From: Erysipelotrichaceae bacterium | Lineage (GTDB): Bacteria > Bacillota_I > Bacilli_A > Erysipelotrichales > Erysipelotrichaceae | Assembly (NCBI GenBank): GCA_963676105.1 | Contig: OY781039.1 | Span: 1,650,001-1,682,000 of the forward strand | DNA length: 32,000 nucleotides | Direction of reading: 5' to 3' | Shown: piece by piece, positions 1-32,000 of the stretch | Position numbering within the stretch: the stretch's first letter is position 1 | How the letters are laid out: each line of letters begins with the position of its first letter | Position numbers and translations under genes: made by a program | The notes under the pieces: model-generated | The model's database searches: none | Told to the model about the DNA's origin: nothing | The model's input: only the letters and a program-made list of their open reading frames with translations

Positions 1-579
1 ATCCAATTAAACTTAATTGAAGTTAAAGACGATTTATATTATAAAGTTGAACCCTATAGAGTTATTTACGAAAATGAGACTCAAGATGTATCCTTGACTA
101 AGTTAGCGAAGAAAATGGGTTTAGAATCACACTTTGAAATCTTAAGTCGTGAGTGGGTTGTGCAATTTGATTTATTAGATATTGATGATTTGTATTTAAA
201 AGGACGTTATCTAAAAGTACGACGTTTAAATTACTTTGATGATGAGAAGGAAGCTATATTGATTGCTTATATTCATGAGTCACTCATTAATGATGAAGTA
301 TTAAAAAATATTGAAAGCAATGGGTTCGCGAACATTATGGATGCTTTGATTAAAAATAAAAAATATCATCGACGAAGAGTACTAAGTATTATAGAAGCAA
401 GTCTTGATGTTTATGAAAACTTAGATCTAGATAAGGGTATGCCTATCATTTTTTCTCATCAAACTGTTGAAGATGAAAAGAATGCATTACTATTTTATTT
501 AGACTTCTATACAGCTCACGAAGCCTTCTTAACCTTAGAAAAGATTGATTTAGAACCACTAAGAGCATCTATAAATTAG
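1..579 (+). CDS. hypothetical protein, 5'-truncated by the window edge
   Basis: Frame 1 is open from nt 1 (IQLNLIEVKDDLYYKVEPYRVIYENETQDVS...) into tracked ORF 94..579, whose listed start is only a TTG. No family was recognised by eye. The stop TAG is at 577-579. Confidence 0.6.
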   Translation: MQLNLIEVKDDLYYKVEPYRVIYENETQDVSLTKLAKKMGLESHFEILSREWVVQFDLLDIDDLYLKGRYLKVRRLNYFDDEKEAILIAYIHESLINDEVLKNIESNGFANIMDALIKNKKYHRRRVLSIIEASLDVYENLDLDKGMPIIFSHQTVEDEKNALLFYLDFYTAHEAFLTLEKIDLEPLRASIN

Positions 580-590
580 ATGTTCTTTTT
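562..590 (+). terminator. putative intrinsic terminator of the upstream unknown gene
   Basis: Hairpin AGAGCATCT (562-570) / AGATGTTCT (578-586): 9 bp including one G-U, with a 7-nt loop, followed by TTTT (587-590). It overlaps the stop codon. Confidence 0.5.
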
Positions 591-609
591 AAATATTTCT
601 ATTTACCTA

Positions 610-638
610 TTGACCTAGTAGGTTGAATTTGATACACT
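610..638 (+). promoter_or_regulatory. putative sigma-A promoter of metY
   Basis: TTGACC (610-615), 17-nt spacer, TACACT (633-638), with TG at 630-631 in extended -10 geometry. Confidence 0.5.
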
Positions 639-654
639 CATGATAATCTTAGTG

Positions 655-740
655 AAAGGAAGAGATGACATGATAAGAACAAATACTTACTTGTTAATAT
701 TTCACCATCGTTTCCATCGAATGTGAAGCTCACATTTTTA
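655..740 (+). promoter_or_regulatory. candidate metY leader: RBS, 18-codon uORF and a small hairpin with U-tract
   Basis: AAAGGAAGAG (655-664) precedes ATG 670..TGA 726, encoding MIRTNTYLLIFHHRFHRM. The last sense codon ATG (721-723) and the stop lie in the 5' arm of hairpin ATGTGA (721-726) / TCACAT (730-735), followed by TTTT (736-739). An alternative pairing is possible between 701-710 and 718-727. Confidence 0.3.
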
Positions 741-777
741 AACTTGCTTACACACACTCGAAAGGAACTTAACTAAA

Positions 778-2064
778 ATGAGTAAAAACTATAAATTTGA
801 AACTTTACAACTACACGTAGGACAGGAAAATCCAGATCCTGCAACGGATTCTAGAGCTGTCCCAATCTATGCGACAACTTCATATGTCTTTAAGGATTCA
901 GCACAAGCTGCTGGTCGATTTGCCTTAACAGAAGGTGGAAACATTTATACACGATTAATGAATCCAACATCTGATGTCTTTGAAAAGAGAATTGCAGCAT
1001 TAGAGGGTGGTGTAGCGGCATTATCTACTGCATCTGGTACTTCAGCTATAAACTATGCGATTTTAAATATCGCAAAAGCAGGAGATCACATTGTATCTTC
1101 ATCAACCGTTTATGGAGGAACCTATAACTTCTTCGCTAATACCATTAAAGAATGGGGCATTGATGCGACATTTGTTGATGGCAGTGATCCATTAAACTTT
1201 GAAAAAGCAATAAAAGAAAACACAAAAGCTTTATATTTAGAATCATTAGGAAATCCTAATTCAGATATTATTGATTTAGAAGCTGTGGCAGATATTGCCC
1301 ACAAACATGGCATTCCAGTGATTGTGGATAATACCTTCGCTACACCATATCTCTTTAGACCACTAGAACATGGTGCAGATATCGTCGTTCATTCAGCGAC
1401 TAAATTCATTGGCGGACATGGTACAGTTCTTGGTGGTGTCATCATAGATGGTGGTAAATTTGACTGGACACAAAATGATAAATTCCCTGGTATTACCCAA
1501 CCTAATCCAAACTATCATGGTGTCGTTTTCTCAGAAGCTGCAGGTAATCTAGCTTACATTATTAAGATTCGTACAACCTTACTTAGAGATAATGGCGCAG
1601 CTATTTCTCCATTCAACTCTTTCTTACTTCTTCAAGGTTTAGAAACTTTATCACTACGTGTTGAAAGACATGTTGAAAATGCATTAAAGGTGGTTGACTT
1701 CTTAAAATCACATCCACAAGTGGATAAAGTTAATCACCCATCCATCGCTGATGCGAAGACCCAAGAACTTTATAAGAAGTTTTATCCAAAGGGTGCAGGT
1801 TCAATCTTTACTGTTGAACTTAAAGGAAGCGAAGAAGATGCGAAGAAATTCACCGAATCACTTGAACTCTTTTCATTACTTGCGAATGTTGCGGATGTGA
1901 AGTCTTTAGTTATCCATCCTGCATCAACGACACACTCACAATTATCAACTGAGGAATTGTTAGAGATTGGTATTAAACCAACTACAGTTCGTTTAAGTAT
2001 TGGGACTGAACATATCGATGATATCCTTGCGGATTTAGCACACGGATTTGAAGCCATTAAATAA
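778..2064 (+). CDS. metY: O-acetylhomoserine sulfhydrylase (aminocarboxypropyltransferase), PLP-dependent Cys/Met-metabolism family
   Basis: 428 aa. The N-terminus [10 protein letters not shown]...[15 protein letters not shown] and the PLP-lysine context [11 protein letters not shown] are typical of MetY/MetZ-type enzymes. RBS-like GAAAGGAAC lies upstream. Confidence 0.92.
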
Positions 2065-2073
2065 ATCGAATTA

Positions 2074-2104
2074 AATAAACCGGGAGACCGGTTTATTGTG
2101 TTTT
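2074..2104 (+). terminator. intrinsic terminator after metY
   Basis: Perfect 10-bp stem AATAAACCGG (2074-2083) / CCGGTTTATT (2088-2097) with loop GAGA, then GTGTTTT. Confidence 0.75.
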
Positions 2105-2131
2105 AATAATACAGAAAGGATTGTTTATCAT

Positions 2132-3049
2132 ATGCCAATTAAAATACCTAATTTATTACCAGCCGCAAAGATTCTTGAAGAAGAAAATATCTTTGTGATG
2201 AATGAACAAAGGGCGATGACTCAAGATATTCGTCCACTTAAAATATTACTTTTAAATTTAATGCCTACAAAGATTGAGACTGAAACTCAATTATCTCGTC
2301 TTTTAGGTAATACGCCTTTACAAGTTGAACTTGAATTACTACAAACTTCAACCTACAAAGCAAAGAATGTTTCAGAAGAACACATGTTAGCGTTCTATAA
2401 AAACTTTGATGATGTTAAAGACCAAAAATATGATGGTTTAGTGATTACAGGTGCACCCGTTGAAACCTTAGAGTTTGATGAAGTGGAATACTGGGAAGAG
2501 CTTAAAAAGATTATGGATTGGGGAAAGACCCATGTCCATTCTAAGTTCTATATTTGTTGGGGTGCTCAAGCAGCCCTCTATCATAACTATGGTATTGATA
2601 AGTTAGAACTTGATGAAAAGATGTTTGGTTTATTCCCACATAAAGTCAACAACAAGAAATCAATGTGGACACGTGGTTTTGATGATTGTTTCATGGCACC
2701 ACACTCACGTCATACAAGTGTTGACCCAGAAGAAGTTAAAAAGATTGATGAACTAGAAGTTATTGCAGAGTCTGAGGATGCTGGGATTTATCTCATTAAA
2801 TCTAAAGACTCACGTGAATTCTATGTCATGGGCCATAGTGAATATGATGCTGATACGCTTAAAAAAGAATATGATCGTGATGTGAAACTTGGCCGTCCAA
2901 TCAGAGTACCTGTAAACTACTTTGAAAATGATGATCCGAGTGCTGAAGTAAAAGTCACTTGGAGATCACATGCAAACTTACTATTTTCAAATTGGTTAAA
3001 CTATTATGTTTACCAATCAACACCATTTGATATAAATACAATTGATTAA
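2132..3049 (+). CDS. metA: homoserine O-acyltransferase (MetA family; succinyl or acetyl specificity not decidable)
   Basis: MPIKIPNLLPAAKILEEENIFVM...IRPLKILLLNLMP...VITGAP...HSRH...SNWLNYYVYQ is collinear with E. coli MetA from its first residue. RBS AAAGGA lies 12 nt upstream of ATG 2132. The tracked start 2096 lies inside the terminator and is unlikely. Confidence 0.92.
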   Translation: MPIKIPNLLPAAKILEEENIFVMNEQRAMTQDIRPLKILLLNLMPTKIETETQLSRLLGNTPLQVELELLQTSTYKAKNVSEEHMLAFYKNFDDVKDQKYDGLVITGAPVETLEFDEVEYWEELKKIMDWGKTHVHSKFYICWGAQAALYHNYGIDKLELDEKMFGLFPHKVNNKKSMWTRGFDDCFMAPHSRHTSVDPEEVKKIDELEVIAESEDAGIYLIKSKDSREFYVMGHSEYDADTLKKEYDRDVKLGRPIRVPVNYFENDDPSAEVKVTWRSHANLLFSNWLNYYVYQSTPFDINTID

Positions 3050-3062
3050 AGGGGGTAATCCT

Positions 3063-3488
3063 ATGATGATTTCAACAAAGGGTCGTTATGCCCTAAGAGT
3101 GATGGTTGATCTATATGATCACGAATCATTTAACTACATACCACTAAAAGACATTGCCGAAAGACAAGAGATATCTTTAAAGTATTTAGAGAGTATTATG
3201 ACCATTCTTTCAAAAGCGAAGTTTGTCGATGCAACACATGGTATAGGCGGTGGTTATAAATTAAATCGTACAGCTAGTGATTATACAGTGGGTAGTATTT
3301 TAAAACTCACCGAAAAGTCTTTAGCACCGGTGGCTTGTTTAGATAAAGGCTATGATTGTAGTCGTGGTAATACCTGTAAAACACTTCCAATGTGGGAAGG
3401 TTTGAATCAGGTTATTGACACCTACTTAGAAAGTATAAACCTTCAGCAACTCGCTGAAGAAGCGATCGGCTTTAACTATATGATTTAA
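3063..3488 (+). CDS. Rrf2-family transcriptional regulator with a Cys-X8-Cys-X5-Cys motif
   Basis: MMISTKGRYALRVMVDL... is a typical Rrf2 N-terminal wHTH. A C-terminal CLDKGYDCSRGNTC triad is present. RBS AAGGGGG sits 7 nt before ATG 3063, and the gene starts 13 nt after the metA stop. Confidence 0.88.
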   Translation: MMISTKGRYALRVMVDLYDHESFNYIPLKDIAERQEISLKYLESIMTILSKAKFVDATHGIGGGYKLNRTASDYTVGSILKLTEKSLAPVACLDKGYDCSRGNTCKTLPMWEGLNQVIDTYLESINLQQLAEEAIGFNYMI

Positions 3489-3490
3489 GA

Positions 3491-3520
3491 GGATATGCAT
3501 CATTTGCATATTCTTTTTTT
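3491..3520 (+). terminator. intrinsic terminator after the Rrf2 gene
   Basis: GGATATGCA (3491-3499) / TGCATATTC (3505-3513) forms a 9-bp stem with one G-U, followed by T7 (3514-3520). Confidence 0.7.
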
Positions 3521-3553
3521 ATAAGGCGTAAAATAGTGGTAGAGGATAAGAAG

Positions 3554-4222
3554 ATGAAAAAGATGCTTAGACTAACATTTATCTTTATTATCAGCACACT
3601 ATTCTTGTCATCATGTTCAAGTGTTGAAGATGAAGATACTATATCAAGCTCAACTATGAGTCGTTTTAGAGAAAACGAAATAATGGAGTATCAAGGGGCA
3701 AGATTAGACCCTGCCGTAGGACCACGAGATAATTCAATTAGTGGTGTGCAAGAAGTCGATATTGAAACATATCAACTAAACATAACAGGGCTTGTCGATC
3801 AAAGCGTTACTTTAACTTATGAAGAAGTTTTAGCCCTAGATAAGTATCAAAGACTCATAACCCTTTATTGTGTTGAAGGCTGGGACGCGACCATATTTTG
3901 GGAAGGTGCATTCATTTCAGACATTATGAATTTAGCTGGCGTCAAAGCAGAAGCTAATACCGTTATCTTTAAGGCAGTGGATGGCTATACGACATCACTT
4001 CCATTAGATCAAATCGTTGATAATCAATTGATACTAGCTTATAACGCTAATGAAATACCTTTGCCACCAGAAATGGGTTATCCATTTATTGTGGTTGCAG
4101 AAGATAAATTGGGTTATAAATGGGCTCGTTGGGTTAATGAAATAGAATTATCAGATGATGCAGATTATCAAGGCTATTGGGAACAACGTGGCTTTAGTAA
4201 TGAGGCTGAGATAAATAGATAG
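3554..4222 (+). CDS. lipoprotein with a sulfite-oxidase-fold molybdopterin-binding domain (MsrP/YedY-like)
   Basis: Signal peptide MKKMLRLTFIFIISTLFLSSC carries a lipobox L-S-S-C (Cys codon 3614-3616). The core ...TLYCVEGWDATIFWEG...YNANEIPLPPEMGYPFIVVAEDKLGYKWARWVNEIEL resembles the YedY/MsrP catalytic domain, including the RCVE-type Cys. RBS GAGGAT precedes ATG 3554. Confidence 0.72.
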   Translation: MKKMLRLTFIFIISTLFLSSCSSVEDEDTISSSTMSRFRENEIMEYQGARLDPAVGPRDNSISGVQEVDIETYQLNITGLVDQSVTLTYEEVLALDKYQRLITLYCVEGWDATIFWEGAFISDIMNLAGVKAEANTVIFKAVDGYTTSLPLDQIVDNQLILAYNANEIPLPPEMGYPFIVVAEDKLGYKWARWVNEIELSDDADYQGYWEQRGFSNEAEINR

Positions 4223-4228
4223 CTTTAT

Positions 4229-4257
4229 TTGACATTACAATTGTTAAGGACTATAAT
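4229..4257 (+). promoter_or_regulatory. consensus sigma-A promoter of ssrA
   Basis: TTGACA (4229-4234), 17-nt spacer, TATAAT (4252-4257). The predicted TSS lies about 27 nt upstream of the mature 5' end, consistent with a processed precursor. Confidence 0.75.
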
Positions 4258-4290
4258 TCAAAATGCATTACATGCCTAATGTATAAACAT

Positions 4291-4642
4291 GGGGATGTCA
4301 TGGTTTCGACAGGTTGATGTTGGATTCAGACTGCAGTGGAGTGGCGACCTAATTGCCAAAACAAACAATAACTGGAAACTCAAGATTAAGTTTCGCTGCC
4401 TAGTAGCTTTATAGCTCGCAGCTGTCGCTATTAACCCTGTCCTTGGGGTTGGTGGTTGATACTAATAAACAAGGGATCGCTAAAGAAGACAGTTCTTTCG
4501 AGTATTAGTTAAATCATAGTAGAACAACTTATCACGTGGCACGTTTGAAGCATTCGTGATTCGTACTAAAATCAAACTAAACTGTAGACGTTTGAATGGG
4601 GACACTATTTGGACAGGGGTTCGACTCCCCTCATCTCCACCA
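4291..4642 (+). ncRNA. ssrA: tmRNA (transfer-messenger RNA)
   Basis: The 5' end GGGGATGTCATGGTTTCGACAGG and the 3' end GGACAGGGGTTCGACTCCCCTCATCTCCACCA form the tRNA-Ala-like domain. The internal tag frame AAA CAA ... TTC GCT GCC TAG TAG (4359-4406) encodes (A)KQTITGNSRLSFAA with a double stop. Confidence 0.93.
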
Positions 4643-4650
4643 ATGTGGAA

Positions 4651-4680
4651 AAACAAGCACTGAAAAGTGCTTTTTGTTTT
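4651..4680 (+). terminator. intrinsic terminator after ssrA
   Basis: AAGCAC (4655-4660) / GTGCTT (4667-4672) stem, extendable by AAAC/GTTT, embedded in TTTTTGTTTT. Confidence 0.7.
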
Positions 4681-4725
4681 GCTTAGAAATAGATAAATTG
4701 TATAGTTGTATTAGGAGAATTTTTA

Positions 4726-5427
4726 ATGGCACATAAATGCTTTGACCTTGGATGTAGTATGCATAATGGAAAGGGATGTGTAAGCACAGTTCCTATCTTT
4801 AATCATCTAACTCAAGATCAGATGGATGAAATTCAAAAACTTATTGTTACTAAGACCTTTAAAAAAGGTGAAACGATTTATGATGCAAATACAAAATCTG
4901 ATGCCTTATATGTTATTTCAAGAGGACGAGTTCGTATTGATCGAATTACAGAAGATGGTAAAAGTCAGTTGATTAGATTATTAAATCCTGGTGATTTTAC
5001 AGGAGAACTATCTTTGTTTAATGATTCGATTCATGATTCATTTGCGAGTGCCATGATGAATACAAATATTTGTATGATTAAGCGAGAAGATTTACAGGAC
5101 TTATTGAATAGATATCCTCAGATATCCCTTAAAATTATGTCTGAATTATCTAAAAGATTATCCAAGTCCGAAGAACAAAGCACGCGCTTAGCGACACAAA
5201 AAGTTGAGACACGTTTAGCGCTCTACTTAGTAGAAAGTTTAGAGTCTGAACAGTCTACAAAAATCATACACTTAGGAATGAGTAAGAAGGATCTAGCGTC
5301 TTATTTAGGTACAAGTCCAGAAACAATTAGTCGTAAGTTATTTGAATTTGAAGAAGCGGGTTATATCAAACAGATTTCTAATCAAGAAATCGAATTATTA
5401 AATATAGATGAATTACTTATGATATAA
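4726..5427 (+). CDS. Crp/Fnr-family transcriptional regulator, FNR-like (Cys-rich N-terminus)
   Basis: 233 aa with a cNMP-binding-type beta-roll (FKKGETIY...YVISRGRVRI...GDFTGE) and a C-terminal HTH whose recognition helix reads ETISR (E199/S202/R203). Cysteines are at positions 5, 10, 18 and 116. Confidence 0.88.
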   Translation: MAHKCFDLGCSMHNGKGCVSTVPIFNHLTQDQMDEIQKLIVTKTFKKGETIYDANTKSDALYVISRGRVRIDRITEDGKSQLIRLLNPGDFTGELSLFNDSIHDSFASAMMNTNICMIKREDLQDLLNRYPQISLKIMSELSKRLSKSEEQSTRLATQKVETRLALYLVESLESEQSTKIIHLGMSKKDLASYLGTSPETISRKLFEFEEAGYIKQISNQEIELLNIDELLMI

Positions 5428-5452
5428 GACCAATGATTTGGTCTTTTTTTTT
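5426..5452 (+). terminator. intrinsic terminator after the fnr-like gene
   Basis: AAGACCAA (5426-5433) / TTGGTCTT (5438-5445) with loop TGAT, then T7. Confidence 0.8.
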
Positions 5453-5458
5453 AAAAAC

Positions 5459-5472
5459 TTGATGTACATCAA
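5459..5472. promoter_or_regulatory. FNR-type binding site (perfect TTGAT-N4-ATCAA)
   Basis: TTGATGTACATCAA is a perfect palindrome. It is followed by TATAAT (5487-5492) and TATACT (5495-5500). The site centre lies 41.5 nt upstream of the TSS predicted from TATACT. Confidence 0.6.
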
Positions 5473-5531
5473 GGAAAATAAATCAGTATAATCATATACT
5501 TCTTTTATATTTAGAAAAGAGGCAAATTTTT

Positions 5532-5825
5532 ATGAGTGAAAACACTGCATTTAATCAATTATTTGAGAAATATTATAAAACCCTAGAGCAATATGTTCCG
5601 GTTGTTGAAAGAGTCCACGGTGGACACCATCCAGAGTTTTATGATGTTCGTGCTGAATACAATAAACTTGTTGAAAAGATTCGAGCAAATGATTTAGATC
5701 TAAGTGAAGAATTTGGACGTTTAGATTTAATAACCGATTCCTATAAAGTACCTGGGGATGTCTGTGAAACATATGAAGCAGTCTTTGTGATGCTTAAAGC
5801 ATTAGCGGATAGTTATAAAAAGTAA
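5532..5825 (+). CDS. small hypothetical protein resembling the central part of RIC/ScdA/YtfE di-iron (hemerythrin-like) proteins
   Basis: 97 aa. VVERVHGGHHPEF parallels the KVERVH segment of YtfE, and YKVPGDVCETYEAVFVMLKAL parallels its [30 protein letters not shown] lies 9 nt upstream. Confidence 0.6.
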   Translation: MSENTAFNQLFEKYYKTLEQYVPVVERVHGGHHPEFYDVRAEYNKLVEKIRANDLDLSEEFGRLDLITDSYKVPGDVCETYEAVFVMLKALADSYKK

Positions 5826-5832
5826 TTAGCTT

Positions 5833-7695
5833 ATGCAAAGATTTATTTTTAAGCATAAAAACAAACTTACATTTATCAGTGGTGTATTAGTTCTAATTGG
5901 TTATATCAGTGAACTAATATTAGATAATCATCTTATCTTTGAAGGTTCATTGATAGGGGCTTCTATCATCGCATCACTACCTATTTTTATACAAGCTTAT
6001 CAGTCTTTGAAATATAAGGTCGTTAGTATTGATGTTTTAGTTTCTATCGCAGTATTAGGGGCGTTTATGATACAGGCGTATGAAGAATCTGCCATTGTCA
6101 GTTTTCTATTTTTGTTTGGTGCGTACTTAGAGGCAAGAACACTAAATAAAACTCGAACAGCCATTAAATCGTTACTAGATTTGGCTCCTGAAACAGCACT
6201 AAGACTTAATGAAGATGGAACTTATGAAGAAGTGGATATTGATGAGATAGATGTTGATGATCGTGTCTTGGTTAAGACTGGCGCAAAGATACCCGTGGAT
6301 GGAATCGTTTTGAGTGGGGAAGCCTATGTTGATGAAGCGAGTATTACGGGTGAATCAAAACCTATTTCAAAAGAGTCAAACTCTAATGTATATGCGGGGA
6401 CGATTGTCGACAATGGAACCCTACAAGTCCAAGCATTGCGGGTCGGTGAAGATACTATCTTTGGAAAGATTATTGAACTGGTTGAAGAAGCACAGGATTC
6501 TAAATCACAAACCGAACGTTTTATTGATCGTTTCTCTAAACATTACACACCTGTAGTATTACTACTAGCATTAGTTGTTTATGTCTTTACAAGAGATATA
6601 GAACTATCAATCACTATACTTGTCTTAGGATGTCCTGGAGCTTTAGTGATTGGTGTTCCAGTTTCGAACGTTGCAGGAATTGGTAATGGTGCAAGCCACT
6701 CAGTCTTATTTAAAGGGAGTGAAACTATTCAAAGCTTCTCTCAAGCTGATGTCTGTGTTTTTGATAAAACTGGTACTCTAACACAAGGTAAAGCACAAGT
6801 TTCAAGTATTAAGATATTAGATGAAGATAGTAAGGACATTGAATCAATCTTAGTCAGTGTAGAACATGAATCAACTCATCCATTGGCAAAAGCGATTGTC
6901 GATTATTTTGATCAGTTTGAACTTCATAAAGTAGAAAAGACTGAAGTGATAAAAGGTCAAGGTGTTAAAGCAGTCGTAAACAAACAAAAGGTTATTATTG
7001 GGAATCTTTCATTAATGAATAATGAATCAATTGTCATTGATGAATCTAGTTCAGAAGAAATCAAAAGCATTGAAGAAAATGGTCAAACCTTAATTCTAAT
7101 GTCTGTTGATCAAAGTCTTAAATGTATCATTGGCGTGAAAGATCAACTAAGAGCGAATGTTAAAGAAAATATTGAACGATTAAGAAAACATGGTATTAAA
7201 CGATTTGTACTATTATCGGGAGATAACCAAAGTACAGTGGATATTATCGCAAATGAATGTAACTTGACTGAAGCCTATGGGAATTTATTGCCTCAAGACA
7301 AACTTGAGTTTGTAAAGAAACTTCAAAAAGAACATCATCATGTGGTATTTGTTGGTGATGGGATTAATGACAGTCCTTCACTTACTCAAGCAGATATTGG
7401 GATTGCGATGGGTTGTGGTACAGATGTGGCCATTGAAACCTCTGATGTTGTATTGATGAATTCTAAGTTTGAAAGTTTAGTCCATGCCTATTTACTAAGC
7501 AAACACACCGCAATGAATATGAAACAAAATATTTTTATTGCGATAGCGGTCGTATTATTCTTACTAATCAGTGTTTTCTTTAGTGATTGGATGAATATGT
7601 CGATTGGGATGTTTGTTCATGAAGGTAGTATATTAGTGGTCATTTTAAATGGAATGCGTTTATTAAAATTTAAAACAAATGTGGAGGATATATGA
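5833..7695 (+). CDS. heavy-metal P1B-type ATPase, short form without an N-terminal metal-binding domain (P1B-4-like)
   Basis: 620 aa with DKTGTLT (6763-6783), a THPLAKAI HP motif, GDGINDSPSL, a TM motif C-P-G (6631-6639) and a last-TM HEGSILVVILNGMRLL (7618-). There is no HMA domain before the first TM helix. Confidence 0.9.
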   Translation: MQRFIFKHKNKLTFISGVLVLIGYISELILDNHLIFEGSLIGASIIASLPIFIQAYQSLKYKVVSIDVLVSIAVLGAFMIQAYEESAIVSFLFLFGAYLEARTLNKTRTAIKSLLDLAPETALRLNEDGTYEEVDIDEIDVDDRVLVKTGAKIPVDGIVLSGEAYVDEASITGESKPISKESNSNVYAGTIVDNGTLQVQALRVGEDTIFGKIIELVEEAQDSKSQTERFIDRFSKHYTPVVLLLALVVYVFTRDIELSITILVLGCPGALVIGVPVSNVAGIGNGASHSVLFKGSETIQSFSQADVCVFDKTGTLTQGKAQVSSIKILDEDSKDIESILVSVEHESTHPLAKAIVDYFDQFELHKVEKTEVIKGQGVKAVVNKQKVIIGNLSLMNNESIVIDESSSEEIKSIEENGQTLILMSVDQSLKCIIGVKDQLRANVKENIERLRKHGIKRFVLLSGDNQSTVDIIANECNLTEAYGNLLPQDKLEFVKKLQKEHHHVVFVGDGINDSPSLTQADIGIAMGCGTDVAIETSDVVLMNSKFESLVHAYLLSKHTAMNMKQNIFIAIAVVLFLLISVFFSDWMNMSIGMFVHEGSILVVILNGMRLLKFKTNVEDI

Positions 7696-7919
7696 AAAAA
7701 GCAGTTTTACAATTAGATACACTAGTGTGTCCATCATGTTCAATGAAAATTGAGAGTGCCGTTAAATCGATGGTGGGTGTGGATAAAGACAGTGTAAATG
7801 TATTATTTAATTCAAGTAAGGTGAAGTTAGACTTTGACGATTCTAATGTGTCAGTCGAACAAATTAATGAAGTTATCACTAAACTAGGATTTGATGTATT
7901 AAAGTCATCTATTAAATAA
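7692..7919 (+). CDS. stand-alone heavy-metal-associated (HMA) domain protein, CopZ-like
   Basis: 75 aa with LDTLVCPSCSMKIESAV (CxxC at 7728-7739) and a ferredoxin-like HMA pattern. Its start ATG overlaps the ATPase stop (ATGA at 7692-7695). Confidence 0.85.
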   Translation: MKKAVLQLDTLVCPSCSMKIESAVKSMVGVDKDSVNVLFNSSKVKLDFDDSNVSVEQINEVITKLGFDVLKSSIK

Positions 7920-7929
7920 ACAATTTAAG

Positions 7930-7949
7930 AAAGCGCAATGCGCTTTTTT
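7930..7949 (+). terminator. intrinsic terminator after the pump operon
   Basis: AAAGCGC (7930-7936) / GCGCTTT (7940-7946) with a T-run to 7949. Confidence 0.75.
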
Positions 7950-8012
7950 ACTAGGCAATCTGGTTGCGAAATTGATTACTTAAAGACAAAATAGAGACTA
8001 GGTAAATTGGTG

Positions 8013-8810
8013 ATGAAAATGTTAAAAACAGAATTTTTAATTAAAGATATGGATTGTCCATCAGAAGAGCAGATGATCCGCATGAAACTAGCTGACTATC
8101 AAACAATTAAGTCTTTGGATTTTGATTTAGATGCAAGAAAACTAACGGTTTTCCATGAAACCGAACTTGAAAAAATATCTAATTCACTGGATTCGTTAAA
8201 TTTGGGATCGAATTTAATTCAATCAAGCGAATATAATGACGAGATTACATCATCAAAAATTGATCGAAAGTTACTGTGGTGGGTTTTAATCATAAACTTT
8301 GGATTCTTTGTCTTAGAAGCTATCTTTGGTTATGTTTCAAATTCGATGGGTTTAGTAGCGGATTCATTAGATATGTTAGCCGATGCATTTGTTTATGGTT
8401 TGTGTATTTATGCTATTTCGGGAAGGTTGTTAATCAAGAAACGTATTTCAAGACTGAGTGGAACTTTACAAATGAGTCTTGCGATATTAGGCTTAATTGA
8501 AGTATTGAGACGTTTTATAGGATTGGAAGAAATTCCGAACTTTACCATGATGATTGGAATCTCTGTTTTAGCTTTGATTGGAAATTCTTTATCACTAGTG
8601 ATTTTAAACAAATCTAAAAGTGATGAGGTACATATTAAATCAAGTCAAATATTTACTTCAAATGATGTCATTGCGAATGTTGGGGTCATACTCGCAGGTA
8701 TATCTGTCTATTTTCTTGACTCTAGACTCCCAGATCTTATCATTGGCTTAATAGTATTCACTTTAGTCTTTAGAGGAGCCTTAAGGATATTTGAATTATC
8801 TAAGAACTAA
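8013..8810 (+). CDS. cation diffusion facilitator (CDF)-like transporter with an N-terminal HMA-like domain, lacking a C-terminal cytoplasmic domain
   Basis: The N-terminus FLIKDMDCPSEEQMIRMKL (DCPSEE at 8052-8069) is followed by the CDF TM1-TM2 signature LEAIFGYVSNSMGLVADSLDMLADA. The protein ends right after the last TM helix. The start is ambiguous: TTG 8007, ATG 8013 or ATG 8019. Confidence 0.72.
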   Translation: MKMLKTEFLIKDMDCPSEEQMIRMKLADYQTIKSLDFDLDARKLTVFHETELEKISNSLDSLNLGSNLIQSSEYNDEITSSKIDRKLLWWVLIINFGFFVLEAIFGYVSNSMGLVADSLDMLADAFVYGLCIYAISGRLLIKKRISRLSGTLQMSLAILGLIEVLRRFIGLEEIPNFTMMIGISVLALIGNSLSLVILNKSKSDEVHIKSSQIFTSNDVIANVGVILAGISVYFLDSRLPDLIIGLIVFTLVFRGALRIFELSKN

Positions 8811-8878
8811 AATTTAGATTATTTTGTCATATTAATGTCACAATAAATCAGTAAGCTATCTATGTTAGGAGAAAAGTT

Positions 8879-9367
8879 ATGAGTCACGTAAATCAAGTCA
8901 TGCAGGAAATGATTGAATATTATGGAACAGATGTTCGACGTATTAATCATTTTTTGAAAGTGTATGGCTATGCGAAAACCATCGCTGAGACTGAAGGACT
9001 TGATCAAAACCTTTGTGAGATAACAGAGATCTTAGGCTTAATACATGACATCGGAATTAAAAATAGTGAAGTGAAATATGGAAGCAGTTCAGGGATATAC
9101 CAACAAATTGAGGGTCCTGATGAAGCTAGAAAACTATTAACTAAGATTAAAGTGGATAGATTACAAATAGAACGTATTTGTTATGTGATAGCGCATCATC
9201 ATGAATACACTGATATTGATGGTCTGGATTATCAAATTTTAGTTGAAGCAGATTTTCTTGTGAATGCTTATGAAGATGAGTTAAGCAAAGATGTGATAAA
9301 AACATTTGAAGAAACTATTTTTAAAACACAAACTGGACTCAAGCTATTAGATAGCATTTATGGATAA
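8879..9367 (+). CDS. HD-domain phosphohydrolase-family protein
   Basis: 162 aa with an HDIG motif (LIHDIGI) and a downstream HHHEY. RBS AGGAGA lies upstream. Confidence 0.8.
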   Translation: MSHVNQVMQEMIEYYGTDVRRINHFLKVYGYAKTIAETEGLDQNLCEITEILGLIHDIGIKNSEVKYGSSSGIYQQIEGPDEARKLLTKIKVDRLQIERICYVIAHHHEYTDIDGLDYQILVEADFLVNAYEDELSKDVIKTFEETIFKTQTGLKLLDSIYG

Positions 9368-9644
9368 AAGACAAAGTGAAAAAGAAACAATAAATATCAT
9401 GATTGATCTTTATGATAAGCATCATCAAAGTGATCATAGTGAATTAAAAGATTACGCATTTAATCGAATTGATGCGTGTCCTTATACAGAGACGAAAACA
9501 TTTTGTAGTCAATGTAGTACACCCTGTTATAAAGAAGACATGAGATGTGAAATCAAAGAAGTTATGCGATATTCAGGACCTCGTATGATTCTAAAAAAAC
9601 CAGTACTTGCGCTTAAACATCTAAGATACACAATCTTTGGTTAA
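9360..9644 (+). CDS. nitrous-oxide-stimulated-promoter family protein (YgbA-like), Cys-rich
   Basis: 94 aa with CPYTETKTFCSQCSTPCYK and MRYSGPRMILKKP, typical of the YgbA_NO family. It overlaps the HD gene by 8 nt (ATGGATAA). Confidence 0.72.
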   Translation: MDKRQSEKETINIMIDLYDKHHQSDHSELKDYAFNRIDACPYTETKTFCSQCSTPCYKEDMRCEIKEVMRYSGPRMILKKPVLALKHLRYTIFG

Positions 9645-9739
9645 TATTGAAAAATATTTCCAATATCACTGCTGTATCTTTTTTAGTGCGGTATAGAGTG
9701 TTACGATAAATATAATAAAATTGTTTAGAGGAAAAAGAT

Positions 9740-10570
9740 ATGGATTTTTCAAAAGTACTAATTATTGCAGACATTGATGGAACTTTGGCTGACAAGGGTC
9801 AAGAAATAGGTCCGATTACACGCAAAGCTTTTCAGGAATTACACCGTAAAGGCGCTCGAATAGGTATTGCTTCAGGAAGACCAGCGAGTGATAAGTTGAA
9901 GATGCGTGCGGATAGTTGGGATCTAGGTTTCGAACTAGATCTTATGATTGGAATGAATGGTGGTCAATTAAGAGATTTAAGAACAGGTGAATATCAAGAA
10001 TTTTATAAGCTCAAAAAAGCCTATATCAAAGAAATTATTGAAATGATGAAACCAACGGGCTTAAATCCATTCGTTTATAAAACTGGCTATATGTTAAGTC
10101 AATATTTAGATGAGCGGATGTCTGCTTCTGCAATGAGAAATCATGAGCCGGCTATTCCAGCTAAAGAACTATCTGAATTATGGGAAGAAGATAATGCGAA
10201 ATTACTTTTTAGGTTGCCTGATGATTTGACTAAAGTGGATGATATTGTCGCGTTTGCGAAAGCACATCCAAAACCATATTATCAATCATTTCTAACTGGT
10301 CCACATATGCTTGAATTCCAAGACCCACGAGTCAATAAAGGTATAGCTCTAATAAAATATTGTGAAAATGTAGGATTAGATATAAAAGATGTCATTGCCT
10401 TTGGTGATGCGACTAATGATAATGAAATGCTTCAAGTGGCGGGCTTAGGCGTGTGTTTGAAAAATGGCATTCCTTCAACTAAAGCAATTGCAGATGTAGT
10501 TATGGATTATGAGTGTAGTGAAGATGGTGTTGGTCGATATTTGTATGACACAATTTTGAAAGATGAATAA
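9740..10570 (+). CDS. Cof-type HAD-IIB family hydrolase (sugar phosphatase-like)
   Basis: DIDGTL motif I, GDATNDNEML motif IV and a large cap region. RBS AGAGGAAAAAG. Confidence 0.88.
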   Translation: MDFSKVLIIADIDGTLADKGQEIGPITRKAFQELHRKGARIGIASGRPASDKLKMRADSWDLGFELDLMIGMNGGQLRDLRTGEYQEFYKLKKAYIKEIIEMMKPTGLNPFVYKTGYMLSQYLDERMSASAMRNHEPAIPAKELSELWEEDNAKLLFRLPDDLTKVDDIVAFAKAHPKPYYQSFLTGPHMLEFQDPRVNKGIALIKYCENVGLDIKDVIAFGDATNDNEMLQVAGLGVCLKNGIPSTKAIADVVMDYECSEDGVGRYLYDTILKDE

Positions 10571-10594
10571 TCTTTTACTACATAATTTGGATAA

Positions 10595-10603
10595 TGATAG
10601 AAT
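10595..10603 (+). promoter_or_regulatory. possible extended -10 promoter element for the AEC transporter gene
   Basis: TGaTAGAAT. No convincing -35 element was found. Confidence 0.3.
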
Positions 10604-10623
10604 CAAACATAAGGAAGGTACTT

Positions 10624-11559
10624 ATGTTTGATTCTTTAATATTGTCCTTGAATATTGTATTACCTTTGTTTGTGTTAATGCTAATTGGTTATTTACTTAG
10701 GTATTTTAAATTGGTTGATGAGCATACTTTAAAAGGCATGAATGTCATTGTTTTTAGAGTCTTACTACCAATCACTTTATTCCAAAGTTTAATTAAAACA
10801 AATATTGAAAAAATCTTTAATCCACAGTTAATTATCTTTGCGATTTCTGCCGTTTTAATCGCTGTTTTATTCTTTATGCTTGTTTATTCGAAGATTGAAA
10901 AAGATCCTAAAAAAGTTGGGGTCATGGTACAAGGTTCATTTAGAAGTAACTACATTCTTTTAGGACTACCAATCGCTATGAATATTTATGATGATGTTGG
11001 CGTTGTTAGTTTGCTCATTGCCTTTATTGTGCCTTTATACAATGTGATTGCGGTTATTATTTTGGAATACTATAGCGGTGGTGAAATTAATCTAAAACAA
11101 ACACTTATTAAAACAATAAAGAATCCCATTATTATCGGTGCAATATTAGGGGTGATTGTATTAGTGTCGGGTATTCAATTACCAAGTGCTGCTTCAAAAG
11201 TCGTTTCTTCGCTTGCCTATAGTGCCACACCGATTGCCTTAATGGTTTTAGGGGGCATGTTTGAGTTTCATGCGGTTAAAAAGAATCTTAGGAATTTAAG
11301 TATTATTGTGATTATGAAATTAATTCTATTACCTCTAATAGGAAGTCTTGTTGCCTATACTTTTGGTTTTAGGGGAATTGAATTAGTCGCATTACTGTTA
11401 ATGTTTGGATCACCTGTTGCAGTTTCATCTTATCCGATGGCTGTGGTTTTAAATTGTGATGGTGAACTGGCAAGTCAAGCTGTTTTAGTATCAACCCTTG
11501 CCTCAGTATTTACGTTCTTTTTCTGGGTCTTTGGTTTTAGATTGCTTGATTTATTGTAG
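10624..11559 (+). CDS. AEC (auxin efflux carrier) family permease
   Basis: About 10 TM helices, with an N-terminus MFDSLILSLNIVLPLFVLMLIGY typical of the family. Strong RBS AAGGAAGG lies before ATG 10624, so the tracked start 10594 is less likely. Confidence 0.85.
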   Translation: MFDSLILSLNIVLPLFVLMLIGYLLRYFKLVDEHTLKGMNVIVFRVLLPITLFQSLIKTNIEKIFNPQLIIFAISAVLIAVLFFMLVYSKIEKDPKKVGVMVQGSFRSNYILLGLPIAMNIYDDVGVVSLLIAFIVPLYNVIAVIILEYYSGGEINLKQTLIKTIKNPIIIGAILGVIVLVSGIQLPSAASKVVSSLAYSATPIALMVLGGMFEFHAVKKNLRNLSIIVIMKLILLPLIGSLVAYTFGFRGIELVALLLMFGSPVAVSSYPMAVVLNCDGELASQAVLVSTLASVFTFFFWVFGFRLLDLL

Positions 11560-11592
11560 ATGGTAAGTAAGCAAATTAGTACTTTAGCACAC

Positions 11593-11621
11593 TTACATTA
11601 AAAGTATTAAGACTGTATAAT
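11593..11621 (+). promoter_or_regulatory. putative sigma-A promoter of the EAL-protein gene
   Basis: TTACAT (11593-11598), 17-nt spacer, TATAAT (11616-11621). Confidence 0.45.
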
Positions 11622-11685
11622 AAATATACATAAGTTTGAAGTGTTGGGGATCATTGATAAGACTTGTTAGATGTTGGAGGTTGTT

Positions 11686-14340
11686 GTGAACCAAAGTATA
11701 ATTATTGCCTTATTAAATAATGCAGCTTTATTAGTTATGTTGGTTGTTATTTATGAAGCAGTATCTTATTTACCTAAAAAATATATAAAGTATGAACCAA
11801 TCATAACTGGTGTTTTTGTCTCGTTAGTTGTGGTTGTCATCATGTCACTTCCATTTATACTACAAGATGGAGTTGTCTTTGATACGCGAACAATTCTAAT
11901 TAGTGTCACTGCTTTACTTATCGGGCCTATCCCAACTTTAATGGCAGTTATTACCGCTTCCATTTATCGTTACATGCTAGGTGGTGTTGGTGCTTTTGCA
12001 GGTATTATGTCAATTATTTCTGCAGCTTTTATTGGTAATCTTTGGCGTTTATGGATTTTTCCAAAATTTAAACTTGTACATATCAATGTTTATGCGATGA
12101 GTGTTTTAGTACATGTATCAGTTATCGCATGTTTATTGCTTATTCCATCTGATAATTATATGGATGTGATTCAAGCGGTCAGTTTTCCAATCATGGTTAT
12201 ATATCCGATTGTGACAGTCTTATTAAGTGTTATTATCATGCATCAACAAACGTTGCGTAATTCAAAAGTCCAACTGCAAGAATCTGAAGAAAGATTTAAA
12301 CGTTTATTTGAAGAAGCACCAATGGGTTATCAATCATTAGATGTTAATGGAAATATTATTGAGGTAAATGAGCGTTGGACTGAAATATTTGGTTATAGTA
12401 AAGAGGAAGTCATTAACACGAGTTATTACGACTTGTTACCTGAAAACCAAAAGGAATGTTTTTTAGATAGTTTTCCTAAATTTAAAGAAGCAGGTTTTGT
12501 CCATACAGAGTCTGAAGCCATTCATAAGAATGGATCTTACTTAAATTTAGAAATAGAAGGACGTGTTAGTTTTGATGAAGATGGTAATTTTTTACAAACA
12601 CATTGCATCGTTCAAGATATTACTCAACGAAAGAAAACTGAAACTGAGTTAAGAGAAAGTGAACGAAGTAAAAGTGTTTTCTTATCGAACCTTCCTGGGA
12701 TGGCTTATCGATGTAATAATGATGCAGATTGGACAATGAAGTTTGTGTCTGATGGGGCTGAAGATTTAACAGGTTATAAAGCAGAAGAACTTATTGATAA
12801 TAATGTGATTGCTTATAACGACATTATTAGTAAAGACTATCAGGATATTGTTAAAGTTGATTGGGATCGAGCAGTTAAAAGTAATGTTGCTTATAAAGGT
12901 GAATACGAAATAACAACAAAAGAAGGCAAGCCTAAGTGGGTTTTAGAGTGGGGCGAAGCAGTTTATAACGATGATCATGAAATTGAAGCTTTAGAAGGGA
13001 TCATTATTGATATAACTGATCGTAAGGATTTAGAATCTGAGATTCAATTCTCTAATGATCATAACCAACTTACAGCTTTACACAACTTAAATTATTTAAG
13101 AAAAGTCTTGGAAAGAGAAACAGAAAATGATGCGAAATTTAATCGCGCATTAGTTAGCATCAATTTAAATAACTTAAATGCAGTAAGTATGAATTATGGA
13201 TTTGTTTATACACAACACTTAGTTATGAAAATTGCTAATCGATTAGATGAATATAAAACTGAGAAAGCTCAGTTATTTCATACCTATGAAAATCGTTTTA
13301 CTTTCTTTATCAAGAATTATAAAAATACAGAAGAGTTACGTTATTTCTGTGAGAATGTGATTGAAATACTTGAGACTTATTTATCATCAGAGCGTATTAA
13401 TGCAGGTATTGGCGTTGTAGAACTTAAACATGAATATCCGATTGAAATAGAAGAGAATTTAAAATATCTCATGTTGACATCTGAAAAAGCTGTTGAAAAA
13501 GAAAATGAATTTGGTCTAGTTTTCTATGATACTGAACTTGAGATATCTGTTATTCGAGAAAAAGAAATTGAACGTGAACTTCAATCGATTATCAACAGTG
13601 AAACAGCGGAAGGTTTAGTACTACACTTCCAACCTATTATTGATATTAAAAATGATAAGATAGCGAGCTTTGAAGCTTTATCACGTATACAAAGTGAACG
13701 TTTAGGTTTCATTAGTCCGCTAGAATTTATTCCGATTGCGGAGAAATCAAAATTGATTATTCCTTTAGGCGATCACATCATTACTAAGGCATTTGAGTTT
13801 TTAAATAAATTAAAATACCTAGGACAAGATGATATGAAAGTATCGATTAATGTTTCAATCACACAACTTATGAGTGATGACTTTGTGAAACGATTTATCT
13901 CTAAAATCAGTGACATGAATGTGAATCCAAATAATGTTGAAATAGAAGTGACAGAGTCTATCTTCTACGGAAATAATCATGAAATTAATCGTATTTTAAA
14001 ACTTCTAAAATCAAGAGGAGTCACCGTTGCGATTGATGATTTTGGAACAGGTTATTCTTCTCTTTCAAGAGAAAGAGATTTAATGGTTGATATTCTTAAG
14101 ATTGATCAATCTTTTATTAAAAAGCTTGAAGTCTTAGAAGAGAAAGATGCGATTACAGCTGATATTATTTCTATGGCACATAAACTTGGTCATGTCGTTA
14201 TTGCTGAAGGAGTTGAGACAGAACGTCAACTTGATTACCTTAAGAGACATGATTGTGATTGGGTACAAGGGTACTTATTTAGTAAGCCAATTAATGAGAA
14301 AGATGCAATAGAGTTTATTGCACAATATTACAAATCATAA
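11686..14340 (+). CDS. membrane sensor: LytS-type 5TM domain, two PAS domains, degenerate GGDEF and EAL (c-di-GMP phosphodiesterase)
   Basis: The N-terminal multi-TM region resembles 5TMR-LYT. It is followed by two PAS-like blocks. YENRF (13285-13299) replaces GGDEF. The EAL set is intact: EAL 13672-13680, EVTES, DDFGTGYSSL, KIDQSF, AEGVET, QGYLFSKP. GGAGG lies 5 nt before GTG 11686. ATG 11671 is an alternative start. Confidence 0.88.
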   Translation: MNQSIIIALLNNAALLVMLVVIYEAVSYLPKKYIKYEPIITGVFVSLVVVVIMSLPFILQDGVVFDTRTILISVTALLIGPIPTLMAVITASIYRYMLGGVGAFAGIMSIISAAFIGNLWRLWIFPKFKLVHINVYAMSVLVHVSVIACLLLIPSDNYMDVIQAVSFPIMVIYPIVTVLLSVIIMHQQTLRNSKVQLQESEERFKRLFEEAPMGYQSLDVNGNIIEVNERWTEIFGYSKEEVINTSYYDLLPENQKECFLDSFPKFKEAGFVHTESEAIHKNGSYLNLEIEGRVSFDEDGNFLQTHCIVQDITQRKKTETELRESERSKSVFLSNLPGMAYRCNNDADWTMKFVSDGAEDLTGYKAEELIDNNVIAYNDIISKDYQDIVKVDWDRAVKSNVAYKGEYEITTKEGKPKWVLEWGEAVYNDDHEIEALEGIIIDITDRKDLESEIQFSNDHNQLTALHNLNYLRKVLERETENDAKFNRALVSINLNNLNAVSMNYGFVYTQHLVMKIANRLDEYKTEKAQLFHTYENRFTFFIKNYKNTEELRYFCENVIEILETYLSSERINAGIGVVELKHEYPIEIEENLKYLMLTSEKAVEKENEFGLVFYDTELEISVIREKEIERELQSIINSETAEGLVLHFQPIIDIKNDKIASFEALSRIQSERLGFISPLEFIPIAEKSKLIIPLGDHIITKAFEFLNKLKYLGQDDMKVSINVSITQLMSDDFVKRFISKISDMNVNPNNVEIEVTESIFYGNNHEINRILKLLKSRGVTVAIDDFGTGYSSLSRERDLMVDILKIDQSFIKKLEVLEEKDAITADIISMAHKLGHVVIAEGVETERQLDYLKRHDCDWVQGYLFSKPINEKDAIEFIAQYYKS

Positions 14341-14376
14341 AAAAAGCCACTGACTCAAAATCAGTGGCTTTAGTTT
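14339..14376. terminator. bidirectional intrinsic terminator between convergent genes
   Basis: An 11-bp perfect stem AAAGCCACTGA (14343-14353) / TCAGTGGCTTT (14361-14371) is flanked by an A-run on the left, which reads as a U-run for the minus-strand transcript. Confidence 0.8.
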
Positions 14377-14851
14377 ATAATTTCAATTCCATATACCGTG
14401 TTCCATCGACGGGGCTATAGACGAATGGATTAATATCATAGAATCCATAGGACTCATAGATTTGTTGAGCACGTGTCATGCCTGGAATAGTATCCAGCTT
14501 CATAAACTCATAACCTGCGTTACGCGCTTCATCAATAAGTTTTGTAACCAATTGTTTACCGATGCCTTGACCACGATAAGTATCTTTTACATATAAACGT
14601 CGCATTTCGCAACTGTTATTTGCGAATTCACGTAAGGCTACACAGCCTGCGGCTTTACCTTCGACATAAGCGACTAGTAGTCTTCCTTTAGGGGCAATAT
14701 ATTCCCCAGGTAATTTCTTTAACTCCTGTTTAAAGTTTTGGTGATCTAAACTGATCTTCAAAGAATTTCCATATTCTTGGATGAGTTTTTTGGCATCAGA
14801 AACCTTCTTGGAATCTGTGGCACTGATAATTTCAATTTGAGCAGGTGTCAT
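14375..14851 (-). CDS. GNAT-family N-acetyltransferase
   Basis: 158 aa with the acetyl-CoA motif RRLYVKDTYRGQGIGKQLV. Confidence 0.88.
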   Translation of the reverse strand: MTPAQIEIISATDSKKVSDAKKLIQEYGNSLKISLDHQNFKQELKKLPGEYIAPKGRLLVAYVEGKAAGCVALREFANNSCEMRRLYVKDTYRGQGIGKQLVTKLIDEARNAGYEFMKLDTIPGMTRAQQIYESYGFYDINPFVYSPVDGTRYMELKL

Positions 14852-14924
14852 ATTATTTTTGAGCTCCTTAAATGTTTTGTTAATTTAACTTTAACATTGA
14901 ATTGTGAAATAAGTATGAAATTAC

Positions 14925-15587
14925 TTAAATTGGAAAATTTTTCCAAAAGCCTTCACTGATCACTTCGACATTATCTCCGACAACTTTTATCGCTGTTTCC
15001 TCATCAATTGCATAGGCGCTCACTTTGATTTCATCAGCCCAAGATTGTGCGGTTTTGAGATTGTTATCAGGCATCAACGGGTGATTTAAATGAGGGAAAA
15101 TGCTAAAGGGAACGATCCCACATGTTTCATCACTCATGCCTTCTTTTTTCCAATTCACAAAATCTGATCCAATGCGAGGTGCCATAACCATACTTCCAGC
15201 ACTTAGGCCGACATAAACGGCATCTAATGTAGGAATAATTTTATCAAAACCTGATTCTTTCATCCAATAATAGAGAAAGAGTGGATCACCACCATTTACA
15301 AGAAAAACATCAATATCTTTGACCTGTTCTAGTATGACACTTTCATCCACTTGACTTAGTGCACTAAGTTCTAAATTCCCAATGTGTTTCCAACCTAAAT
15401 CACACATCGGTGTTTCTGATATTCCATTAATAAACTCATAAGCTAATTTGGGGCCATTACTAAAAGCGTAACTAGCTGTTGTGATACATAGAGCGTTACA
15501 TTCTTCAGTGGGTTTTCCTAATAACTCTAATAAAGCATTTTTGATGCTAGGATTTCTAACACCACCAGATGTGAGTAAATATTTCAT
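14925..15587 (-). CDS. peptidase S51 (dipeptidase E-like) family protein
   Basis: MKYLLTSGGVRN..., GLSAGSM nucleophile elbow and FPHLNH. RBS AGAGG lies before ATG 15587. The tracked 28-codon N-terminal extension (to 15671) overlaps the divergent gene and has no RBS. Confidence 0.8.
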   Translation of the reverse strand: MKYLLTSGGVRNPSIKNALLELLGKPTEECNALCITTASYAFSNGPKLAYEFINGISETPMCDLGWKHIGNLELSALSQVDESVILEQVKDIDVFLVNGGDPLFLYYWMKESGFDKIIPTLDAVYVGLSAGSMVMAPRIGSDFVNWKKEGMSDETCGIVPFSIFPHLNHPLMPDNNLKTAQSWADEIKVSAYAIDEETAIKVVGDNVEVISEGFWKNFPI

Positions 15588-15662
15588 CTTAAAACCTCTT
15601 TGTTTTATTTTAAGACATTTCAAAGAATGATAAACTAATAATGCACAAACAAAGGAGCTATT

Positions 15663-15947
15663 ATGACGCATTATATAATTTTAAAATTTAAAGAAGGATC
15701 ATATACAAAAGAACTTTATGAACTAACAAACGTTTCGTTCACTGAAATCGTAGATAAGATTACTGGCGTAAATGGGTTTAAACTTTTTGAAAATACTTAT
15801 GATCGTGATATAAATGGTGATCTCATGATAATGGTTGAACTTGAAACCAAAGAGATGCTGCAAGTTTATTTGGATCATCCACTACATGTCGCATATATTC
15901 ATAAAATTAAAGATATTCTTGTATCAAAGATGGGATTGGATTGCTAG
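15663..15947 (+). CDS. Dabb (stress-responsive alpha/beta-barrel) family protein
   Basis: 94 aa. HYIILKFKEG...LDHPLHVAY fits the Dabb pattern. RBS AAAGGAG. Confidence 0.7.
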   Translation: MTHYIILKFKEGSYTKELYELTNVSFTEIVDKITGVNGFKLFENTYDRDINGDLMIMVELETKEMLQVYLDHPLHVAYIHKIKDILVSKMGLDC

Positions 15948-15948
15948 G

Positions 15949-15974
15949 AAACCAACAATGTTGGTTTTTCTTTT
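15949..15974 (+). terminator. intrinsic terminator after the Dabb gene
   Basis: AAACCAAC (15949-15956) / GTTGGTTT (15960-15967) with a 3-nt loop, then TTCTTTT. Confidence 0.65.
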
Positions 15975-16022
15975 GAATGCAAAAATGGCAAGTCTTTTCA
16001 CAAGCTATGGTTTAATATAAAT

Positions 16023-16856
16023 ATGATGAAAATACAAGATTACCATACTCATACTGAATTTAGCGATGACTCTATCTATCCAATGGAAGAAGCTGTTAAG
16101 GATGCGATTGACTTTGGGATTGATGAATTATGTTTTACAGATCATGTTGATTATGGGGTACACCCAGATTACCATGATCCAAGCGCAAAGGTTGTGAATG
16201 GAAAGAAAATCGCGAATGTAGATTATCCTGTTTATGTTAAAAGAATCGATGAACTACAAGAAAAATATAAAGATCAAATTGTATTGAAAAAGGGATTAGA
16301 GTTTGGGATACAAACTCATACCATTCCTCAGTTTCAAAAAGTCTTTGATACTTATGATTTAGATTTTGTTTTACTATCCATTCATCAAGTTAATGATGAA
16401 GAGTTTTGGACCTTTGATTATCAAGATAAGTTATCTTGGGATGAATATAACGTTGGTTATTATCAAGAGATGTTAGATGTCATTAAAGAATATAAAGACT
16501 ACAGTGTATTAGCACATATGGATTTAATGCGTCGTTATGATAAAAATGGAAAATACCCATTTGAAAAAACAAAGGATATCGTGACTGAAATACTAAAACA
16601 AGTCATTGCGGATGGCAAAGGGATTGAAGTGAATACGTCATCCTTTAAATACGGTTTGGACGATTTGATGCCTTCAACAGATATTCTAAAACTTTACAAA
16701 GAACTAGGTGGAAGAATTATAACGATTGGAAGTGATTCGCATCGTAAGGAACATCTAGGTTCATATATTAAAGAAGTTAAAGAAACATTGAAAGGGCTAG
16801 GGTACACAGAATACTGCACATTTGAAAAAATGAAACCAATTTTTAGACCTTTATAA
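16023..16856 (+). CDS. PHP-domain phosphatase, HisJ (histidinol-phosphatase) family
   Basis: DYHTHTEFSDDS, CFTDHVDY and IGSDSH metal-ligand motifs. Confidence 0.85.
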   Translation: MMKIQDYHTHTEFSDDSIYPMEEAVKDAIDFGIDELCFTDHVDYGVHPDYHDPSAKVVNGKKIANVDYPVYVKRIDELQEKYKDQIVLKKGLEFGIQTHTIPQFQKVFDTYDLDFVLLSIHQVNDEEFWTFDYQDKLSWDEYNVGYYQEMLDVIKEYKDYSVLAHMDLMRRYDKNGKYPFEKTKDIVTEILKQVIADGKGIEVNTSSFKYGLDDLMPSTDILKLYKELGGRIITIGSDSHRKEHLGSYIKEVKETLKGLGYTEYCTFEKMKPIFRPL

Positions 16857-16910
16857 TATTCTTTTATAAAGATAATATAAGGTCGATTTTGGACGTGTTA
16901 GAATAAAAAC

Positions 16911-17636
16911 ATGGATTATATACAAATCGACAAAACATCAAAAATACCTATTTATAATCAAATCGCAAGCTCACTTGAAGATGCGATTTTAAACCATTTA
17001 TTACCAAATGGTTATCATTTACCAACTGAAAAAGAAATTGCAGATTTTTATAATGTCAGCATTGGTATTGTTAAGATTGCCTATGCATTACTTGAAGAAA
17101 GAGATCTTGTTTTAAGGATTAAAGGTAAGGGATCTTATGTTAAAAATAGGGTTAAGCATTACTATAAATTAAATGATTTAAGATTGAATGTGGAAACTCA
17201 TATTCCGTTTCATACCGCTCTTTTTGAAAAGAAGAAAACAAATAAATTAGATGCATCATATGCCCGCTATTTTAAAGGTTCTGAGTTATATCACTGTATT
17301 CGTGTCTATCAAGATGAGCATACATCAATAGTGCTTGAAGAGACATATGTAGTGCCAGATGTAACCAAGCGTTTTGAAAGTAAAGTAAGAAGTGGACAGG
17401 GTATTTCTAAGCTCTTATACCACACAGATAAATATAATCTAAAAGATTTAAAGAATGTCATGTTTGTCCAATTAGCTGATTCTAAATTATCTAAGATATT
17501 TGCGATTGGAATTGGTGATCCTGTAACTCGCATTGAAAGTATGGTCTACGATCGAAATGGAAGCATGGTTGCGATAATCGTTCGATATTTCCCAAGTGAA
17601 TATATAGAATTTGAAAGTGAGATACGCAATGCTTAA
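16911..17636 (+). CDS. GntR-family regulator, HutC subfamily (wHTH plus UTRA)
   Basis: IPIYNQIASSLEDAILNHLLPNGYHLPTEKEIADFYNVSIGIVKIAYALLEERDLV...GKGSYV followed by a UTRA-like C-terminal half. The usual SR-TVR of the recognition helix is replaced by SIGIVK. Confidence 0.85.
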   Translation: MDYIQIDKTSKIPIYNQIASSLEDAILNHLLPNGYHLPTEKEIADFYNVSIGIVKIAYALLEERDLVLRIKGKGSYVKNRVKHYYKLNDLRLNVETHIPFHTALFEKKKTNKLDASYARYFKGSELYHCIRVYQDEHTSIVLEETYVVPDVTKRFESKVRSGQGISKLLYHTDKYNLKDLKNVMFVQLADSKLSKIFAIGIGDPVTRIESMVYDRNGSMVAIIVRYFPSEYIEFESEIRNA

Positions 17637-18360
17637 CTTAAAATTCGATAAACGTAAGAATAAATCTGTACCTGAACAATTAGTGGAAGCTATAAAGACT
17701 GAAATATCACTTCATCACTTTGCGACACATTCTGAGTTAGCTGAAATGGATGTGTTTGCGAAGCAATATCAAATTAGTCTTGAAGATACTAATTGGGTTT
17801 ATGAAACATTAATTAAAGAAGATTTAGTCATCAAAAAAGAAGACAAGTATTATTTTACTGATTTTGAAATACCAAGTATTTTCTTCGACAATGTACATTC
17901 TATTCTCGATATCATTGAGAAAAATAACTATAAGGCAAGTTTTAAAGATCTAACATTTGAAGTGATTGATTTTCCACTTGATGCGAGCAAATTAATTCCT
18001 AAAGCAGAAGGTCCTGCGGTGCATATTGAGCGACTATTTTATGGTGATGGTAGACCTGTACTTTTATCACATTTCTATTACTCCTTAAAACGTTATCCTA
18101 GTTTGGATAAAGTTGATGTTAAAAATAAAATGGTTTGGAAAATACTTCGTGAAAAGTATAAAGCTGAACCAAATAACGTCAAAATGAATTTTCATGTTGT
18201 AAGGCTAAACAATAGAGATAAACAACTTTTAGAAACTGAGTTTAACTATGCTCATAATGTGAAGAGTTGTATTAAAGATCAAGATGATGAACTCTTGGAA
18301 TATTCTGAGATTTATCTTAAAATTGATGAAATCAGTTTTAGATTTGATACAGAAATTTAA
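17629..18360 (+). CDS. second, more divergent HutC/UTRA-like protein
   Basis: SVPEQLVEAIKTEISLHHF...LAEMDVFAKQYQISLEDTNWVYETLIKEDLV has the same architecture with a degenerate HTH. ATG 17629 overlaps the upstream stop (ATGCTTAA), so the tracked TTG 17611 is less likely. Confidence 0.62.
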   Translation: MLNLKFDKRKNKSVPEQLVEAIKTEISLHHFATHSELAEMDVFAKQYQISLEDTNWVYETLIKEDLVIKKEDKYYFTDFEIPSIFFDNVHSILDIIEKNNYKASFKDLTFEVIDFPLDASKLIPKAEGPAVHIERLFYGDGRPVLLSHFYYSLKRYPSLDKVDVKNKMVWKILREKYKAEPNNVKMNFHVVRLNNRDKQLLETEFNYAHNVKSCIKDQDDELLEYSEIYLKIDEISFRFDTEI

Positions 18361-18371
18361 GGGGACTCGCT

Positions 18372-18923
18372 ATGAAAGAAATATGTGTTGTAGTAGATAT
18401 GATCAATGGATTTATTAATGAAGGTCCTTTGGCAGATCCAAGTATTAATCAAATTGTACCTAAGACAATTGAAGTAATTGAGTCTTTCTTAAAAGATCAA
18501 AAAGACGTCTTAGCTTTTCAAGATGCACATACTGAAGATGCATTAGAGTTTAAGAATTATCCACCACATTGTTTAAAGGGTACAAGTGAAAGTGAACTCA
18601 TTCCTGAACTTAAAGTTTTTGAAAAGAATATGCTTCAAATTGAAAAGAATACAACCAATGGATTCTTTGCGCCAGGCTTTCAAGATTATTTGAAAGAAAA
18701 TCCTGATTTAGAATCTGTAACCGTTGTAGGTTGTTGTACAGATATTTGTGTTCTACAATTTGTTGAAACATTAAAGACTTATTCACAAACCATTAATAAA
18801 GAAATTGAAGTTAAAGTTGTTAAGGATGCGGTTGATACATTTGGACTTGAAGGTCACGATAAAGAACAGTTTAATGCAACTTCCTTACAACTTATGCAGA
18901 GTTGTGGAGCTATTTTGCTTTAA
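18372..18923 (+). CDS. isochorismatase-family cysteine hydrolase, nicotinamidase (PncA)-like
   Basis: VVVDMINGF (Asp), YPPHCLKGTSES, EKNTTNGF (Lys) and GCCTDICV (Cys) form the catalytic triad pattern. Confidence 0.83.
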   Translation: MKEICVVVDMINGFINEGPLADPSINQIVPKTIEVIESFLKDQKDVLAFQDAHTEDALEFKNYPPHCLKGTSESELIPELKVFEKNMLQIEKNTTNGFFAPGFQDYLKENPDLESVTVVGCCTDICVLQFVETLKTYSQTINKEIEVKVVKDAVDTFGLEGHDKEQFNATSLQLMQSCGAILL

Positions 18924-18935
18924 TAAATATTTATA

Positions 18936-18966
18936 AGGCTAATTGTAAAAAATTAGCTTTTATTTT
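18936..18966 (+). terminator. intrinsic terminator after the hydrolase gene
   Basis: GCTAATT (18938-18944) / AATTAGC (18951-18957) with flanking A/G-T pairs, then TTTTATTTT. Confidence 0.6.
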
Positions 18967-19002
18967 GACTTGTTAAAAAGTTAAAAATGCATACAATAAG
19001 TG

Positions 19003-19025
19003 TATATATGTGTGGGACATATATA
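19003..19025. repeat. 9-bp perfect inverted repeat upstream of a membrane-protein gene
   Basis: TATATATGT (19003-19011), GTGGG, ACATATATA (19017-19025). Confidence 0.5.
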
Positions 19026-19047
19026 AATAATTATGGGAGGTGTTATT

Positions 19048-19497
19048 GTGAAACAATATCGTCTTCGTGATTATGTATTTGCCATAATTACGATTGTTGT
19101 GGGTGGGCAAGTACTATTTAATTTAGCTTTTAGTTTGCTTGGTTTGCCTTATGCGATCTCAAACAATATGTTACCTGAAGTCTTTTTAGTATTAGCTGGT
19201 TATGCGGTTTTGGGAGCACTTGTCTTTGCGATGATGCGATATACTGTTAATCGTTATCTACAAAAAGATACACTTATTTCCACTGCGCTAACTTTACCAC
19301 TAATGGGAATACTCTTAGCTGTAGGGATTGTATTTTATGAAAGTGCTGATTGGTTACCAATCGCAATTAGTATAGTAATATCAGCTTTGTATTACGCCTT
19401 TGTGTACATAAAAAAAGCATCTTGGGTATATTATTTCGCGATGCTTTATGTTGATATATTAGCGATATCCGTAGTTTTATTTGATATCCAAATTTAA
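19048..19497 (+). CDS. hypothetical integral membrane protein (4-5 TM)
   Basis: Hydrophobic segments occur throughout and no family was recognised. GGGAGG lies 7 nt before GTG 19048, while the tracked ATG 19033 has no RBS. Confidence 0.55.
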   Translation: MKQYRLRDYVFAIITIVVGGQVLFNLAFSLLGLPYAISNNMLPEVFLVLAGYAVLGALVFAMMRYTVNRYLQKDTLISTALTLPLMGILLAVGIVFYESADWLPIAISIVISALYYAFVYIKKASWVYYFAMLYVDILAISVVLFDIQI

Positions 19498-20292
19498 ATC
19501 AAAGAGTTTATTGAAAGCTTTAGCTAAGCCATCATTGAAGAGGTCATCAGTCACTTCATCAGCGATGGTTTTTACTTTGTCATCAGCATTGCCCATGGCA
19601 ACCCCACAACCGACGAGTTCTAACATTTCAATATCATTTATGCCATCACCAAAGGCATAACTATCAGCTTGTGTAAGTTGGGCGAAGGCAACCACTTTCA
19701 TACAAGATGAACCCTTAGTATGACCAGGTAAATGGATATCGATTCTTAAGTCATTCGGATCATAATAGGCATGTATTTCCCATTCTTCAGGTAATGCTTT
19801 TTCAACATTTCGCATATCTTTTTCATTATCAAAACTTGCAGTTATAGCGGAAGCTTCAATTTCATTCAAAACAAAAGGTAATGCAAGTTTCTCAATATCT
19901 TCTTTTTTGTTTCCATAATGCATGGCGTGCTTGATCGCATGTTCAATATGTTCTGGCGCAATCCACGAACCATTGACTCCGTGAAATGAAGATCCAGCAT
20001 TATTTTCTTTAAAGATATTATGTAGAAATGTAATTTGATCACAATTAAAAATATTATTTAGTAGTACGTTATTTTTATATTCAATGTATTGTCCATTGTT
20101 TAAAACAAAGCCATCAAACCATTCCTTGTGAACACTTATGGGTAGTTTTGAGCGTGAAGTTGCACAAATTAAAAGGTTTCCATTTTCTCTAAATTTTTTA
20201 AATGCATTAATGGTGTTTTGAGTAGGTTCTATCATGCTTTTTGAGAAGTCTAACATCGTACCATCAATGTCTATAAAAGCTATTTTTGTCAT
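19477..20292 (-). CDS. Cof-type HAD-IIB family hydrolase
   Basis: FIDIDGTMLD motif I and GDGINDIEML motif IV. There is a tandem ATG start, and the second ATG is better spaced from GAGG. Confidence 0.88.
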   Translation of the reverse strand: MTKIAFIDIDGTMLDFSKSMIEPTQNTINAFKKFRENGNLLICATSRSKLPISVHKEWFDGFVLNNGQYIEYKNNVLLNNIFNCDQITFLHNIFKENNAGSSFHGVNGSWIAPEHIEHAIKHAMHYGNKKEDIEKLALPFVLNEIEASAITASFDNEKDMRNVEKALPEEWEIHAYYDPNDLRIDIHLPGHTKGSSCMKVVAFAQLTQADSYAFGDGINDIEMLELVGCGVAMGNADDKVKTIADEVTDDLFNDGLAKAFNKLFDLNLDIK

Positions 20293-20403
20293 CATTTCCT
20301 CGTTTCTAATGACACAATTTTACCATGCTTAAAAATGAATAATTAAGATTGCAGTAAATTGGCAAGAATTTCCATACACTAAAAATATACATATATATTA
20401 AAA

Positions 20404-20418
20404 AAGAAAACGTATACA
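20404..20418. promoter_or_regulatory. weak cre-like element upstream of the licT promoter
   Basis: AAGAAAACGTATACA matches WTGNAANCGNWNNCW at 14 of 15 positions (T2 to A). Its position upstream of the -35 is atypical for repression. Confidence 0.2.
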
Positions 20419-20424
20419 TTTTTG

Positions 20425-20454
20425 TTGACAAGAGTGTTTGAATGGGTGTATAAG
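20425..20454 (+). promoter_or_regulatory. putative sigma-A promoter of the licT-PTS operon
   Basis: TTGACA (20425-20430), 18-nt spacer, TATAAG (20449-20454). Confidence 0.55.
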
Positions 20455-20464
20455 AAAGATACAA

Positions 20465-20494
20465 GGTGTGTCACTGAACTTGATCAGGCAATAA
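20465..20494 (+). promoter_or_regulatory. RAT (ribonucleic antiterminator) element
   Basis: GGTGTGTCACTGAACTTGATCAGGCAATAACC resembles the sacB/bglP RAT GGTTTGTTACTGA....CAGGCAA.ACC. Its 3' part overlaps the 5' arm of the terminator. Confidence 0.68.
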
Positions 20495-20522
20495 CCAATG
20501 CTTTTTGGTTGTTGCCTTTTTT
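20487..20522 (+). terminator. conditional intrinsic terminator overlapped by the RAT
   Basis: GGCAATAACCAA (20487-20498) / TTGGTTGTTGCC (20505-20516): 12 bp with one G-U, then T6. Confidence 0.75.
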
Positions 20523-20534
20523 GTTGGAGAACAT

Positions 20535-21377
20535 ATGAAGAAATATCAAATATTAAAAATCTTTAATAATAACGTTGTTCTTGTATTAGACAATGAAAGC
20601 CAACAAGAGGCTGTTTTCTACTCCAAAGGTATTGGTTTTGGTAAAAAAGAAAAACAGATCTTTAGTATAGATGAAGAAACTGTGGATAAATCGTTTATTT
20701 CTTACAACGAAGAATTCAAAGAAGTTTACATCAATTTACTGCAAGGCATAAACCATGAAATCTTTGAGTATTGTATTGACTACATCAATGTAGCTGAACA
20801 ACAATTGGGTGCTCTAAATCCAAGAATTCGCTTAGTGTTAACAGACCACATTGTCTTTGCGATTGAAAGAACTAAAAATCATCAGGATATTGTTAATCCA
20901 TTTATTGATGAAATTAAGATTCTTTATCCCGAAGAATATGCGGTTGCGGAATTATCACAAGAGTTTGTCTTTAAACCATTAAAGGTCAAAATTTCTGAAG
21001 ATGAAATTGGATTTATTGCGATGCATCTCTATGCAGCTAAGAAAAATATTGAAGTTAAGGAATCAGTCAAAACGATGCGTCTAGTCAATGAAATTATTGA
21101 AATCATTGAAATGGAAATTGGTTCTAAAATTACACGAGGTTTTGATTATAGTCGTTTGATTTATCATCTAAGATCTACGGTAGAGCGTAGCATTGAAAAC
21201 AAGATGATTAAGAACCCAATGTTGAAAGTTCTTAAAAATGAACTACACGATAGTTATGTGATAGCGGAAAAATGTGCGAAATACTTGAGTGATAAAGGAC
21301 AAGTACATTTAGTGGATGATGAAATTGGTTATATGGCGATTCATATTAACCGCATCACTCAGCAGCTAAAAAAATAG
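20535..21377 (+). CDS. BglG/LicT/SacY-family PRD-domain transcription antiterminator
   Basis: MKKYQILKIFNNNVVLV is a CAT RNA-binding domain, followed by two PRD repeats (FAIERTK..., IGFIAMHLY..., IGYMAIHINR). GGAG lies 5 nt before ATG 20535. The tracked start 20505 lies inside the terminator. Confidence 0.9.
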   Translation: MKKYQILKIFNNNVVLVLDNESQQEAVFYSKGIGFGKKEKQIFSIDEETVDKSFISYNEEFKEVYINLLQGINHEIFEYCIDYINVAEQQLGALNPRIRLVLTDHIVFAIERTKNHQDIVNPFIDEIKILYPEEYAVAELSQEFVFKPLKVKISEDEIGFIAMHLYAAKKNIEVKESVKTMRLVNEIIEIIEMEIGSKITRGFDYSRLIYHLRSTVERSIENKMIKNPMLKVLKNELHDSYVIAEKCAKYLSDKGQVHLVDDEIGYMAIHINRITQQLKK

Positions 21378-21442
21378 TTTGGTATTTATAGGACTGCAGC
21401 CTATTAATATAAAAATTTTCAAAAGGAGGACTTAGGTCGATT

Positions 21443-22837
21443 ATGTTTGGAAAACTACAAAAAGTCGGTAAAGCTTTGATGCTTCCGGTAGCCGTTATGC
21501 CAGCCGCAGCTATTTTATTAAGACTCGGTGCTGGTATTCCTGGTATTGAAGGGCTATTTGCTCAAATCTTATTAACAGCTGGTGCAGGTATCTTTGATAA
21601 CTTGTATCTCTTATTCGGTATTGGTATTGCTTTAGGTCTTGCAAAAGAAAATCACGGTTCAGCAGCTTTAGCTGGTGCAGTTGGTGTTCTAGTTGCGAAG
21701 AATGTTTATACAGCGATTAATCCTGACATCAACACTGGTGTTATGGTTGGGATCGTTATGGGGATTTTAGCTGGTACTCTTTATAACAAGTACTACAACA
21801 TTAAACTTCCAGAATTCTTAGGATTCTTTGGTGGTAAACGTTTTATCCCTATTCTAATGTCATTTGTTGGTCTACTTGTTGGGATCGCATTTGGTTATGT
21901 ATGGCCTCCAATCCAAAATGGATTAGATGCTTTAGGTAATGCAGCAGCTGCTTCTGGTGTTGTTGGTACCTTCTTCTTTGGTTTCGCTAACCGTCTACTC
22001 ATTCCGGTTGGCTTACACCATGTATTAAATTCGATTTTCTGGTTTACATTTGGTTCATTCACAACTGCTGCTGGAGAAATTATTAATGGTGATTTATGGC
22101 GTTACTTCGCTGGCGATCCTACTGCTGGGGTTTACATGGCAGGGTTCTATCCAGTAATGATGTTTGGTCTACCAGCCGCAACATTTGCGATGTATACTAC
22201 CGCAAAACCTGAAAATAAAAAGTTTGTTGCGGGGATGTTCTTCTCAATTGCGTTTACTTCATTCTTAACAGGGATTACAGAACCAATTGAATTCTTATTT
22301 GTATTCTTATCACCAGCGCTATACGCGATACATGCAGTACTCACTGGTTTGGCTTTAGCTGTAACTCAAGGTCTTGGGATCTTACATGGTTTTGGTTTCT
22401 CAGCTGGATTATTTGACTATGTATTAAATATGTATCTCGCAACCAATGGTTACTTACTCATACCATTAGGCTTAGCCTTCGCAGTTGTTTACTTCTTCGT
22501 ATTCAGATGGGCAATCCTCAAATGGGATATTCCTACACCTGGTCGTTTAGATGAAGAAATGGGTGATGATAGTGCACTGGAAGAACTCGGTGTGAGTGGT
22601 CTTGCTCAAGCATACTATGATGCGATTGGTGGTAAAGCTAATTTAGTATCATGTGATGCATGTATTACACGTTTACGTTTAAGTGTTAATGATGCAAGCT
22701 TAATTGATGAAGCAGCTGTTAAAAAATTAGGTGCTTCAGGCATTGTGAAACCAAATGACAAGAATGTTCAAATTGTTGTTGGTACACATGCAGAGCTTAT
22801 TGCAGATGAAATAAATACACTTGTTAAAAGAAAATAA
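21443..22837 (+). CDS. PTS glucose/N-acetylglucosamine-family EIICB component
   Basis: MFGKLQKVGKALMLPVAVMPAAAILLRLG is a PtsG/NagE-type N-terminus, and the C-terminal EIIB carries the CITRLRL phosphocysteine motif. Confidence 0.92.
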   Translation: MFGKLQKVGKALMLPVAVMPAAAILLRLGAGIPGIEGLFAQILLTAGAGIFDNLYLLFGIGIALGLAKENHGSAALAGAVGVLVAKNVYTAINPDINTGVMVGIVMGILAGTLYNKYYNIKLPEFLGFFGGKRFIPILMSFVGLLVGIAFGYVWPPIQNGLDALGNAAAASGVVGTFFFGFANRLLIPVGLHHVLNSIFWFTFGSFTTAAGEIINGDLWRYFAGDPTAGVYMAGFYPVMMFGLPAATFAMYTTAKPENKKFVAGMFFSIAFTSFLTGITEPIEFLFVFLSPALYAIHAVLTGLALAVTQGLGILHGFGFSAGLFDYVLNMYLATNGYLLIPLGLAFAVVYFFVFRWAILKWDIPTPGRLDEEMGDDSALEELGVSGLAQAYYDAIGGKANLVSCDACITRLRLSVNDASLIDEAAVKKLGASGIVKPNDKNVQIVVGTHAELIADEINTLVKRK

Positions 22838-22851
22838 TTTAGGAGAGTATT

Positions 22852-23307
22852 ATGCTTGGACTATTCAAGAAAAAACCCATTAAAATTACAGCGCCTATCA
22901 AAGGTGAAATCATTGAATTAAAAGATGTGAATGATCAAGTCTTTTCACAAAAAATGGTTGGGGATGGTTTTGCGATTATTCCAAGTAGTGATGTAGTGCT
23001 TGCTCCATTTGATGCAGAAGTCTTAATGGTCTTTCATACCAACCATGCATTAGGTCTAAAATCACAAGAGGGAATTGAACTTTTAATTCATGTTGGTTTA
23101 GATACTGTTGATTTGAAAGGCGAAGGATTTGAGTCTTTTGTTAAAGCTGGAGACAATGTTAAAAAAGGTGATAAGTTATTAGGATTTGATTTACCTTCGC
23201 TTTTAAGTAAAGGTATTGATATGACTTCACCTGTTATCATCACCAATCCAAAAAAAGTAAATAGAATTAATTTAACAGATGATGAAGGAGTTGAAGTTTA
23301 CTTATAA
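22852..23307 (+). CDS. PTS glucose-family EIIA component (Crr-like)
   Basis: FHTNHALGLK and LIHVGLDTV are the two conserved His motifs. Confidence 0.9.
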   Translation: MLGLFKKKPIKITAPIKGEIIELKDVNDQVFSQKMVGDGFAIIPSSDVVLAPFDAEVLMVFHTNHALGLKSQEGIELLIHVGLDTVDLKGEGFESFVKAGDNVKKGDKLLGFDLPSLLSKGIDMTSPVIITNPKKVNRINLTDDEGVEVYL

Positions 23308-23330
23308 AACTTCTTCATCAGATGTTTATT

Positions 23331-23361
23331 AAAGAACTTTCATTGGAAAGTTCTTTCTTTA
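23331..23361 (+). terminator. intrinsic terminator after EIIA
   Basis: An 11-bp perfect stem AAAGAACTTTC (23331-23341) / GAAAGTTCTTT (23346-23356), then CTTTA. Confidence 0.75.
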
Positions 23362-23398
23362 TCAGTATGATATAAATAAGAATAAGTGAGGTAGTGTG

Positions 23399-24121
23399 AT
23401 GTTTGACATCAATGTTTTAGACAATTATGAAGAAGTATCTAAAAAAGCAAGTGAAGTTGTTTTAGATATCTTAAAGGGGAAAAAAGTAACACTTGGTTTG
23501 GCTACTGGATCATCTCCTGTTGGAATGTACAAGAATCTAGTTAAAGCATTTAAAGAAGGACAATCTTTTTCTCATGTCACAAGTGTGAACCTAGATGAGT
23601 ATGTTGGAATCGATAGAGATAATGAACAAAGTTACTATCATTTCATGTTTGAACATCTATTTAAACATGTTGATATGAAAGAAGAAAACATTCATATACC
23701 TACCGGTACAGGTGATATGAATGATGTGACTAAAGCTTATGAGACTTTCTTAGAATCACATCCACAAGATTTACAAGTTTTAGGTTTAGGATCTAACGGT
23801 CATATTGGATTTAATGAACCAGGTACATCGTTTGATTCAGTTGCACATGTGATTGAGTTAGAAGAAGGAACACGTGCTGATAATGCTCGTTTCTTCGATT
23901 CAATTGATGATGTTCCAACTTATGCGATCACCATGGGAATTAAAGATATCATGCGTGCCAAGAAAATAATTGTCATTGCGACAGGTGAAAAGAAAGCACA
24001 AGCGATCTATGAAATGATTCATGGCGAAATCACAGAAGACGTTCCATGTACCATTCTACAAAAACATCCTAACGTAGTCGTTGTAGTAGACAAAGAAGCT
24101 GGGAAGTTATTAGATAAATAA
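23399..24121 (+). CDS. nagB: glucosamine-6-phosphate deaminase
   Basis: LGLATGSSP and LGLGSNGHIGFNEPG motifs. GAGG lies 7 nt before ATG 23399, and GTG 23396 is an alternative start. Confidence 0.93.
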   Translation: MFDINVLDNYEEVSKKASEVVLDILKGKKVTLGLATGSSPVGMYKNLVKAFKEGQSFSHVTSVNLDEYVGIDRDNEQSYYHFMFEHLFKHVDMKEENIHIPTGTGDMNDVTKAYETFLESHPQDLQVLGLGSNGHIGFNEPGTSFDSVAHVIELEEGTRADNARFFDSIDDVPTYAITMGIKDIMRAKKIIVIATGEKKAQAIYEMIHGEITEDVPCTILQKHPNVVVVVDKEAGKLLDK

Positions 24122-24135
24122 TAGGAGGGCATATT

Positions 24136-25275
24136 ATGATAATTCAAAGTACTAGAGTATATCTTGAGGAAATGTGGACAGCTGCCCAAATAGAAATTAA
24201 AGATAAGAAAATTATTGGAATTTATCCCTATGGCACAAAGAGTGTAGATGAAGATTATGGAAACAATAAAATCTTACCGGGTTTTATTGATACTCATTGT
24301 CATGGAGCTTTAGGTTTTGACACAAATGATGTTGATCCTGAAGGCCTAAAAAAGTGGTTAAAAGGAGCGGTTGATGAAGGTATTACATCACTTTGTCCTA
24401 CAACCATTACACAAAGTGAAGAAGTACTGACAAACGCTTTAGTCAATGTAGCGAAGGTTGCGAATAGTGACTATGAAGGTGCACGTATTGCGGGTATTCA
24501 TTTTGAAGGCCCCTATTTAAATAAAGCTTTTAAAGGAGCTCAACCTGAATCACATATTGTTCAAGGAACCATCAAACAATTTGATGATTTTTATAAAGCA
24601 TCAAATGGACTAATTAAAGTTGTCACCATGGCTACTGAAAATGATCCTGAATTCACTTTAACTAAACATATGAATAAGTTGGATATAGCTGTTAATATTG
24701 GACACTCAGCTTCAACTTATGAAGAAGCACAGTTTGCATTGGCAAATGGCGCAAATGGATTTACTCATACCTATAATGGCATGAGTAAATTTAATCACCG
24801 TACCCCTAACTTAATGGGTGCATCTTTAGACATTCGTGATGGATATTCAGAAATAATCACTGATGGTGTTCATGTCAGTTGGCCAGCGATAAGAATGTTG
24901 TTTAAAACTAAAGGGAAAGACCATGTGGTGATTATCACCGATTCTGTTCAAGCTAAAAAGGTTGGGGTTGGTCACTATGTCTTTGGTGGTCAAAACATTG
25001 AAGTGAAAGAAAATGGTGGCGCTTACCTTGAAAGTGGTAACTTAGCAGGTAGCACATTACTTTATAATCGAGCTCTTGAAAATGTCATTGTGCATGCGCA
25101 AGTGGATGAAGTCAGCGCTATTAACGCCGCTACCATCAATCCTGCAAAAGTTTTAAAACTAGATCATGTTAAAGGACGACTACGTGCAGGTTTTGATGCA
25201 GATATCGTGGTTCTAAATGAGACTTATGATGTCCTTGCGACCTATGTTGAAGGAACATTAGTCTATAAAATCTAA
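24136..25275 (+). CDS. nagA: N-acetylglucosamine-6-phosphate deacetylase
   Basis: PGFIDTHCHGA, HFEGPYL, IGHSAS, THTYNGM and a C-terminal DADIVVL. Confidence 0.93.
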   Translation: MIIQSTRVYLEEMWTAAQIEIKDKKIIGIYPYGTKSVDEDYGNNKILPGFIDTHCHGALGFDTNDVDPEGLKKWLKGAVDEGITSLCPTTITQSEEVLTNALVNVAKVANSDYEGARIAGIHFEGPYLNKAFKGAQPESHIVQGTIKQFDDFYKASNGLIKVVTMATENDPEFTLTKHMNKLDIAVNIGHSASTYEEAQFALANGANGFTHTYNGMSKFNHRTPNLMGASLDIRDGYSEIITDGVHVSWPAIRMLFKTKGKDHVVIITDSVQAKKVGVGHYVFGGQNIEVKENGGAYLESGNLAGSTLLYNRALENVIVHAQVDEVSAINAATINPAKVLKLDHVKGRLRAGFDADIVVLNETYDVLATYVEGTLVYKI

Positions 25276-25290
25276 TTAATTAAATGTTAT

Positions 25291-25314
25291 TTTGTTTCAT
25301 TTTTTCATGAACAA
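25291..25314 (+). terminator. weak candidate terminator hairpin after nagA
   Basis: TTTGTTTCAT / ATGAACAAA with one bulged T. The T-run starts only 8 nt further downstream. Confidence 0.3.
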
Positions 25315-25340
25315 AGTAATATTTTTTTACTCTATTAAAG

Positions 25341-25357
25341 ATGTAATAGTATTACAT
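25341..25357. promoter_or_regulatory. operator-like 17-bp perfect palindrome (site 1)
   Basis: ATGTAATA-G-TATTACAT. Confidence 0.5.
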
Positions 25358-25380
25358 TAAAATAAAATAAAGTTAATCAC

Positions 25381-25409
25381 TTGTAATATTATTACATAAT
25401 GTGTATAAT
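25381..25409 (+). promoter_or_regulatory. putative sigma-A promoter of the Man-family PTS/murQ operon
   Basis: TTGTAA (25381-25386), 17-nt spacer, TATAAT (25404-25409). Confidence 0.55.
25382..25396. promoter_or_regulatory. operator-like 15-bp perfect palindrome (site 2), overlapping the -35 and spacer
   Basis: TGTAATA-T-TATTACA has the same half-sites as site 1. The two site centres are 40 bp apart. Confidence 0.5.
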
Positions 25410-25418
25410 TTGTTGCAG

Positions 25419-25433
25419 ATGAAAACGGTTGCA
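25419..25433. promoter_or_regulatory. cre (CcpA catabolite-responsive element) candidate
   Basis: ATGAAAACGGTTGCA satisfies all 15 positions of WTGNAANCGNWNNCW. It is centred about 10 nt downstream of the predicted TSS. Confidence 0.6.
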
Positions 25434-25468
25434 ACTACTCATCAAATTTTCCAAATAGGAGGAAAGAA

Positions 25469-26263
25469 ATGGAATTATCAATTCTAATTATCTTATTACT
25501 AACATTGTATGTTGGTATTGGTGTTATCGACCAAATTTCAATTCAAGCAGGTCTATATTCACCATTATTTGCTGCCGCAGTTACAGGTTTCTTATTAAAG
25601 GATTTACAAACAGGTTTAATTGTTGGGGCTACGCTTCAACTCATGACCCTAGGTGTGGCAACCTATGGTGGGGCATCTGTTCCTGATTTTCTATCGGGTG
25701 CAGTTATGGGAACAGCTTTCGCTATATTATCGGGAAATGGAGCTGAATATGGAATCGGTTTAGCCGTTCCAATCGGATTATTATTAACTCAGTTAGATGT
25801 CCTTGGACGTATGACTAATACATTCTTCCAACATAAGGCAGATCAATATGCTGCTGATGGGGATGTAAAAGGTGTTGAGATGGCTAATGTGCTTGGTGCT
25901 TTACCTTGGATGTTATCTCGTATGATTCCTGTATTTATTGGTTTATATTTCGGAGATGCAGTTGTGACTAGTTTAAACTCAGTGATTCCTGCATGGTTTA
26001 TTACAGGTTTAAGAGCTGCTGGTTCAATTCTACCAGCTATGGGGATGGCAATTCTAATGCGCTATCTACCGCTTAAGAAATACTATCCATATTACATCAT
26101 TGGATTTGTGATGATGGCCTATGGAAATTCAATCTTTTCAATCTTATCTGTTGCGCTTGTTGGTTTCGCATTAGCTGTCATTCATGTAGGCTATACAAAA
26201 CCTGCTGCCTTTGCGCAAGTGTATGGACCATCAATTGATGGGGAGGTAGAAATTGATGACTAA
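25469..26263 (+). CDS. PTS mannose/fructose/sorbose-family EIIC component
   Basis: 264-aa polytopic protein with the typical IIC-Man layout. RBS AGGAGGAAAG. Confidence 0.9.
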   Translation: MELSILIILLLTLYVGIGVIDQISIQAGLYSPLFAAAVTGFLLKDLQTGLIVGATLQLMTLGVATYGGASVPDFLSGAVMGTAFAILSGNGAEYGIGLAVPIGLLLTQLDVLGRMTNTFFQHKADQYAADGDVKGVEMANVLGALPWMLSRMIPVFIGLYFGDAVVTSLNSVIPAWFITGLRAAGSILPAMGMAILMRYLPLKKYYPYYIIGFVMMAYGNSIFSILSVALVGFALAVIHVGYTKPAAFAQVYGPSIDGEVEIDD

Positions 26264-27083
26264 GCAAGTTCAAGTTACAAAACAAGATTTAAATAAAGTA
26301 TTTGTAAGAAATTTATTTGGCTTACAACTCGCCTGGAATTATGAAAAAATGCAAGGTCTAGGCTATTGCTATGTCATCCTTCCAGTGCTTAAAAAACTTT
26401 ATGGACATGATCCAGAAAAAATGAAGCGTGCACTCCAAATGCACTTAGGATTCTTCAATACAACACCAGCGATGTCTAACTTGATTATTGGTGCTGATAT
26501 TGCGATTGAAGAAGAGATTGGTATTGAAAGTGAAAAAGTCGTTACTGGTATTAAAACTGGTTTAATGGGACCATTTGCTGGTGTTGGAGACACATTATTC
26601 ATCGCAATCTACAGAGCGGTTGTTTTCTCAATTGCTGCATACTTAGCACTAGAAGGAAATGTAGTTGGATTATTTATACCATTTATCGCAGTTGCTGCTG
26701 TGATTGCAGTACGTTATAAATTTACGTTCTTCGGTTATGAACAAGGTAAAAAATTAGCGAGTGGCTTTGCTGACAAGATAAATCTAATTACTGAAGGGGC
26801 ATCGATTTTAGGACTAGCGGTTGTTGGGGCCTTAATCCCATCTGTTATTCGATATAGTTTAAACTTAAACTTTGCTTTTGGAGATGTAACACTTTCTATT
26901 CAAGATATGTTAAATCGTATCTTACCAGGTCTAATACCTCTAAGTATTACACTGCTTTCTTACTGGTTACTAGGTAAGAAAAAAATGAATTCAACACGCT
27001 TAATCTTCTTCTTAATCGCATTAGGTTTAGTGTTGGGTAATCTACAAACATTAGTAGATGCATTATTTAGCGTATTCGCATAA
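26256..27083 (+). CDS. PTS mannose-family EIID component
   Basis: FVRNLFGLQLAWNYEKMQGLGYCY is a IID signature. It overlaps the IIC stop, and GGAGG lies upstream. Confidence 0.9.
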   Translation: MTKQVQVTKQDLNKVFVRNLFGLQLAWNYEKMQGLGYCYVILPVLKKLYGHDPEKMKRALQMHLGFFNTTPAMSNLIIGADIAIEEEIGIESEKVVTGIKTGLMGPFAGVGDTLFIAIYRAVVFSIAAYLALEGNVVGLFIPFIAVAAVIAVRYKFTFFGYEQGKKLASGFADKINLITEGASILGLAVVGALIPSVIRYSLNLNFAFGDVTLSIQDMLNRILPGLIPLSITLLSYWLLGKKKMNSTRLIFFLIALGLVLGNLQTLVDALFSVFA

Positions 27084-27096
27084 GGAGTAAAAACAA

Positions 27097-27573
27097 ATGA
27101 TTGTACATGCACGAGTAGACGAAAGATTAATCCATGGTCAAGTGGCTATGGTTTGGACGAACACTGTTGGCGCAACACGTATCGTTGTGGTAAATGATGA
27201 AGCGGTTAAAGATGAAATGATGATTTCAGCCTTGAAAATAGCTAAACCAGCAGGGGTTAAGTTATCTTTATTATCGATAGAAAAAGCAAAAATAAAACTA
27301 AATGATGATACGTATGCTCAAGACCGTGTGTTTCTCATTTGTAAGAATATTAAAGATATGATCACACTCGTAGATGAGGTTGATCAATTAAAAAGCTTTA
27401 ATGTTGGTAATGTTTCGCAAAAACAAGATACAATAAATATTAAGAAGTCTGTTAATCTTACACAAGATGAAATAGACATTCTAAAGAAATTAGTTGAAAA
27501 AGGTATTTATGTAACGGCACAAATGGTGCCGAATGAATCTGATCAATTGATTGTCGAATATTTTAATTATTAA
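27097..27573 (+). CDS. PTS mannose-family EIIB component
   Basis: MIVHARVDERLIHGQVAMVW is the phospho-His motif of IIB-Man/Sor. Confidence 0.9.
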   Translation: MIVHARVDERLIHGQVAMVWTNTVGATRIVVVNDEAVKDEMMISALKIAKPAGVKLSLLSIEKAKIKLNDDTYAQDRVFLICKNIKDMITLVDEVDQLKSFNVGNVSQKQDTINIKKSVNLTQDEIDILKKLVEKGIYVTAQMVPNESDQLIVEYFNY

Positions 27574-27587
27574 AGGAGCGAGGTTTG

Positions 27588-28433
27588 ATGAATATTATTC
27601 TAGAGTTAAGGAGCCAATTAGAAAGCTTAAGCAAGACGAATAAACGTATTGTTGAGTTTATCTTAAAAAATCCAAGTGTAGTTTTAGAAAACACGGCCGC
27701 CCAACTAGGAGAATTGAGTCAAACCTCATCGGCTTCTATCATTCGTTTTGTCCATGCTTTAGGCTACAAAGGATTAGACGAATTCAAAATAGAGTTAGCA
27801 AAAGAATTAAGTACACAAGATGACGTACTAAGCATAAGTGGTGGTATCAATCAAAATGATGATTTAGAAACACTTTGTTTAAAAACACAAAGTTTAATAG
27901 ATCAAACAAATCGTGATCTCTTTTATCAATTAAAAGAAGATCAATTAGCTCAAGCTATTAAAATTGTTCAGGATGCTAAACACGTCTATCTGTTTGGGAT
28001 AGGCGCATCATCGCTTGCTGCCTATGATCTATATCACAAATTTAATCGTATTCAAAAACAATCAGTTTTTAACTTTGATTCACATATGACGGTTGAATTC
28101 TTACATTATTTAGAAAAGACTGACTGTGTCATTGTCTATTCTTATAGTGGGCATTCACGTGAAGTTGTGGAAGCGGCAGTACTCGCAAAGTCTAAAGGTG
28201 TTAAAGTAATTGCGATTACTCAGAACGCACCTTCACCTTTAAGTGAGAATGCCGATATCATCTTAACTGTTCCAAACAATGAACCAGCGCCTCGTGTTGG
28301 GGCGATTGCTTCAAAGTTTTCGATCATGTTGATATCTGATTTATTGTATCTAGGTGTGATTCAAAAAGATCTCAAGAAAGTTGAAAAGAACTTACTTGAA
28401 ACCTCTAAGCTAACTCGAAAATTAAAACTATAA
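27588..28433 (+). CDS. RpiR/MurR-family transcriptional regulator (HTH_6 plus SIS domain)
   Basis: The N-terminal HTH (NKRIVEFILKNP...AAQLGELSQTSSASIIRFVHALGYKG) is followed by SIS features (VYLFGIGASS...). AGGAG lies 9 nt before ATG 27588. Confidence 0.88.
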   Translation: MNIILELRSQLESLSKTNKRIVEFILKNPSVVLENTAAQLGELSQTSSASIIRFVHALGYKGLDEFKIELAKELSTQDDVLSISGGINQNDDLETLCLKTQSLIDQTNRDLFYQLKEDQLAQAIKIVQDAKHVYLFGIGASSLAAYDLYHKFNRIQKQSVFNFDSHMTVEFLHYLEKTDCVIVYSYSGHSREVVEAAVLAKSKGVKVIAITQNAPSPLSENADIILTVPNNEPAPRVGAIASKFSIMLISDLLYLGVIQKDLKKVEKNLLETSKLTRKLKL

Positions 28434-28457
28434 ATATTTTAGAAAGAGATAGGTTTA

Positions 28458-29366
28458 ATGATTGAATTAAATAAACTGACTTCTGAACAAATAAATGATG
28501 ACTCATTAAGAATTAGTGATGTTAATACAGTAGAAGTTTTAAATATAATAAACAACGAAGATCAAAAGATAGCTTTGTTGATTAAAGAGGAAATTCCAAA
28601 GATAGAAATTGTAGTAGACGAAATGACCAGACGTTTTAAAAAAGGTGGTCGTATTATTTATGTTGGGGCAGGATCTTCAGGTCGTGTAGGATTGATGGAT
28701 TCAGTTGAACTCAATCCAACATACGGCATTGAAAATGACCGAGTTTTTAGTTTGTTGGCTGGTGGTGCAAATGCACTACACGAAGCTGTTGAAGGGGCTG
28801 AAGATTCGATCGAATTGGCCATTCAAGACATTAGTGCTTTAAATGTAAAAGAAGAAGATATTATCATTGGGATTGCCGCAAGTGGCAGAACACCTTATAC
28901 TTTGGCAGTTTTAGACTATGCGAGTCGTCGAAATGCATTAACTGTCGCTATCACAACAAATGTTGGTAGTGAAATGTCTAAAGTTGCTAATCTTGCCATT
29001 GAAGTTGATGTTGGGGCAGAAGTTATCCAAGGTTCAACTCGAATGAAATCAGGCACTGCACAGAAGATGATTGTAAATATGATCTCGACGGCTGTTATGG
29101 TAAAACTTGGTCGTGTCTATAAAAATCAAATGGTTTTTGTAAAGGCAAGCAACTTTAAACTTAGAGTAAGGGCTCGAAACATCTTAATGCAATGTACAGA
29201 CTTAAATGAAATTACAGCTCAAACTTTACTTGAAAACAGTGACTTTGATGTGGCAAGCGCCATCGTTATGCATGAATTAAATGTAAGTCTAGAGAGAGCA
29301 CAAAAACTCATAAAATCAAATCACGGTAATATCTATGCAGCCCTAAATGCACAGGTAATCACATGA
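28458..29366 (+). CDS. murQ: N-acetylmuramic acid 6-phosphate etherase
   Basis: GAGSSGR, IGIAASGRTPYT and QGSTRMKSGTAQKM motifs with a C-terminal UBA-like tail. About 300 aa, as in MurQ. Confidence 0.9.
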   Translation: MIELNKLTSEQINDDSLRISDVNTVEVLNIINNEDQKIALLIKEEIPKIEIVVDEMTRRFKKGGRIIYVGAGSSGRVGLMDSVELNPTYGIENDRVFSLLAGGANALHEAVEGAEDSIELAIQDISALNVKEEDIIIGIAASGRTPYTLAVLDYASRRNALTVAITTNVGSEMSKVANLAIEVDVGAEVIQGSTRMKSGTAQKMIVNMISTAVMVKLGRVYKNQMVFVKASNFKLRVRARNILMQCTDLNEITAQTLLENSDFDVASAIVMHELNVSLERAQKLIKSNHGNIYAALNAQVIT

Positions 29367-29779
29367 AACCCTATTGTTTAATGTTGAGTCATGGCAATAT
29401 GGCGATAGAAACGCTTAAGTCTGGTGAAATGATTGCGGGTAAACAAAGTACAATTCTAGCTTTAAGCTTTTCAGAAAATGATTCAGTTGAAAGTTTAAGA
29501 GATGAAGTAAATAAGATTATAGAAAGTCATGTGAATGATCAGTTAATTGTTATGGTTGATTTACATGGTGGAACACCCTTTAACACAGTTGTAAATCATG
29601 TCTTAAAAGCAAAGAACATAAAATTGATGACTGGATTAAATCTTCCATTACTACTCGAATATATTTTCTCAAGTCATGAAGATTTAGATGAATTATCTAA
29701 ACATCTAGAATTGGTTGGTCAAGATTCTATCCATATCTTAGATGCAGTACATGATACTGATGATGAAATTGAATTTTAA
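29363..29779 (+). CDS. PTS mannose-family EIIA component
   Basis: 138 aa. MLSHGNMA is the phospho-His SHG motif, and DLHGGTPFN is present. Its start overlaps the murQ stop (ATGA). Confidence 0.8.
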   Translation: MKPYCLMLSHGNMAIETLKSGEMIAGKQSTILALSFSENDSVESLRDEVNKIIESHVNDQLIVMVDLHGGTPFNTVVNHVLKAKNIKLMTGLNLPLLLEYIFSSHEDLDELSKHLELVGQDSIHILDAVHDTDDEIEF

Positions 29780-29795
29780 TCTAGGACATTTTCAG

Positions 29796-29830
29796 AGATT
29801 CTCATACTACAATAGTGAGAATCTTTTTTT
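29796..29830 (+). terminator. intrinsic terminator ending the PTS/murQ operon
   Basis: AGATTCTCA (29796-29804) / TGAGAATCT (29816-29824), then T7. Confidence 0.8.
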
Positions 29831-29832
29831 AT

Positions 29833-29861
29833 TTGTGAAGTAGAATTATTAGGTATATAAT
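29833..29861 (+). promoter_or_regulatory. putative promoter of dinJ-yafQ
   Basis: TTGTGA (29833-29838), 17-nt spacer, TATAAT (29856-29861). Confidence 0.55.
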
Positions 29862-29894
29862 ATGCACATACAATGCAATGCATAGTATGTGCAT
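29862..29894. promoter_or_regulatory. 33-bp near-perfect palindrome, probable toxin-antitoxin operator
   Basis: ATGCACATACAATGCA-A-TGCATAGTATGTGCAT has 15 of 16 arm positions complementary. It starts immediately after the -10 and contains a nested ATGCA-A-TGCAT core. Confidence 0.6.
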
Positions 29895-29909
29895 TGAAAG
29901 GAGAGAATT

Positions 29910-30191
29910 ATGGCAACTAAAAATGTAACAATCCGCATGGATGTTGAATTAAAAAAATCTGCAGAGAAGCTATTTAATGAACTTGGTTTAAATATGACAA
30001 CTGCAATCACCATGTTTATTAAACAAGCAGTAAGGGAACAAAGATTTCCATTACCGATATCGCTCAATGTACCTAATGAAAGAACAGCAGCAGCAATTGA
30101 AGAAGGTAGAAGGCTTGCGAAAGATCCAAATGCAAAATTTTATTCTTCTATGGAAGAATTAATAAATGATTTAGAAAGTGATGAAGTATAG
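29910..30191 (+). CDS. dinJ: type II antitoxin, RelB/DinJ family
   Basis: TKNVTIRMDVELKKSAEKLFNELGLNMTTAITMFIKQAVREQRFP is a ribbon-helix-helix DinJ-type N-terminus. RBS AAAGGAGAG. Confidence 0.88.
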   Translation: MATKNVTIRMDVELKKSAEKLFNELGLNMTTAITMFIKQAVREQRFPLPISLNVPNERTAAAIEEGRRLAKDPNAKFYSSMEELINDLESDEV

Positions 30192-30456
30192 TGTAAAAAG
30201 TACTTCGCAATTTAAAAAGAATCTCAAACTATCAAGAAAACGGAATAGGGATATAAATCATTTGTATGAGTTAATAGAACTCATCGCATCAGGAGAAACC
30301 ATTCCATCAAAATACAAAGAACACATTTTAATTGGTAACTTTAAAGGCATACATGAATGTCATGTTGAGAATGACTGGTTATTATTATTTGAATTTGATG
30401 AAGAAGAATTAAAATTAATTCTCCATGGTGTAGGAACACATATTGATTTATTTTAA
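30178..30456 (+). CDS. yafQ: type II toxin, YafQ/RelE-family mRNA interferase
   Basis: SQFKKNLKLSRKRNRDINHL...KYKEHILIGNFKGIHECHVENDWLLLF...GTH is collinear with E. coli YafQ. It overlaps dinJ by 14 nt. ATG 30181 is an alternative start. Confidence 0.85.
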   Translation: MMKYSVKSTSQFKKNLKLSRKRNRDINHLYELIELIASGETIPSKYKEHILIGNFKGIHECHVENDWLLLFEFDEEELKLILHGVGTHIDLF

Positions 30457-31551
30457 AAAGAGATTATCTGAATCTTCTTTATATATATATTCTTTAACAT
30501 CAATATTTAACTCAGCACAAATATTTTTAAGTTCATTCATGTCTTCGTCATTGATATCTAGACCATGCATCTTTACACGTTCATAATATTCAAATTCTTT
30601 TTCACCATGAATATAGATGCGGTCATGATTTGGTGATTTTTTAGATGTCTTAATTTCATCAAGAAAAGCATTTAACTTAGTTTGAATTAAATCTGCTGGA
30701 CCAAATATTTTTGGATCAATAACCATAAAGAAGTGACTGACTCCTGAGTGTGTATGCTCTTCAATGTGATTTGATGTTTGTCCTAAAGAAATAATACCAG
30801 TTAGATATTCTACTAACATTGATAAACCATAACCTTTATGTGATCCTGTTTCTTCACTTTCACCACCTAATGGAAATAAGCCTGATAAACCAGAATAAAT
30901 GGATTTAAGGATATCACTTGGATTGGTTGTTGCTTGATAGTTTTCATCTAAGCCCCAAGAGTCAGGGATTTGTTTGCCTTCTTTTTGTGCAACTTCAATC
31001 TTTCCTAAAGGAACAGTGGAAGTGGCCACATCAAAGTTAAAAGGAACACCACCTGTAGGGATGCTTACTGCGATAGGATTAGTCCCTAACATGGCTTGTA
31101 CACCATGAGTTGGCACAACACAAGCTAAGGAGTTAGTCATTGAAATACCAATAAGATTTTGTTTTGTTGCTTCTAAGGAATAATATGAGGCAAAACCATA
31201 GTGATTAGAATTACGAACAGTTGTGAGACAGATACCACTGCGTTTAGCTTTTTCAATGGTCTTACTCATCGCAAATCGTGAAACAAGTTGTCCCATACCT
31301 TCATGTCCGTCAATGACACATGAAACAGGGGATTCAAATACAATCTCAGGTTTAGAATTTAGTTTAACTAATCCTTCTAGAATTTGTGTGTGATACATCA
31401 TTAAACGATTAATACCATGTGTACGTATTCCATAAGCATCAGATTTAATTAATGTATCCGTAATATACTTTGCATCGTCAGTATTAAAGCCATATGCACG
31501 ATATATAGACTCAACAAGTGTTATTAGTGAGTTTAATGAGTAATTATTCAT
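30448..31551 (-). CDS. Ldh_2-family (malate/L-lactate/sulfolactate-type) NAD(P)H-dependent oxidoreductase
   Basis: 367 aa with GIRTHGINRL, NSNHYG and GSHKGYGLS blocks typical of the Ldh_2 family. Confidence 0.85.
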   Translation of the reverse strand: MNNYSLNSLITLVESIYRAYGFNTDDAKYITDTLIKSDAYGIRTHGINRLMMYHTQILEGLVKLNSKPEIVFESPVSCVIDGHEGMGQLVSRFAMSKTIEKAKRSGICLTTVRNSNHYGFASYYSLEATKQNLIGISMTNSLACVVPTHGVQAMLGTNPIAVSIPTGGVPFNFDVATSTVPLGKIEVAQKEGKQIPDSWGLDENYQATTNPSDILKSIYSGLSGLFPLGGESEETGSHKGYGLSMLVEYLTGIISLGQTSNHIEEHTHSGVSHFFMVIDPKIFGPADLIQTKLNAFLDEIKTSKKSPNHDRIYIHGEKEFEYYERVKMHGLDINDEDMNELKNICAELNIDVKEYIYKEDSDNLFLK

Positions 31552-32000
31552 CTTCTTCTAAAGTGTTCATAAAAGGCTTTAAATACAGGTCACCAGAACG
31601 TGTCATTTCTTTCGCAAAGTCTGAACCATACTTACGATTATAGAAACGTTTAACGTACTCATCAAAACCAATTTGGCTAAGTTCACCAAGTTCACTCAAA
31701 CTTTCTCTTAAGTCATTTGAACTTAATTGTTGATAGGTATTTTCATGAACTATGTATTTTCGATTAAAACGTTTTGGTTTTTGTCGATCAATTTGGTGTT
31801 GAGTAGGATAGCCATAAACTAACATACTAATCGGAATCATTTTCTCACTGAGATTTAGAAGTTTACGAACATTTTCAATATTCTCTAAAATATCTCCAAT
31901 ATAAACAGACCCTAAACCAAATGACTGCGCTGCGACAACAGTATTTTGAGCCGCTATCATGGTATCTTCAATCGCTAATAAAATATCACCTGACCCAGGT
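31544..32000 (-). CDS. nitroreductase-family protein, N-terminus beyond the window edge
   Basis: AAQNTVVAAQSFGLGSVYIG is a typical C-terminal nitroreductase segment. The frame stays open upstream of the tracked ATG 31960 to nt 31999 (PGSGDILLAIEDT-M...). Its stop overlaps the Ldh_2 start (ATGAATAA). Confidence 0.72.
   Translation of the reverse strand, partial: PGSGDILLAIEDTMIAAQNTVVAAQSFGLGSVYIGDILENIENVRKLLNLSEKMIPISMLVYGYPTQHQIDRQKPKRFNRKYIVHENTYQQLSSNDLRESLSELGELSQIGFDEYVKRFYNRKYGSDFAKEMTRSGDLYLKPFMNTLEEDE

Follow-up and report, generated by a model that had tools for sequence, protein, structure and literature searches.

The locus lies on the forward (+) strand of a 32 kb window, the whole stretch of DNA that we analysed. 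Open reading frame and domain calls place the coding sequence of a 233-amino-acid (aa) CRP/FNR-family regulator of the Flp type at 4726-5427. It is followed by an intrinsic terminator (5426-5452) with an 8-bp stem, a 4-nt loop and a T-run, whose hairpin (5426-5445) has a folding energy of -9.5 kcal/mol. Six nucleotides past the T-run begins a perfect palindrome, the Flp/FNR box TTGATGTACATCAA (5459-5472), which is the predicted operator of the regulator. Downstream of the box lie three genes, encoding a 97-aa four-helix protein that we call mini-RIC (5532-5825), a 620-aa P1B-type ATPase (5833-7695) and a stand-alone 75-aa HMA protein (7692-7919). A hairpin at 7926-7950 (-12.0 kcal/mol) followed by Ts closes the operon; a simple terminator scan did not list it. 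An earlier sequence-only reading had described these genes, four cysteines and an ETISR motif in the regulator, the box, both terminators and an ATGA overlap between the last two genes, and all were found where it had placed them. A ygbA-family gene and a gene for an Rrf2 regulator are also present near the locus.

The regulator belongs to the CRP/FNR superfamily, with a cNMP-binding-like beta-roll (cNMP_binding, PF00027, 73.4 bits) and a C-terminal Crp-type helix-turn-helix (HTH_Crp_2, PF13545, 57.4 bits), both above their cut-offs. Its recognition helix reads ETISR (residues 199-203), and PETISRK is invariant in the alignment of the family, which bears out the earlier assignment to the FNR type (E--SR). 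Its nearest relative of solved structure is Aliivibrio fischeri FNR, and in the alignment Cys116 falls on the central cluster cysteine of FNR. The NCBIfam Fnr model (NF008365), however, scores 87.3 bits, below its cut-off of 228, and the conserved N-terminal C-X2-C-X5-C triad that FNR proper combines with a central cysteine was found neither in the window regulator nor across its family. The protein is related to the "FNR-like proteins" (Flp) of lactic acid bacteria, which are little understood; its identity to FlpA of Lactococcus cremoris ("FNR like protein A", P0219) is 33% across 216 aa (E 1e-43).

The cysteines of the window regulator are Cys5, Cys10, Cys18 and Cys116, accompanied by His13, and the N-terminal three are spaced C-X4-C-X7-C. 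To see in these four residues an echo of the [4Fe-4S] ligands of FNR, as the sequence-only reading did, overstates the resemblance. Only Cys18 and Cys116 are invariant in our alignments (A1 and A3), which take in lactococcal, enterococcal and listerial members, and this pair of one N-terminal and one central cysteine is the one conserved in Flp; following the literature, we take it to be the FLP disulfide pair. Beyond Cys18, the 124 family members have zero, one, two or three further N-terminal cysteines in 17, 32, 57 and 18 cases, respectively. The 17 without any have His-rich tails instead, and the regulators of two loci with the gene order of the window (L072, L077) likewise have no extra N-terminal cysteine. 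Overall, the tail at the N-terminus is rich in His and Cys and varies widely in length and composition. It contains at least four cysteines plus histidines in 112 of the 124 members, the two residues are freely exchanged, and a single tail may hold as many as 19 histidines. A C-X2-C-X6-C arrangement, near the C-X2-C-X5-C of FNR, is present in many relatives.

The box occurs once as a perfect match in the 32 kb window. By itself this is not significant, because 0.23 matches per window are expected by chance and 20 of 100 shuffled sequences contained at least one; its significance rests on its position and conservation. In all 11 related loci that have the gene order of the window, the box is located upstream of the mini-RIC gene, in one case (L007) with a DUF6448 gene in between, and a -10-like hexamer starts exactly 22 nt past it. 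Counting over 80 related loci and the window, on both strands and at spacings of 10 to 35 nt, we found such a hexamer exactly 22 nt downstream in 67 of 154 box occurrences, compared with 1-13 at other spacings. The geometry is identical on plasmids of Enterococcus, Listeria and Lactococcus and at the chromosomal flpA locus of L. cremoris.

On the strength of this family spacing, we chose TATACT (5495-5500), 22 nt past the box, as the predicted -10 hexamer. Setting the transcription start site (TSS) 7 nt downstream, near 5507, puts the centre of the box at -41.5, the class II activation position. No -35 hexamer precedes TATACT, as expected of a class II promoter. A consensus scan also returned TATAAT (5487-5492) with TGTACA as its -35, which we judge not to be the regulated promoter; the closest relative (L001) keeps TATACT at the same offset (+22) and has no TATAAT. 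Conservation and geometry together support the box as a genuine operator at a predicted class II activation distance. They likewise lend support to the earlier proposals that the box serves as an operator at this distance and that it would control the operon of mini-RIC, ATPase and HMA protein.

Mini-RIC belongs to a family whose 66 proteins are about 86-128 aa long, mostly 95-101, and in which H29, G30, H33, E35, P74, D76, C78 and E79 are invariant. The protein has no match in Pfam. Its only family matches are partial ones to RIC/ScdA far under the cut-off, with a score of 37.7 against 204.7 for the NCBIfam RIC model TIGR03652. The fold of its AF2 model (pLDDT 92.9) is matched best by S. aureus RIC/ScdA and E. 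coli YtfE, with a TM-score to S. aureus RIC of about 0.7 when normalised to the query; in the alignment to a full-length RIC, only residues 62-95 find a counterpart, at residues 183-216. As far as the predicted model goes, the resemblance of fold is real. Mini-RIC shares VERVHG..HPE and P.D.CETY segments with the di-iron Fe-S repair proteins RIC/YtfE/ScdA, but at 97 aa it has no ScdA_N domain and stops short of the terminal His/Glu ligands. It lacks the full di-iron ligand set, as well as the ScdA_N domain and the curated score, that define the RIC family. In Clostridia, regulators of this family have full-length RIC among their targets.

The pump carries the motifs FDKTGTLT, ITGES, STHPLA and VGDGINDSP, with GCPGAL in TM4 and HEGS (HEGSI) in the last transmembrane helix, and has no N-terminal metal-binding (HMA) domain. 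Its score of 562.6 with TIGR01525 (cut-off 346) identifies a P1B-type ATPase. It is equally distant from the structures of CopA, ZntA and sCoaT (E 1e-96 to 1e-88) and, over its full length, 50% identical to the ATPase encoded at the L. cremoris flpA locus. Each of the 43 linked homologues carries CPGAL and HE(A/G/T/L/V)S; the unlinked P1B pumps of the same loci have CPC in TM4. P1B-4 ATPases reportedly feature SPC in TM4 and HEGxT in the last transmembrane helix, where the window pump has CPG and HEGSI. The pump resembles P1B-4 ATPases (sCoaT 7qbz, PfeT, CzcP; about 620-680 aa) in its size, in its HEG-type motif in the last helix and in having no N-terminal HMA domain, but it differs from them in its TM4 motif and in having a dedicated HMA partner. 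The earlier description of the pump as P1B-4-like holds for the missing domain and the HEGS motif and fails at TM4. P1B-1 pumps (CopA) combine CPC in TM4 with YN/MxxSS in TM5/TM6, P1B-2 pumps (ZntA/CadA) combine CPC with K/D, and both groups have N-terminal HMA domain(s). Assignment to either group was rejected on account of CPG, the absence of an HMA domain and the tail NMKQNIFIAIAVV...GMFVHEGS. Judged by its motifs, the pump belongs to a distinct CPG / HE(G/A)S subgroup rather than to P1B-4.

The ATG of the HMA gene overlaps the TGA of the pump gene as ATGA, and the two are predicted to be translationally coupled through this overlap. The protein matches PF00403 (40.2; cut-off 24.8) and contains CPSC (CxxC) within the motif LVCPSC. 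CopZ models come closest, though at 49 and 39.6 they fall short of their cut-offs (91 and 95). In the consensus of the HMA family, QLE.LTCPSC..KIE...VLFN.SKVK..FD, the LTCPSC motif stands without the GM(T/S)C context. Flp systems are marked by genes for an HMA protein and a P-type ATPase that are linked and lie behind FNR-type sites, an arrangement found in the window, at the flpA locus (L086) and on plasmids; no dps gene lies behind a box in the 32 kb window.

In 47 of the 80 related loci, a CPG-type ATPase and/or HMA gene lies beside the regulator. Further genes behind boxes in relatives encode Dps, full-length RIC and a secreted DUF6448 protein whose mature N-terminus is H-C-D and whose C-terminus is His-rich; a flavodoxin and a cupin were each seen once. 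With Dps and full-length RIC as conserved targets, the regulon points to oxidant or iron stress rather than anaerobic control. Homologues of the regulator occur on 478 plasmids, from Enterococcus, Lactococcus and Listeria among others. The module is present on the Enterococcus, Listeria and L. lactis plasmids that we inspected. In Listeria pLM58, it adjoins other metal-resistance genes. At the L. cremoris flpA locus, the ATPase gene is followed by HMA-Dps-FlpA, the Dps being identified via PDB 1zuj and 1zs3. In L. casei, flp adjoins dpsB, and an upstream check primer encodes EKVMFVGDGI, which we read as a P-type ATPase motif.

The reading we lean towards, with modest confidence, is that of a Flp-type class II activator of a metal-pump operon, whose signal would be either oxidising or nitrosative stress itself or the labile pool of metal (iron) that this stress sets free. 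A regulator dimer would bind the palindrome, and since the box is centred at -41.5 ahead of a -10 without a -35, it would act as a class II activator. The transcript under its control would start at about 5507, end at the operon terminator (7926-7950) and encode mini-RIC, with its RIC-like four helices and conserved His/Glu/Asp/Cys set, the P1B pump and its CxxC HMA partner. The regulator gene, with its own promoter and terminator, would not be autoregulated, unlike many relatives. The sensory module would consist of the His/Cys-rich tail together with Cys18 and Cys116 and, on the model of L. casei FLP, may rely on either a Cys-Cys switch or a labile cofactor; that only these two cysteines are invariant matches a two-cysteine switch. 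The output would be a damage-limitation module of metal export, metal handling and Fe-S-repair-like functions, not an anaerobiosis switch. We observed the anatomy of the locus, the family to which the regulator belongs, the conservation and geometry of the operator and the content of the regulon in relatives; the TSS, binding and induction at the window locus are predictions, and we infer which way the regulation runs, what the signal is and which ion is transported. A redox or oxidant switch tied to metal handling is plausible, although sequence does not discriminate between O2, NO and metal. According to PMC7162690, Flp gains DNA binding in its oxidised, disulfide form, and a flpA flpB mutant is hypersensitive to H2O2.

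Several observations weigh against this activator reading. The His-rich tails resemble metal ligands and are not accounted for by a switch based purely on thiol and disulfide, the four cysteines of the window protein could hold an Fe-S cluster, 33 of the 80 loci have no linked pump inside the fetched flanks, and the window has no dps gene behind a box. We know of no precedent for an HMA CxxC partner of Fe(II) pumps, and the models place the HMA protein nearest to CopZ, albeit below cut-off. The most conserved targets, a pump and a chaperone, are typical of direct metal sensors.

That the regulator is itself such a sensor is possible, but we give it considerably less credence. The tail and Cys18/Cys116 would bind the substrate of the pump (a divalent ion, for instance Zn, Co, Cd or Fe, or else Cu(I)), and metal would replace the FNR Fe-S cluster as the trigger of dimerisation and DNA binding; the operon would therefore be a classical metal-resistance determinant. 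The abundance and interchange of Cys and His in the tails fit this mechanism, as do the His-rich DUF6448 target, the spread of the module on plasmids and its metal-resistance neighbours in pLM58. A flpA flpB mutant is also said to have an altered Zn pool. However, Dps and RIC in the regulon suit stress more than resistance to a single metal, and the tails are too variable for one defined site. To our knowledge, no metal sensor of the CRP/FNR family is established, and a 2024 review of bacterial metal sensing does not mention FNR, Crp or Flp in the roughly half of its text that was covered. Along the same lines, we tentatively raise the idea that the Flp branch comprises CRP/FNR-type metalloregulators whose Cys/His tail and two fixed cysteines bind a metal ion, or a His-ligated cluster that reports labile iron, where FNR has its [4Fe-4S] cluster, and which control an unclassified P1B subtype (CPG, TM6 HE(A/G)S) with HMA and mini-RIC. 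If true, bacterial metal homeostasis would gain a new sensor family and a new pump subtype, and the presence of the module on hundreds of plasmids from enterococci, listeriae and lactococci would be accounted for. In this lineage, mini-RIC would then be a RIC-derived mini metal-binding protein beside the pump and the stand-alone HMA protein.

A classical FNR-type sensor of O2 (or NO), in which Cys5, Cys10, Cys18 and Cys116 ligate a labile [4Fe-4S] cluster, the anoxic holo-dimer activates and cluster loss switches the operon off, seems unlikely. It would draw on the three N-terminal and one central cysteine of the window protein, the alignment of Cys116, FNR as best solved relative, the C-X2-C-X6-C of many relatives and the ygbA-family and Rrf2 genes nearby; FlpA is reported to take up an O2-labile cluster in vitro, as cited in PMC5039431. 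Yet the N-terminal cysteines lack conservation across the family, the window protein departs from FNR in their spacing, the Fnr model falls far below its cut-off, and the regulon includes Dps and RIC but no anaerobic-respiration genes. Many hosts are strict anaerobes, in which an FNR-type O2 switch would stay permanently on. Least credible of all is repression from a promoter TGTACA-18-TATAAT (5463-5492) whose -35 the bound regulator would cover: the hexamer pair scores 10/12 in the consensus scan, but TATAAT is missing in L001, where TATACT persists, and the family-wide 22-nt offset suits activation, not occlusion.

In the activator reading that we prefer, the locus shares with E. coli FNR at class II promoters the E--SR helix, the TTGAT-N4-ATCAA box centred at -41.5 and the aligned central cysteine. 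It differs in its family's lack of a conserved triad, in its score far under the Fnr cut-off and in a dedicated local regulon in place of a global anaerobic one. In PerR regulons of Firmicutes, a Dps-like protein goes together with an Fe(II) exporter of the P1B type (MrgA/PfeT, Dpr/PmtA). They place a Dps-like protein and a P1B ATPase without N-terminal metal-binding domain under one stress-responsive regulator, and their pumps share the HE(G) motif in the last helix. However, PerR is a Fur-like repressor, unrelated to the CRP/FNR activator proposed here, and its pumps have SPC where the window pump has CPG and an HMA partner.

The sequence-only reading knew of no characterised system with this composition, but a precedent exists in the poorly characterised Flp system, with FlpA and FlpB of Lactococcus lactis/cremoris and FLP of Lactobacillus casei. 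The Lactococcus and L. casei loci are the same system with the genes ordered differently (ATPase, then HMA-Dps-Flp), with a homologous regulator that has the same two cysteines. In Lactococcus, the same box stands 22 nt before the -10, ahead of the pump gene and of HMA-dps-flpA, and pump and HMA partner are of the same types. In the window, by contrast, the regulator gene lies upstream with its own terminator and would not be autoregulated, the mini-RIC gene takes the place of dps and comes first in the operon, the regulator has two additional N-terminal cysteines, and the host is Erysipelotrichaceae-like with a genome of about 2 Mb. By our comparison, the window locus is orthologous to the Lactococcus flpA locus rather than a new kind of system.

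The regulator gene (4726-5427, + strand, as are all window features described here) encodes a 233-aa CRP/FNR-family protein with cNMP_binding and HTH_Crp_2 domains, the motif ETISR at residues 199-203, and Cys5, Cys10, Cys18 and Cys116. Its terminator, a hairpin with a T-run, spans 5426-5452. Six nt past the T-run starts the TTGAT-N4-ATCAA palindrome TTGATGTACATCAA (5459-5472), the predicted operator, referred to here as the box, followed by two -10-like hexamers, TATAAT (5487-5492) and TATACT (5495-5500). The downstream operon encodes a 97-aa RIC-like protein (mini-RIC; 5532-5825), a P1B ATPase of 620 aa that lacks an HMA domain (the pump; 5833-7695) and a 75-aa HMA protein (7692-7919), whose ATG overlaps the pump stop codon as ATGA. 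It ends at a terminator hairpin (7926-7950, dG -12). The regulator, box, hexamers, three ORFs and terminators reported in an earlier sequence-only reading were all found at the positions it assigned to them.

At E ≤ 0.001 the regulator has over 1,100 relatives, with 54-100% identity among the best 120. A scan of one genome per species provided 80 related loci from Erysipelotrichaceae, Acholeplasmataceae, Fusobacteria, Clostridia, Bacillaceae and Carnobacteriaceae. A pump and/or HMA gene adjoins the regulator in 47 of these; in 33 a linked pump was not seen within the fetched flanks. Eleven loci have the gene order of the window (order A: regulator, box, mini-RIC, pump, HMA), and an arrangement of box-HMA followed by box-pump-regulator (order B) is found mainly in Bacillaceae and Clostridia.

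TTGATGTACATCAA is the sole perfect TTGAT-N4-ATCAA match in the 32 kb window. Since 0.23 perfect boxes per window are expected by chance (at least one occurred in 20 of 100 shuffles), the box by itself proves nothing, and its position and conservation carry the weight. Its centre lies 41.5 nt from a transcription start site set 7 nt past TATACT. All 11 order-A loci have the box 5' of mini-RIC and a -10-like hexamer starting exactly 22 nt past it. Across the 80 loci and the window, on both strands, 67 of 154 box occurrences follow this 22-nt rule, compared with 1-13 for each of the other spacings between 10 and 35 nt, and the genes behind such sites encode the HMA protein, the pump, mini-RIC or the regulator itself. 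The family-wide rule selects TATACT as the -10 element of the window operon, and this conserved spacing bears out the earlier proposal that the box sits at a class II activation distance from TATACT. A TTGAT-N4-ATCAA site centred at -41.5 without a -35 hexamer is the textbook architecture of class II activation by FNR and CRP. Because the promoter geometry is of this type, the supported reading is that the regulator would activate the operon promoter.

The pump has the full set of P-type and P1B hallmarks, with GCPGAL in TM4 and HEGS in the last helix. CPGAL and HE(A/G/...)S are common to all 43 regulator-linked pump homologues; P1B pumps of these loci that are not linked to the regulator carry CPC instead. 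The pump lies as far from CopA as from ZntA or the P1B-4 pump sCoaT (E 1e-96 to 1e-88) and scores above both the 'Cd' and 'Cu' subfamily cut-offs, so its sequence gives no substrate reading. Of its earlier description as P1B-4-like, the missing HMA domain and the HEGS motif stand, but TM4 reads CPG and the protein is no closer to sCoaT than to CopA or ZntA. A literature search for a 'CPG motif' in P1B pumps found no paper. The HMA proteins form a tight family, distinct from CopZ, with the consensus QLE.LTCPSC..KIE...VLFN.SKVK..FD.

The mini-RIC family comprises 66 proteins, most of them 95-101 aa long within a range of about 86-128 aa, and H29, G30, H33, E35, P74, D76, C78 and E79 are invariant in it. 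Mini-RIC itself is confidently predicted (pLDDT 92.9) to be a four-helix protein with best matches to S. aureus RIC/ScdA and E. coli YtfE, and residues 62-95 align with residues 183-216 of full-length RIC. Unlike the latter, it has neither the ScdA_N domain nor the terminal ligands. In four Clostridia-type loci, full-length RIC (231-232 aa) is encoded upstream of the HMA and pump genes (L009 2703-3398, with ScdA_N and hemerythrin domains; L030 2744-3439; L055 2954-3652; L065 3044-3739), behind a box with the 22-nt rule. The link between mini-RIC and RIC is therefore not accidental, and the window protein may be a cut-down RIC derivative used in the same regulon.

In the relatives, boxes also precede genes for Dps, for secreted DUF6448 proteins whose tail is rich in His and, in one case each, for a flavodoxin and a cupin. 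The DUF6448 genes (L007 4788-5471, between the box and the mini-RIC gene; L026 5005-5787 and 8452-9021; L031 338-1147; L032 961-1752) follow the 22-nt rule, and their products, from Acholeplasmataceae and Clostridia, have a predicted mature N-terminus H-C-D-T-M-D/E-G-P and a His-rich C-terminus. This uncharacterised family appears to belong to the Flp (FNR-like protein) regulon. The divergent DUF6448 and pump genes of L026 have two Flp boxes between them (9085-9152), separated by 54 bp and each placed 22 nt from the -10 hexamer of its own strand, forming a compact pair of divergent, predicted activator-dependent promoters.

A scan of the window for further operators, allowing up to two mismatches and applying the 22-nt rule, returned only the known site and intragenic noise, so the three genes that follow the operon could not be tied to the regulon. 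The gene directly 3' of the terminator (8007-8810) has no Flp box in front of it and encodes an efflux protein of the CDF family, whose N-terminus forms an HMA-like domain and whose motif MDCPSEE has one Cys in place of CxxC. An HD-domain gene (8879-9367) overlaps a gene of the YgbA_NO 'nitrous oxide-stimulated promoter' family (9360-9644, 107 bits). E. coli ygbA is a member of the NO-responsive NsrR regulon, and the pair, which has no box, is a possible NO-stress link near the operon. All three genes are absent from the closest relative (L001). Directly 5' of the regulator is a tmRNA gene (4291-4642; ARAGORN and Rfam, 128.7 bits), the sole Rfam match, with no riboswitch or other RNA element found in that search. 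ARAGORN predicts an unusual Trp/Cys/Lys-rich tag peptide, AKTNNNWKLKIKFRCLVAL, without the common ...ALAA end. Further upstream, a gene for an Rrf2/IscR-like regulator (3042-3488) begins before the previous gene has ended and is followed by a gene for a lipoprotein-like molybdopterin oxidoreductase (MsrP/SorA-like; 3536-4222).

Homologues of the regulator are also plasmid-borne, on 478 plasmids in all, of which 246 belong to Enterococcus, 78 to Lactococcus, 36 to Leuconostoc, 26 to Listeria and the remainder to others. The plasmids inspected, from E. faecium (pHMC8C-1-optrA, L081), Listeria (pLmcIH1-6, L082), L. lactis (pUC06B, L084) and E. faecalis (pCQ025-2, L085), carry a module of Dps, Crp/Fnr, HMA and P-type ATPase genes; most of the transcription units follow a box that obeys the 22-nt rule, and the pump motifs are those seen in the window. 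Antibiotic-resistance genes (optrA, str) are present on several of these plasmids, which are conjugative. The module on Listeria pLM58 is labelled 'copper chaperone / copper ATPase' by annotation only (PMC5663981). Literature searches found nothing on the plasmid module beyond annotation, and no link of E. faecalis EF1400 to the regulator family.

The best solved relative of the regulator is Aliivibrio fischeri FNR, whose central cluster cysteine aligns with Cys116. Family-wide, no cysteine other than Cys18 and Cys116 is invariant. Among 124 members, 17, 32, 57 and 18 have zero, one, two and three extra cysteines, respectively, before Cys18; in 112 the tail holds at least four residues that are Cys or His, the His count reaching 19 in one case, and two order-A relatives (L072, L077) have no extra tail cysteine and 7-10 histidines. 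The curated Fnr model scores 87 on the window protein, below its cut-off of 228. With only two cysteines fixed, a variable tail and this low score, the canonical four-Cys FNR cluster is ruled out as a family trait; the FNR-like cysteines noted earlier are all present in the window protein, spaced C-X4-C-X7-C, but are not conserved family-wide beyond Cys18 and Cys116. The tail looks like a variable region of metal or cluster ligands around the fixed pair. The Cys content of the tail did not correlate with whether the host lives aerobically or anaerobically.

Together, these comparisons show a dedicated Flp-type regulator, a conserved predicted class II operator and a conserved putative regulon of pump, HMA and iron- or oxidant-stress genes. 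The signal we favour would be oxidant or nitrosative stress, or labile iron released by such stress, since the two fixed cysteines agree with the disulfide switch of FLP, an flp mutant is peroxide-sensitive, Dps and RIC are co-regulated, and the PerR regulons of other Firmicutes likewise combine Dps with an Fe(II) exporter of the P1B type. According to PMC7162690, which summarises older work, oxidation gives Flp an intramolecular disulfide, after which it binds DNA, and the flpA flpB mutant is hypersensitive to H2O2. Direct metal sensing would account for the His-rich tails, the pump-plus-chaperone core of the regulon and its plasmid spread, and we regard it as a tentative, rather unlikely alternative; a literature search for CRP/FNR-type metal sensors found nothing relevant. 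Doubt is greater for a classical anaerobic FNR, which fits the four cysteines of the window protein but neither the regulator family nor the regulon. The earlier suggestion that TATAAT (5487-5492) is the regulated -10, with the box repressing, is highly improbable, as conservation contradicts it: L001, whose regulator is 89% identical, retains TATACT at +22 and lacks TATAAT, which is also off the family offset.

An oxidant signal would mean PerR-like logic on an FNR scaffold, and a metal signal a new metal-sensor family. The Flp regulon delineated here is clean and testable, with the HMA protein and CPG-type pump as its predicted core, Dps, RIC or mini-RIC and DUF6448 as additional members, and a promoter grammar of box, 22 nt and -10. 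It ranges over Erysipelotrichaceae, Clostridia, Bacillaceae and Fusobacteria as well as plasmids of Enterococcus faecium, Listeria monocytogenes and Lactococcus, and its CPG pumps constitute a widespread, unclassified P1B subgroup.

Flp proteins have been known since 1998-2000. Operons of the form orfX-orfY-flp, with an FNR site around -42, were reportedly described by Gostick et al. (1999), in agreement with the flp-locus layout observed here. The regulator on the L. lactis plasmid shares 60% identity with a L. cremoris protein named 'FNR like protein A' by NCBI, and the window regulator is 33% identical to that FlpA (E 1e-43), the two fixed cysteines being aligned. The chromosomal flpA locus of L. 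cremoris comprises two transcription units. In the first, the box TTGACAGAAATCAA is followed after 22 nt by TATACT and a 620-aa ATPase, 50% identical to the window pump and carrying GCPGAL and HEAS; in the second, TTGATACAAATCAA is followed after 22 nt by TAAAAT and then HMA, Dps and FlpA. This Dps is identical or near to the L. lactis Dps structures PDB 1zuj and 1zs3. In L. casei, dpsB adjoins flp, and a primer 5' of dpsB encodes EKVMFVGDGI, which we read as a P-type ATPase motif. Non-cysteinyl N-terminal ligands allow FlpA to acquire an O2-labile Fe-S cluster (PMC5039431), and the Flp target genes still "remain to be clarified" according to a 2019 paper (PMC7162690). By homology and layout, the window locus is an Flp system and an ordinary member of the family, matching the Lactococcus system although the sequence-only reading knew of no characterised system of this composition. 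It differs from the Lactococcus system in having mini-RIC in the place of Dps, extra cysteines in the regulator, and a regulator gene that lies upstream and is not autoregulated. The new elements are the regulon with its promoter grammar, traced over phyla and plasmids, and the CPG-type pump subgroup recognised here; the locus itself is a variant of a known, poorly characterised system and not a new kind.

Follow-up and report, generated by a model that had tools for sequence, protein, structure and literature searches.

Among the closest described relatives of the locus studied here are the murR / murQ-murP-yfeW divergon of Escherichia coli (PMC5061867; b2427-b2430) and the operons murQ-murR-murP-amiE-nagZ-namZ of Bacillus subtilis (PMC8054146) and mupG-murQ-murP-murR of Staphylococcus aureus (PMC6262408). 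All phosphotransferase system (PTS) importers for N-acetylmuramic acid (MurNAc) that we found in the literature are of the MurP type. A MurP-independent route, consisting of MurT and a kinase in Tannerella forsythia, is cited in PMC10154347. One enterococcal operon, EF0455-EF0461 of E. faecalis (OG1RF_10340-10346, or 'PTS2'), has been described as 'three genes, may be incomplete' (PMC8547443); its EF0456 has been called a predicted N-acetylgalactosamine (GalNAc) PTS and described as CcpA/cre-regulated (PMC2766626), and we found this 'predicted GalNAc' label but no MurNAc assignment for the operon in the literature.

Here we analyse a window of 32,000 nucleotides from an Erysipelotrichaceae bacterium, in which a six-gene cassette sets murQ among the genes of a mannose-family PTS. 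Comparing sequences, we lean slightly towards the reading that the cassette imports MurNAc to give MurNAc-6-P and, through MurQ, GlcNAc-6-P and D-lactate; uptake of either MurNAc or muramyl peptides appears probable.

Organisation and control of the cassette

The cassette runs IIC-IID-IIB-rpiR-murQ-IIA on the forward strand (25469-29779), and ORF calls and family profiles agree with the first-pass annotation on this order and location. The genes for EIIC (25469-26263, 264 aa; PF03609, E = 3.9e-71) and EIID (26256-27083, 275 aa; PF03613, E = 1.2e-89) are followed by those for EIIB (27097-27573, 158 aa; PF03830), an RpiR-family regulator with HTH and SIS domains (27588-28433; PF01418 and PF01380), a MurQ etherase homologue (28458-29366) and EIIA (29363-29779, 138 aa; PF03610), with alternative starts for EIID (ATG 26256 or TTG 26253) and RpiR (ATG 27588 or TTG 27585). 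The short or overlapping junctions reported earlier were recovered on measurement: IIC and IID overlap by 8 nt, murQ and IIA share ATGA, and the gaps are 13 nt (IID-IIB), 11-14 nt (IIB-rpiR) and 24 nt (rpiR-murQ). So was the single terminator beyond IIA, a 12-bp stem (29794-29826) with a T-run reaching 29832 (fold -13.3 kcal/mol, z -2.4). On the other hand, a 'physically fused' PTS and MurQ, if a protein fusion was meant, is contradicted by six separate, clustered genes. Nor is the terminal position of IIA unusual, as had been thought; cassettes from enterococci, Bacillus and erysipelotrichal bacteria normally have IIA last, while those of Lachnospiraceae place IIA ahead of IIB or fuse the two.

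Immediately upstream on the same strand lies a GlcNAc unit (20505-25275) encoding a GlcT/NagY-like antiterminator, a NagE-type EIICB, EIIA-Glc (crr), NagB (23396-24121) and NagA (24136-25275); TIGR01998 scores 570 against a cut-off of 553, and TIGR00502 and TIGR00221 also exceed theirs. The first-pass annotation had counted nagA and nagB as part of the locus. Both are indeed there, but a strong hairpin after nagA and a promoter and operator region belonging to the cassette place them in a different transcription unit, and their adjacency is particular to this genome and is not a conserved feature among homologous cassettes. The hairpin (25282-25324, or 25282-25329 with its T-run; fold -14.6 kcal/mol, z -3.4, 0 of 200 shuffles) probably ends transcription of nagE-crr-nagB-nagA, a unit that would consume any GlcNAc-6-P released by MurQ.

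Beyond the hairpin stand two perfect palindromes, TGTAAT-N3-ATTACA (25342-25356 and 25382-25396), which are putative RpiR/MurR-type repressor sites and the only perfect copies in the 1.96-Mb source genome; seven homologous operons are likewise preceded by a pair, with a spacing of about 40 bp. The second overlaps the -35 hexamer and the spacer of a candidate sigma-A-type promoter, TTGTAA-17-TATAAT (25381-25409, forward strand). Its 10/12 consensus match is of a kind common by chance in such AT-rich DNA, and its support is its position between the operators and a cre-like site for CcpA catabolite repression just 3' of the -10 (25419-25433, forward strand). That site has no mismatch to a cre consensus, and its sequence is identical in one of the homologous operons.

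The regulator that would bind both operators is the cassette's own RpiR protein. In line with the first-pass annotation, it is MurR-like: besides being linked to murQ, it is the best match in the source genome for all eight murQ-linked MurR queries (26-37% identity), and the RpiRs of seven cassettes make up a clade (SH 100) that has regulators from other murQ operons as its closest neighbours. It scores below the cut-off of the enteric MurR model NF012026 (95.7 bits, cut-off 408); the B. subtilis and S. aureus MurRs are themselves only 27% identical to that of E. coli (PMC5061867).

A murQ-linked branch of the mannose family

That the transporter belongs to the mannose family is borne out by matches to all four domains, and EIIA His10 and EIIB His13, the predicted phosphorylation sites, align to His10 and His175 of ManX. 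None of the named subfamilies (ManYZ, AgaCD, AgaWE) is reached, with IIC at 116-157 bits against cut-offs of 278-340 and IID at 131-204 against 293-500; the best NCBIfam match of IIC is AgaW, at half the cut-off. A IIC+IID tree of 40 loci likewise places the cassette PTS on a branch separate from the named subfamilies. In this tree, murQ-linked transporters form one group of 20 loci, namely a 19-row subclade (98/96) and one further locus (92/47). In this comparison of murQ neighbourhoods, of the kind suggested at the outset, murQ lies within 5 kb in 19 of the 20, the remaining locus ending at a contig edge. Since murQ adjoins the PTS in every untruncated locus of the clade that was fetched, from Enterococcus, Bacillus, Lachnospiraceae and Erysipelotrichaceae, the linkage is not due to chance. 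Relatives at 51% identity or less adjoin other enzymes. Among the EIID homologues listed, identity is 66-83% across Bacillota, and the MurQ and RpiR clades match that of the PTS; the three are co-inherited.

MurQ and MurP in carrier genomes

The SIS enzyme had been flagged as possibly another sugar-phosphate isomerase or deaminase. It passes the TIGR00274 equivalog cut-off (329.5 against 302 bits), and its Glu84 and Glu115, invariant in 15 cassette MurQs, align with Glu83 and Glu114 of E. coli MurQ, the catalytic residues. The Ser-rich phosphate loops and C-terminal Lys motif are retained, no difference from E. coli MurQ was seen at any core active-site position checked, and an AlphaFold model (pLDDT 87) has the SIS and C-terminal helical domain fold of Haemophilus influenzae MurQ (4LZJ; TM 0.92, rmsd 1.6-1.9). 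By profile, alignment and model, the protein is a true MurQ homologue, and would cleave MurNAc-6-P to GlcNAc-6-P and D-lactate. Its specificity may nevertheless have shifted, given the long branch of the window's MurQ and a differing motif next to the catalytic Glu, where cassette MurQs read D-[AS]-[IV]-E-L-x-P-T as opposed to D-A-S-E-C-P-P-T. Seventeen of 18 cassette MurQs form one clade (SH 99), apart from the second MurQ of the source genome.

The first reading of the locus as a non-MurP route is partly supported. The complete source genome yielded no MurP orthologue, its best match (25-29% identity, 93-137 bits) falling short of the 233 bits or more that true MurPs score among themselves; the cassette transporter is itself a PF03609/PF03613 system rather than a single glucose/sucrose-family EIIBC polypeptide beside murQ. 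MurP was not found in seven further carrier genomes either, several of the MurP-negative genomes being drafts, and in four of these the cassette copy is the only murQ found. But of five enterococcal carriers, four have murQ-murP as well, and B. chungangensis too keeps a murQ-murP pair or MurP. The cassette is therefore not simply a MurP replacement, plain MurNAc uptake by it would be redundant in those carriers, and MurP-independent routes as such were already known. The source genome has other sources of MurNAc-6-P in anmK, a mupG-like gene and the second murQ.

Candidate substrates

We infer an inducible MurNAc-scavenging operon, in which the substrate, the inducer, DNA binding and flux into NagAB are predicted as follows. 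Phosphate would pass from EI/HPr to EIIA His10 and on to EIIB His13, the EIICD pair would import MurNAc freed from peptidoglycan with phosphorylation at C6, MurQ would cut the lactyl ether of MurNAc-6-P, and NagA and NagB of the separately transcribed nag unit would carry GlcNAc-6-P to fructose-6-P. RpiR would repress its own operon through the two operators, MurNAc-6-P would release it from them, and CcpA would turn the operon off on preferred sugars. In favour of this reading, the arrangement of murQ, MurR, PTS and a PBP4b/AmiE-like hydrolase mirrors E. coli murQP-yfeW and B. subtilis murQRP-amiE.

An unlikely alternative is that the family natively takes up esterified MurNAc or a muramyl peptide of small size, such as MurNAc-L-Ala or muramyl dipeptide, which the PTS would import and phosphorylate, a cytoplasmic YfeW/AmiE-like hydrolase would strip and MurQ would finish, the window's copy being a reduced form that lost the hydrolase. 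Hinting at this, a PF00144 serine hydrolase directly follows murQ in 10 of 18 complete cassettes. It carries the SxxK, YSD, VHDxKA and HTG motifs, is 26-30% identical to YfeW and looks cytoplasmic, without YfeW's N-terminal leader; its close orthologues (43-100%) among 71 Enterococcaceae occur only inside cassettes. AmiE of the equivalent B. subtilis operon is a muramoyl-L-alanine amidase (PMC8054146), and a peptide substrate would account for the coexistence of cassette and MurP. However, an amidase role for the cassette hydrolase clade is putative, and the other eight complete cassettes lack the hydrolase. The window's is one of them, and no such hydrolase was found elsewhere in the source genome, in keeping with a substrate that requires no trimming. 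The mannose-family substrates known to be characterised are, moreover, monosaccharides, disaccharides and sugar-amino-acid conjugates.

Coexistence with murQ-murP, the separate MurQ clade and its motif would also suit a different amino sugar with an O3-lactyl group, for instance de-N-acetylated muramic acid or a stereoisomer derived from bacterial surface polysaccharides, on which a MurQ subfamily of shifted specificity would act; amino sugars without an acetyl group are frequent substrates of the mannose family. We consider this improbable: the core active-site positions checked are unchanged, a similar E-L-x-P-T motif occurs in two Bacillus MurQs adjoining nagE-type PTS genes, in four genomes the cassette murQ is the only one found, and the chemistry of MurQ probably depends on the 2-acetamido aldehyde.

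More doubtful still is a general amino-sugar PTS (GalNAc, GlcNAc, mannose) with murQ as a mere passenger; the EF0456 prediction and the sub-threshold AgaW match point that way, but agaS and tagatose aldolase homologues were not found in the source genome or any cassette, GlcNAc is served by its own NagE in the adjoining unit, and co-inheritance with murQ and the MurR-like regulator is strict. Finally, import of unsaturated glycosaminoglycan disaccharides (uronate 1-3 HexNAc), with a MurQ paralogue removing the O3-linked uronate by beta-elimination in place of GH88, is very improbable: an intact-looking PL8 lyase lies directly 3' of the operon in Breznakia, Anaerorhabdus (where GH88 was not found) and Eubacterium hominis, a GH88/PL8-linked PTS is among the nearer outgroups (48% identity) and the cassette is often joined by a TauE-family exporter, yet the source genome yielded neither PL8 nor GH88 nor KduI, a search of 12 other carrier genomes found PL8 in just 5, adjacent in one family only, and KduI was not found in 8 of 13.

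Comparison with known systems

If the clade does carry MurNAc, the mannose family gains a new substrate, the long-unassigned E. faecalis operon EF0455-0461 a function, and the feeding of MurQ in Lachnospiraceae and Erysipelotrichaceae without MurP an explanation. Should muramyl peptides be the true substrate, they would give commensals a direct sink for cell-wall fragments that are immune-active; a mannose-family PTS dedicated to, e.g., muramyl dipeptide (the NOD2 ligand) in gut Bacillota including E. faecalis, followed by a cytoplasmic amidase and MurQ, is a tentative idea to which we give a low probability. The surprise is limited, since the chemistry downstream of uptake is already known. 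The cassette is best seen as a probable variation on the MurQ pathway with a mannose-family PTS as its new element, together with its own predicted promoter, two conserved operators, cre-like site and the putative terminator after nagA.

With the E. coli divergon it shares MurQ, an RpiR-family MurR and a PTS permease, to which most of the homologous cassettes add a YfeW/PBP4b-like serine hydrolase; it differs in its four-subunit EIIABCD with an EIIA of its own instead of a glucose/sucrose-family EIIBC, in a regulator gene inside the operon and in a hydrolase that is leaderless and, in the window, missing. Like the B. subtilis and S. aureus operons it co-transcribes murQ and murR with a PTS, but without MurP, NagZ, NamZ or MupG, and the amidase-type serine hydrolase of B. 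subtilis, AmiE, is secreted and trims outside the cell, whereas peptide removal in cassette carriers would be cytoplasmic. The glycosaminoglycan-disaccharide PTS of B. cereus pE33L466, linked to GH88 and PL8, belongs to the same family (IIC/IID 48% identical) and likewise acts on a HexNAc that bears an acidic group at O3, but it occupies a separate branch and needs GH88, KduI and KduD, the first two of which the source genome did not yield. Tannerella likewise feeds MurQ without MurP, through a non-PTS permease and an ATP-dependent kinase, whereas a PTS would couple uptake and phosphorylation. E. faecalis EF0455-EF0461 is an orthologous cassette with the same gene order (IID 69%, MurQ 46% identical), extended by the EF0460 hydrolase and a divergent tauE.

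Operon structure and identity of the etherase

We lean towards reading the operon at 25469-29779 as a MurNAc-importing mannose-family PTS that feeds MurQ. It consists of six separate ORFs, all on the forward strand: IIC (25469-26263), IID (26256-27083), IIB (27097-27573) and IIA (29363-29779), each with a mannose-family PTS domain (Pfam), and, between IIB and IIA, the RpiR regulator gene (27588-28433; HTH_6 and SIS, Pfam) and murQ (28458-29366; TIGR00274, 329.5 bits against a cut-off of 302). The junctions measure, in gene order, -8, 13, 11-14, 24 and -4 nt, and a 12-bp hairpin with a T-run (29794-29832, forward strand; RNA folding) closes the unit. ORFs, Pfam and TIGR00274 thus confirm the genes and order of the first-pass annotation; its phrase "physically fused" is valid only as "clustered", since six separate ORFs rule out a fusion of PTS and MurQ.

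That annotation had also allowed for the SIS enzyme being another sugar-phosphate isomerase or deaminase, which is excluded by the TIGR00274 score together with the structural match to MurQ: the AlphaFold model (pLDDT 87) aligns to 4LZJ with a TM of 0.92. Sequence matches at E <1e-20 were solved MurQ structures only. Aligned to E. coli MurQ, the protein retains the equivalents of Glu83 and Glu114 as Glu84 and Glu115, as well as the motifs G-x-S-G-R, S-G-R-T-P-Y, G-S-x-R-M-K-x-G-T-A-Q-K and N-x-K-L, residues whose roles in MurQ we assume.

Directly 3' of the terminator, two short ORFs that overlap (93 and 92 aa; 29910-30456, forward strand) are by appearance a candidate type II toxin-antitoxin pair of the DinJ/RelB-YafQ kind; a promoter (29833-29861) and a palindrome (29876-29896) precede them. 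An Ldh_2-family (PF02615) dehydrogenase gene (30448-31551, reverse strand) converges on the cassette; it is not kept beside homologous cassettes, and is a speculative candidate only for a link to MurQ-released lactate.

Co-inheritance and distribution

With IID as protein query, 824 homologues reached E 1e-60 or lower, of which the best 120 (66-83% identity) include Lachnospiraceae, Enterococcus, Bacillus and Erysipelotrichaceae; every neighbourhood examined for close homologues had the arrangement IIC-IID-(IIA)-IIB-rpiR-murQ. IIC and IID are a textbook pairing, and in a tree of 40 such pairs the window falls inside a group of 20 (19 rows at support 98/96, with L067 added at 92/47). The coupling of murQ with Man-type IIC/IID genes that had been proposed as a check is borne out, murQ lying within 5 kb in 19 of the 20 and the remaining locus stopping at a contig edge, whereas relatives at <=51% identity all adjoin other enzymes; the sole murQ-labelled row beyond the group (L061_489) belongs to an unrelated PTS with a cassette as its chance neighbour. 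Of the 18 cassette MurQs, 17 likewise fall into one clade (SH 99) that excludes E. coli MurQ as well as the second MurQ of the window's own genome, and the cassette RpiRs behave in the same way. The matching clades of PTS, MurQ and RpiR therefore indicate that the unit was inherited as a block. The terminal IIA, initially thought unusual, is no special feature: Enterococcus, Bacillus and most Erysipelotrichaceae have it at the end, while in Lachnospiraceae IIA precedes IIB or is fused as IIAB.

Some loci depart from this picture or run beside it. At the base of the clade, L067:3029-8546 is rearranged (rpiR-murQ-TPR protein-IIA-IIC-IID-IIB), its MurQ and RpiR cluster with the canonical proteins, and the PTS may have been joined to murQ/rpiR independently there. 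The IIC gene, whole in L078, is split in an E. faecalis Logan contig (L057:6206-7008), probably through misassembly or a mutation in that strain. MurQ is also coupled to a third PTS family: at L093, L094 and L098, from relatives and C. butyricum, murQ and MurR adjoin the IIC of a Lac/cellobiose-family PTS together with a BadF-type kinase and a phospho-beta-glucosidase.

The cassette was present in 3 of ~400 other genomes in a phylum-level sample, in 5 of 71 Enterococcaceae, in one genome besides the centre of a 301-genome order sample around a Lachnospiraceae genome, and in none of 301 in a class sample centred on Domibacillus; a MurQ-query scan of genome contigs returned mostly unrelated murQ loci. 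None of 20 same-genus genomes had an IIC above 45% identity. Such patchy occurrence suggests horizontal spread or frequent loss.

Regulation and relation to nagAB

Between nagA and IIC lie a strong hairpin with a T-run (about 25282-25329, forward strand; z -3.4), two perfect copies of the palindrome TGTAAT-N3-ATTACA (25342 and 25382), a promoter TTGTAA-17-TATAAT whose -35 overlaps the second copy, and a cre match (25419-25433). This hairpin and the one closing the cassette are AT-rich; both were missed by a terminator scanner and found by folding. No other perfect copy of the palindrome occurs in the genome. A pair ~40 bp apart recurs 5' of L036, L038, L001, L049, L055, L074 and L075, and enterococci have weaker variants with A for T. 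When eight murQ-linked MurR proteins were compared with the genome, the window RpiR was the best match each time. On this model, RpiR would repress its own operon, MurNAc-6-P would relieve repression, and CcpA would add a further control; in E. faecalis, EF0456 is among the cre-controlled PTS (PMC2766626).

A one-mismatch pair, 42 bp apart (C1:1045759 and 1045801), lies ahead of a different RpiR gene; the palindrome may thus be a site common to the RpiR family. Another one-mismatch copy (20029-20043), inside a HAD-like gene (19477-20295), is probably there by chance (0.49 expected).

The first-pass annotation had nagA and nagB complete the pathway, and NagA and NagB would indeed consume the MurQ product. 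Their adjacency holds in the window; membership of the same operon does not, given the terminator hairpin and separate promoter between them, nor is the adjacency found in homologous cassettes, except for opposite-strand nagB or nagA in L057 and L067. Both genes belong to the upstream antiterminator-nagE-crr unit: a terminator hairpin (20486-20517) lies 5' of a GlcT/NagY-like antiterminator, followed by a nagE-type EIICB, EIIA, nagB and nagA (20505-25275), an arrangement (20486-25275) resembling E. faecalis nagY-nagE (PMC12502629).

Relation to the canonical MurP route

The genome is complete (1.96 Mb, 34% GC; window at C1:1650001-1682000) and carries murA, so it is not an obvious MurNAc auxotroph. 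As a MurP test, NF007152 proved too enteric-specific (one control genome over the cut-off), and the search was repeated with Bacillota MurP queries. The best match in the window's genome is a beta-glucoside-type EIIBC (25-29% identity, 93-137 bits, versus >=233 bits among true MurPs of related genomes). With the same queries, MurP was not found in G194, G256, G297, G422, G735, G1029 and G1058, several of them drafts; in four of these seven, the cassette holds the only murQ found. The proposed MurP-independent route thus remains plausible for the window's genome, but not as a simple replacement: E. faecalis, E. crotali and two further Enterococcaceae keep a murQ-murP pair in addition to the cassette, and B. 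chungangensis keeps MurP. The cassette is able to occur without the canonical route but frequently supplements it; this is a hint that it may differ from MurP in affinity or take another MurNAc-containing substrate.

Further genes of this kind occur elsewhere in the genome. A second, genus-wide murQ (L012:7589-8875; C1:1443588-1444874) lies 3' of purB and an orphan Lac-family EIIA, between which five relatives (G003, G011, G014, G018, G020) have a mupG-like gene that was lost here; a stand-alone mupG-like gene (C1:1076619-1077788), an anmK homologue (C1:258218-259336; 45% to P. megaterium AnmK) and a second nagB (C1:93164-93883; 63% identical to that of the window) are also present.

Accessory genes and candidate substrates

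A PF00144 serine hydrolase gene follows murQ in 10 of 18 complete cassettes; the protein has SxxK, YSD, VHDxKA and HTG motifs, no leader peptide and 26-30% identity to E. coli YfeW. This layout mirrors murQP-yfeW and murQRP-amiE, and supports a peptidoglycan-derived substrate while raising muramyl peptides as a rival to MurNAc; we consider these unlikely, the hydrolase not being found in the window's genome. Another lactyl-ether sugar as substrate is doubtful. That the PTS serves a general amino sugar would accord with the E. faecalis locus having been called a predicted GalNAc PTS (PMC2766626), and appears improbable. Glycosaminoglycan disaccharides, suggested by a PL8 lyase 3' of three Erysipelotrichaceae cassettes, are highly improbable, because the occurrence of PL8, GH88 and KduI does not follow that of the cassette, and PL8 is not found in the window's genome.

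These lyases (L055:11756-, L074:6001-, L075:11549-) are very large secreted proteins (1764-2176 aa) that retain an intact His/Tyr motif in the catalytic region; in Anaerorhabdus (G194), GH88 and KduI were not found alongside PL8. Surface proteins near two cassettes (L060:11216-13114 and the N-terminus of L055:11756-) share a PF03372 exonuclease/endonuclease/phosphatase domain, 46% identical between them. A TauE/SafE-family exporter stands beside several cassettes, divergent or downstream (L057:5266-6045, L053, L055, L040, L060, L101, L102), though not in the window's genome; that it exports lactate or another product is speculation.

Comparison with known systems

The E. faecalis orthologue, EF0455-0461, was identified by the order of the genes from osmC (EF0453) to sodA (EF0463) and by a primer that matches it exactly; its murQ is OG1RF_RS01870. 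A (p)ppGpp-null strain shows joint up-regulation of OG1RF_10341 and 10346 (PMC6656871), and "PTS2", counted as three genes, was set aside as possibly incomplete (PMC8547443). In keeping with the initial impression that no Man-family MurNAc PTS had been characterised, no paper in the literature searched, mostly without subscription journals and so not proof, names MurNAc as the substrate of a mannose-family PTS; MurP-independent MurNAc uptake as such is already known, in Tannerella (PMC10154347). The cassette is thus recurrent across Bacillota and visible in annotations, without characterisation in that literature, and the MurNAc reading lends itself to direct tests in E. faecalis and E. coli. 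On that reading, it would work like the MurP-MurQ-MurR system, differing in that the transporter is a mannose-family PTS and not MurP.
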